24,000 nucleotides of DNA from Thiomicrospira microaerophila (GTDB lineage Bacteria > Pseudomonadota > Gammaproteobacteria > Thiomicrospirales > Thiomicrospiraceae). The translations under genes and the position numbers were made by a program. The notes below the pieces were generated by a model, which ran no database searches, was not told the DNA's origin, and saw nothing but the letters and a program-made list of their open reading frames with translations. Every line of letters starts with the position of its first letter. Within the stretch, counting starts at the first letter, position 1. The DNA is taken from NCBI RefSeq assembly GCF_000934765.1, contig NZ_JYNN01000002.1, forward strand, positions 1 to 24,000, in the 5' to 3' direction. This document shows, piece after piece, positions 1 through 24,000 of this stretch.

Positions 1-2
1 CT

Positions 3-30
3 AGGAGCCTGTTTAGTCCAGCAGGCTCCT
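3..30 (-). terminator. hairpin just downstream of the SOD gene; possible terminator stem, but any T-run would lie outside the window
   Basis: Perfect 9-bp inverted repeat AGGAGCCTG (3-11) / CAGGCTCCT (22-30), about 16 nt past the stop of the minus-strand ORF. Confidence 0.35.
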
Positions 31-45
31 GGTTAGTCAGGTGTG

Positions 46-654
46 TTATTTATTAGTTTGATAGAGTTCGGCAACTTTGTTCCAGTCAACGATATCCCAC
101 CACGCGTTAATGTAGTCTGGGCGGCGGTTTTGGTAGCGTAAGTAATAAGCATGCTCCCAAACGTCAAGGCCAAGAATTGGTGAGCCTTTGATTTCAGCAA
201 TATCCATTAGAGGGTTGTCTTGATTCGGTGTTGAAGTAACCTGTAGTTTACCTTCGGTGTTGACAATTAGCCAAGCCCAGCCCGAGCCAAAGCGTGTCAA
301 ACCTGCTTGAGTGAATTGGGTTTTAAATGTTTCAAAATCGCCAAACGTTGATTTGATGTCATCGGCGAGTTCGCCTTGTGGTGCGCCCATGCTATCGGGC
401 GTCATTAGGTCCCAAAAAAAGCTGTGATTCCAATGGCCGCCGCCGTTGTTACGCACAGCAGGAGAGATGCTGCCCGCATTTTGAATCAGGTCAAGCAAGT
501 CTTTTCCTTCATTCTCTGTTCCAACGATCGCATTGTTTAAGTTGGTAATGTAGGTGTTGTGGTGCTTAGTATGGTGGATCTCCATCGTTTGTGCATCCAC
601 CGCGCTTTCAAGTGCATTGTAGTCATATTTCAATTCTGGAAGTATAAAACTCAT
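46..654 (-). CDS. sodA: superoxide dismutase, Mn/Fe family (Mn-type signatures)
   Basis: 202 aa. Contains [40 protein letters not shown] and [19 protein letters not shown], which resemble E. coli SodA as I recall it. Confidence 0.9.
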
Positions 655-933
655 GTTTGTGTGTCCTTATGTTAAATGAATGAAGCTTTTTTATTTTAAT
701 GAATATTTGTTCATAAGTAAATCTTGACAGCTTTGGTCGGAAATTAAAATAAAAATGGATGGGTTATAAGGATTTCTGATGGCGAACTCTTGTTAGGAGT
801 TGGTGCGGTGTTTATCGAGGTTGTGGGTGCTTAAGGGGCTGGTTTTTGTTGGCCAATTGGTGTTTGTGAAATTAGTATGCATGTTTGGGTTAGGTTGTAA
901 ATTAGGTTTAAGTATAGTTGTTGTTATCAATAG

Positions 934-961
934 TTGACTTAATGTATTGATTAAATACTAT
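934..961 (+). promoter_or_regulatory. candidate sigma70-type promoter for the cbbL operon
   Basis: TTGACT (934-939), a 16-nt spacer, then TACTAT (956-961), about 95 nt upstream of the cbbL ATG. This is a pattern match only in an AT-rich spacer. Confidence 0.25.
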
Positions 962-1018
962 GGGTTGCATAAGTTATTTCAATTGGTAACAAGGTGGCGG
1001 CTTGAGTATGATGGCTCT

Positions 1019-1030
1019 TGAGTTCGTAAC
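1019..1030 (-). repeat. copy 1 (inverted orientation) of the 12-mer GTTACGAACTCA, in the cbbL leader
   Basis: The plus strand reads TGAGTTCGTAAC, 28 nt upstream of the cbbL start. It is the exact reverse complement of the 12-mers at 6655 and 7035. Confidence 0.7.
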
Positions 1031-1057
1031 AACCTTTAAATTAGAGGTATCATAAGT

Positions 1058-2470
1058 ATGGCAAATCAAACATTTAATGCCGGTGTACAGGATTACAAGT
1101 TAACCTATTGGACACCGGACTACACTCCACTTGACACAGACCTATTGGCTTGTTTTAAAGTTATTCCACAAGCTGGCGTACCTCGTGAAGAAGCCGCTGC
1201 GGCTGTTGCTGCAGAATCTTCAACGGGTACATGGACTACTGTTTGGACTGACTTGTTAACAGACATGGAGTTCTACAAAGGTCGTTGCTACAGAATTGAA
1301 GACGTACCTGGTAATAAAGACGCGTTTTATGCATTTATCGCTTACCCGCTTGACCTTTTCGAAGAAGGTTCTGTTGTTAACGTACTAACTTCATTAGTTG
1401 GTAACGTATTTGGTTTTAAAGCCGTTCGTTCTTTACGTCTTGAAGATATTCGCTTCCCTGTTGCTTACATTAAAACATGTGGTGGCCCGCCTGCTGGTAT
1501 CCAGGTTGAGCGTGATCGTTTAAATAAATACGGTCGTCCTATGCTAGGTTGTACTATCAAGCCTAAGCTAGGTTTGTCAGCTAAGAACTACGGTCGCGCT
1601 GTTTATGAGTGTTTACGTGGTGGTTTGGATTTAACCAAAGACGACGAAAACATCAACTCACAGCCTTTCCAGCGTTGGAGAGATCGTTTCTCATTTGTTG
1701 CGGATGCAATCAATAAAGCAGAAGCTGAAACGGGCGAAGTTAAAGGTCACTACCTAAACGTAACAGCGGCAACTTGTGAAGATATGATGGAGCGTGCTGA
1801 ATATGCTAAAGAGTTAGGTGTGCGTATTATTATGCATGACTTCCTAACTGGTGGTTTCTCAGCTAACACGTCATTGGCTAACTGGTGTCGTAAGAACGGT
1901 ATGTTGTTACACATTCACCGTGCAATGCACGCTGTAATTGACCGTAACCCTAACCATGGTATCCATTTCCGCGTACTAGCTAAGTGTCTACGTTTGTCAG
2001 GTGGTGATCACTTGCACACAGGTACTGTTGTAGGTAAGTTGGAAGGTGATCGTGCGTCTACTTTAGGTTTCGTTGATCAATTACGTGAAGCGTTCGTTCC
2101 AGAAGATCGTTCACGCGGTATCTTCTTTGACCAAGATTGGGGTTCAATGCCTGGTGTATTCGCCGTAGCTTCTGGTGGTATCCATGTATGGCACATGCCA
2201 GCGTTGGTTAACATCTTTGGTGATGACTCAGTGCTTCAGTTCGGTGGTGGTACGCAAGGTCACCCAGGTGGTAACGCAGCGGGTGCCGCAGCTAACCGTG
2301 TAGCCTTGGAAGCCTGTGTTAAAGCACGTAACGAAGGTCGTGAACTTGAGCGTGAAGGTGGAGACATTCTTCGTGATGCAGCGCGTCATAGCCCAGAGCT
2401 TGCAGTTGCACTAGAAACTTGGAAAGAAATTAAGTTTGAATTCGACACTGTCGATAAACTTGACGCTTAA
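1058..2470 (+). CDS. cbbL: RuBisCO form I (IA-like) large subunit
   Basis: 470 aa with hallmark motifs [25 protein letters not shown] and [18 protein letters not shown]-like AGAGG upstream; followed by cbbS and cso genes. Confidence 0.97.
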
Positions 2471-2504
2471 TTTTCACCAATATTATTAGATTAAGGAGAA
2501 TTCT

Positions 2505-2849
2505 ATGTCAGTAATGGCTTCAGGTGATTTCCGCACAAAGCGCACCTATGAAACTTTTTCGTTCTTGCCACCTTTAACTCAAGACGAAATTTACGCACAA
2601 ATCGTTTACATGATTAACCAGGGTTGGGCACCTTCACTTGAGCATGATACACCTGAAAATGGTGGTGCTTACTACTGGGGTATGTGGAAGCTACCTTTCT
2701 TCGGTATGCGTGATCCTAACCTGGTTCTTGCTGAGCTTGAAGAGTGTAAACGTGCTTATCCTGATCATATGATCCGTATCGTTGGTTATGACAACTATAC
2801 TCAGTGCAAAGGTCACGAGTTTGTTGTTTACCGTCCACGTGGTCTGTAA
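2505..2849 (+). CDS. cbbS: RuBisCO small subunit
   Basis: 114 aa with [21 protein letters not shown] and [20 protein letters not shown]; lies immediately after cbbL. Confidence 0.95.
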
Positions 2850-2879
2850 TTAGAAAGGCCAACTCTTAGGAGGCTATGC

Positions 2880-5066
2880 ATGAGTGATAATACTCAAGCC
2901 TTGTCGGGTCGTGCATTATCTCGCGCGAGAAGACAAGCATTAACAAAGGGCAAAGGCGCAAAGATTGATTATGCTGCTCTTGCTCAGAGTACCTCTGCAC
3001 CTGTAAAGAGTTCGGCGCCTGCGCGGAGTGAACCTTCGTTCGCTCCGTCTAGTCCCGCAAGATCATTTGATGTCAATCCGCAGCAGGCTATTTTGTCTGC
3101 CGGTAGAAAGGCATCGATTGAGCGTCGAAAACAACAGGTAAAAGGTAATTCACGTAACAATACCCAGCCGACTCGTCAGCCTAGAAAGCCGATTGAGCCA
3201 GTTATTGAGACGACGCCTACTCAAGCCGTCGCTAACGTTGAGCGCAGTTTTGTTCCGCCTATGAGTGCGAATACAAGCCGTGCAAAAGTTAATCCTGTAA
3301 AGTCTAGTGCAACCAATCAACCTAAAGGGCGATTAATTGCGCGTTCATACAGAAAAGCGGCTTGTGAAGGTAAAGCTAAATTGCAAGCGAAAATGAGTCA
3401 AAACAGTGCATTAACTTGCATTGCAACCTCAATGGATCCAGATGCAAGCTGTCGTGATATTGCACGCCAAATTCGTGAGCAACGTGCTACACAAGGTAAG
3501 GTTAAAGCTACTTCTTCTGCGCGCCCGACAGGTCGCATGTCAAAAAAGCCCGAGAGCAACTCACCTAGTAAGGTTGGGTTTGCGATGACGTCTCACGAAC
3601 AAGAAGTAAGTGGTACTGTTTTAGCAACTACACAAAAAATGACAGGCTCGGAAGCGGGTTCATGTCGTGTAATTTCTGGAACAGAATATACCGGTCCTGA
3701 TGAATATCAAGCAAAATGTAGTTTTAAACCTGATCCATCTATACGGAAGGTTGCGATGACCTCGACTATTTCTGGCAGAACAGTGAGTGGTACTGAAGTC
3801 GGTTTATCTGAATCAGTTACGGGTACTGAGCCAGGGCAGTGTCGTCATGTAACCGGCACCGAATATATGCCTGCTGATCAAGGTGAAATTTTTTGCGGTA
3901 CAAGAGCGCCAGCGGGTGTATCTAAAGTCAGTCAATCACGCACAGCGAAGAACCAAGTGATCTCTGGTCCCTCAATGAATAAACGTGAAGACATGACAGG
4001 TATGGACGCAGGGGAGCAGCGTCATATCACGGGTAGTCAGTATGTGTTTAATAATTCACCTATTGTCAACAAGCAAACACGTGAAATGCGCAGTTCTATT
4101 ATGTCGGCACCAAGTAAGGGTGATTCAAACTCTACGGGTGCGGGTAATAATGTTTCAGGTACTAATGTAAATTTTAATGCGCCTGTTACAGGCGATGATG
4201 CTGGTTTTTGCCAAAGTTTAACTGGCGGTGAATATCAATCACAGCAAATTCGTCAAGAACGTTGCGGTGACTCACTGACGGCGGCAGTTAAGAAAAGCAT
4301 CGAATCACAAACTTTCAACGGTCAAAAAATCACCGGCGATCGTGCAGGGCTTGGTGGTAAAATCACTGGAGCAAATGCGGGTTTGTGTAAGAGTGTAACA
4401 GGCTCGTCTTATTTAAGTTTTGATGCTACGGAAGGTTGTGCTGTTAACAAGACAGCCCTTAAGCCTGATGCACAAGCAAAATCAACGCAATCCAATGTAG
4501 GTCGTCCAATGACCGGCATTCAGCCAGGTCCTTTAGGTTTAACAGGCGCTCAAAAAGGCGTGTGTCAACCCGTGAGTGGTACGGCTTATGTGGGTTCAGA
4601 TCATGCTTCTGCGTTATGTCAGGTAGGTGCGCCAGCCAGCATGGGCGATTCAGATTTTCCAGTAATGATGAATCAGCAAATGCCGATGATGGCTTTAAGC
4701 ATGCCAATGCATAATTATGGTTATGTACCCCCTTTGCAACAGCCCGAAAATATTTTGGTAGGTTCTGAGGAGTTAAGTGAAGCGGACAAGGTAGTCTCTA
4801 AAATAACCGGAGATGGTTCAGATAGTGGGCATTCCATTACTGGCGATTCTTGGGGTAGAGACGCGAAGGTCAGTGGAACAGGGGGACGTTCGGCTCAAAA
4901 ACGTAATGTTTCGATTCCTGGTAACCGTTCAGTAATGAATGCAGGCGCGAGCAGTTTTCGACCTAATGAGAACCCAAAAGTAGCAGAAATTAGTCCGATA
5001 ACCGGTTCCTCTGGTAACACTAGAAATGGTGCATCAGTAACGGTATCTGGCGGTGCTAGAGCTTAA
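2880..5066 (+). CDS. csoS2: carboxysome assembly scaffold protein CsoS2
   Basis: 728 aa, low complexity. Four basic N-terminal repeats of the RuBisCO-binding type (for example GRALSRARRQALTKGKG). Many Cys-containing [VI][ST]G repeats (VSGTE, VTGTE, ITGSQ). Ends ...VTVSGGARA. TAGGAGG RBS; canonical position after cbbS. Confidence 0.93.
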   Translation: MSDNTQALSGRALSRARRQALTKGKGAKIDYAALAQSTSAPVKSSAPARSEPSFAPSSPARSFDVNPQQAILSAGRKASIERRKQQVKGNSRNNTQPTRQPRKPIEPVIETTPTQAVANVERSFVPPMSANTSRAKVNPVKSSATNQPKGRLIARSYRKAACEGKAKLQAKMSQNSALTCIATSMDPDASCRDIARQIREQRATQGKVKATSSARPTGRMSKKPESNSPSKVGFAMTSHEQEVSGTVLATTQKMTGSEAGSCRVISGTEYTGPDEYQAKCSFKPDPSIRKVAMTSTISGRTVSGTEVGLSESVTGTEPGQCRHVTGTEYMPADQGEIFCGTRAPAGVSKVSQSRTAKNQVISGPSMNKREDMTGMDAGEQRHITGSQYVFNNSPIVNKQTREMRSSIMSAPSKGDSNSTGAGNNVSGTNVNFNAPVTGDDAGFCQSLTGGEYQSQQIRQERCGDSLTAAVKKSIESQTFNGQKITGDRAGLGGKITGANAGLCKSVTGSSYLSFDATEGCAVNKTALKPDAQAKSTQSNVGRPMTGIQPGPLGLTGAQKGVCQPVSGTAYVGSDHASALCQVGAPASMGDSDFPVMMNQQMPMMALSMPMHNYGYVPPLQQPENILVGSEELSEADKVVSKITGDGSDSGHSITGDSWGRDAKVSGTGGRSAQKRNVSIPGNRSVMNAGASSFRPNENPKVAEISPITGSSGNTRNGASVTVSGGARA

Positions 5067-5092
5067 TAGGCAAGATTGTTAAGTAGGTTTTT

Positions 5093-6037
5093 ATGAAGCT
5101 TAGAGCACCTTCGGGAAGAGTTATAACGAATAAGTTTATAAAGTCTAAGCTTCAAAAAAGACAAGAAAAGTTAAGCTATTCATCCAGTTTTACAAGCCCG
5201 CTTGTTTTGAGTGACTTGATTTGGGTGAATAGTCATCTTATAAATGCAGCACTGTTTTTGAAGTTTAAGACTGTGCAGGGAAAAACATCAGATTGTGTGA
5301 TTAAACAGCTTATTACGTTACTTAATCAAACGCAGTATGATGAGTTTTTTATTGAAAATGCTAAATCCAAAGTTTTTCGTTCTACGGGTATAAAAGTGCC
5401 CTCAGACGATTTAAGAGGTGCATGGTTTAGATCTGTTAACTTATGCTCTTTGCAGGCAAAGCTAGTTTTTATCAGCCAGTTAGCCTTTTTAATAGAAAAC
5501 TCTGTGGATTCAGAACAAACAATGAATCAAGATGGTCTACTTTATTCATTTAGTGGTAAACATTGGCAAGCTAAAGGCTTGTTACCTTCTGGTTTTCAGG
5601 AGGGGCGTGCCGTTTTAATTGAGATTGTTTTGAGTGTATTTAGCCAAGTAGATAGCTTGATAAAACAAAAAAAGCCAGTAGATATTAAAGTGTCGAGCGG
5701 TAAAGATGTGATATGGATTTCGCTAAACGAACGAGCCGATAAAAAGCTACAGGGGAGGCAACATTCTTCCGATGGCTTGTGTATGATGTTAAGTTCATGT
5801 CGGAGTGAACACCTGGTCGAATTGTCACTGGGCGAGCAATCCATAGTCGTTGACCTGGGTTTGCTTACTAGGTTGTTTGTCGATTTTCCTGATGATAACC
5901 AGTTATTATTGACTCAAGGATTTGTACAAAAAATGTTAGCGAATTTGGCTTTGGTGTTAAGTTACGATCAGCGTAGATTCATATTTATGTTCGTTCATCT
6001 TTTAGCTTTGAGTATTTTAATTAATCGCAAGAATTAA
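5093..6037 (+). CDS. hypothetical 314-aa protein in the position normally held by the carboxysomal carbonic anhydrase csoSCA
   Basis: Intact ORF packed tightly between csoS2 (26-nt gap) and csoS4A (35-nt gap). Visibly more AT-rich than its neighbours. I see no zinc-ligand or C-x-D-x-R beta-CA motif and recognise no family. About 200 aa shorter than the roughly 510-aa CsoSCA. Confidence 0.6.
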   Translation: MKLRAPSGRVITNKFIKSKLQKRQEKLSYSSSFTSPLVLSDLIWVNSHLINAALFLKFKTVQGKTSDCVIKQLITLLNQTQYDEFFIENAKSKVFRSTGIKVPSDDLRGAWFRSVNLCSLQAKLVFISQLAFLIENSVDSEQTMNQDGLLYSFSGKHWQAKGLLPSGFQEGRAVLIEIVLSVFSQVDSLIKQKKPVDIKVSSGKDVIWISLNERADKKLQGRQHSSDGLCMMLSSCRSEHLVELSLGEQSIVVDLGLLTRLFVDFPDDNQLLLTQGFVQKMLANLALVLSYDQRRFIFMFVHLLALSILINRKN

Positions 6038-6072
6038 CATTCTAGCTGTTGCTTTAAGGAAAGAGTTTAGTT

Positions 6073-6324
6073 ATGAAAATAATGTTGGTTGATAAAGCCA
6101 TAGTGTCAACAAATCGTATTCCAACGATGGACCATAAACCATTGTTAGTCGTTCGGGATAAGCCGGGCAGTACCCCAATGGTCGCGGTTGATGCGGTCGG
6201 TTGTAAGCCGGGAGATTGGGTTTTGTGCGTAGGCTCATCCGCCGCAAGGGACGCAACAGGTACTAAGGCTTATCCGAGTGATCTAACAATTGTTGGAATT
6301 GTTGATTATTGGGAGACCGAATAG
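6073..6324 (+). CDS. csoS4A: carboxysome pentameric vertex protein CsoS4A
   Basis: 83 aa: MKIMLVDKAIVSTNRI...AVDAVGCKPGDWVLCVGSSAARDA...DLTIVGIVD. EutN/CcmL-like fold motifs in the canonical position. Confidence 0.9.
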   Translation: MKIMLVDKAIVSTNRIPTMDHKPLLVVRDKPGSTPMVAVDAVGCKPGDWVLCVGSSAARDATGTKAYPSDLTIVGIVDYWETE

Positions 6325-6572
6325 TGGAGATTCATCAGGTAACGGGTAACTTAATTTTAACAAGTCGGCTTGATAACTTAGGTCACTTACCTGTAAAAGT
6401 TTTAAAAAGTGTATCCGGTAGTCGATTGGCTGCGGTCGATCCTATCGGATGCAAAGTTGGCGAGTGGGTATTTACCATCGCCAACTCTGCGGCTCGCACA
6501 GCTTCCGGTGATGAGAGAACCTTAACAGATTTGACCATCAGCGGAATAATCGATAACTGGGTAATGGATTAA
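6324..6572 (+). CDS. csoS4B: carboxysome pentameric vertex protein CsoS4B
   Basis: Paralogous EutN/CcmL-like sequence (AVDPIGCKVGEWVFTIANSAART...DLTISGIID). I prefer the GTG start at 6324, which overlaps the csoS4A stop as TAGTG. The ORF track's TTG at 6309 is the alternative. Confidence 0.85.
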   Translation: MEIHQVTGNLILTSRLDNLGHLPVKVLKSVSGSRLAAVDPIGCKVGEWVFTIANSAARTASGDERTLTDLTISGIIDNWVMD

Positions 6573-6654
6573 CTTGGTTTTTTTGATGTGTTTGATTTTT
6601 AATCATTCACACATTGCAGGACGTAAATAACGTTGTTATTTAACTTTTTTAACA

Positions 6655-6666
6655 GTTACGAACTCA
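6655..6666 (+). repeat. copy 2 of the 12-mer GTTACGAACTCA, in the leader of the first csoS1 gene
   Basis: Exact 12-mer, 44 nt upstream of the csoS1 ATG at 6710. Confidence 0.7.
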
Positions 6667-6709
6667 CTTTTTAATGTAATTTGTTAAATTAATCTTTTAG
6701 GAGAAAATT

Positions 6710-7009
6710 ATGTCAACTGAATATGGTATTGCTTTAGGTATGATTGAAACGCGTGGTTTGGTTCCGGCTATTGAAGCGGCGGACGCTATGACTAAAGCAG
6801 CTGAAGTACGTTTAGTATCTCGTGACTTCGTTGGTGGTGGTTATGTAACTGTGATGGTTCGTGGCGAAACAGGTGCGGTAAACGCAGCGGTTCGTGCGGG
6901 TGCGGATGCGTGTGAGCGTGTAGGTGATGGTCTTGTTGCTGCGCATATTATTGCACGCCCTCACAAAGAAGTTGAACCGGTTCTTAACGGTAACCTAGTT
7001 CAAGCTTAA
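6710..7009 (+). CDS. csoS1: carboxysome major shell protein CsoS1 (BMC-H hexamer)
   Basis: 99 aa: GIALGMIETRGLVPAIEAADAMTKAAEV...GDGLVAAHIIARPH, a classic BMC domain. AGGAG RBS. Confidence 0.95.
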   Translation: MSTEYGIALGMIETRGLVPAIEAADAMTKAAEVRLVSRDFVGGGYVTVMVRGETGAVNAAVRAGADACERVGDGLVAAHIIARPHKEVEPVLNGNLVQA

Positions 7010-7034
7010 TTTTAGCAATTTTGATTTTAACTCT

Positions 7035-7046
7035 GTTACGAACTCA
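7035..7046 (+). repeat. copy 3 of the 12-mer GTTACGAACTCA, in the leader of the second csoS1 gene
   Basis: Exact 12-mer, 39 nt upstream of the csoS1 ATG at 7085. The match to the reverse complement of the cbbL-leader copy extends to 14 nt (7034-7047 versus 1018-1031). Confidence 0.7.
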
Positions 7047-7084
7047 AACATTACAGCGTTTACTATCAATATGGAGATTTTAGA

Positions 7085-7393
7085 ATGGGACAAGAATACG
7101 GTATCGCGTTAGGCATGATTGAAACACGCGGTCTAGTACCCGCTATTGAAGCTGCTGACGCAATGACTAAGGCGGCTGAAGTTCGCTTAATTACGCGTGA
7201 GTTTGTGGGTGGTGGTTATGTGACCATTATGGTTCGTGGTGAGACGGGTGCGGTTAACGCAGCCGTTCGTGCCGGTGCAGATGCGTGTGAGCGCGTTGGT
7301 GACGGTCTAGTTGCTGCACATATTATTGCTCGCCCTCACAAAGAAGTTGAGCCGGTTCTAGTTGCAGGCATTAGCCCAGCTACCCGTCTATAA
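7085..7393 (+). CDS. csoS1: carboxysome major shell protein CsoS1 paralog (BMC-H)
   Basis: 102 aa, nearly identical in protein to 6710-7009 except for the termini. Many synonymous DNA differences indicate an old duplicate. Confidence 0.95.
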   Translation: MGQEYGIALGMIETRGLVPAIEAADAMTKAAEVRLITREFVGGGYVTIMVRGETGAVNAAVRAGADACERVGDGLVAAHIIARPHKEVEPVLVAGISPATRL

Positions 7394-7436
7394 TGTGATT
7401 GAACCTAGATGTATTTTCTAGGTTTAAGGAGTAGTT

Positions 7437-7988
7437 ATGACTTATCAGAAACAAGCTAGAGCTAGTGTGATGGCCGGAGTAGGTCAGTATGCTAGACCAG
7501 AGATGCGTTCAATGGGGACAATGAATCCTCAAGTTCTTGGCTTTCTCGGGCGTGCGATGAGTCTTGAGTTTAGTGCTGCTCAGCAATATCTTGCTCATGC
7601 TGCGCTTTGTCAGAAGCGTACTGAAATGGATTTTGCAGAACAGTTTGTACAGCTTGCAAATGAAGAGTTCCGCCATGCCTCTGAATTAACAGAGCGTATG
7701 GTCGATCATGGGGCCTTGCCGTCAGGTTCAATTCTGAGTCCGGCAAAACCGGCTTTTAATATTATTGAAGCCTTATCAATTTGTGAACTCAATGAGTTGC
7801 AGTTGATTAATCTTTATGAGCAGGCTTATGGATTAAGCTCAAATCTTGGTATGGTTGCTGATGCGGAATTATTCGGTCGCTTATATGAAGAAGAAGTAGC
7901 ACAATTAAACCGTATTCGTCATTGGTCAGCTGATTATGTGGCCAGAATGCATGCGCCTCAGCCTATGACCAAAGGTTTTGCAGTATGA
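7437..7988 (+). CDS. bacterioferritin/ferritin-like protein commonly found in alpha-carboxysome loci
   Basis: 183 aa with ferritin-like helices (LEFSAAQQYLAHAA, EEFRHASELTERM). AAGGAG RBS. Its position after csoS1 matches other proteobacterial cso loci. Confidence 0.75.
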   Translation: MTYQKQARASVMAGVGQYARPEMRSMGTMNPQVLGFLGRAMSLEFSAAQQYLAHAALCQKRTEMDFAEQFVQLANEEFRHASELTERMVDHGALPSGSILSPAKPAFNIIEALSICELNELQLINLYEQAYGLSSNLGMVADAELFGRLYEEEVAQLNRIRHWSADYVARMHAPQPMTKGFAV

Positions 7989-8233
7989 GTAGCTGGAAAT
8001 TATCGAGAAACGGCTTAAGTTTGGAAGTGAAATATGTGTTTGATGGTTATAGTTCGTTAAGAGACTTTTTAGATGAGGTCGCTAATGTAACAGAGTCATT
8101 AAACATTCACCCAAACATGAGTTTTGGTCGAGATTATGCCAGTCTTATCATTTATGCAGCCGGTGAAGGCTTATCTGATGCTGAAAAAGCACTTGCTGAA
8201 AAAATTGATTTAATTTATCAACAATTTAAGTAG
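7985..8233 (+). CDS. pterin-4a-carbinolamine dehydratase-like protein (alpha-carboxysome RuBisCO assembly factor, acRAF type)
   Basis: 82 aa. ATGA start/stop overlap with the upstream gene. PCD-like core (...SLNIHPNMSFGRDYASLII...). Canonical position at the end of cso operons. Confidence 0.7.
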   Translation: MSSWKLSRNGLSLEVKYVFDGYSSLRDFLDEVANVTESLNIHPNMSFGRDYASLIIYAAGEGLSDAEKALAEKIDLIYQQFK

Positions 8234-8248
8234 TGTTTATTGGTATTT

Positions 8249-8276
8249 AAAAGGCTGGCTTGTCCAGCCTTTTTTA
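8249..8276 (+). terminator. rho-independent terminator ending the cso operon
   Basis: AAAAGGCTGG (8249-8258), loop CTTGT, CCAGCCTTTT (8264-8273), followed by more T residues. Confidence 0.8.
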
Positions 8277-8676
8277 TGAACAACGCTTTTTTATGAATTT
8301 GATGAGAACCTGGTTTGGTGCTTAAAAAGAATGCCAAATCAGCTTTATAAGAAACACTTATTGGTAACACCAAATTAAATGTTTTTAGCCCGACGGCATC
8401 GGGTGTTAGCCTGTGGAGCAAAATCGTTGGATTTCGTTGTGAAGCAGGAACCGGTTTTAATTGAAAGGCATGCCGCTATAAAGTTGAAACGCTCGGATAC
8501 AAAGCGTATTTGAGAAATCCTGTCTTTTTTGGGGGGAGGGTGCCAATGAATTGCAATCAAACTAAGCTAAAAGCTTAATGGATTCACCTAGGTGCTAAAG
8601 GATGTTTTTAGCAGTTAAAACCCATACAGTGACTTTACGAAGCTGTTGATTTTGATAAATTATTGGGAATCTTTTT

Positions 8677-10002
8677 ATGGCTACAACAGAATTAGAACAA
8701 AAAACAGAACAAAATACGAATCTGTGTGCAGGCAAATCATGCGCTGCATTTCAAAAAAAATACGTCGTACGTGACGTTCAAGCGGGTGTGATTACCGCAG
8801 CTATGGCTATACCCCTTTCGATTGGTATTGCTATCATGTCAGAGTATCCCATTCAAGTAGGTTTAGCAACGGTTGCATTTGCATCGTTTATTGGTTGGAT
8901 GTTTGCCTGGTTTAGACCCGGTAACTTTATTGGCGCACCGGGTATTGCAGCAGGTTTAGCGCCCATTCTTGCCATGGGTGTGTCGATGTTTGGCATAGGG
9001 AATATGGCTTTTATTATCTTCTTGACGGCTACTTTTCAGGCCATTATTTGGAAGTTTAATTGGCAGCGTTATATCTTGCAGCTGGTTCCGACTTATTTGG
9101 TGGAGGGGTTGCTTGCAGGTATCGGATTAAAAATTGTACTCGCCTTTTTACTTTTTACCTATGAAGTGCCCGTTGAATTTGCATCGGCGGATTCTTTTTT
9201 CACGGCTGAGCGTTGGATTGTAATTGGACTGTCTTTAGTTGGTGCCGCCTTGTTCTTATTTCTGTTTAAAAAGTTTAAGGACCGCCAACCTGCGGTGCCT
9301 TATTTTGCGCTTATTGTCTATGGGATAGTGGCTTCTTTAGTTTTACCTGTAACCATGTTGCATGTTGAAGATGCCGAGCTTGCTTTAGCTTTGCCCATAC
9401 CTGATTTTGGTACACCTGCTCTATGGGCTTATGCGATCGGCTTTGCGTTAATGCTCGCTATTATTGATGTGATTGAGCAGGTGATGAGTAATGCGGCGAT
9501 TGAGAAAATAGATCCGTTAAAGCGTAAGTGTGATAGTAATAACAGTCTACTCTCTATCTGGGTATCCAATATGGGCTCGAGTTTTTTTGGCGGGATGACC
9601 AACCTAGATGGGTTGGCTAAAAGCTCGACTAACCGTTTAGCTGGTGCGTATACTAAGTTATCTGTATTGGTGATTGCGTTAGTTATCAGCTTTTTTGTAA
9701 TCAATATTCAATACCTTGATTTTTTACCTAAATTTGCGCTTGGTATTATTATGATTTTTGTGGGTATCAAAATGATTTTGGGCTTGATGCATGTTGCCCA
9801 TCACGGGCGCTATGCATTGTTGCTAGCGGTGCTCTGTGGCTTGTTGGTTTATTGGGTAGGGATATTTGAAGGTTTACTGATTGCCTTGGCCGTGCATGCA
9901 TTTATCAACTTTGTGATCTTCAAAGAACGCGACAATATTGGTACAAATGATATGGTAAGAAACTATATTAATAAGTTTAAAGAGGAAGACGGTTTAAATT
10001 AA
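8677..10002 (+). CDS. SulP-family anion transporter lacking a STAS domain; candidate bicarbonate/DIC transporter
   Basis: 441 aa polytopic membrane protein. SulP-like N-terminal motif (RDVQAGVITAAMAIPLSIGIAIMS). No C-terminal soluble domain. Sits next to the carboxysome locus, as reported for SulP-type DIC transporters in this clade. Confidence 0.75.
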   Translation: MATTELEQKTEQNTNLCAGKSCAAFQKKYVVRDVQAGVITAAMAIPLSIGIAIMSEYPIQVGLATVAFASFIGWMFAWFRPGNFIGAPGIAAGLAPILAMGVSMFGIGNMAFIIFLTATFQAIIWKFNWQRYILQLVPTYLVEGLLAGIGLKIVLAFLLFTYEVPVEFASADSFFTAERWIVIGLSLVGAALFLFLFKKFKDRQPAVPYFALIVYGIVASLVLPVTMLHVEDAELALALPIPDFGTPALWAYAIGFALMLAIIDVIEQVMSNAAIEKIDPLKRKCDSNNSLLSIWVSNMGSSFFGGMTNLDGLAKSSTNRLAGAYTKLSVLVIALVISFFVINIQYLDFLPKFALGIIMIFVGIKMILGLMHVAHHGRYALLLAVLCGLLVYWVGIFEGLLIALAVHAFINFVIFKERDNIGTNDMVRNYINKFKEEDGLN

Positions 10003-10173
10003 TATTGATAACCTATTTATTTTAGTCAATGATTAGGTAGTGAAATACCAATTTTACTTGATATGTTTTTTAGAATAATATGCTAAACCATTAGGTCAAC
10101 TGCTTTATTTGGCCTAATAGACTCAGGGGGGGCAAACGCTTTGAGTCTTTCACTATTTTTTTAGGGGGTTAGT

Positions 10174-11157
10174 ATGGGTTTAGATGCAATATTAATACCG
10201 GCTATATTGTTTTTTGCCTTGGGCGTGTTCGCTAAGGTCATTAAATCGGACTTAAAATTTCCCGAAGGTTTATCTAAGGGTTTATCGCTTTATCTTTTAA
10301 TTGCTATAGGTTTAAAAGGTGGTGCGGAGTTAGCCAATGCCGAATTAGGTCTGGCGATAAAATCTATTATGTGGGCCATCGTGCTGGGCTTCCTAACGCC
10401 GATTATCGGCTATATGATTTTGCGTTTCCGTGACAAGATTGACAGAATGAATGCGGCGGCCATTACCGCGCACTATGGTTCAGTGAGTGCAGGTACGTTT
10501 CTTACTGCGATTGCCTTTTTAGATGTTAGTGGCATTGAGTATGAGACCTACCCGATCATTATGATGGTGGTGATGGAAACCCCAGCTATTATTATCGGTT
10601 TGCTATTAGCGGCGCTTGCTCGAAAGCAATTGCAGCAGCAAGAGGCGGGTGAAACGGTAGCGACGCCTTGGAAATCGTTATTACACGAAGCCTTAACAAA
10701 TGGTAGTGTGGTGCTTTTGATTGGTGCGATGGTGATTGGTGCTATCTCAAGCCCTGAGGCGATGGAGAAAGTGTATCCTTTTTCACATGAAATTTTTATG
10801 GGCGTTCTATGTCTGTTCTTGCTTGATTTGGGTATGGAAGCGGCACGTCGAATGAAGGCTTTTAAAGAGGTCGGTGTCACACTGGTTGCTTTTGGTATCA
10901 TTATGCCGTTAATCGGTGGCACCATTGGTATGGTTGTAGCCGCTAGCTTCCTCGGCTTTGGTGTCGGTGGTACGCTATTGGTCGCAATACTGGGCGCGAG
11001 TGCCTCTTATATTGCTGTGCCACCTGCCATGCGCATGGGTGTGCCTGAAGCGAATCCTTCGTACTACCTGACTTTGGCGTTAGGCGTCACGTTTCCATTT
11101 AACGTGTTAGTCGGCATTCCGTTGTTTTATAACTTATCAATTTGGTATATAGGCTAA
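10174..11157 (+). CDS. sbtA: SbtA-family sodium-dependent bicarbonate transporter
   Basis: 327 aa membrane protein with SbtA-like motifs (IGLKGGAEL, HYGSVSAGTF, ASASYIAVPPAMRMGVPEANPS). Followed by a PII-like gene, as in sbtAB. Confidence 0.85.
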   Translation: MGLDAILIPAILFFALGVFAKVIKSDLKFPEGLSKGLSLYLLIAIGLKGGAELANAELGLAIKSIMWAIVLGFLTPIIGYMILRFRDKIDRMNAAAITAHYGSVSAGTFLTAIAFLDVSGIEYETYPIIMMVVMETPAIIIGLLLAALARKQLQQQEAGETVATPWKSLLHEALTNGSVVLLIGAMVIGAISSPEAMEKVYPFSHEIFMGVLCLFLLDLGMEAARRMKAFKEVGVTLVAFGIIMPLIGGTIGMVVAASFLGFGVGGTLLVAILGASASYIAVPPAMRMGVPEANPSYYLTLALGVTFPFNVLVGIPLFYNLSIWYIG

Positions 11158-11170
11158 AGGGAGGGGGACC

Positions 11171-11482
11171 ATGAGTTGCGAACAGAGATTAATTCAGATT
11201 ATTACATCGAATATCTTAGAAAACCGGGTCAAGAAGTTGTTTAAAAAGCTAGGTATTAAATCGTTTACTAGTTTTGGTGTGAACGGTGAGGGTGATACCG
11301 GGCTTCAATCTGGGCATTTTGATGCCGATAGCAATGTACTTTTTATGTTATTGCTTTCGGAAGAGAAGATGCTTGAATTGGTCGAAGAGTTAAACAAAGA
11401 TATTCAAAAGGGTTATCATCACTTTGTGTTTAGTTTGAATGCACAAATGCATACACCTTATAAATGTAAATCTGAAGTTTAA
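11171..11482 (+). CDS. sbtB: PII-like signalling protein SbtB
   Basis: 103 aa of beta-alpha-beta PII-like length and pattern (LIQIITSNILENRVKKLFKKLGIKSFTSFGVNGEG), 13 nt downstream of sbtA. Confidence 0.75.
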   Translation: MSCEQRLIQIITSNILENRVKKLFKKLGIKSFTSFGVNGEGDTGLQSGHFDADSNVLFMLLLSEEKMLELVEELNKDIQKGYHHFVFSLNAQMHTPYKCKSEV

Positions 11483-11497
11483 TGAAGGTGGCCTGAC

Positions 11498-12451
11498 ATG
11501 AAGGACGATAAAAAAAACTTATCCAATTATCTTGTCAGGCATCTTACCTTACGACAAATTCAAGTGTTTGAGGCTGTAGCACGTTATCAAAGCTTTACCA
11601 AAGCCGCGGACGCTTTACATCTAACGCAACCGACAGTGTCTACTCAAATCAAAAGTTTTCAAGAGTCTTTAGGTGTAGCGCTTTATGAGCAAATTGGGCG
11701 CAACATTTTTTTAACCGAAGTGGGTGAGCAAGTTGCACTTGCTTGTCGTGAAATGTTAAGTAACCTGTCCAATCTTGAAATTAAGTTAAATGATTTTAAA
11801 GGGAAGCGAAAAGGTCGATTAAGAATTACCGCAGTCACCAGTGCGAAGTATTTTTTACCTTTGGCATTGGGTGAGTTTGTGAAGAGTTATCCAGAGATTG
11901 AGCTTGAATTTACGGTCTGTAATCGTGATAGTTTATTGAAGCGGATTGAGGAGAATCTGGATGATCTGTACATTATGGGGCAAAAGCCGCCTAGCAACTT
12001 GGATGTGGTTGATATTCCTTTTACCCCTAACCCTTTGGTATTGATTGCGCATCAAGATCATCCTTTTGTAGGGCGACGTGCGATTCCTTTATCAGAGATT
12101 GCCAAAGAGCCTATCTTGATGCGTGAAATTGGTTCCGGAACACGCTCTGCGGTAGAGGATAAGTTTCATCAAGCGGGCTTAAAATTAAATGTACGCTTAA
12201 CATTGGAAAGCACTGAAACCATTAAACAGGCCGTGTTTGCGCATTTGGGTATTGCTGTTGTGCCCATGCATGCGGTGTATTTGGATGGGGCGAAAGGGCC
12301 GATATCGATTTTGGATGTAGAAGGTTTTCCACTTGAAAAAGAGTTGAATATTGTGTATCCAACGGGAAAATCCTTGTCGATTATCGCCAGAGCATTTTTA
12401 GATTTGTTGCAACAAAAAGGTGCTCAGTATTTTCAGCTCCCTCGCGCTTGA
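11498..12451 (+). CDS. LysR-family transcriptional regulator, CbbR/CcmR-like
   Basis: 317 aa. N-terminal HTH LTLRQIQVFEAVARYQSFTKAADALHLTQPTVSTQIKSFQESLG, typical of CbbR-type regulators. Lies among CCM genes. Confidence 0.88.
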   Translation: MKDDKKNLSNYLVRHLTLRQIQVFEAVARYQSFTKAADALHLTQPTVSTQIKSFQESLGVALYEQIGRNIFLTEVGEQVALACREMLSNLSNLEIKLNDFKGKRKGRLRITAVTSAKYFLPLALGEFVKSYPEIELEFTVCNRDSLLKRIEENLDDLYIMGQKPPSNLDVVDIPFTPNPLVLIAHQDHPFVGRRAIPLSEIAKEPILMREIGSGTRSAVEDKFHQAGLKLNVRLTLESTETIKQAVFAHLGIAVVPMHAVYLDGAKGPISILDVEGFPLEKELNIVYPTGKSLSIIARAFLDLLQQKGAQYFQLPRA

Positions 12452-12538
12452 ATATTTATAGTTTAATGCTTGAATATCTTGAATGTGATAGACTGAAAAC
12501 GAGTAAAATAAGCAAATAGTTTGTATAAGGAAAGCTGA

Positions 12539-13081
12539 ATGAGAAATCAATCTATTAATATTACCGGCACAGCGGGTATTGAGTCTTCTAGACAAAGTCG
12601 TGTGAGCTTAAATAGTGCATTACGCAATCCATCTGAAGCCGTAACAGGCGTGTCAAGACGTCCTATTGATACCGTGGTAGCCGTTGAACAAAGTTTTTGC
12701 GCGCCTATGGATGAAAAATTGGCAACGGAATTGTTCAAAAAATGGAATGAAGCGTTGCAAACGGGTAATCCTAAAGCCGTGGCGGCGCTTTATTCTGAGG
12801 ACGCGGTATTGTTACCAACTGTATCAAATTTAGCGCGCACTAATTTAGCTGAAATAGAAGATTATTTCGCTCACTTTTTAGAAAAGAAGCCGTATGGCAC
12901 TATTATTCAGCGAAATGTCAAAAAAGGTTGCAATAAGTTAACGGATGCAGGTATTTATTCATTCCGTTTGACAGATCATACCGGCACAAAAGATGTCGCC
13001 GCACGCTACACTTTTGTGTATGAGCATCGCAACGGTGGTTGGAAGATTGCCCATCATCATTCATCGGTTATGCCAGAGTAA
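12539..13081 (+). CDS. iota-class carbonic-anhydrase-like protein (CaMKII-association/SgcJ-EcaC fold) with a roughly 56-aa disordered N-terminal extension
   Basis: The C-terminal ~124 aa read W..AL..GNP.AVAALYSEDAVLLPTVSN...YF..FL..KP.G...ARYTFVY...GGWKIAHHHSSVMP, ending in the HHHSS signature reported for iota-CAs. AAGGAAAG RBS before the ATG at 12539. The N-terminus is S/R/N/T-rich with no hydrophobic signal peptide. Confidence 0.72.
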   Translation: MRNQSINITGTAGIESSRQSRVSLNSALRNPSEAVTGVSRRPIDTVVAVEQSFCAPMDEKLATELFKKWNEALQTGNPKAVAALYSEDAVLLPTVSNLARTNLAEIEDYFAHFLEKKPYGTIIQRNVKKGCNKLTDAGIYSFRLTDHTGTKDVAARYTFVYEHRNGGWKIAHHHSSVMPE

Positions 13082-13083
13082 TT

Positions 13084-13713
13084 ATGCTACGAAAACGCCA
13101 TTATTCACAAGCAGGCCTGGTTGCTCAGCCCCAAAAAAAGCTGGTGCTTGCTTCGCGCAATCAAGGCAAGCTAGCTGAAATGCAATCTATTATGCAGGGT
13201 TATGAGGTATATCTTCAGTCTGAGTTCTTTGAAGAGCAAGCGGAAGAAACCGGTTTAAGCTGTATGGAAAATGCCATTTTAAAAGCGCGCTTTGCTGCTC
13301 ATCGTACGGGCTTGCCTGCGATTGGTGATGATTCAGGCTTGTTTGTGGATGCGCTACAAGGGATGCCTGGCTTGTATTCAGCACGGTTTGCGGGTGAAAA
13401 TGCGACTGATCAGCAAAATGTTGACAAGCTTTTATCTGTTATGCGTGATATTCCAGAAGGCCACCGTCAAGCGAAGTATGTCTGTACGATGGCGTATGTT
13501 CGTTATGCCTTAGATCCTCTGCCGATTTGTGTGACGGCAGAATGGCCGGGTTATATTTTTCATGAGCAGCGAGGTAACCAAGGTTATGGTTATGACTCGG
13601 TGTTTTATTTATTTGGACAAAATGCAACCGTAGCACAGCTGATGCCAGCGCTAAAGCAATCTTTAAGCAATCGTACGGTCGCGTTGCGGGCGCTCTTGGC
13701 GCAAATCGATTAA
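13084..13713 (+). CDS. rdgB: RdgB/HAM1-family non-canonical purine NTP pyrophosphatase
   Basis: LVLASRNQGKLAEM, PAIGDDSGLFVDALQGMPGLYSARF and GYGYDSVF motifs. I prefer the ATG at 13084, 2 nt after the upstream stop, over 13039, which overlaps the preceding gene. Confidence 0.85.
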   Translation: MLRKRHYSQAGLVAQPQKKLVLASRNQGKLAEMQSIMQGYEVYLQSEFFEEQAEETGLSCMENAILKARFAAHRTGLPAIGDDSGLFVDALQGMPGLYSARFAGENATDQQNVDKLLSVMRDIPEGHRQAKYVCTMAYVRYALDPLPICVTAEWPGYIFHEQRGNQGYGYDSVFYLFGQNATVAQLMPALKQSLSNRTVALRALLAQID

Positions 13714-13735
13714 TTGACGCCTAAGGTTAAACATT

Positions 13736-14350
13736 ATGATTAAACTTCGAACCTACATTTTTATTAACTCTTTGCAGCCACAAATTGCATCTTATATGGG
13801 AACGGCGGCGCAGGGTTTCTTACCTGTCCCAGGTGATGCCTGTTTATGGATGGAGGTCGCGCCTGGTATGGCGGTTCATCGCTTGACAGATATTGCGTTG
13901 AAAGGCTCTAATGTGCATTTAGGTCAACAGGTCGTTGAGCGTGCATACGGTTCGATGGTGATTCATCATCGTGATCAGAGTGATGTACTCGAGAGCGGTG
14001 AAAAAGTATTAGATTATTTAAACACAGAAGAGTGTTCTCGTCAGAAATGTCATATTATGTGGAATGAGATTATTCGTTCTATTATGCCGGATCATGCCGT
14101 ATTGATTAACCGAGACAATCGCCGTGGTTCGATGATCCTTCCTGGGCAGAGCATGTATATTATGGAAACGGAGCCAGCGGGCTATATTGTGTATGCGGCT
14201 AATGAGGCGGAAAAAGCGGCGAATATTACTTTAATTGAAGCACGTGCTGTGGGGGCTTATGGGCGCCTGATATTAGCGGGAAATGAGGCGGATATTAATA
14301 CAGCGGCTGAAGCCGCCACAAAAGCGATTCAAAATCTGAGTGGCGTTTAA
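13736..14350 (+). CDS. csoS1D: tandem-BMC (pseudohexameric) carboxysome shell protein CsoS1D
   Basis: 204 aa. [50 protein letters not shown]...[16 protein letters not shown]...[25 protein letters not shown] closely resembles the CsoS1D sequences I remember. Confidence 0.85.
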
Positions 14351-14380
14351 GATTATCAAACTAGCTTAAAGCTACGGATA

Positions 14381-14407
14381 AAAAAGCGCTATAAAAGCGC
14401 TTTTTTA
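14381..14407. terminator. bidirectional rho-independent terminator between convergent csoS1D and mcdB
   Basis: AAAAAGCGCT (14381-14390), loop ATAAA, AGCGCTTTTT (14396-14405). An A-run lies 5' and a T-run 3'. Confidence 0.8.
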
Positions 14408-14427
14408 TCGTCAAGCTCGCTAAAAAG

Positions 14428-14688
14428 TTAATCAGGCCAAACTCGACGTGCGGGCAGTATTTTGGGCTTGTCTTCTGTAGGCTTAGTGTCAGTCGCTTTT
14501 TCAACTGGCTTGGCGACTGGCTTTTTAGCCGGTGCGGGTTTTGCTGTAGCCGCAGGCTTTGTTTCTTCTGTTGCTGTTGTGCTGGTGTCGGTTGTATCGT
14601 TCATCTTACTGGTTGTCTCCGTTGTTGTTTGTGCGTTGTTTGCAGTGGCCTTGGCGGCAGTGGTTCTTGGTTTGCGTCTAGTGACCAT
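14428..14688 (-). CDS. mcdB: intrinsically disordered K/T/A/P-rich protein, McdB-like carboxysome positioning adaptor
   Basis: 86 aa of low complexity (TTETTSK..., AKPAPAKKPVAKPVEK) with a C-terminal ...RRVWPD tryptophan. Overlaps the stop of the upstream ParA-like gene by 11 nt. Adjacent to csoS1D. Confidence 0.62.
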   Translation of the reverse strand: MVTRRKPRTTAAKATANNAQTTTETTSKMNDTTDTSTTATEETKPAATAKPAPAKKPVAKPVEKATDTKPTEDKPKILPARRVWPD

Positions 14689-15310
14689 GGATTTCCTCCC
14701 ATAATTGTTGAATTTCTTCAGTTGCTTTTGTGTTGTTCATTTCGACGACGCCATAACCTAAGCTGATGGCATCACGATAAACTTTACGATCTCGAATAAT
14801 CGTGTTTAGCAGATGAATATCTTGATAATCTTTTAGGTATTCTTTAGCTTCTTCCACTTCTTTTACCGAGGTGTTAGTTGGTGCGAGGGTGAGTGCCGCT
14901 CTTACTTTGAGTTTTGAGTTGTAGTCCTTGCTTAGCGTGATAATTTCTTGCAAGCTTGGTAAAACATCGAGATCTGGCTGTGAAGGTCGAAATGGAATCA
15001 ATAACACATTCGCGGCTGTCATGCCGGTACGCAACTCTCGAGAGTCGCGGCCACCGGCATCGACGATCACATATTCATAGCGTTTGCCCAAATCCAGAAG
15101 TGTGTCACGAATGTTGTCAAAGGCTTGAACGTGATTAACTTTGGGTTTGTCTGTTTCGATGCGGTCCAGTGCCCAGTTGGATGAGGTGGCTTGACGATCG
15201 GCATCGACAATAATCACGTCTTTTCCTTGGGTGACCAGCAAGGCAGCAAGGTTAGTGGTGAGTGTGCTTTTTCCGCAACCGCCTTTAATGTTGGCTATTT
15301 GTATAATCAT
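14678..15310 (-). CDS. mcdA: ParA/MinD-family ATPase, McdA-like (maintenance of carboxysome distribution)
   Basis: 210 aa with a deviant Walker A (ANIKGGCGKST), VDADRQ and VIVDAGG. No parB or partition site nearby. Paired with a disordered partner next to carboxysome genes. Confidence 0.75.
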   Translation of the reverse strand: MIIQIANIKGGCGKSTLTTNLAALLVTQGKDVIIVDADRQATSSNWALDRIETDKPKVNHVQAFDNIRDTLLDLGKRYEYVIVDAGGRDSRELRTGMTAANVLLIPFRPSQPDLDVLPSLQEIITLSKDYNSKLKVRAALTLAPTNTSVKEVEEAKEYLKDYQDIHLLNTIIRDRKVYRDAISLGYGVVEMNNTKATEEIQQLWEEIHGH

Positions 15311-15373
15311 TGTTTCTGGTTACTCGATTATGTTTTGTCTGATTATAACTGATTCGGCTGAGTTTTTTAACTG

Positions 15374-15670
15374 TTAATAGATATTGTCTAGCCTTTCTGG
15401 TGGTGGGGGCATGTCACTGAGCTTTTCGACTTCATTGGGTGGTAGTTGGACAAAGTAGCCTTTTGATTCAATCGATTGGTAAACCTTGGCAGCGTCTTCT
15501 CGACCCAGTTTGCGGTTCGGGGTAAGCTCGAAGTCGGTGACATAATGGGTTTCACCAAACATGACCTTGAATTCAGCGGGTAAGGCATCTAGTCCTTTTT
15601 GTTTGTCAACAAACACATAAAGCTCTTCTTTTTTGCTACTCTTATAGGCTGATACGCTAATTGGGTTCAT
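15374..15670 (-). CDS. ycgL: YcgL-domain protein (DUF709)
   Basis: 98 aa. YKSSKKEELYVFVDKQKGLDALPAEF...GYFVQLPP resembles E. coli YcgL (YRSSKRDQTYLYVEKKDDF...GYYLQLPP). Confidence 0.8.
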   Translation of the reverse strand: MNPISVSAYKSSKKEELYVFVDKQKGLDALPAEFKVMFGETHYVTDFELTPNRKLGREDAAKVYQSIESKGYFVQLPPNEVEKLSDMPPPPERLDNIY

Positions 15671-15924
15671 TGGTTATTCCAGACTCGTTTAAAACGCATA
15701 GTTTATCAAACTATTTAGCCCGGATGTTTCATAAATTCGCGTGATGATCGCGCAGGATATTGGTTTCCCAGTGCTTTTTTCGAAGGAGCGCTGTAGTTAT
15801 TCATACAGCCGACTGAGGAAAAAGTGCTGGGGAATCAATAGACAAGCGAGGGCGCGTGAACTTTATGAAGTATCCGGGCTAGATAACGTTTTAAACAAAA
15901 TCTTAGCTTATCGCTGTTGGCGGC

Positions 15925-15953
15925 TTGACCCTTGCTAGGGTATGCATAATAAT
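15925..15953 (+). promoter_or_regulatory. candidate sigma70 promoter for the omega-RNA/iscB transcript
   Basis: TTGACC (15925-15930), a 17-nt spacer, then AATAAT (15948-15953). This would start transcription about 30 nt upstream of the first structured module, leaving room for a 5' guide. Confidence 0.3.
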
Positions 15954-15994
15954 TGCGCTTATTTGCACAATTTTCAAACTAAGAGAAGACGACT

Positions 15995-16165
15995 GTCAAC
16001 AACCCCGGGCTAATGCCCCAAGGGCACGTAGAGCCCGAGGCTTGAGGGAACGATAAGCCTAGTTGACCAGAGGGCTTGATCTTGGATTAAGCAGCAGACG
16101 ATAATGGGTCGTTAAGACTTACCAGTGGGTGCTTCCTTAGCCCACTGCTCTAAAAGGCGTTGAGA
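15995..16165 (+). repeat. tandem module 1 of the omega-RNA-like scaffold (171 nt)
   Basis: Starts GTCAACAACCCCGGGC and ends CTCTAAAAGGCGTTGAGA. It aligns with module 2 along its whole length, apart from an 18-nt insertion (TGCCCCAAGGGCACGTAG) that itself forms a small hairpin. Confidence 0.9.
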
Positions 16166-16318
16166 GTCAACAACCCCGGGCTAAAGCCCGAGGCTTGAGG
16201 GAAACCAAAAGCCTCGTTGACCAGAGGGCTTGATTTGTATTAAGCAGTAGACGATAACGGGTCGTTAAGACTTACCTTGGGATGCTTCCTTAGTCCCAAG
16301 CTCTAAAAGGCGTTGAGA
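16166..16318 (+). repeat. tandem module 2 of the omega-RNA-like scaffold (153 nt)
   Basis: Directly abuts module 1 and has the same start and end sequences. Roughly nine-tenths identical by hand alignment, with differences in predicted loops or as compensatory stem changes. Confidence 0.9.
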
Positions 16319-16446
16319 ATTCTGGCATAGGGTGCGTGCCGAATCTTGATGTCGCCACTTCGGTGGGAGCCGGTTATCGTCAATCTCGAAGGGAGATGCC
16401 GAAAGGCACGTTACTAGTCCCGTAAGGGTAATAATGGGAGGATACC

Positions 16447-17814
16447 GTGTCGGTATTTGTATTAGCAAAAAACAAGAAGCCGTTAATGCCTTGTTCAGAG
16501 AAACGCGCAAGGCTACTGCTTTCTCGGGGGCGTGCGGTGGTGCATTTGATGGTGCCGTTTACGATTCGGTTAAAAGGCCGCACTGACGGTGCAATTCAGC
16601 CACTTCACGTCAAACTTGACCCTGGCTCAAAGCAAACCGGTATGGCGGTGGTACTGGAATCCAAGCTGGATTTAAAGGTGTTGTGGTTAAGTGTGATTCA
16701 CCACCGCAGCCATCAGATCAGTGAACAGCTTACCGCACGACGTGCTATGCGCCGCCGTCGCCGTAATCAGCTTTGGTATCGGCCTGCACGGTTTGACAAC
16801 CGCACCCGGCCTAGTGGTTGGTTAGCGCCTTCACTGCAGCATCGTGTCGATACCACGCTGGCTTGGGTTAAAAAACTATCCAAGCTAGCACCGGTATCGG
16901 ACATCGGCTTGGAGCGGGTGAAGTTTGATATGCAGAAAATGGTGAATGGTGATATTGCAGGCGCTGAATACCAACAAGGCACGCTGTTTGGGTTTGAGGT
17001 GAAAGAATACTTGCTGGCCAAGCACAAGCATACCTGCGCCTATTGCAACGGAGTAAGCGGCGACAACCGGCTTGAGGTGGAACACGTCCAGCCTCGCTCA
17101 AAAGGCGGCGGCAACAGCGTTAAAAATCTGGTTATTGCGTGTCGGAGCTGCAACGAGGCGAAAGGCAGCCAACTTCTTCCAGAATGGAAGCAATCGCTGG
17201 GCAAATCCAAGCTGGATAAATCTCGCGCCATCGGGATTGAGAAAACCATCAAGGGCAAGTGGACAGGTTTGCGGGATGCGGCGGCGGTGAATACCACGCG
17301 TAATGCTTTACTGCATGAGCTGTTACTGTTCGCAAAAGACAATGTATCGGTCTATACCGGTACAGGGGCGATGACCAAGTTTAATCGCAAGCAACAAGGT
17401 ATTTCCAAGCATCATGCGCTTGATGCATTGTGTGTCGGTGAGAGCCTCAAGCCGGTTAAAAACTGGACCAAACCGGTACTGGAGATTAAATGCACGGGTC
17501 GCGGGAGCTATCAGCGTACACGACTGAACAAGTTTGGTTTTCCACGCGGTTATTTAATGCGCCAAAAAGCGGTGCATGGCTTTCAGACCGGCGATCAGGT
17601 TAAAGCGGTGGTTCCCAGTGGGAAAAAGCAAGGTATTTACACAGGCCGTGTGGCGGTTCGTGCCAGCGGAAGTTTTAACATCCAAGCCGCCAATGGTTTG
17701 GTTCAGGGCATTAGCCATAAGCACTGCACGTTAATCCAACGTGGCAGCGGTTACGGCTTTAATTTAACAACGATAGCATTAACTCACGGAGAACGCGAGA
17801 AACAGGCGGCCTAA
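16447..17814 (+). CDS. iscB: IscB, an OMEGA-family RNA-guided endonuclease (RuvC with an HNH insertion)
   Basis: 455 aa, GTG start after GGGAGG. Domains seen: N-terminal PLMP motif (KNKKPLMPC); RuvC-I LDPGSKQTG; Arg-rich bridge helix RRAMRRRRRNQLWYRPARFDNR; RuvC-II GLERVKFD; HNH CAYCNG...LEVEHVQPRSKGG...NLVIACRSCNEAKG; RuvC-III HHALDAL; C-terminal GFQTGDQVKA...GRVAVRASGSFNI. Confidence 0.9.
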   Translation: MSVFVLAKNKKPLMPCSEKRARLLLSRGRAVVHLMVPFTIRLKGRTDGAIQPLHVKLDPGSKQTGMAVVLESKLDLKVLWLSVIHHRSHQISEQLTARRAMRRRRRNQLWYRPARFDNRTRPSGWLAPSLQHRVDTTLAWVKKLSKLAPVSDIGLERVKFDMQKMVNGDIAGAEYQQGTLFGFEVKEYLLAKHKHTCAYCNGVSGDNRLEVEHVQPRSKGGGNSVKNLVIACRSCNEAKGSQLLPEWKQSLGKSKLDKSRAIGIEKTIKGKWTGLRDAAAVNTTRNALLHELLLFAKDNVSVYTGTGAMTKFNRKQQGISKHHALDALCVGESLKPVKNWTKPVLEIKCTGRGSYQRTRLNKFGFPRGYLMRQKAVHGFQTGDQVKAVVPSGKKQGIYTGRVAVRASGSFNIQAANGLVQGISHKHCTLIQRGSGYGFNLTTIALTHGEREKQAA

Positions 17815-17831
17815 CGGCCGGCGCTATCCCT

Positions 17832-17851
17832 CACCGGGCTAAACCCCGGTG
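17832..17851 (+). repeat. hairpin downstream of iscB, candidate right-end structure of the element
   Basis: CACCGGG, loop CTAAAC, CCCGGTG: a perfect 7-bp stem. It contains CCGGGCTAAA, which is also present at the start of both upstream modules. Confidence 0.4.
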
Positions 17852-17870
17852 TCTCTCGCGCAAAAGCAGG

Positions 17871-18860
17871 ATGAAATCGAATTTTGATAAAAAACTGACT
17901 CGCATTTGTGTATTAGGTGGAACGGGCTTTGTGGGCGAGCAGGTAGTAAGGCAGTTATCTTTACAGAATTATCAGGTGCGGATGGTGGTAAGGCGTGCTG
18001 AGCGCTTTCGTCATATTAATCTTTTGCCCGGAGTAAAGCTTGTTGCTTTGACTGAGGGTTATGATGAAGCTTTTTTTAAAACCTGTTTTAAAGATGTAGA
18101 CGTCATTATTAATTTGTTTGCTGACCAAACCTGTCAGACAGAGTCTATTGCCGATGATCAGCTCGTTGAGTTGACGCAGTTAATTAAGCAGGTGGCGGAA
18201 CAGTCAAAAATTAAACGAGTGATTCAGTTGTCGCAAATTGGGGCGAATGCCAGCCAAGCGGCCAATCCTTGGTTAAAGCAGCTGGGTGAGTCGGATGCGA
18301 TTACCCATAATATGGCATCGATTTCTACTACGATTATGCGTGCGGGCTTGTTAATCGGTGCGAATGATTATACTAGCGCTTTGTATGCTAAACAGCTTGG
18401 GCGTGGAGGTTTGGCGATGATTCCCAATGCTGAAAAGCAAGTCCAGCCTTTGTGGGTAAATGATTTTGCCAAGGCCTTGGTATCTAGCATTAATAATAGC
18501 GCTTTGCACAACGCCAGGCTTGAAGTAGTAGGCGAAGAACGCATGACGGTTATGGAGTTGGCGGAATGGGTGAAGACCTTGATGGATTTGGATAAGGCTA
18601 TGCTTTTGCCAATGTGTCAGTTAAATGCGAAGTTCATGTTGTTGTTGGGCCCGCTTGCTCCGTTTAGAACGGTGAGTGCGACGCAGCAAAAAATCTTGGC
18701 GCAAGACTTGATTAGCGAACAAGACTTTGTAGCACATTTCGGTTTTGAGCCGGTTAGTTTAGAGTATGCTCTGTCGAGTTTTGTCGCGAATCATCCGGTT
18801 AAGTATCGCTATGATTACTTCAGACAGTTGGCGGGACGTAATCAGGCCGACTTTAAATAA
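17871..18860 (+). CDS. NAD(P)-binding SDR-family protein (NmrA/NDUFA9-like)
   Basis: 329 aa with an N-terminal Rossmann motif ICVLGGTGFVGEQVVRQL. Confidence 0.75.
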   Translation: MKSNFDKKLTRICVLGGTGFVGEQVVRQLSLQNYQVRMVVRRAERFRHINLLPGVKLVALTEGYDEAFFKTCFKDVDVIINLFADQTCQTESIADDQLVELTQLIKQVAEQSKIKRVIQLSQIGANASQAANPWLKQLGESDAITHNMASISTTIMRAGLLIGANDYTSALYAKQLGRGGLAMIPNAEKQVQPLWVNDFAKALVSSINNSALHNARLEVVGEERMTVMELAEWVKTLMDLDKAMLLPMCQLNAKFMLLLGPLAPFRTVSATQQKILAQDLISEQDFVAHFGFEPVSLEYALSSFVANHPVKYRYDYFRQLAGRNQADFK

Positions 18861-18862
18861 TC

Positions 18863-20119
18863 ATGCAAGTCTATTTGGTGGGGGGTGCGGTGCGCGATGC
18901 GCTGCTCGATATTCCGATTAAAGATCGGGATTGGGTCGTGGTCGGCGCGCAGGCTGATGATTTGTTAGCACTCGGCTGTAAACAGGTTGGGGCCGACTTT
19001 CCGGTTTTTCTGCATCCGCAAACCCATGAAGAATATGCATTGGCGCGCACGGAGCGTAAGTCAGGGCGCGGTTATCATGGCTTTGAGGTGAATGCATCCC
19101 CTGAAGTGACTCTTGAGGAGGATTTGTTACGCCGTGATTTAACCATTAATGCCATGGCGCTTTCGAATAGTGGCGAGTTGATTGACCCTTATGGCGGTAA
19201 ACAGGATTTGCAAAACAGGGTTTTGCGTCATGTGTCCCCTGCGTTTATGGAGGACCCTTTGCGGGTGTTGCGGGTGGCGAGATTTAAAGCACAACTTGCC
19301 CCCTTTGGCTTTCAATTAGCGGATGAAACCCATGATTTATTGTGTGAGATGGTGCGTCAGGGCGAGTTAAGTGATTTAGTGGCTGAGCGTGTTTGGCAGG
19401 AAATGTCTAAAGCCTTAATGACAACCAGGCCTGGTTTGTTTTTTGCCTGTTTAAAAGATATTGGTGCCTTGTCTGTATTGTTTCCCGCGCTCGATAGCTT
19501 GTTTAAGGTTCCGCAGTCTGAAATGCACCACCCGGAAGGCGATGCAGGCGTGCATACCTTGATGGTGCTGGATGCCGCCGCCAGCTTGTCCGATTCACTG
19601 GATATTCGTTTTGCGGCATTGGTGCATGACCTGGGTAAAGGCATGACACATCCTTCTTTTTGGCCCAAGCACCCCGACCACGAGCAGGCCGGTTTACCGA
19701 TAGTGGAAGAATGGGGGCGTTTGTTTAGGGTGCCTAAGTCAACCTTACAGTTAGCTTTGCGCGCGACAGAGTGGCATGGCTGGATTCATCGCGGGGGCTT
19801 GTCGATGTCGTTGACGGATATGCTTAAAGTGTTGAAGGGCTGTGATGCGTTTCGTCAGCCTGACAAGTTTGAGCAGTTGTTGACCGTGTGTGAGGCTGAC
19901 CATTTAGGGCGCAAAGGATTTGAGGATCAGCCCTATGTGCAAAAGGATTTTTGGCTGGGTGCGCTAGATGCCTGTAAAAAAGTAGATCCTTCTGTGCTAG
20001 CCGCTGATGGCTTGAGCGGTGAAAAAATGGCGCAGGCGATTGAGCAGCAACGTTTGGCGCGCTTAGATAATTTCAAGACACAGCTGGTGTTAATGGCTAA
20101 GTCGGCCGAGCGCGATTAA
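18863..20119 (+). CDS. cca: multifunctional CCA-adding tRNA nucleotidyltransferase with an HD domain
   Basis: 418 aa: MQVYLVGGAVRDALLDIPIKDRDWVVVGA, RRDLTINAMA, and HD motif ALVHDLGK. Confidence 0.92.
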   Translation: MQVYLVGGAVRDALLDIPIKDRDWVVVGAQADDLLALGCKQVGADFPVFLHPQTHEEYALARTERKSGRGYHGFEVNASPEVTLEEDLLRRDLTINAMALSNSGELIDPYGGKQDLQNRVLRHVSPAFMEDPLRVLRVARFKAQLAPFGFQLADETHDLLCEMVRQGELSDLVAERVWQEMSKALMTTRPGLFFACLKDIGALSVLFPALDSLFKVPQSEMHHPEGDAGVHTLMVLDAAASLSDSLDIRFAALVHDLGKGMTHPSFWPKHPDHEQAGLPIVEEWGRLFRVPKSTLQLALRATEWHGWIHRGGLSMSLTDMLKVLKGCDAFRQPDKFEQLLTVCEADHLGRKGFEDQPYVQKDFWLGALDACKKVDPSVLAADGLSGEKMAQAIEQQRLARLDNFKTQLVLMAKSAERD

Positions 20120-21022
20120 ATGATGGATAATGCGAAATTAACACGGCTTGCTACCTATGCCGCGGTGGCGGTGGCTTTGACTTTGATTCTTGTGAAGCTG
20201 GTGGGTTGGTGGGTAACTGACTCCGTATCGATTTTGGCTTCATTATTGGATTCAATGCTCGATGTATTAGCCTCGGTAATGATTTTAATTGCGGTGCGGT
20301 ATGCACAGGTGCCGCCTGATAGCGAGCATCGCTTTGGTCATGGCAAGGCAGAGCCTTTAGCGGCGCTCGCGCAGAGTGTCTTTATTGCTGGCTCAGCATT
20401 CTATTTGTTTATTTATGCCGCTGAACGTTTTTTTAATCCTCGCCCGGTTGAGCAGGTAGGTTTGGGGTTAATGATTATGGTGTTTTCATTAATCTTGACT
20501 TTGGTGTTGGTTGGTTTTCAACGTTATGTGGTGCGACGCACGCAGTCAACCGCGATTAAAGCCGATTCACTGCACTATATTTCCGATATTGCCGCCAATG
20601 GCGTGGTGATTGTTGGTTTGTTGTTGATGGTCTGGGGTTTGGATTGGGTTGATCCGGTTTTGGGCATGCTGATTGCGTTGGTGATTGCATGGAGCGCTTT
20701 TAAGTTAGCCAAAGAGTCGGCTAACCAATTGCTCGATATTGAATTGCCGATTGAAATGCGCGAACAGGTGCAACAGATTATTCGAAGTCATCGGGGTGTT
20801 GAGGGGTTTAATGATTTACGTACCTATCGCTCAGGCCCCAATATTTTTATTCAGGTGGATTTAGAACTCGACGACCGTATGCCATTGGTCAAAGCGCATT
20901 TAATTGCCGAAGAAGTGACGGATAGAATCAAACAAGCGATTCCACAAGCCGATGTGATTATTCATCAAGAACCGGTAAGTTTACGTTCAGACCCCCAGCA
21001 CCATCAATGGGGACAGGAATAA
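20120..21022 (+). CDS. fieF: cation diffusion facilitator (FieF/YiiP-like Fe/Zn efflux transporter)
   Basis: 300 aa. Collinear similarity to E. coli FieF as I recall it (TDSVSILASLLDSMLD, HRFGHGKAEPLAALAQSVFI, FQRYVVRRTQS, ADSLHY.SD, DVIIHQEP). Confidence 0.9.
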   Translation: MMDNAKLTRLATYAAVAVALTLILVKLVGWWVTDSVSILASLLDSMLDVLASVMILIAVRYAQVPPDSEHRFGHGKAEPLAALAQSVFIAGSAFYLFIYAAERFFNPRPVEQVGLGLMIMVFSLILTLVLVGFQRYVVRRTQSTAIKADSLHYISDIAANGVVIVGLLLMVWGLDWVDPVLGMLIALVIAWSAFKLAKESANQLLDIELPIEMREQVQQIIRSHRGVEGFNDLRTYRSGPNIFIQVDLELDDRMPLVKAHLIAEEVTDRIKQAIPQADVIIHQEPVSLRSDPQHHQWGQE

Positions 21023-21066
21023 ACGCTAAATAGCACAACCAGGCCTGGTTGTGCTATTTAGCGTTT
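21021..21066. terminator. perfect 46-nt palindrome between convergent genes; probable bidirectional terminator hairpin
   Basis: AAACGCTAAATAGCACAACCAGG / CCTGGTTGTGCTATTTAGCGTTT, starting inside the fieF stop codon. Only a short T-run follows. Confidence 0.55.
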
Positions 21067-21090
21067 CAGAAAGCGTTTAAATACCTGTCT

Positions 21091-21669
21091 TTAAAGAGGT
21101 TTTTTGAAGCTAAACGCACCGCGAATTTGCCCGACTTGATAGCCTGTTGCCTTGTCATTTGGGTAGGCGTCCAGAATCTTTTGTTTTACAGCGGGTGAAA
21201 TATCAGTGCCATGGCAATGTAGACAAGGCTGGTTTTCACCAATCATCACGGCGCGTATGTAACGATATTCGGCTTTTCCGCCATCATGCACAATCGCACC
21301 GTGTTCGAAGGTTTTTGGGTCTTCTCCGGCCGCCAGTTGGGCTTCAAAGCGCTGCAGCATAATCCGTTCCCAAGCATCGGGTTCAGCGTTCGGGGCTCTG
21401 TTTTTCATGCTGACGCGATTGATGTCCCAATTGGATTCTTTAGCAATTTGGCGTGCGATTTCGGGGGCTTTGGTCTTGCAGACTTCGATGGCCTCGACCG
21501 GCCCGCCCGAGCGCATCGCTTGGCCCAGTGCGGGTTGCAGTTGACCACCAAATTGTTTGACCAATTCACGTGCTTGTTGCAGGTTTTCATCAGCATGGCT
21601 GATCGGGCTGAGTGCCAGACCTAGTGAAGCGATAAGTAGGCTAAGTTTCTTCATGTTATTTATCTCCAA
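21091..21669 (-). CDS. periplasmic c-type heme protein, DUF3365/Tll0287-like
   Basis: 192 aa. Signal peptide MKKLSLLIASLGLALSPISHA, a single CLHCH heme-binding motif, and C-terminal GY..GQIRGAFS typical of DUF3365 proteins. Confidence 0.7.
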   Translation of the reverse strand: MEINNMKKLSLLIASLGLALSPISHADENLQQARELVKQFGGQLQPALGQAMRSGGPVEAIEVCKTKAPEIARQIAKESNWDINRVSMKNRAPNAEPDAWERIMLQRFEAQLAAGEDPKTFEHGAIVHDGGKAEYRYIRAVMIGENQPCLHCHGTDISPAVKQKILDAYPNDKATGYQVGQIRGAFSFKKPL

Positions 21670-21784
21670 GCGTTGTCGTGGTTAACTAAAATCTTAAATT
21701 ACCACATTCAATCCTAATCCTTTGCCTAAAATCTGTCAAAATATTGTTTTAAAATAATTTAGCATTTTGTATAGGTCTCCTTAT

Positions 21785-23041
21785 ATGTCAATCAAATCTC
21801 GCGCACTCAAACTTTTGCTTCCTTTGGTGATTGTGGTGTTGGCTGTTGCTGGCTTTCAGTATTTGAAGAAAACCAAGCCGCAAACGCCACCGGCGCAAAT
21901 TCAAGAGCGCGCTTGGACGGTCGAGCTGATGAGTTTGCATCCTGCTGATTGGCAGCCTGAGGTGGTGTTGTATGGCACGGTGGCCAGTCATCAGCGCATT
22001 GTATATCAAGCCCCCTTGGCGGCACAGCTAAGCGCGATGCCGATTAAGGCGGGTCAGGCATTTAAACAGGGTGAGTTGTTATTTGCCTTGGATCAAAAAG
22101 AAATCGATTTGTATCGTGTCAACGCGCAAGCAGAACGCAGTGAAGTGCAAGCGCAATTGCAAGCTGAGCAAAAGTTGCAGCAGGTTGAACGTCAGCGGCT
22201 TACAAAAGAGCAGGCGTTGCTTGCCTTGCGTCAAGCGGAGTTTAAGCGTAACCAAGATTTGCAACAGCGAAATTTAGCCTCAGAATCGAATGTCGATCAA
22301 GTGCGTGATGCGTTGGTGCGTCAAGAGCTAGCGGTAATGAATAGCCAGCTGGCGATTGATCAGCAGCAAGCAAAAATAGCGCAACTTAACGCGCGGCTGG
22401 CAAAAGCAGAGGTTAATTTGGCGCGCACAGAATTATCGATTAACCGCTCTGCCCAAATTGCGCCTTTTGATGGCCGGGTGTTGGCGGTGCATGCCGCTGA
22501 AGGCGAGACTTTGGCTGCCAATGCTCGAATTTTAGAGGTCTATCCCTTAAATAGCTTGGAGCTAAAAGCCAAGCTACCTGTCGCTTATCGTGAAACGGTT
22601 GAGCAGGCGCTTAATACGGGTTTATCCGTGCAGGCGCAGTTCACCCAGTTTGGTGAATCTTTTTATTTGACTCTAGAGCGGTTGGCGGGTGAAACCAGCG
22701 CGTCGGGTATTGAGGCTATTTTTAGCCTTGATAGCGATTTGGTCGCCAGGCCTGGTGATCTTTGGTCGATTAATTTGCAATTGCCTAAATTGTCCTCGGT
22801 TTATGCGGTGCCTTATAGCGCGGTGTATGGCAATCAGCAGGTGTATGTGGTGGAAGACAATCGTTTAGTGCGTCGTGATATTGCGTTGTTGGGTGAAGTC
22901 AGCCACCAAGATCGCAAGTGGGCGCTAGTTAAGGGTGATTTACAAGCGGGCGAGTCGTTGAGTATCACGCGTTTACCGAATGCCATCAGTGGGCTGTTGG
23001 TCAAACCACAAATGGCTGATGCGATGCGAGGTCAGCCATGA
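21785..23041 (+). CDS. RND efflux periplasmic adaptor (membrane fusion protein, HlyD family)
   Basis: N-terminal membrane anchor, a long Q/A/L-rich coiled coil, and C-terminal beta-barrel-like region. I prefer the ATG at 21785 over the TTG at 21767. ATGA overlap with the downstream permease. Confidence 0.85.
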   Translation: MSIKSRALKLLLPLVIVVLAVAGFQYLKKTKPQTPPAQIQERAWTVELMSLHPADWQPEVVLYGTVASHQRIVYQAPLAAQLSAMPIKAGQAFKQGELLFALDQKEIDLYRVNAQAERSEVQAQLQAEQKLQQVERQRLTKEQALLALRQAEFKRNQDLQQRNLASESNVDQVRDALVRQELAVMNSQLAIDQQQAKIAQLNARLAKAEVNLARTELSINRSAQIAPFDGRVLAVHAAEGETLAANARILEVYPLNSLELKAKLPVAYRETVEQALNTGLSVQAQFTQFGESFYLTLERLAGETSASGIEAIFSLDSDLVARPGDLWSINLQLPKLSSVYAVPYSAVYGNQQVYVVEDNRLVRRDIALLGEVSHQDRKWALVKGDLQAGESLSITRLPNAISGLLVKPQMADAMRGQP

Positions 23042-24000
23042 GCGCCCTGAGTTTTAAACAACACGGCATTATTGGCGTATTCACTCGTCACAAGGTGGCG
23101 GCTAATCTGGTGATGGTGTTGATGATTTTATTGGGGGTGGTGGCGCTGTTCAAAATGAACGTGCAGTTTTTCCCCAGTTTTAATTTGGATTATGCGCAGG
23201 TGCGGGTGATATGGCCGGGTGCGAATGCGCAGGACGTGGAATCTAGTGTCACGGATCCGGTAGAAAGAGTGTTGCGTAATATTGAAAATCTCGATGAAAT
23301 GACCTCAACTTCCTCGTTGGGTGTGTCGGTGGTGACGCTGAAGTTTATCGAAGGCACCAATATGATTGAGGCGGTCGATCAAGTGCGCCAGCGTGTTAGT
23401 GAGTTGCGCAATTTGCCACAGGATATCCAAAGCCTTACAGTGGAGCGGATTACGCGCTATGAGCCTGTGGCAAAAGTGCTCGTGTTGGGGCAGGAAGGCG
23501 AAGAGGCGCAGCTACGCACATGGGTGCGCGATTTTGAAAGAGATTTATTAGCGCGCGGCATTGATAAAGTCGATTTTCGCGGGCGGCCTGCTGAGGAAAT
23601 GGCGATAGAGTTGGACTTGCAGCAGATTGCGCATTATGGCCTAGGTTTTGATCAGGTGGCGAGTCAAGTTGCTGGGTTGAGTCGTGATCTCCCCGCAGGG
23701 CGCATGGGGGATAGCGATAGCGCGCGCGATATTCGGGCCATAGAGCAACAGCGTGATATTCAGGGTTTTGCGGATTTGCCGATTAAGGCGGGGGCGAATG
23801 AGCATTTGCGCCTTGGCGATCTGGCGGAAATTAGTTTGCGTCCCGTGCGTGATTCGGCCTATTTAAAAGTGGACGGTCGCCCCGCGATTGAAATGGCACT
23901 GCAGCGCGCAGAGTCAGGTAATACCCTCACCTCGTCACGTATTATGCAGGCCTGGTTGGATGAAACACAACCAGGCCTGCCAGCCGGCATTGAGCTAAAA
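23038..24000 (+). CDS. RND-family efflux permease (AcrB/CzcA-like), N-terminal 321 codons, truncated by the window end
   Basis: The frame stays open from the ATG at 23038 to the window end and is not in the ORF track. MSALSFKQHGIIGVFTRHKVAANLVMVLMILLGVVALFKMNVQFFPSF is a typical RND TM1 plus periplasmic porter start. Confidence 0.88.
   Translation, partial: MSALSFKQHGIIGVFTRHKVAANLVMVLMILLGVVALFKMNVQFFPSFNLDYAQVRVIWPGANAQDVESSVTDPVERVLRNIENLDEMTSTSSLGVSVVTLKFIEGTNMIEAVDQVRQRVSELRNLPQDIQSLTVERITRYEPVAKVLVLGQEGEEAQLRTWVRDFERDLLARGIDKVDFRGRPAEEMAIELDLQQIAHYGLGFDQVASQVAGLSRDLPAGRMGDSDSARDIRAIEQQRDIQGFADLPIKAGANEHLRLGDLAEISLRPVRDSAYLKVDGRPAIEMALQRAESGNTLTSSRIMQAWLDETQPGLPAGIELK

Follow-up and report, generated by a model that had tools for sequence, protein, structure and literature searches.

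A degraded CsoSCA in the alpha-carboxysome operon of Thiomicrospira microaerophila: domain boundaries, evolution and possible roles of CsoSX

Introduction

Carboxysomes are thought to require an internal carbonic anhydrase (CA), and a cso operon without csoSCA seems paradoxical. Many Thiomicrospira species come from alkaline soda lakes. In this genus, the paradox has been settled by published work, which indicates that Thiomicrospira exchanged the old enzyme for an iota-class CA while retaining a dead stub of it. Sutter, Kerfeld and Scott (2022; PMC9164163) described a "degraded form of csoSCA", explicitly naming T. microaerophila, that lacks any active-site residue and whose N-termini can be aligned to CsoSCA. 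The name csoSX, credited by later papers to Wieschollek et al. (2024), designates the Thiomicrospira cso gene between csoS2 and csoS4A that is CsoSCA-like at its N-terminus only and from which the catalytic residues are absent (PMC9164163, PMC12646314). Work published in 2025 still gives csoSX the label "hypothetical protein of unknown function" and reports that the gene is transcribed, in T. pelophila without DIC regulation. According to a 2026 review, a secondary source, "mutation of [CsoSX] impacts alpha-CB formation".

This study analyzes an open reading frame (ORF) of T. microaerophila within a 24,000-nucleotide stretch of DNA, referred to as the window. The ORF lies in the csoSX slot, its product resembles CsoSCA at the N-terminus only, and no catalytic residues are present; the gene is thus the Thiomicrospira csoSX already described in the literature. 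To that description, the present analysis adds domain boundaries, evolutionary rates, an N-terminal motif, a co-occurrence count and a negative outcome of homology searches with the C-terminal half.

Genomic context of csoSX

The window contains a complete alpha-carboxysome operon in the order cbbL-cbbS-csoS2-csoSX-csoS4A-csoS4B-csoS1-csoS1 (Table 1). The csoSX ORF begins with ATG and encodes 314 aa, leaving gaps of 26 and 35 nt to csoS2 and csoS4A, exactly as given in a first-pass annotation of the same DNA. That annotation regarded the gene as an orphan and a potential novel family, a description overturned by 13 relatives in identical synteny and by the earlier publication of the protein as CsoSX. 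The product is 100% identical to the NCBI entry "hypothetical protein [Thiomicrospira microaerophila]".

Table 1 Coordinates of features in the window. Coordinates of the csoSX ORF include the stop codon.
Feature	Coordinates	Strand	Basis
cbbL	1058-2470	+	Pfam, NCBIfam
cbbS	2505-2849	+	Pfam, NCBIfam
csoS2	2880-5066	+	Pfam CsoS2_M (E 1e-92); NCBIfam
csoSX	5093-6037	+	ORF; 100% identity to NCBI protein; name from literature
CsoSX residues 1-37, conserved peptide, candidate short linear docking motif	5093-5203	+	Alignments
CsoSX residues 38-146, helical, homologous to CsoSCA_N (PF20687)	5204-5530	+	hhalign, BLASTP, Pfam, Foldseek
CsoSX residues 147-254, poorly conserved; predicted one helix and antiparallel beta-hairpins	5531-5854	+	Alignments, model
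CsoSX residues 255-314, conserved helical module including hydrophobic last helix	5855-6034	+	Alignments, model
csoS4A, shell gene	6073-6324	+	Pfam EutN_CcmL
csoS4B, shell gene	6309-6572	+	Pfam EutN_CcmL
csoS1, two shell genes	6710-7009 and 7085-7393	+	Pfam BMC
Iota-class CA, 180 aa	12539-13081	+	Pfam CaMKII_AD (PF08332; E 1.5e-21); HHHSS
csoS1D-like tandem-BMC shell protein	13736-14350	+	Pfam BMC; CsoS1D_N annotated on orthologues

The reported AT-richness of csoSX holds for its overall GC content (0.366 versus 0.451 for the window) but not for GC3, which at 0.346 falls within the range of the neighboring genes (0.27-0.46). The AT skew therefore reflects amino-acid composition rather than foreign origin, and a horizontal origin deduced from low GC was ruled out. 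The pcd-like and sbtB genes of the window are as AT-rich as csoSX. A scan for promoters and terminators around the ORF revealed nothing above chance, a result that fits co-transcription without proving it.

Homology to CsoSCA and loss of the catalytic site

Homology between CsoSX and CsoSCA is confined to residues ~38-146, and this N-domain descends from CsoSCA. Profile-profile comparison with the N-terminal domain of CsoSCA using hhalign gave a probability of 93.8% (E 1.7e-7), and a second comparison gave 96.3% (E 1.5e-9). Pairwise BLASTP against one full-length CsoSCA (L009) reached an E-value of 1e-10, and the top four matches of the CsoSX model in a Foldseek search of the PDB were all CsoSCA structures. 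Matches to family models were weaker: Pfam CsoSCA_N was recovered below threshold in 6 of 11 CsoSX members (best E 1.8e-4), TIGR02701 matched with an E-value of 0.0032, and a Pfam scan of the CsoSX from the window yielded no family at threshold. Searches of PDB sequences with CsoSX, as a single sequence or as a profile, returned no match. The profile-profile check proposed in the first-pass annotation recovers CsoSCA over the N-domain only and without metal ligands, which backs the option of a degenerate CsoSCA.

When 28 genuine CsoSCA proteins were compared with the whole 24 kb by tblastn, matches were obtained only at 5180-5608, all within the N-domain except that the best alignment extends, over its final ~20 residues, into the beginning of the catalytic domain. 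As these matches are essentially restricted to the N-domain, the window contains no csoSCA catalytic domain, in line with the earlier statement that no csoSCA is visible in it. The absence of Cys/His/Cys zinc ligands was likewise borne out: no Cys is conserved among 11 family members, the sole semi-conserved His is at position 48, and a conserved Asp-Arg dyad (C-x-D-x-R) was not found in the family. The S-D-D-L-R string at residues 104-108, previously read as an echo of this dyad, is present but lies inside the N-domain, where it aligns with "LGFxLPxxxLxxAW" of CsoSCA. In the best pairwise alignment, "PCA--DGR" of CsoSCA is paired with "PSGFQEGR" of CsoSX (165-172), a stretch that is not conserved among other CsoSX proteins. 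Judged from its sequence, CsoSX is catalytically dead, the whole catalytic apparatus of CsoSCA having been lost.

N-terminal peptide and the Rubisco groove

The N-terminal peptide of CsoSX opens with the motif R-[AS]-P-S-G-[KR]-V-I-T, in which R4, P6 and G8 are nearly invariant and which is partly duplicated in two relatives (L006 and L007). It resembles "[TV]AP[LRS][RG]RPG", a motif that 22 of 56 N-termini of CsoSCA contain, compared with a mean of 6 and a maximum of 16 in shuffles. The Rubisco-binding motif of Halothiobacillus neapolitanus CsoSCA, PRLDLIEQA, which we take to be the sole structurally defined one, varies between species, so that any link between the CsoSX motif and Rubisco is drawn by analogy. 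Residues 1-37 occupy the same position as the disordered Rubisco-binding peptide of CsoSCA, which is both necessary and sufficient for encapsulation via Rubisco (PMC10614612). A 2025 PNAS study reported that CsoSCA also binds CsoS1A, non-specifically; the partner of CsoSX could therefore be the shell.

On the Rubisco side, the residues that bind short linear motifs are conserved in the window (D99, F346, the 19-29 loop, and D94 and Y96 of CbbS), with F72 and A345 in place of the Y72 and S345 of H. neapolitanus. A groove change specific to the CsoSX lineage was considered and rejected: five loci with CsoSCA, two of them labelled Hydrogenovibrio (L025 and L026), share this F/A pair, which is thus not lineage-specific and carries no signal.

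Middle and C-terminal regions

Beyond the N-domain, residues 147-254 are variable and contain indels in the alignments. The following module is conserved, with L255, Q279, Y291, Q293, R295, V301 and L306 invariant, and has block-mean pLDDT values of 76-92, mostly above 80. AlphaFold2 (AF2) folds both halves of CsoSX confidently (pTM 0.75 and 0.79). The hydrophobic tail noted in the first-pass annotation is present at residues 296-310 (FIFMFVHLLALSILI). Its use as a membrane anchor is unlikely, because the hydrophobic run spans only ~15 residues, is broken by N, H or E in relatives, and is modelled as a helix packed in a helical bundle (block-mean pLDDT 82-92).

Whether the C-terminal half could represent a decayed catalytic or C-terminal domain of CsoSCA was also considered, and this reading was rejected, since hhalign, tblastn and Foldseek all remained at noise. 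Against the catalytic and C-terminal domains of CsoSCA, residues 173-314 scored by hhalign within the background set by 20 column shuffles and a reversed profile, the score against the C-terminal pseudo-catalytic domain being 10.2 compared with 8-15 for shuffles, and local hhalign of the C-terminal half against CsoSCA gave probabilities below 1%. A separate model of residues 150-314 retrieved no CsoSCA chain from the PDB by Foldseek, only CinB/Hjc-like noise (best E 0.012, TM 0.21). Six-frame tblastn with the 28 CsoSCA proteins detected no out-of-frame csoSCA remnant, and the few in-frame collinear matches, between CsoSX ~175-220 and CsoSCA ~408-479, were not significant (E 0.8-1.5).

Family and evolutionary rate

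Comparison of syntenic loci, also suggested earlier, identified a small CsoSX family occupying the same slot in every related locus. Its 13 full-length relatives are divergent and intact, range from 250 to 334 aa, and are all encoded between csoS2 and csoS4A. A 779-aa protein from the search of representatives (P0012) was discarded as repetitive and unrelated. Within the cluster, csoSX is by far the fastest-evolving gene, with identities of 37-42% versus 74-100% for its neighbors; in one pair, its dN was 0.175 compared with 0.009 for the adjacent csoS2, a difference of ~20-fold. Overall dN/dS is 0.21-0.42 (neighbors 0.03-0.13), with values of 0.19-0.24 for codons 1-140, 0.5-0.9 for the nearly neutral middle region (0.5-0.63 in close pairs) and 0.09-0.49 across the final 62 codons. 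Both ends of csoSX are therefore under purifying selection, although dN/dS several-fold above that of the neighbors and a nearly neutral middle third indicate that the constraint is weak.

The iota-class carbonic anhydrase

An iota-CA is encoded 6.5 kb downstream of csoSX. Its domain is of the CaMKII_AD/SnoaL-like type (COG4875). This replacement CA had been overlooked in the first-pass annotation of the same window. The C-terminus of the protein ("...KIAHHHSSVMPE") carries HHHSS, the consensus regarded as the iota-CA hallmark (PMC7191908). The enzyme is encoded in every CsoSX locus that reaches this position (the window, L001, L002, L006, L007 and L008) and in 0 of 76 CsoSCA loci. Published work assigns the role of carboxysomal CA in Thiomicrospira to an iota-CA instead of CsoSCA; the enzyme encoded in the window is this functional replacement.

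Residues ~1-56 of the iota-CA form a conserved, probably disordered extension with the triplets ITG (8-10) and VTG (35-37). The [IV]TG triplet mediates binding between CsoS2 and the shell (PMC11365436), and by analogy the extension may act as a CsoS2-mimicking shell-targeting peptide. If so, it would be reusable for cargo engineering.

Possible roles of CsoSX

The reading we favor, and consider reasonably probable, is that CsoSX is a dead descendant of CsoSCA kept as a non-catalytic structural, assembly or docking factor. It derives from the carboxysomal beta-CA CsoSCA and has lost catalysis, while retaining the N-terminal peptide (1-37) and the helical N-domain (~38-146); beyond these lie a rapidly evolving stretch and a conserved helical end, in which no beta-CA fold can be recognized. 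In these carboxysomes, bicarbonate is instead dehydrated by the downstream iota-CA, and the N-terminal module of CsoSX would bind Rubisco, possibly also the shell, and help organize cargo. These binding partners and the role in assembly are the most likely ones by analogy. Among the options listed in the first-pass annotation, that of a degenerate, shortened and dead CsoSCA relic serving as a pseudo-enzyme scaffold is favored by the N-domain evidence and the literature. Should docking on Rubisco or the shell have been preserved in the N-terminal module, a separate structural job could be assigned to the non-catalytic portion of CsoSCA, and CsoSX would provide a natural minimal encapsulation module useful to carboxysome engineering groups.

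CsoSX might instead serve as an adaptor, its N-module docking on Rubisco and its C-module tethering the iota-CA at the place of the old enzyme. This idea, already put forward in the first-pass annotation, is consistent with CsoSX and the extended iota-CA strictly occurring together and with two separately conserved modules flanking a variable, linker-like region. However, the iota-CA has its own ~55-aa extension with two [IV]TG triplets and may be targeted by itself, and its conservation (87-90% identity where CsoSX shows 37-42%) would be unusual for tightly co-evolving partners; we therefore regard an adaptor as unlikely. Similarly doubtful is a variant in which the C-terminal 140-170 residues would be, rather than a decayed beta-CA domain, a newly evolved, lineage-specific alpha/beta module whose conserved helical end binds the iota-CA or the shell, making CsoSX the adaptor that enabled the swap from beta- to iota-CA.

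A somewhat less likely explanation sees CsoSX as a slowly decaying relic that has no function and is held open by the essential operon through, for example, translational coupling or spacing. The ~20-fold excess in dN over csoS2, the highest rate in the cluster, the middle-region dN/dS of 0.5-0.9, the length variation and the lack of DIC regulation in T. pelophila would all suit such a relic, but 13 divergent lineages with full-length sequences have accumulated no frameshift or stop despite saturation at synonymous sites (dS of about 1 or higher), the two ends show dN/dS values of ~0.2 (N-terminal) and 0.09-0.49 (C-terminal) along with invariant residues, and AF2 is confident for both halves. 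Moreover, where csoSCA was lost elsewhere (e.g., in L034), the gene was deleted outright, showing that operon structure does not force the retention of csoSX, and the mutant phenotype mentioned in the 2026 review also speaks against a functionless relic. Highly improbable is an unrelated, horizontally acquired cassette inserted in place of csoSCA, or a new kind of CA, as might be read from the low GC, the lack of a Pfam match above threshold and a C-terminal half without detectable homologue. The in-frame, collinear N-domain homology (E 1e-10 pairwise, 1.5e-9 profile-profile), GC3 equal to that of the neighbors, the absence of conserved metal-binding or catalytic residues and the iota-CA already present all oppose it, and the replacement cassette envisaged in the first-pass annotation is refuted by the N-domain homology together with strict synteny.

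Comparison with known systems

The protein analyzed here does not differ from the CsoSX of Thiomicrospira described in PMC9164163: species, slot, N-terminal-only match to CsoSCA, absence of catalytic residues and an iota-CA beside the operon are all the same. With CsoSCA (N-domain PF20687, catalytic domain PF08936; PDB 2FGY, 8THM and 9G4T), it shares the slot, a homologous N-domain and a conserved N-terminal peptide, but it is ~200 aa shorter, lacks the zinc site, the Asp-Arg dyad and both the catalytic and pseudo-catalytic domains, and evolves many times faster. In principle, CsoSX would work like the gamma-CA-like domain of CcmM in the beta-carboxysomes of Synechococcus PCC 7942 and Synechocystis 6803. 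CcmM, however, is of unrelated fold and lineage (a gamma-CA trimer) and keeps its full fold, whereas the catalytic fold of CsoSX is gone. Another shortened derivative of the CsoSCA family is the non-carboxysomal CsoSCA2 (PMC9164163), in which the truncation is the opposite: CsoSCA2 has lost the N-terminus and kept the catalytic residues, whereas CsoSX has kept the N-terminus and lost catalysis.

Locus organization and identity of ORF-X

On its plus strand, the window encodes a complete alpha-carboxysome locus in which ORF-X lies between csoS2 and csoS4A, the position normally occupied by the carbonic anhydrase (CA) gene csoSCA. Its length and the 26- and 35-nt gaps to its neighbors are exactly as the first-pass annotation described. 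The AT-richness also noted there holds for overall GC (0.366 versus 0.451 for the window) but not for GC3, which at 0.346 lies within the neighbors' range. Because GC3 is normal and two further small cluster genes are just as AT-rich, the skew is attributable to amino acid composition rather than foreign DNA.

Features of the carboxysome locus and adjoining region
Feature	Position	Strand	Length
cbbL	1058-2470	+	
cbbS	2505-2849	+	
csoS2	2880-5066	+	
ORF-X (csoSX)	5093-6037	+	314 aa
csoS4A	6073-6324	+	
csoS4B	6309-6572	+	
csoS1 (two genes)	6710-7009, 7085-7393	+	
Bacterioferritin-like	7437-7988	+	
Pterin-dehydratase-like	7985-8233	+	
SulP	8677-10002	+	441 aa
SbtA	10174-11157	+	
PII-like SbtB	11171-11482	+	
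LysR/CbbR	11498-12451	+	
CaMKII_AD-domain protein	12539-13081	+	180 aa
Ham1	ends 13713	+	
CsoS1D	13736-14350	+	
Low-complexity ORF	14428-14688	-	86 aa
ParA/MinD-type ATPase	14678-15310	-	
IscB-type element	16166-17814	+	
HEARO/omega-RNA	16166-16400		
RRXRR-HNH ORF	16447-17814	+	455 aa

The ORF-X protein is 100% identical to the NCBI entry 'hypothetical protein [Thiomicrospira microaerophila]'. The section 'No csoSCA' of Sutter, Kerfeld and Scott (2022, PMC9164163) reports that csoSCA is missing from all Thiomicrospira cso loci and that its place between csoS2 and csoS4A is taken by a gene 'likely to be a degraded form of csoSCA'. In T. pelophila, T. thyasirae and T. microaerophila, this gene matches Pfam08936 with E-values of only 0.006 to 4.5e-05; it retains none of the catalytic residues, while its N-terminus can be aligned to CsoSCA and might still aid Rubisco packing (PMC9164163). 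The gene has been named csoSX in papers after 2022, and ORF-X is very probably CsoSX; the initial observation is correct, and the oddity was already known. In a 2025 study of T. pelophila, csoSX transcripts were detected at levels unchanged under DIC limitation, and the product was still listed as a 'hypothetical protein of unknown function'.

Distribution and synteny of CsoSX

Five relatives with 37-42% identity emerged from a word-indexed search across 5.8 billion proteins, and HMMER, run exhaustively over 1.84 billion cluster representatives, recovered only eight real members; a ninth match was rejected as an unrelated repeat protein. All relatives with fetched contigs lie between csoS2 and csoS4A, so ORF-X is not the orphan it was taken for, and where these contigs reach further the remaining cluster matches that of the window. 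Scanning a genome collection with CsoS4A yielded 80 loci, in which the ORF upstream of csoS4A was classified. More divergent CsoSX proteins were found in three further Thiomicrospira genomes (loci L006 and L007, 332 aa; L008, 250 aa). The remaining loci with an extracted ORF encode full CsoSCA of about 500-635 aa, except one from the MAG Gammaproteobacteria M2_metabat2_scaf2bin.212 (L034, 7393-10276), which has no CA gene in the usual cso slot. There, about 100 nt without an ORF separate the end of csoS2 (827 aa; 9876) from the start of a csoS4A-like ORF (9983); in the 16.5 kb examined, neither CsoSX-like nor iota-CA-like sequence was found.

Homology to CsoSCA is confined to the N-terminal domain

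ORF-X has no Pfam match at E <= 0.01, and its only family signals fall below threshold. These are a match of residues 59-142 to positions 17-97 of the NCBIfam profile TIGR02701 'carboxysome shell carbonic anhydrase' (E 0.0032) and a match to Pfam CsoSCA_N (E 0.015). When either of two CsoSX alignments was compared with an alignment of 28 genuine CsoSCA proteins, the profile-profile match was confined to the N-terminal part. Whole-protein comparison placed residues ~55-163 on the CsoSCA N-terminal domain (probability 78-92%, E 1.7e-5 to 6e-7), the N-terminal part alone aligned residues 38-146 with CsoSCA 45-154 (93.8%, E 1.7e-7), and comparison of domain against domain reached 96.3% (E 1.5e-9). 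BLASTP against the CsoSCA of L009, a locus in a MAG labelled Thiomicrospira sp. UBA5634, gave E 1e-10 and 31% identity over residues 49-172. Structure prediction, also among the checks proposed in the first-pass annotation, agreed with the profiles: for the full-length AlphaFold2 model (pLDDT 73.9, pTM 0.75), the top four of 350,542 PDB chains were CsoSCA (three chains of 8THM, and 9G4T; E 0.012-0.043), with TM-scores of only ~0.25, compatible with one shared domain. The S-D-D-L-R once read as an echo of C-x-D-x-R sits within this domain, opposite 'LP...L..AW' of CsoSCA, and is unrelated to the catalytic motif.

The C-terminal half yielded no comparable match. Residues 173-314 scored 17.2 against the CsoSCA catalytic domain (8.8-17.3 in 20 column shuffles) and 10.2 against its C-terminal domain (8.1-15.1), and no CsoSCA match occurred in any other frame of the DNA. 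Modelled separately (pLDDT 79, pTM 0.79), residues 150-314 are predicted to form, in this order, one long helix, an antiparallel beta-meander and three helices; the best PDB match of this model reached only E 0.012 and TM 0.21, and no CsoSCA chain was matched. The reported absence of Cys/His/Cys zinc ligands extends to the whole family: no Cys column is conserved and only His48 is semi-conserved, so a beta-CA zinc site cannot form. The BLASTP alignment closes with 'GFHAVGVAPCA--DGR' of the L009 protein, the segment carrying its zinc Cys and Asp-x-Arg dyad, paired with KHWQAKGLLPSGFQEGR (residues 156-172, window 5558-5608), where Cys is replaced by Ser166 and Asp by Glu170 while Arg172 is kept. 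This may be the last trace of the active-site strand in T. microaerophila; it is not kept in other CsoSX sequences.

A candidate Rubisco-docking peptide

Residues 1-37 lie upstream of the homologous domain, where CsoSCA has its disordered peptide, and show the strongest conservation within the family (M-K-L-R-[SA]-P-S-G-[KR]-V-I-T-N..., with R4, P6 and G8 nearly invariant). In the 332-aa proteins, the two most divergent CsoSX sequences, this region carries a partial tandem duplication, MKVSLPSKKVI-RAPSGKVIT (L006, 5137-5200; L007, 8962-9025); because a short linear motif is duplicated, the sequence suggests a binding element. The CsoSCA N-terminal peptide binds a groove between two CbbL and one CbbS, its resolved motif opens with an essential proline (P22-RLDLIEQA), and apart from prolines followed by R or xR no consensus shared between species was identified (PMC10614612). 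In our comparison, 22 of 56 CsoSCA N-termini contain 'AP..[RK]', mostly as '[TV]AP[LRS][RG]RPG[AD]' (1000 shuffles: mean 6, maximum 16), and two contain 'VAPSGRPGD', compared with 'RAPSGRVIT' in CsoSX. By analogy, CsoSX may have kept a CsoSCA-type docking motif. The Rubisco groove residues D99, F346, the 19-29 loop and CbbS D94/Y96 are conserved in the window. Y72F and S345A, relative to H. neapolitanus, were rejected as a groove signal because five loci that encode CsoSCA, two of them labelled Hydrogenovibrio, share both differences.

An iota-class CA as the replacement enzyme

Later papers cite Wieschollek et al. (2024, AEM 90:e0107524) for an iota-class CA in place of CsoSCA in Thiomicrospira carboxysomes. 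The CaMKII_AD/SnoaL-like domain protein downstream (E 1.5e-21) ends in '...IAHHHSSVMPE', and HHHSS is the hallmark of iota-CA (PMC7191908). Orthologues with 64-90% identity are present in all CsoSX loci extending far enough (L001, L002, L006, L007 and L008), and none was found in the fetched flanks of 76 loci with a CsoSCA catalytic domain. In the best-supported mechanism, this enzyme, encoded downstream of csoSX, supplies catalysis. The L009 locus encodes a full-length CsoSCA (681-2228, 515 aa), and of all CsoSCA N-domains that of this protein matches CsoSX most closely; the 12 kb examined contain no iota-CA. The locus could reflect the ancestral state or come from a mislabelled relative, and it would serve well as an outgroup to date the CA swap.

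Selection and probable role of CsoSX

CsoSX evolves rapidly: against three related loci it is 37-42% identical, versus 74-100% for 16 neighboring proteins. In the closest pair (L003/L086), the CsoS2 C-terminus is 98% identical (dN 0.009, dS 0.17) and CsoSX 72% (dN 0.175, dS 0.42). Nei-Gojobori estimates for the four closest pairs gave dN/dS of 0.21-0.42 for the whole gene, compared with 0.03-0.13 for neighboring genes. Since the ratio differs regionally (0.19-0.24 over codons 1-140, 0.5-0.63 in the middle, 0.09-0.49 over the last 62 codons), CsoSX consists of two constrained modules with a nearly free region between them. This weak but real purifying selection, together with a frame unbroken in 13 of 13 full-length sequences, shows that csoSX is not a pseudogene and makes a functionless relic quite unlikely.

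An adaptor that serves the iota-CA is also unlikely. Residues 1-56 of that enzyme (window 12539-12706) form an extension outside the Pfam match, conserved in the five loci with orthologues, with ITG at 8-10, [VI]TG at 35-37 (VTG in the window) and a 'VS.RPIDT' stretch. (V/I)(T/S)G triplets are the residues by which CsoS2 repeats bind the CsoS1 shell (PMC11365436), and among the cluster proteins only CsoS2 (19), CsoS4B (3) and the iota-CA (2) carry them. The extension may be a self-contained shell-targeting peptide; if the iota-CA targets the shell on its own, the adaptor idea is weakened. The best-supported role for CsoSX, which we consider reasonably probable, is instead that of a CsoSCA descendant without catalytic function that acts in carboxysome assembly or docking.

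Other elements and DIC transporters

Downstream lies an IscB-type mobile element, comprising a HEARO/omega-RNA (Rfam RF02033, 90.1 bits, E 2.3e-17) followed by an ORF with RRXRR (E 3.8e-68) and HNH domains, with a GC content of 0.51-0.54 versus 0.45 for the window. It is absent from the syntenic L001 and L002, where the epimerase gene directly follows the YcgL gene, and is therefore probably an insertion specific to this genome. Additionally, a ParA/MinD-type ATPase gene is followed by a low-complexity ORF rich in T, A, K and P and ending in ...RRVWPD; the pair is conserved in L001 and L002, where an ORF of 74-78 aa lies beside ParA. A C-terminal Trp is a hallmark of McdB, and the two genes resemble a McdA/McdB pair for carboxysome positioning.

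Two candidate DIC transporters lie within the carboxysome locus (8677-11482): SulP, in which no STAS domain was detected, and SbtA with its PII-like SbtB. SulP and SbtA correspond to 'sulP-CS' and 'sbtA-CS', two genes that have been investigated in T. pelophila (PMC12628692).

Follow-up and report, generated by a model that had tools for sequence, protein, structure and literature searches.

A carboxysome-locus iota-class carbonic anhydrase of Thiomicrospira microaerophila with a disordered N-terminal extension and candidate encapsulation motifs

The iota-carbonic-anhydrase gene and its neighbours

We analysed a 24,000-nucleotide stretch of the T. microaerophila genome (the window), in which an alpha-carboxysome locus is laid out as cbbLS-csoS2-csoSX-csoS4AB-csoS1-...-sulP-sbtA-PII-lysR-iotaCA-ham1-csoS1D. 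The iota-carbonic anhydrase (iota-CA) gene sits between the lysR of the locus and the ham1-csoS1D pair (Table 1), and the synteny around it is identical in three relatives. The iota-CA gene, ham1 and csoS1D have no predicted plus-strand terminator between them and are probably co-transcribed; the promoter and terminator scan as a whole was otherwise uninformative because it gave fewer hits than shuffled sequences. The gene product matches WP_044406680.1 of T. microaerophila exactly. The RefSeq name of that entry, "SgcJ/EcaC family oxidoreductase", is misleading for the clade of extension-bearing iota-CAs.

Table 1. Features of the window discussed in the text
Feature	Position	Strand	Basis or remark
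CsoS2 scaffold	2880..5066	+	Pfam CsoS2_M E=1e-92; 22 [VIM][ST]G triplets, 11 aa spacing
NVERSFVPPM linker segment of CsoS2	3234-3263	+	variable linker
CsoSX, degenerate CsoSCA remnant in the csoSCA slot, 314 aa, without catalytic domain	5093..6037	+	NCBIfam partial match; PMC9164163
Shine-Dalgarno-like AAGGAAAG	12527..12534	+	7 nt upstream of the iota-CA ATG, sequence inspection
Iota-carbonic-anhydrase gene, 180 aa	12539..13081	+	ORF list; Pfam CaMKII_AD; identical to WP_044406680.1
Disordered N-terminal extension, aa 1-53 (boundary approximate)	12539..12697	+	pLDDT, conservation, pN/pS; stands where periplasmic iota-CAs have a Sec signal peptide
Motif 1, ITGTAGI, aa 8-14	12560..12580	+	[IV][ST]G[TS]x[GF][IL], 44/44 loci
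Motif 2, RVSLNSALR, aa 21-29	12599..12625	+	family pattern [ILVF]S[LFVYM][SG]xxxR
Motif 3, VTG, aa 35-37, second [IV][TS]G triplet	12641..12649	+	two triplets in most extensions
Motif 4, PIDT, aa 42-45, D44 invariant	12662..12673	+	alignment of extensions
AVEQSFCAPM, aa 48-57, with C54 and P56 at the N-terminal edge of the catalytic domain	12680..12709	+	segment earlier matched to CsoS2
Iota-CA catalytic domain (NTF2-like cone), aa 58-180	12710..13078	+	3h51 similarity; residues common to periplasmic iota-CAs
Ham1/RdgB-like gene	13085..13713	+	start 3 nt past the iota-CA stop; Pfam Ham1p_like in syntenic loci
CsoS1D-type tandem-BMC shell protein gene	13736..14350	+	Pfam BMC; NCBIfam CcmP-like E=2.6e-71; synteny conserved

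A first reading made from the sequence alone (the sequence-only reading) had described the operon as lacking a recognisable csoSCA, which is accurate for a catalytic csoSCA, but the slot is occupied by CsoSX, a degenerate remnant of the kind described in PMC9164163. CsoSX matched the NCBIfam model shell_carb_anhy at E=0.0032 over model positions 17-97 only, that is, with its N-terminal part, and gave no Pfam match. In their passages on Thiomicrospira, both PMC12628692 and PMC12646314 state, after Wieschollek et al. [quoted passage not shown] As these passages have it, an iota-CA replacing CsoSCA as the carboxysomal carbonic anhydrase has been known for the genus since 2024, and the window holds the orthologous locus of a sister species. 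The first reading had proposed just such a substitution, in line with the published view, and its remark that no carboxysome was known to use an iota-CA is superseded by the same sources. The T. pelophila and T. aerophila systems share genus and locus architecture with the window, whereas the species differs and the carbonic anhydrase role of the T. microaerophila protein would follow by orthology: the T. aerophila AL3 orthologue WP_006460174.1 is 64% identical over the full length (180/182 aa), extension included, and the two proteins fall in the same clade of the tree.

Catalytic domain and translation start

The C-terminal part of the protein matched Pfam CaMKII_AD (PF08332) at aa 64-179 with E=1.5e-21, and AlphaFold2 gave a pLDDT of 80-97 over the domain. 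The nearest structure was PDB 3h51 (phmmer E=1.4e-35; Foldseek TM 0.84, 53% identity), which is treated as an iota-CA in PMC8425729. The protein ends in HHHSSVMPE, with HHHSS at aa 172-176 (nt 13052-13066), and all family-invariant residues are present, including LLPTVSN, R100, Y109, Y140, R156, Y157 and H173-S176, which are invariant in both the extension-bearing and the secreted clades. Judged by these homologies, the product is an iota-class carbonic anhydrase of the CaMKII-AD type, as had first been read from its C-terminal CaMKII-association domain and HHHSS signature. Metal-cofactor-free function has been reported for the COG4337 subclass of iota-class carbonic anhydrases. The periplasmic iota-CAs of Burkholderia territorii (BteCA-iota) and Xanthomonas campestris (3H51) and the diatom LCIP63 have the same CaMKII-AD/NTF2-like domain and share the HHHSS and LLPTVSN signatures and the conserved Cys pair with the window protein. 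However, those enzymes have signal or transit peptides and work outside the cytoplasm, whereas the window protein has a disordered, motif-bearing extension and is encoded in a carboxysome locus. The Cys pair, C54 and C131, is kept in secreted iota-CAs, which rules out C54 as an extension-specific cysteine or a lipobox relic; since secreted homologues carry both C54 and P56, we assigned these residues to the catalytic domain.

An in-frame ATG at 12707 raises the possibility that translation starts at Met57, leaving the upstream codons unexpressed and yielding a bare cytoplasmic iota-CA domain. However, an AAGGA ribosome-binding site lies 7 nt 5' of the Met1 ATG, as the first reading had noted, while inspection of the sequence upstream of Met57 found nothing resembling a Shine-Dalgarno site. 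Nearly all orthologues have V or A at position 57, the peptide motifs of the extension are kept across families, and for codons 2-53 pN (0.16-0.32) is far below pS (0.65-0.94). The position of the ribosome-binding site, the non-conserved Met57 and the low pN relative to pS rule out initiation at Met57, which we consider extremely improbable and which had been named at the outset as one of several outcomes that would undo the proposal. The substitution pattern indicates that the extension is translated and under purifying selection, with a non-synonymous rate 3-4 times that of the domain.

Motifs of the extension and their likeness to CsoS2

The extension is predicted to be disordered (AlphaFold2 pLDDT 42-58 over aa 1-50) and has no hydrophobic signal-peptide core at its N-terminus, in agreement with the earlier view that an extension stands where a signal peptide might be expected. 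A Tat signal at SRRPID was also ruled out, as RR lacks conservation and is not followed by a hydrophobic stretch. We found the extension conserved across 44 genome loci and 65 database proteins. Four short motifs are common to the Thiomicrospira, Thioalkalivibrio, Halothiobacillus-like and Guyparkeria lineages, and the remainder of the extension is divergent. Among 67 sequences, G10 and I14 of motif 1 are invariant; S23 and R29 of motif 2 are kept in at least 90% of sequences; motif 3 appears as VTQ in Thiomicrorhabdus-type sequences and has been lost from two loci (L025 and L035) and from the L001 paralogue.

The two [IV]TG triplets first noticed in the extension, ITG at aa 8-10 and VTG at aa 35-37, proved to be a family feature: exactly two [IV][ST]G triplets occur in 90 of 99 extensions, as against a single triplet in the 9821 aa of the iota-CA domains. 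Fourteen of the 17 other window proteins examined have no such triplet, the exceptions being CsoS2 (19 [VI][ST]G), CsoS4B (3) and SbtA (1). In CsoS2, [IV]TG contacts the His79 strand of CsoS1A, and its mutation to AAA abolishes the effect on shell assembly (PMC10484944, Ni et al. 2023). The extension and the CsoS2 repeats have in common that a disordered part of a carboxysome protein bears conserved [IV][ST]G triplets, in many cases with T as the next residue. However, the extension has two triplets only, 27-28 residues apart, compared with a spacing of 11 in the window CsoS2 and about 8 in PMC10484944, so the regular spacing of 8-11 is absent, and no homology to CsoS2 is detectable. When the 6898 ORFs of the fetched loci were searched with an HMM of the extension, CsoS2 fragments came just under the iota-CAs with non-significant E values of 0.7-0.85. 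A profile search of 1.84 billion representative proteins returned neither CsoS2 nor any other cargo family, and apart from three spurious tandem-repeat proteins all matches were to iota-CAs or fragments of them, which rules out a modular peptide common to several cargo proteins.

The sequence-only reading had also matched AVEQSFCAPM to NVERSFVPPM of CsoS2, and we considered whether the segment was copied from, or is co-evolving with, CsoS2 as a common functional motif. The identity itself was reproduced (7/16 residues and 30/48 nt around the motif), and a weak E-x-S-[FY]-x-AP likeness is seen in both proteins of close relatives. The best local alignment of the extension with CsoS2 scored 45, against 33 +/- 4.9 for shuffled extensions (p=0.0245). 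However, the CsoS2 segment belongs to a linker that separates RuBisCO-binding repeats and is not conserved: three close relatives have STERNYEASS, VQQAEFTAPA and ASERSYVAPA at this place, and Thiomicrospira sp. ALE5 has a deletion there. In the iota-CA segment, E50, C54 and P56 alone are conserved; SF is not, and C54 and P56 also occur in secreted iota-CAs, hence are domain residues. Because the p value is marginal and the CsoS2 linker is not conserved, we take the match as chance; its chance-level score and the variability of the linker rule out a shared motif, and copying or co-evolution is highly improbable.

Origin of the extension and its proposed role

In the tree, a single split sets the extension-bearing iota-CAs apart (bootstrap 40/50). 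In relatives that lack the extension, a Sec signal peptide precedes the same conserved Cys, and at one locus (L027) the two types of copy, one with the extension and one with a signal peptide, stand in tandem. This comparison shows that the extension replaced the Sec signal peptide of periplasmic iota-CA relatives. The two groups also differ in genomic setting: cso genes lie within 10 kb of 22 of 44 extension loci and of none of 36 extension-less loci (Fisher p=8.7e-8). Some extension-bearing copies (L003, L010 and L024) are not near cso genes but have SulP or SbtA genes as neighbours, and these copies could serve another cytoplasmic role.

CsoSCA, the beta-class carbonic anhydrase of alpha-carboxysomes, is zinc-dependent. 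It shares its physiological role with the carboxysomal iota-CA and likewise has a disordered N-terminal region before the catalytic part, although the folds are unrelated. In 12 extension loci CsoSCA has all its zinc and catalytic residues, and in three others (L011, L022 and L026) it is full-length with the zinc ligands lost. The loci with full-length CsoSCA have no CsoSX and retain the same extension. The check put forward with the original proposal, whether orthologues in genomes with csoSCA lack the extension, thus came out negative, and the presence of the extension beside intact CsoSCA means that it predates the loss of CsoSCA and is not an adaptation to that loss.

We propose that the protein is the carboxysomal iota-CA of T. 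microaerophila, that it derives from a periplasmic enzyme and that its extension is a shell-docking encapsulation signal, an account to which, taken whole, we give a probability of roughly 0.6. Inside the alpha-carboxysome the enzyme would convert imported bicarbonate to CO2 for RuBisCO, taking over from the CsoSCA that has decayed in Thiomicrospira to the non-catalytic CsoSX; experiments in sister species, as cited in the passages above, establish this step. Comparison with its relatives shows that the protein goes back to a periplasmic iota-CA whose Sec signal peptide was swapped for a disordered extension of about 50 residues, and with the signal peptide replaced it would stay in the cytoplasm. 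A targeting role of the disordered extension is plausible. The two [IV][ST]G triplets, [ILV]S[LFV]...R and PIDT would be the elements of the signal, and the likeliest mode of binding is that the triplets dock on the inner face of CsoS1 hexamers during shell assembly, as [IV]TG of CsoS2 does.

Recruitment might instead run through RuBisCO, as for the CsoSCA N-terminus, or through the CsoSX remnant or CsoS2, with no binding to the shell. For CsoSCA, the N-terminal peptide is both required and sufficient for encapsulation, and it binds RuBisCO via PRLDLIEQA (PMC10614612); motif 2 (R[VL]S[L]...) bears a faint R-hydrophobic-polar-L likeness to that sequence, and CsoSX, with its CsoSCA-like N-terminus, is a possible adaptor (PMC9164163). 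However, the window iota-CA contains neither a P-R-L-D-L-type motif nor [RK]x5[HKR]R, which matches the window CsoS2 at aa 11 and 76 and only one of 99 extensions. No conserved proline ahead of motif 2 corresponds to the critical P22 of CsoSCA, and the same extension is kept where full-length CsoSCA stands without CsoSX. Such recruitment appears unlikely.

We also weighed whether the extension has no targeting function, having replaced the signal peptide to serve regulation, oligomerisation or partnership with a DIC transporter, while the enzyme enters the carboxysome via its folded domain or non-specifically. The extension-bearing genomes with intact CsoSCA, the copies beside SulP or SbtA and the faster non-synonymous evolution of the extension would fit this explanation, as would the entry of CsoSCA into mini-shells by non-specific interactions with shell proteins (PMC12646314). 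However, free carbonic anhydrase in the cytoplasm would be expected to short-circuit a CCM that accumulates bicarbonate (PMC10880623), and both the conservation of the four motifs across lineages and the strong association with cso loci argue against it. We regard a non-targeting extension as rather improbable and retain encapsulation by shell docking as the preferred account.

As the iota-CA alpha-carboxysome itself is already in the literature, the candidate packaging signal is the part that could still matter. More tentatively, and in our estimate with the odds against it, the extension may be a natural alpha-carboxysome encapsulation peptide, acquired once and mimicking the [IV][ST]G of CsoS2, with carboxysomes holding two carbonic anhydrases and a stepwise replacement of CsoSCA. 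If so, many alpha-carboxysomes would contain two unrelated carbonic anhydrases, given that the extension has spread to lineages in which CsoSCA is intact (Thioalkalivibrio, Methylonatrum), and the loci would record an enzyme replacement in steps, from CsoSCA intact (12 loci), through loss of zinc ligands (three loci), to the truncated CsoSX of Thiomicrospira. A short natural peptide able to carry a foreign enzyme into alpha-carboxysomes would be of use in the engineering of carboxysomes in crops and of nanoreactors, and the extension-bearing iota-CA beside intact, ligand-deficient or truncated CsoSCA offers a rare view of enzyme displacement within an organelle.

A carbonic anhydrase gene in an alpha-carboxysome locus

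The window contains an alpha-carboxysome locus, and complete synteny with it is common to three metagenomic or MAG relatives. A ParA-type ATPase gene overlaps a downstream gene for an 86-aa protein that is of low complexity, rich in Thr/Ala/Lys/Pro and ends in RRVWPD; this pair (14428-15310), inverted relative to the related loci L081 and L083 (L numbers denote comparison loci carrying iota-CA relatives), resembles the McdA/McdB carboxysome-positioning pair.

Features of the carboxysome locus and of selected comparison loci
Feature	Locus	Position	Strand
cbbL	window	1058-2470	
cbbS	window	2505-2849	
csoS2	window	2880-5066	
314-aa ORF in csoSCA slot (CsoSX)	window	5093-6037	+
csoS4A/B	window	6073-6572	
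two csoS1	window	6710-7393	
ferritin-like gene	window	7437-7988	
pterin-dehydratase-like gene	window	7985-8233	
SulP transporter	window	8677-10002	
SbtA transporter	window	10174-11157	
PII-like gene	window	11171-11482	
LysR regulator	window	11498-12451	
iota-CA ORF	window	12539-13081	+
C54 codon	window	12698-12700	
C131 codon	window	12929-12931	
Ham1/RdgB-like gene	window	about 13085-13713	
CsoS1D-type shell gene	window	13736-14350	
86-aa protein gene	window	14428-14688	-
ParA-type ATPase gene	window	14678-15310	-
second extension-bearing paralogue	L001	11933-12475	
signal-peptide paralogue	L027	10708-11091	
CsoSCA, zinc ligands lost	L011	2012-3607	
CsoSCA, zinc ligands lost	L022	1688-3256	
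CsoSCA, zinc ligands lost	L026	2240-3844	

Exact-sequence look-up identified the iota-CA ORF as WP_044406680.1 of Thiomicrospira microaerophila. Its extent and the HHHSS near its C-terminus agreed with the sequence-only reading, as did the ribosome-binding site, an AAGGA 7 nt ahead of the start codon, and the proposed iota-CA-like domain was borne out by Pfam CaMKII_AD (aa 64-179, E=1.5e-21). Among solved structures the closest is Xanthomonas 3h51 (phmmer E=1.4e-35; Foldseek TM 0.84, 53% identity), a protein counted as an iota-CA in a review of the class (PMC8425729). An AlphaFold2 model computed from 67 homologues was confident for aa 59-177 and of low confidence for aa 1-50 (pLDDT 42-58). 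The orthologue of T. aerophila AL3 is 64% identical over the whole length, and we put at roughly 0.9 the probability that our protein belongs to the iota-CAs and is an orthologue of the carboxysomal enzyme already published. Its RefSeq name, "SgcJ/EcaC family oxidoreductase", traces to NCBIfam TIGR02246 (E=1e-16) and hides the carbonic anhydrase identity across the whole clade.

The proposal that an iota-CA substitutes for CsoSCA, the usual carboxysomal CA, is correct but was already published in 2024: PMC12628692 (citing Wieschollek et al. 2024) and PMC12646314 place iotaCA instead of CsoSCA in Thiomicrospira carboxysomes. PMC12628692 also lists, for T. pelophila, csoSX, an "Iota-type carboxysomal CA" and sulP and sbtA genes next to the carboxysome genes, the same layout as in the window. 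Our finding is a sister-species instance of this known system.

An N-terminal extension in place of a signal peptide

The disordered N-terminal extension is genuine and is translated. Orthologues (180-188 aa) span the entire query with the N-terminal region aligned throughout. When codons 2-53 were compared pairwise with those of three relatives, pN was 0.16-0.32 and pS 0.65-0.94, which indicates purifying selection, although this region evolves at 3-4 times the rate of the domain (pN 0.05-0.12). Translation starting at Met57 instead is highly improbable, since other sequences have V or A at that position.

Scanning one genome per species yielded 80 loci, 44 with the extension, from Thiomicrospira, Hydrogenovibrio, Thiomicrorhabdus, Thiosulfatimonas, Halothiobacillus-like MAGs, many Thioalkalivibrio, Guyparkeria, Methylonatrum, Thioalkalicoccus and Ectothiorhodospiraceae. 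In the remaining 36 the match begins only at about residue 45-65, and the proteins begin with a classic Sec signal peptide, after which comes a conserved Cys aligned to C54. Both C54 and C131 are conserved in the two groups, so the true extension comprises aa 1 to about 50, the position of the signal peptide in periplasmic relatives. Thioalkalivibrio thiocyanoxidans (L027) has both forms, the extension-bearing copy being directly followed by a periplasmic, signal-peptide paralogue. A neighbour-joining tree of the domain sets the extension clade apart by a single split (bootstrap 40/50), and cso genes lie within 10-kb flanks at 22/44 extension loci versus 0/36 others (Fisher p=8.7e-8), several of the extension loci without nearby cso genes having very short flanks. 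We conclude with high confidence that the extension replaces the signal peptide and is characteristic of a clade linked to carboxysomes. Should C54 and C131 form a disulfide retained from the periplasmic ancestor, enzyme activity could vary with redox conditions inside the carboxysome.

At four loci (L003, L010, L013 and L024; Thiosulfatimonas, Thiomicrorhabdus, Hydrogenovibrio), the extension-bearing iota-CA gene adjoins a SulP- or SbtA-type DIC transporter gene and is not beside shell genes. In Thiomicrospira sp. ALE5 (L001), csoS1D is followed by a second extension-bearing copy.

Extension motifs and possible targeting

Four short elements are kept across all lineages while the rest of the extension diverges: [IV][ST]G[TS]x[GF][IL] (motif 1, 44/44 loci), [ILVF]S[LFVYM][SG]xxxR (motif 2, S23 and R29 at least 90%), a second [IV][TS]G (motif 3, VTQ in Thiomicrorhabdus-type sequences and lost in L025 and L035) and [PA][IV]D[TVS] (motif 4, D44 invariant). 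The ALE5 paralogue keeps motifs 1 and 2 and has lost the second triplet. The two [IV]TG triplets earlier likened to CsoS2 repeats were found at aa 8-10 and 35-37, and their conservation strengthens that argument. Exactly two [IV][ST]G triplets occur in 90 of 99 non-redundant extensions, against a single triplet in 9821 residues of the catalytic domains, and none was present in the 14 other window proteins examined, CsoS2, CsoS4B and SbtA set aside. In CsoS2, the [IV]TG motif touches the His79 strand of CsoS1A, and once it is replaced by AAA, CsoS2 no longer exerts its effect on the assembly of the shell (PMC10484944). However, triplets are 27-28 residues apart in the extension and 11 in the window CsoS2, the extension HMM did not match CsoS2 significantly, and searching 1.84 billion representative proteins with the extension profile returned nothing but iota-CAs and three repeat proteins judged spurious. 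By these comparisons, the likeness to CsoS2 is confined to the motif level.

We slightly favour the extension being an encapsulation signal; that it might act through CsoS2-like docking on CsoS1 is a tentative analogy. Binding to RuBisCO, CsoSX or CsoS2 is unlikely; the RuBisCO-binding pattern [RK]x5[HKR]R is absent from the extension and the CsoSCA motif PRLDLIEQA has no conserved counterpart there. A non-targeting role also seems rather unlikely.

The similarity claimed between AVEQSFCAPM (aa 48-57) and NVERSFVPPM of CsoS2 exists (7/16 aa, 30/48 nt), but its score barely exceeds shuffled controls (45 vs 33 +/- 4.9, p=0.0245). The CsoS2 segment is part of a variable linker flanked by RuBisCO-binding repeats; its sequence changes from one close relative to the next, and Thiomicrospira sp. 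ALE5 has lost it by deletion. The conserved residues of AVEQSFCAPM belong to the iota-CA domain edge. We therefore regard the match as chance; a shared motif is very improbable, and the supporting argument drawn from it is spurious.

Three states of CsoSCA beside the iota-CA

Orthologues in csoSCA-containing genomes, which the sequence-only reading had proposed checking for absence of the extension, keep it. At 12 loci (L012, L014, L016-L018, L020, L027, L032, L034, L036, L038 and L039; hosts Thioalkalivibrio spp., Methylonatrum kenyense and those of L012 and L034), a full-length CsoSCA has all of C173, D175, R177, H242 and C253, and the extension-bearing iota-CA gene follows a LysR gene a few kb further downstream. 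Such an arrangement suggests carboxysomes with two unrelated CAs. At three Halothiobacillus-like MAG loci (L011, L022, L026), CsoSCA is full-length with A/D/R/N/C or A/D/R/N/S at these positions: Cys173 is replaced by Ala and His242 by Asn, and in L022 Cys253 by Ser, while Asp175 and Arg177 are retained. Two or three zinc ligands are thereby lost, and these proteins look catalytically dead and retained for a structural role.

Thiomicrospira has only the CsoSX remnant, of 250-330 aa. The earlier statement that the operon lacks a recognisable csoSCA needs qualifying: a 314-aa remnant devoid of a catalytic domain occupies the slot, as noted in PMC9164163, which reports csoSCA missing from all Thiomicrospira, naming T. 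microaerophila, and a degraded gene kept behind csoS2 in which the N-terminal part can still be aligned to CsoSCA. The CsoSX N-terminus is conserved between the window (RAPSGRVITN) and Thiomicrospira sp. ALE5 (RAPNGRVITN). Since the extension occurs beside apparently intact CsoSCA, it is older than CsoSCA loss, and the three states of CsoSCA read as a progression in which the two enzymes first coexist and the iota-CA then replaces CsoSCA.

Follow-up and report, generated by a model that had tools for sequence, protein, structure and literature searches.

The IscB locus in the 24,000-nt stretch of the Thiomicrospira microaerophila genome analyzed here (the window) carries the 5′ part of its omega-RNA twice, in two head-to-tail modules upstream of iscB. 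The system is of a known kind, an IscB/omega-RNA IS element, and its double module is most likely a one-off structural scar rather than a two-guide architecture of a new sort. On balance, we favor an account in which a sibling IscB transposon inserted into the omega-RNA gene of a resident element and recombination followed, leaving the arrangement seen today. The rest of the window is a carboxysome/carbon-concentrating gene region. The features on which the analysis relies are as follows, where R3 refers to five related element copies in Thiomicrospira sp. R3.

15925 to 15953, + strand: host sigma-70-like promoter (TTGACC-17-AATAAT; 10/12 matches in a promoter scan), upstream of the insertion.
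15979 to 15994, + strand: host flank next to the outer transposon end, being the 16 nt that would take the place of the guide if a scaffold began at module 1; contiguous with ATGAAATCG in the metagenome contig L036.
15995 to 16165, + strand: module 1, in which scaffold positions 1–153 of the omega-RNA occur an additional time; of R3-type lineage, bearing the outer transposon end (RE in TnpA terms).
16014 to 16031, + strand: 18-nt insertion, TGCCCCAAGGGCACGTAG, in the loop of hairpin 1; present in neither module 2 nor any aligned homologue.
16150 to 16165, + strand: final 16 nt of module 1, placed where the canonical omega-RNA has its guide, directly 5′ of HEARO model position 1.
16166 to 16318, + strand: module 2, which forms the 5′ portion of the canonical omega-RNA and derives from another element lineage; begins with an intact transposon end, GTCAAC.
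16319 to 16322, + strand: ATTC, where by sequence comparison close relatives read ATGC, save the more divergent L004.
16319 to 16446, + strand: unique 3′ part of the omega-RNA, R3-like, with long-range pairing to module 2.
16447 to 17814, + strand: iscB, 455 aa, GTG start, apparently intact, with Pfam RRXRR and HNH domains.
17815 to 17870, + strand: far transposon end, on the side away from the omega-RNA (LE in TnpA terms), conserved in all homologues; boundary taken from the empty site.
17871 to 17875, + strand: ATGAA, the transposon-adjacent motif (TAM; reverse complement TTCAT), where the downstream gene, of the NAD-binding epimerase family, also has its start codon.

The tandem repeat had been placed at 15995–16165 and 16166–16318 in the first-pass annotation, and three lines of evidence agree with that placement: Tandem Repeats Finder (period of 153, 1.9 copies, 89% matches), MAFFT (90% column identity between the modules), and an independent Logan assembly of SRR4130599 (L026), which shows the identical arrangement and sequence. 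In the MAFFT alignment, the modules differ by the 18-nt insertion of module 1 and two single-base indels. There are also 17 substitutions, eight of which make up four compensatory pairs, with the other nine falling outside local helices and none being disruptive. All 32 of the 32 local base pairs are intact in each module, and the earlier observation that the 5′ part is duplicated with differences that respect RNA structure is upheld. The structural details given with it were also all correct. The stem CAGTGGG/CCCACTG of module 1 (16123–29/16141–47) becomes CTTGGGA/TCCCAAG in module 2 (16276–82/16294–300) through four double substitutions, with every pair kept and an identical loop; the GCTTGAT/ATTAAGC hairpin has the same stem in both modules and an altered loop; and the 18-nt insertion contains TGCCC..GGGCA, which is able to form its own small stem. 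Hairpin 1, which carries this insertion in module 1, is paired in both modules and starts ~10–12 nt inward of the respective GTCAAC terminus; at ~10 nt from the end, it occupies the expected place of an IS200/IS605 RE hairpin. Judging from its position, the insertion may affect TnpA binding and may impair use of the outer end. The scaffold-derived 16150–16165 is identical to 16303–16318, giving two occurrences within the window. The first-pass annotation had remarked that the 18 nt preceding module 2 recur at its end, which is true but automatic in any head-to-tail repeat.

Module 2 and the unique 3′ segment together are one complete canonical IscB omega-RNA. The Rfam HEARO model (RF02033) matches 16166–16400 at model positions 1–211, with 90.1 bits against a gathering score of 83, which bears out the initial identification of an IscB omega-RNA region. 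The covariance-model scan proposed at that stage, asking which module is scored as the scaffold start, puts HEARO position 1 at 16166, in module 2. Module 1 alone gave no HEARO report in the window scan, even with E-values up to 10. We also built a covariance model, R1, from ten homologous 5′ modules, leaving out both window modules. With R1, each module matched at full length, module 2 with 167.9 bits and module 1 with 161.6 bits, and both scores fall inside the range of genuine single modules. The omega-RNA lies on the same strand as iscB, immediately upstream, and runs into the gene. Its canonical scaffold start, 16166, is 171 nt within the insert, the host boundary being 15995. At all other loci examined, a single scaffold starts at the transposon boundary with a guide from the host flank, and this is not the layout found here.

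The boundaries of the element come from an empty site. Metagenome contig L036, with flanks 98–99% identical to the window, reads ...GAAGACGACT|ATGAAATCG..., corresponding to window positions 15994|17871; the inserted DNA is therefore exactly 15995–17870, without target duplication, and module 1 is part of the insert and carries its outer end. The site is likewise empty in L037, a more distant genome. The L036 site could, in principle, reflect seamless excision and not the ancestral state. The encoded IscB is identical to WP_083944828.1, annotated as “RNA-guided endonuclease IscB” of Thiomicrospira microaerophila. A subterminal LE hairpin at 17832–17851 lies 19 nt from the boundary, and the insert sits directly 5′ of the start codon ATGAA of the next gene. 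ATGA adjoins the far end here and, among the other loci, at 19 of the 19 whose LE flank is readable. No tnpA (Y1 transposase) was found within the 24-kb window. As part of the nested-insertion account, which we hold to be somewhat better than evenly supported as a whole, 15995–17870 is an IscB element of the non-autonomous IS200/IS605 type.

Insertion in this IscB family is often precisely at the ATGA that starts a host gene, with the element in the orientation of that gene, as at window position 17871 and in L001–L007, L009, L019, L022, L027, L029, L030, L033, and L035. In these start-codon insertions, the host gene is transcribed through the element, and its ribosome-binding region comes from the last 3–9 nt of the element.

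Several other features of the flanks were noted. Relative to the near-identical contig L036, the window has an insertion of ~173 nt at 15715–15887, between a YcgL-like gene and the host promoter; its ends are imperfect inverted repeats of ~20 nt, TAGCCCGGATGTTTCATAAA and TTTATGAAGTATCCGGGCTA, it has an internal hairpin, and it looks MITE-like. A 9-mer, AAGACGACT, occurs in the host flanks of two unrelated insertions, the window element (15986–15994) and the R3 copy L033 (~3700–3708), at unequal distances from the element end. We considered this identity as potentially meaningful and set it aside as a likely coincidence given the number of comparisons. Past the element end, 13 nt (ATGAACGCGCAGA) are common to L033 (5425–5437) and L034 (5425–5437). 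They form the start of an aminotransferase gene in L033 and are not the start of the next gene in L034, and their presence in both suggests flank that was carried along in transposition or copying.

The two modules belong to different lineages of this family. Module 2 is the outlier, with R3-like sequence in module 1 and in everything from the 3′ segment through iscB to the far end. Positions 61–171 of module 1 are 95–96% identical to the R3 copies and ~88% identical to module 2, and its first 60 nt resemble module 2, not R3. Module 2 is 79–80% identical to the R3 copies and 88.5% identical to L001. Against the R3 copies, the 3′ segment (16319–16446) has 93% identity. In 100-nt windows running from 16316 as far as the end of the element, R3 identity is mostly 90–97%, including 92–95% for those starting at 16316 in the 3′ part of the omega-RNA; the 100-nt windows of module 2 reach 77–86%.

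The history of the exchanged stem agrees with separate origins. This stem covaries across the family: the allele of module 1 is that of the R3 copies and one pair away from that of L027, and the allele of module 2 is one pair away from that of L001/L029, though no intact element with exactly the module 2 stem was found among the loci examined. Both stem alleles pre-exist elsewhere, and the divergence was therefore inherited from two active lineages. The earlier interpretation of the compensatory pattern, as selection acting on both copies in place, does not survive this comparison. The modules are 11% apart, and the host flanks differ by 1–2% from the empty-site strain. The juxtaposition looks young, and its youth by itself explains why module 1 has not decayed. 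A simple in-place duplication, whose copies are mutually closest and no older than the locus, is not what we see.

We then examined how common the arrangement is among relatives, covering 25 loci from GTDB genomes, six close metagenomic homologues, and the five R3 copies, the proteins of which fall in the same 90%-identity cluster as the window IscB. A covariance model made from homologues only found one module at each of ~30 homologous loci and at each of the five R3 copies. Rfam gave one HEARO match in each of the 11 loci of L001–L016 that reach the gathering score, and blastn with both modules gave a single match per close locus. With one module per related locus, the double module is ruled out as a clade feature; a duplication normal for the clade, which the first-pass annotation had named as the observation that would overturn its reading, is absent. 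A degenerate junction pattern, AAAAGRYNTTGAGAGTCRACAACCC, had no matches in JGI metagenome contigs. A looser scan for two GTCAACAACCCC motifs 130–160 nt apart matched 14 loci, none of which had a credible omega-RNA module: HEARO matched none of them, and our own covariance model gave one weak, short match only, in L038. The looser-scan loci that were inspected as candidate double modules were other repeats or repetitive sequence and were rejected. We found nothing specific in the literature on tandem or nested IscB elements.

These searches also brought up unrelated structures. Contigs L042, L044, and L046, from sediment metagenomes, contain arrays of short repeats, GTTGTCAACAACCCCGTCCCCTTGACA, spaced by tens of bases; they are unrelated to omega-RNA and were picked up via a 12-mer shared with the scan. 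Positions 1–390 of L014 hold an omega-RNA 5′ module, cut by the contig end, followed within ~240 nt by a far-end hairpin and ATGA. There is no room for iscB, and this is apparently an iscB-less (PATE-like) mini-element upstream of a full element that starts at 1644. In L004 (the 3556-nt contig JAFGUG010000059.1), the omega-RNA is split, with its 5′ module at 3426–3556 and the remainder at 1–146; the contig is therefore either circularly permuted or broken inside a repeated element.

The nested-insertion account would derive the present locus from two elements. E1, of R3 type, would have contributed module 1, the 3′ omega-RNA segment, iscB, and the far end. E2, a second and more divergent sibling, would have contributed module 2, and its intact terminus GTCAAC (16166) abuts E1 scaffold position 153. 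A TnpA-type single-strand insertion would first have put E2 inside the omega-RNA gene of E1. Homologous recombination between the nested copies, within the highly conserved 3′ omega-RNA segment, would then have removed one copy of the 3′ segment, iscB, and the end, leaving module 1, module 2, and E1-like sequence. Both steps may have taken place at the current locus, or elsewhere with the composite moving in by its outer end. Sequence comparison establishes the anatomy, boundaries, lineages, and rarity of the arrangement, from which the order of events, a role for TnpA, and the identity of the RNA made and bound are inferred. The suggestion made in the first-pass annotation of a “relic of a related element used as a homing site” comes close to this account.

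Module 2 starts at the exact element terminus GTCAAC, which is also model position 1, and module 1 ends at scaffold position 153, after which ATGC comes next in the close relatives compared. ATGC is a near-match to the family motif ATGA, and the junction between the modules adjoins its site. In an R3 element, ATG occurs at 1.4% of positions and a 3-of-4 match to ATGA at 3.7%; the location of the junction beside ATGC is suggestive but not decisive. Points against the account are that ATGC is only a near-match, with four perfect ATGA sites elsewhere in the R3 element, and that the crossover must fall within ~30–50 nt of the start of the shared sequence. Neither intermediate, the un-recombined nested pair or the right-hand junction, was seen among the loci examined. 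Given the likeness of module 1 to module 2 over its first 60 nt, either E1 was not simply R3-type or there has been gene conversion between the modules. We also considered whether iscB contains patches derived from E2; the dips in R3 identity at 16516–16615 and 17116–17465 occur against every lineage and mark variable regions, and this idea was dropped.

Next, we considered which RNA the locus is likely to make today. The promoter sequence at 15925–15953 is also present at the empty sites of L036 and L037 and, from its sequence and position, probably drives read-through of the omega-RNA, iscB, and the downstream host operon. In the minimum free energy (MFE) fold of 15975–16446, the 3′ segment pairs with module 2, not module 1, through the long-range pairs 16250–62/16369–81 and 16309–18/16344–53. 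Only the long-range pairing of this whole-leader fold was used, and local P1 pairing is ambiguous because the guide sequence GUUGA can pair with UCAAC of the next module. We infer that the working omega-RNA consists of module 2 and the 3′ segment, with the last 16 nt of module 1 as its guide, and that module 1 is otherwise a still-intact passenger. The 16 nt of host flank at 15979–15994 occur once in the window. The two guide-matching sites, 16150–65 and 16303–18, precede GTCA and ATTC, respectively, and not the motif ATGA. The match of such a guide to the element’s own scaffold, to which the first-pass annotation had drawn attention, is a result of the tandem layout, and no matching site precedes ATGA. 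Excision of the inner unit, 16166–17870, yields the joint CTAAAAGGCGTTGAGA|ATGAA, a perfect match to the guide, and the inner unit is therefore self-consistent under the “cut-and-copy” model.

A private C-to-T change in module 1 (GATAAC to GATAAT) gives a −10-like hexamer with TTGATC 18 nt upstream (16076–16105), a possible internal promoter ~50 nt 5′ of module 2. Should module 1 pair with the 3′ segment, this base would contribute a G-U pair.

The composition of the guide raises one further idea, which we regard as improbable, that the inner element is an RNA-guided homing element parasitizing sibling IscB elements. In most close siblings, 15–16 of the 16 nt of the guide CTAAAAGGCGTTGAGA agree with the scaffold, and in L001, L027, L030, and L003 the two are identical. 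If IscB tolerates an ATGC TAM, or a sibling has ATGA at that position, the nuclease would cut sibling omega-RNA genes and the element would copy itself in. Were this true, the G-to-T change at 16321 (ATGC to ATTC) would be a self-protection mutation. The ATTC change is found only in the window copy among the close relatives compared and, as sequence evidence, is consistent with avoidance of self-cutting, though without statistical weight.

Of the alternatives to nested insertion at this site, the one we take most seriously, while still thinking it unlikely, is that the composite formed elsewhere and was transposed here as a unit, with the outer GTCAAC end serving as an alternative boundary by which an element lying beside an omega-RNA fragment of a sibling captured module 1. 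The host/insert boundary is indeed the first base of module 1, and excision at alternative motif-matching boundaries outside the native RE has been described by Meers et al., who proposed flank capture (bioRxiv 10.1101/2023.03.14.532601). The 13 nt shared past the far end by the R3 copies L033 and L034 suggest boundary slippage within the IscB family itself. Against this, the 18-nt loop insertion in hairpin 1 may impair the outer end, though it possibly arose later than the move, and a second copy of the composite was found in no collection searched. Accepting this alternative would alter the place and order of events, not the formation of the junction. An assembly artefact joining two alleles of the omega-RNA region in series is the least probable explanation that we considered. 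Both assemblies may derive from the same reads, but the junction is identical from two assemblers, and the source is a Thiomicrospira microaerophila genome contig in NCBI that we assume to be from an isolate. Moreover, allelic variants form graph bubbles, not serial copies, and junction k-mers must therefore exist in the reads.

It is also doubtful, to a degree well beyond that of a composite formed elsewhere, that the 5′ module was duplicated and then selected in both copies, to give two alternative guides or a two-unit RNA as first proposed. Both modules score as intact and no helix is broken by any substitution, but such intactness is equally expected of a young scar (flanks at 1–2%, modules at 11%), and both stem alleles were inherited from other lineages. 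Module 1 GACGATAATGG could pair with the 3′ segment through one G-U pair, and the C-to-T change in module 1 creates GATAAT at a spacing of 18 nt from an upstream TTGATC; module 1, however, could serve as a scaffold only if module 2 were accommodated as a 153-nt insertion inside a helix, and the MFE fold joins the 3′ segment to module 2 only. We found no evidence for either the two guides or the two-unit RNA, and the arrangement exists at one locus only among >35 examined, with no metagenome match. Replication slippage or unequal crossing-over that duplicated the module in place, followed by drift, would account for the head-to-tail layout and for a period equal to the module length, yet we consider it very unlikely on several grounds. 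The left breakpoint is exactly at the transposon terminus; 11% divergence and an 18-nt indel contrast with 1–2% flank divergence from the empty-site strain; the four compensatory pairs reproduce alleles of R3/L027 and of L001/L029; and module 2 stands out from sequence on either side that is R3-like.

Under the nested-insertion account, the locus would show that the guide-RNA gene of one IscB element can receive a sibling, and that the scar left behind changes the guide of the survivor. The empty site additionally gives clean boundaries for a gammaproteobacterial IscB family that has an ATGA motif and is often found on host start codons. No new RNA-guided mechanism is indicated, and the value of the locus is as an example of element rearrangement. 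It also carries a caution, as compensatory differences between adjacent repeats need not imply that both copies have been under selection in place.

Insertion of one IS element into another, and recombination between direct repeats that leaves a partial duplicate, are part of general IS biology. The window element resembles nested or tandem IS copies resolved by recombination in its apparent element-in-element insertion and in the partial duplicate left behind. It differs in that the target here would be a guide-RNA gene, and the scar would reprogram the guide of the surviving nuclease. Cas9 CRISPR arrays and tracrRNA are descendants of IscB/omega-RNA, and the locus shares with them a repeated guide-RNA scaffold beside a Cas9-like nuclease gene. 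Unlike the units of a CRISPR array, those here, of 153 and 171 nt, abut with no unique sequence, and thus no spacer, between them; there are two copies only and no adaptation genes, and this is not an array. Compared with the HEARO omega-RNAs of OMEGA systems, the likenesses are a full-length match above the gathering score, a position 5′ of iscB, and a start at a transposon end; here, in contrast, a second copy of model positions ~1–137 stands in front, and the 16 nt in the guide position are the scaffold of a sibling element and not host flank.

The closest comparison is with ISGst-type elements. In GstIscB, the TAM TTCAT (reverse complement ATGAA) abuts LE and the omega-RNA side is RE, and in ISGst2, the TAM and the TEM (TTTAT/TTCAC) differ at positions 3 and 5 (bioRxiv 10.1101/2023.03.14.532601). 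The window element likewise has its TAM, ATGA (reverse complement TCAT), against the end that is farther from the omega-RNA, and its TTCAT (TAM) and TTGAC (terminal motif of the omega-RNA end) also differ at positions 3 and 5. As in the elements of Meers et al., insertion is seamless, without target duplication. There is a subterminal hairpin 19 nt from the boundary and no tnpA nearby, and the orientation lets a host promoter read into the element. Where it departs from the ISGst type is in having two tandem omega-RNA-side ends, which make two nested units possible, 15995–17870 and 16166–17870.
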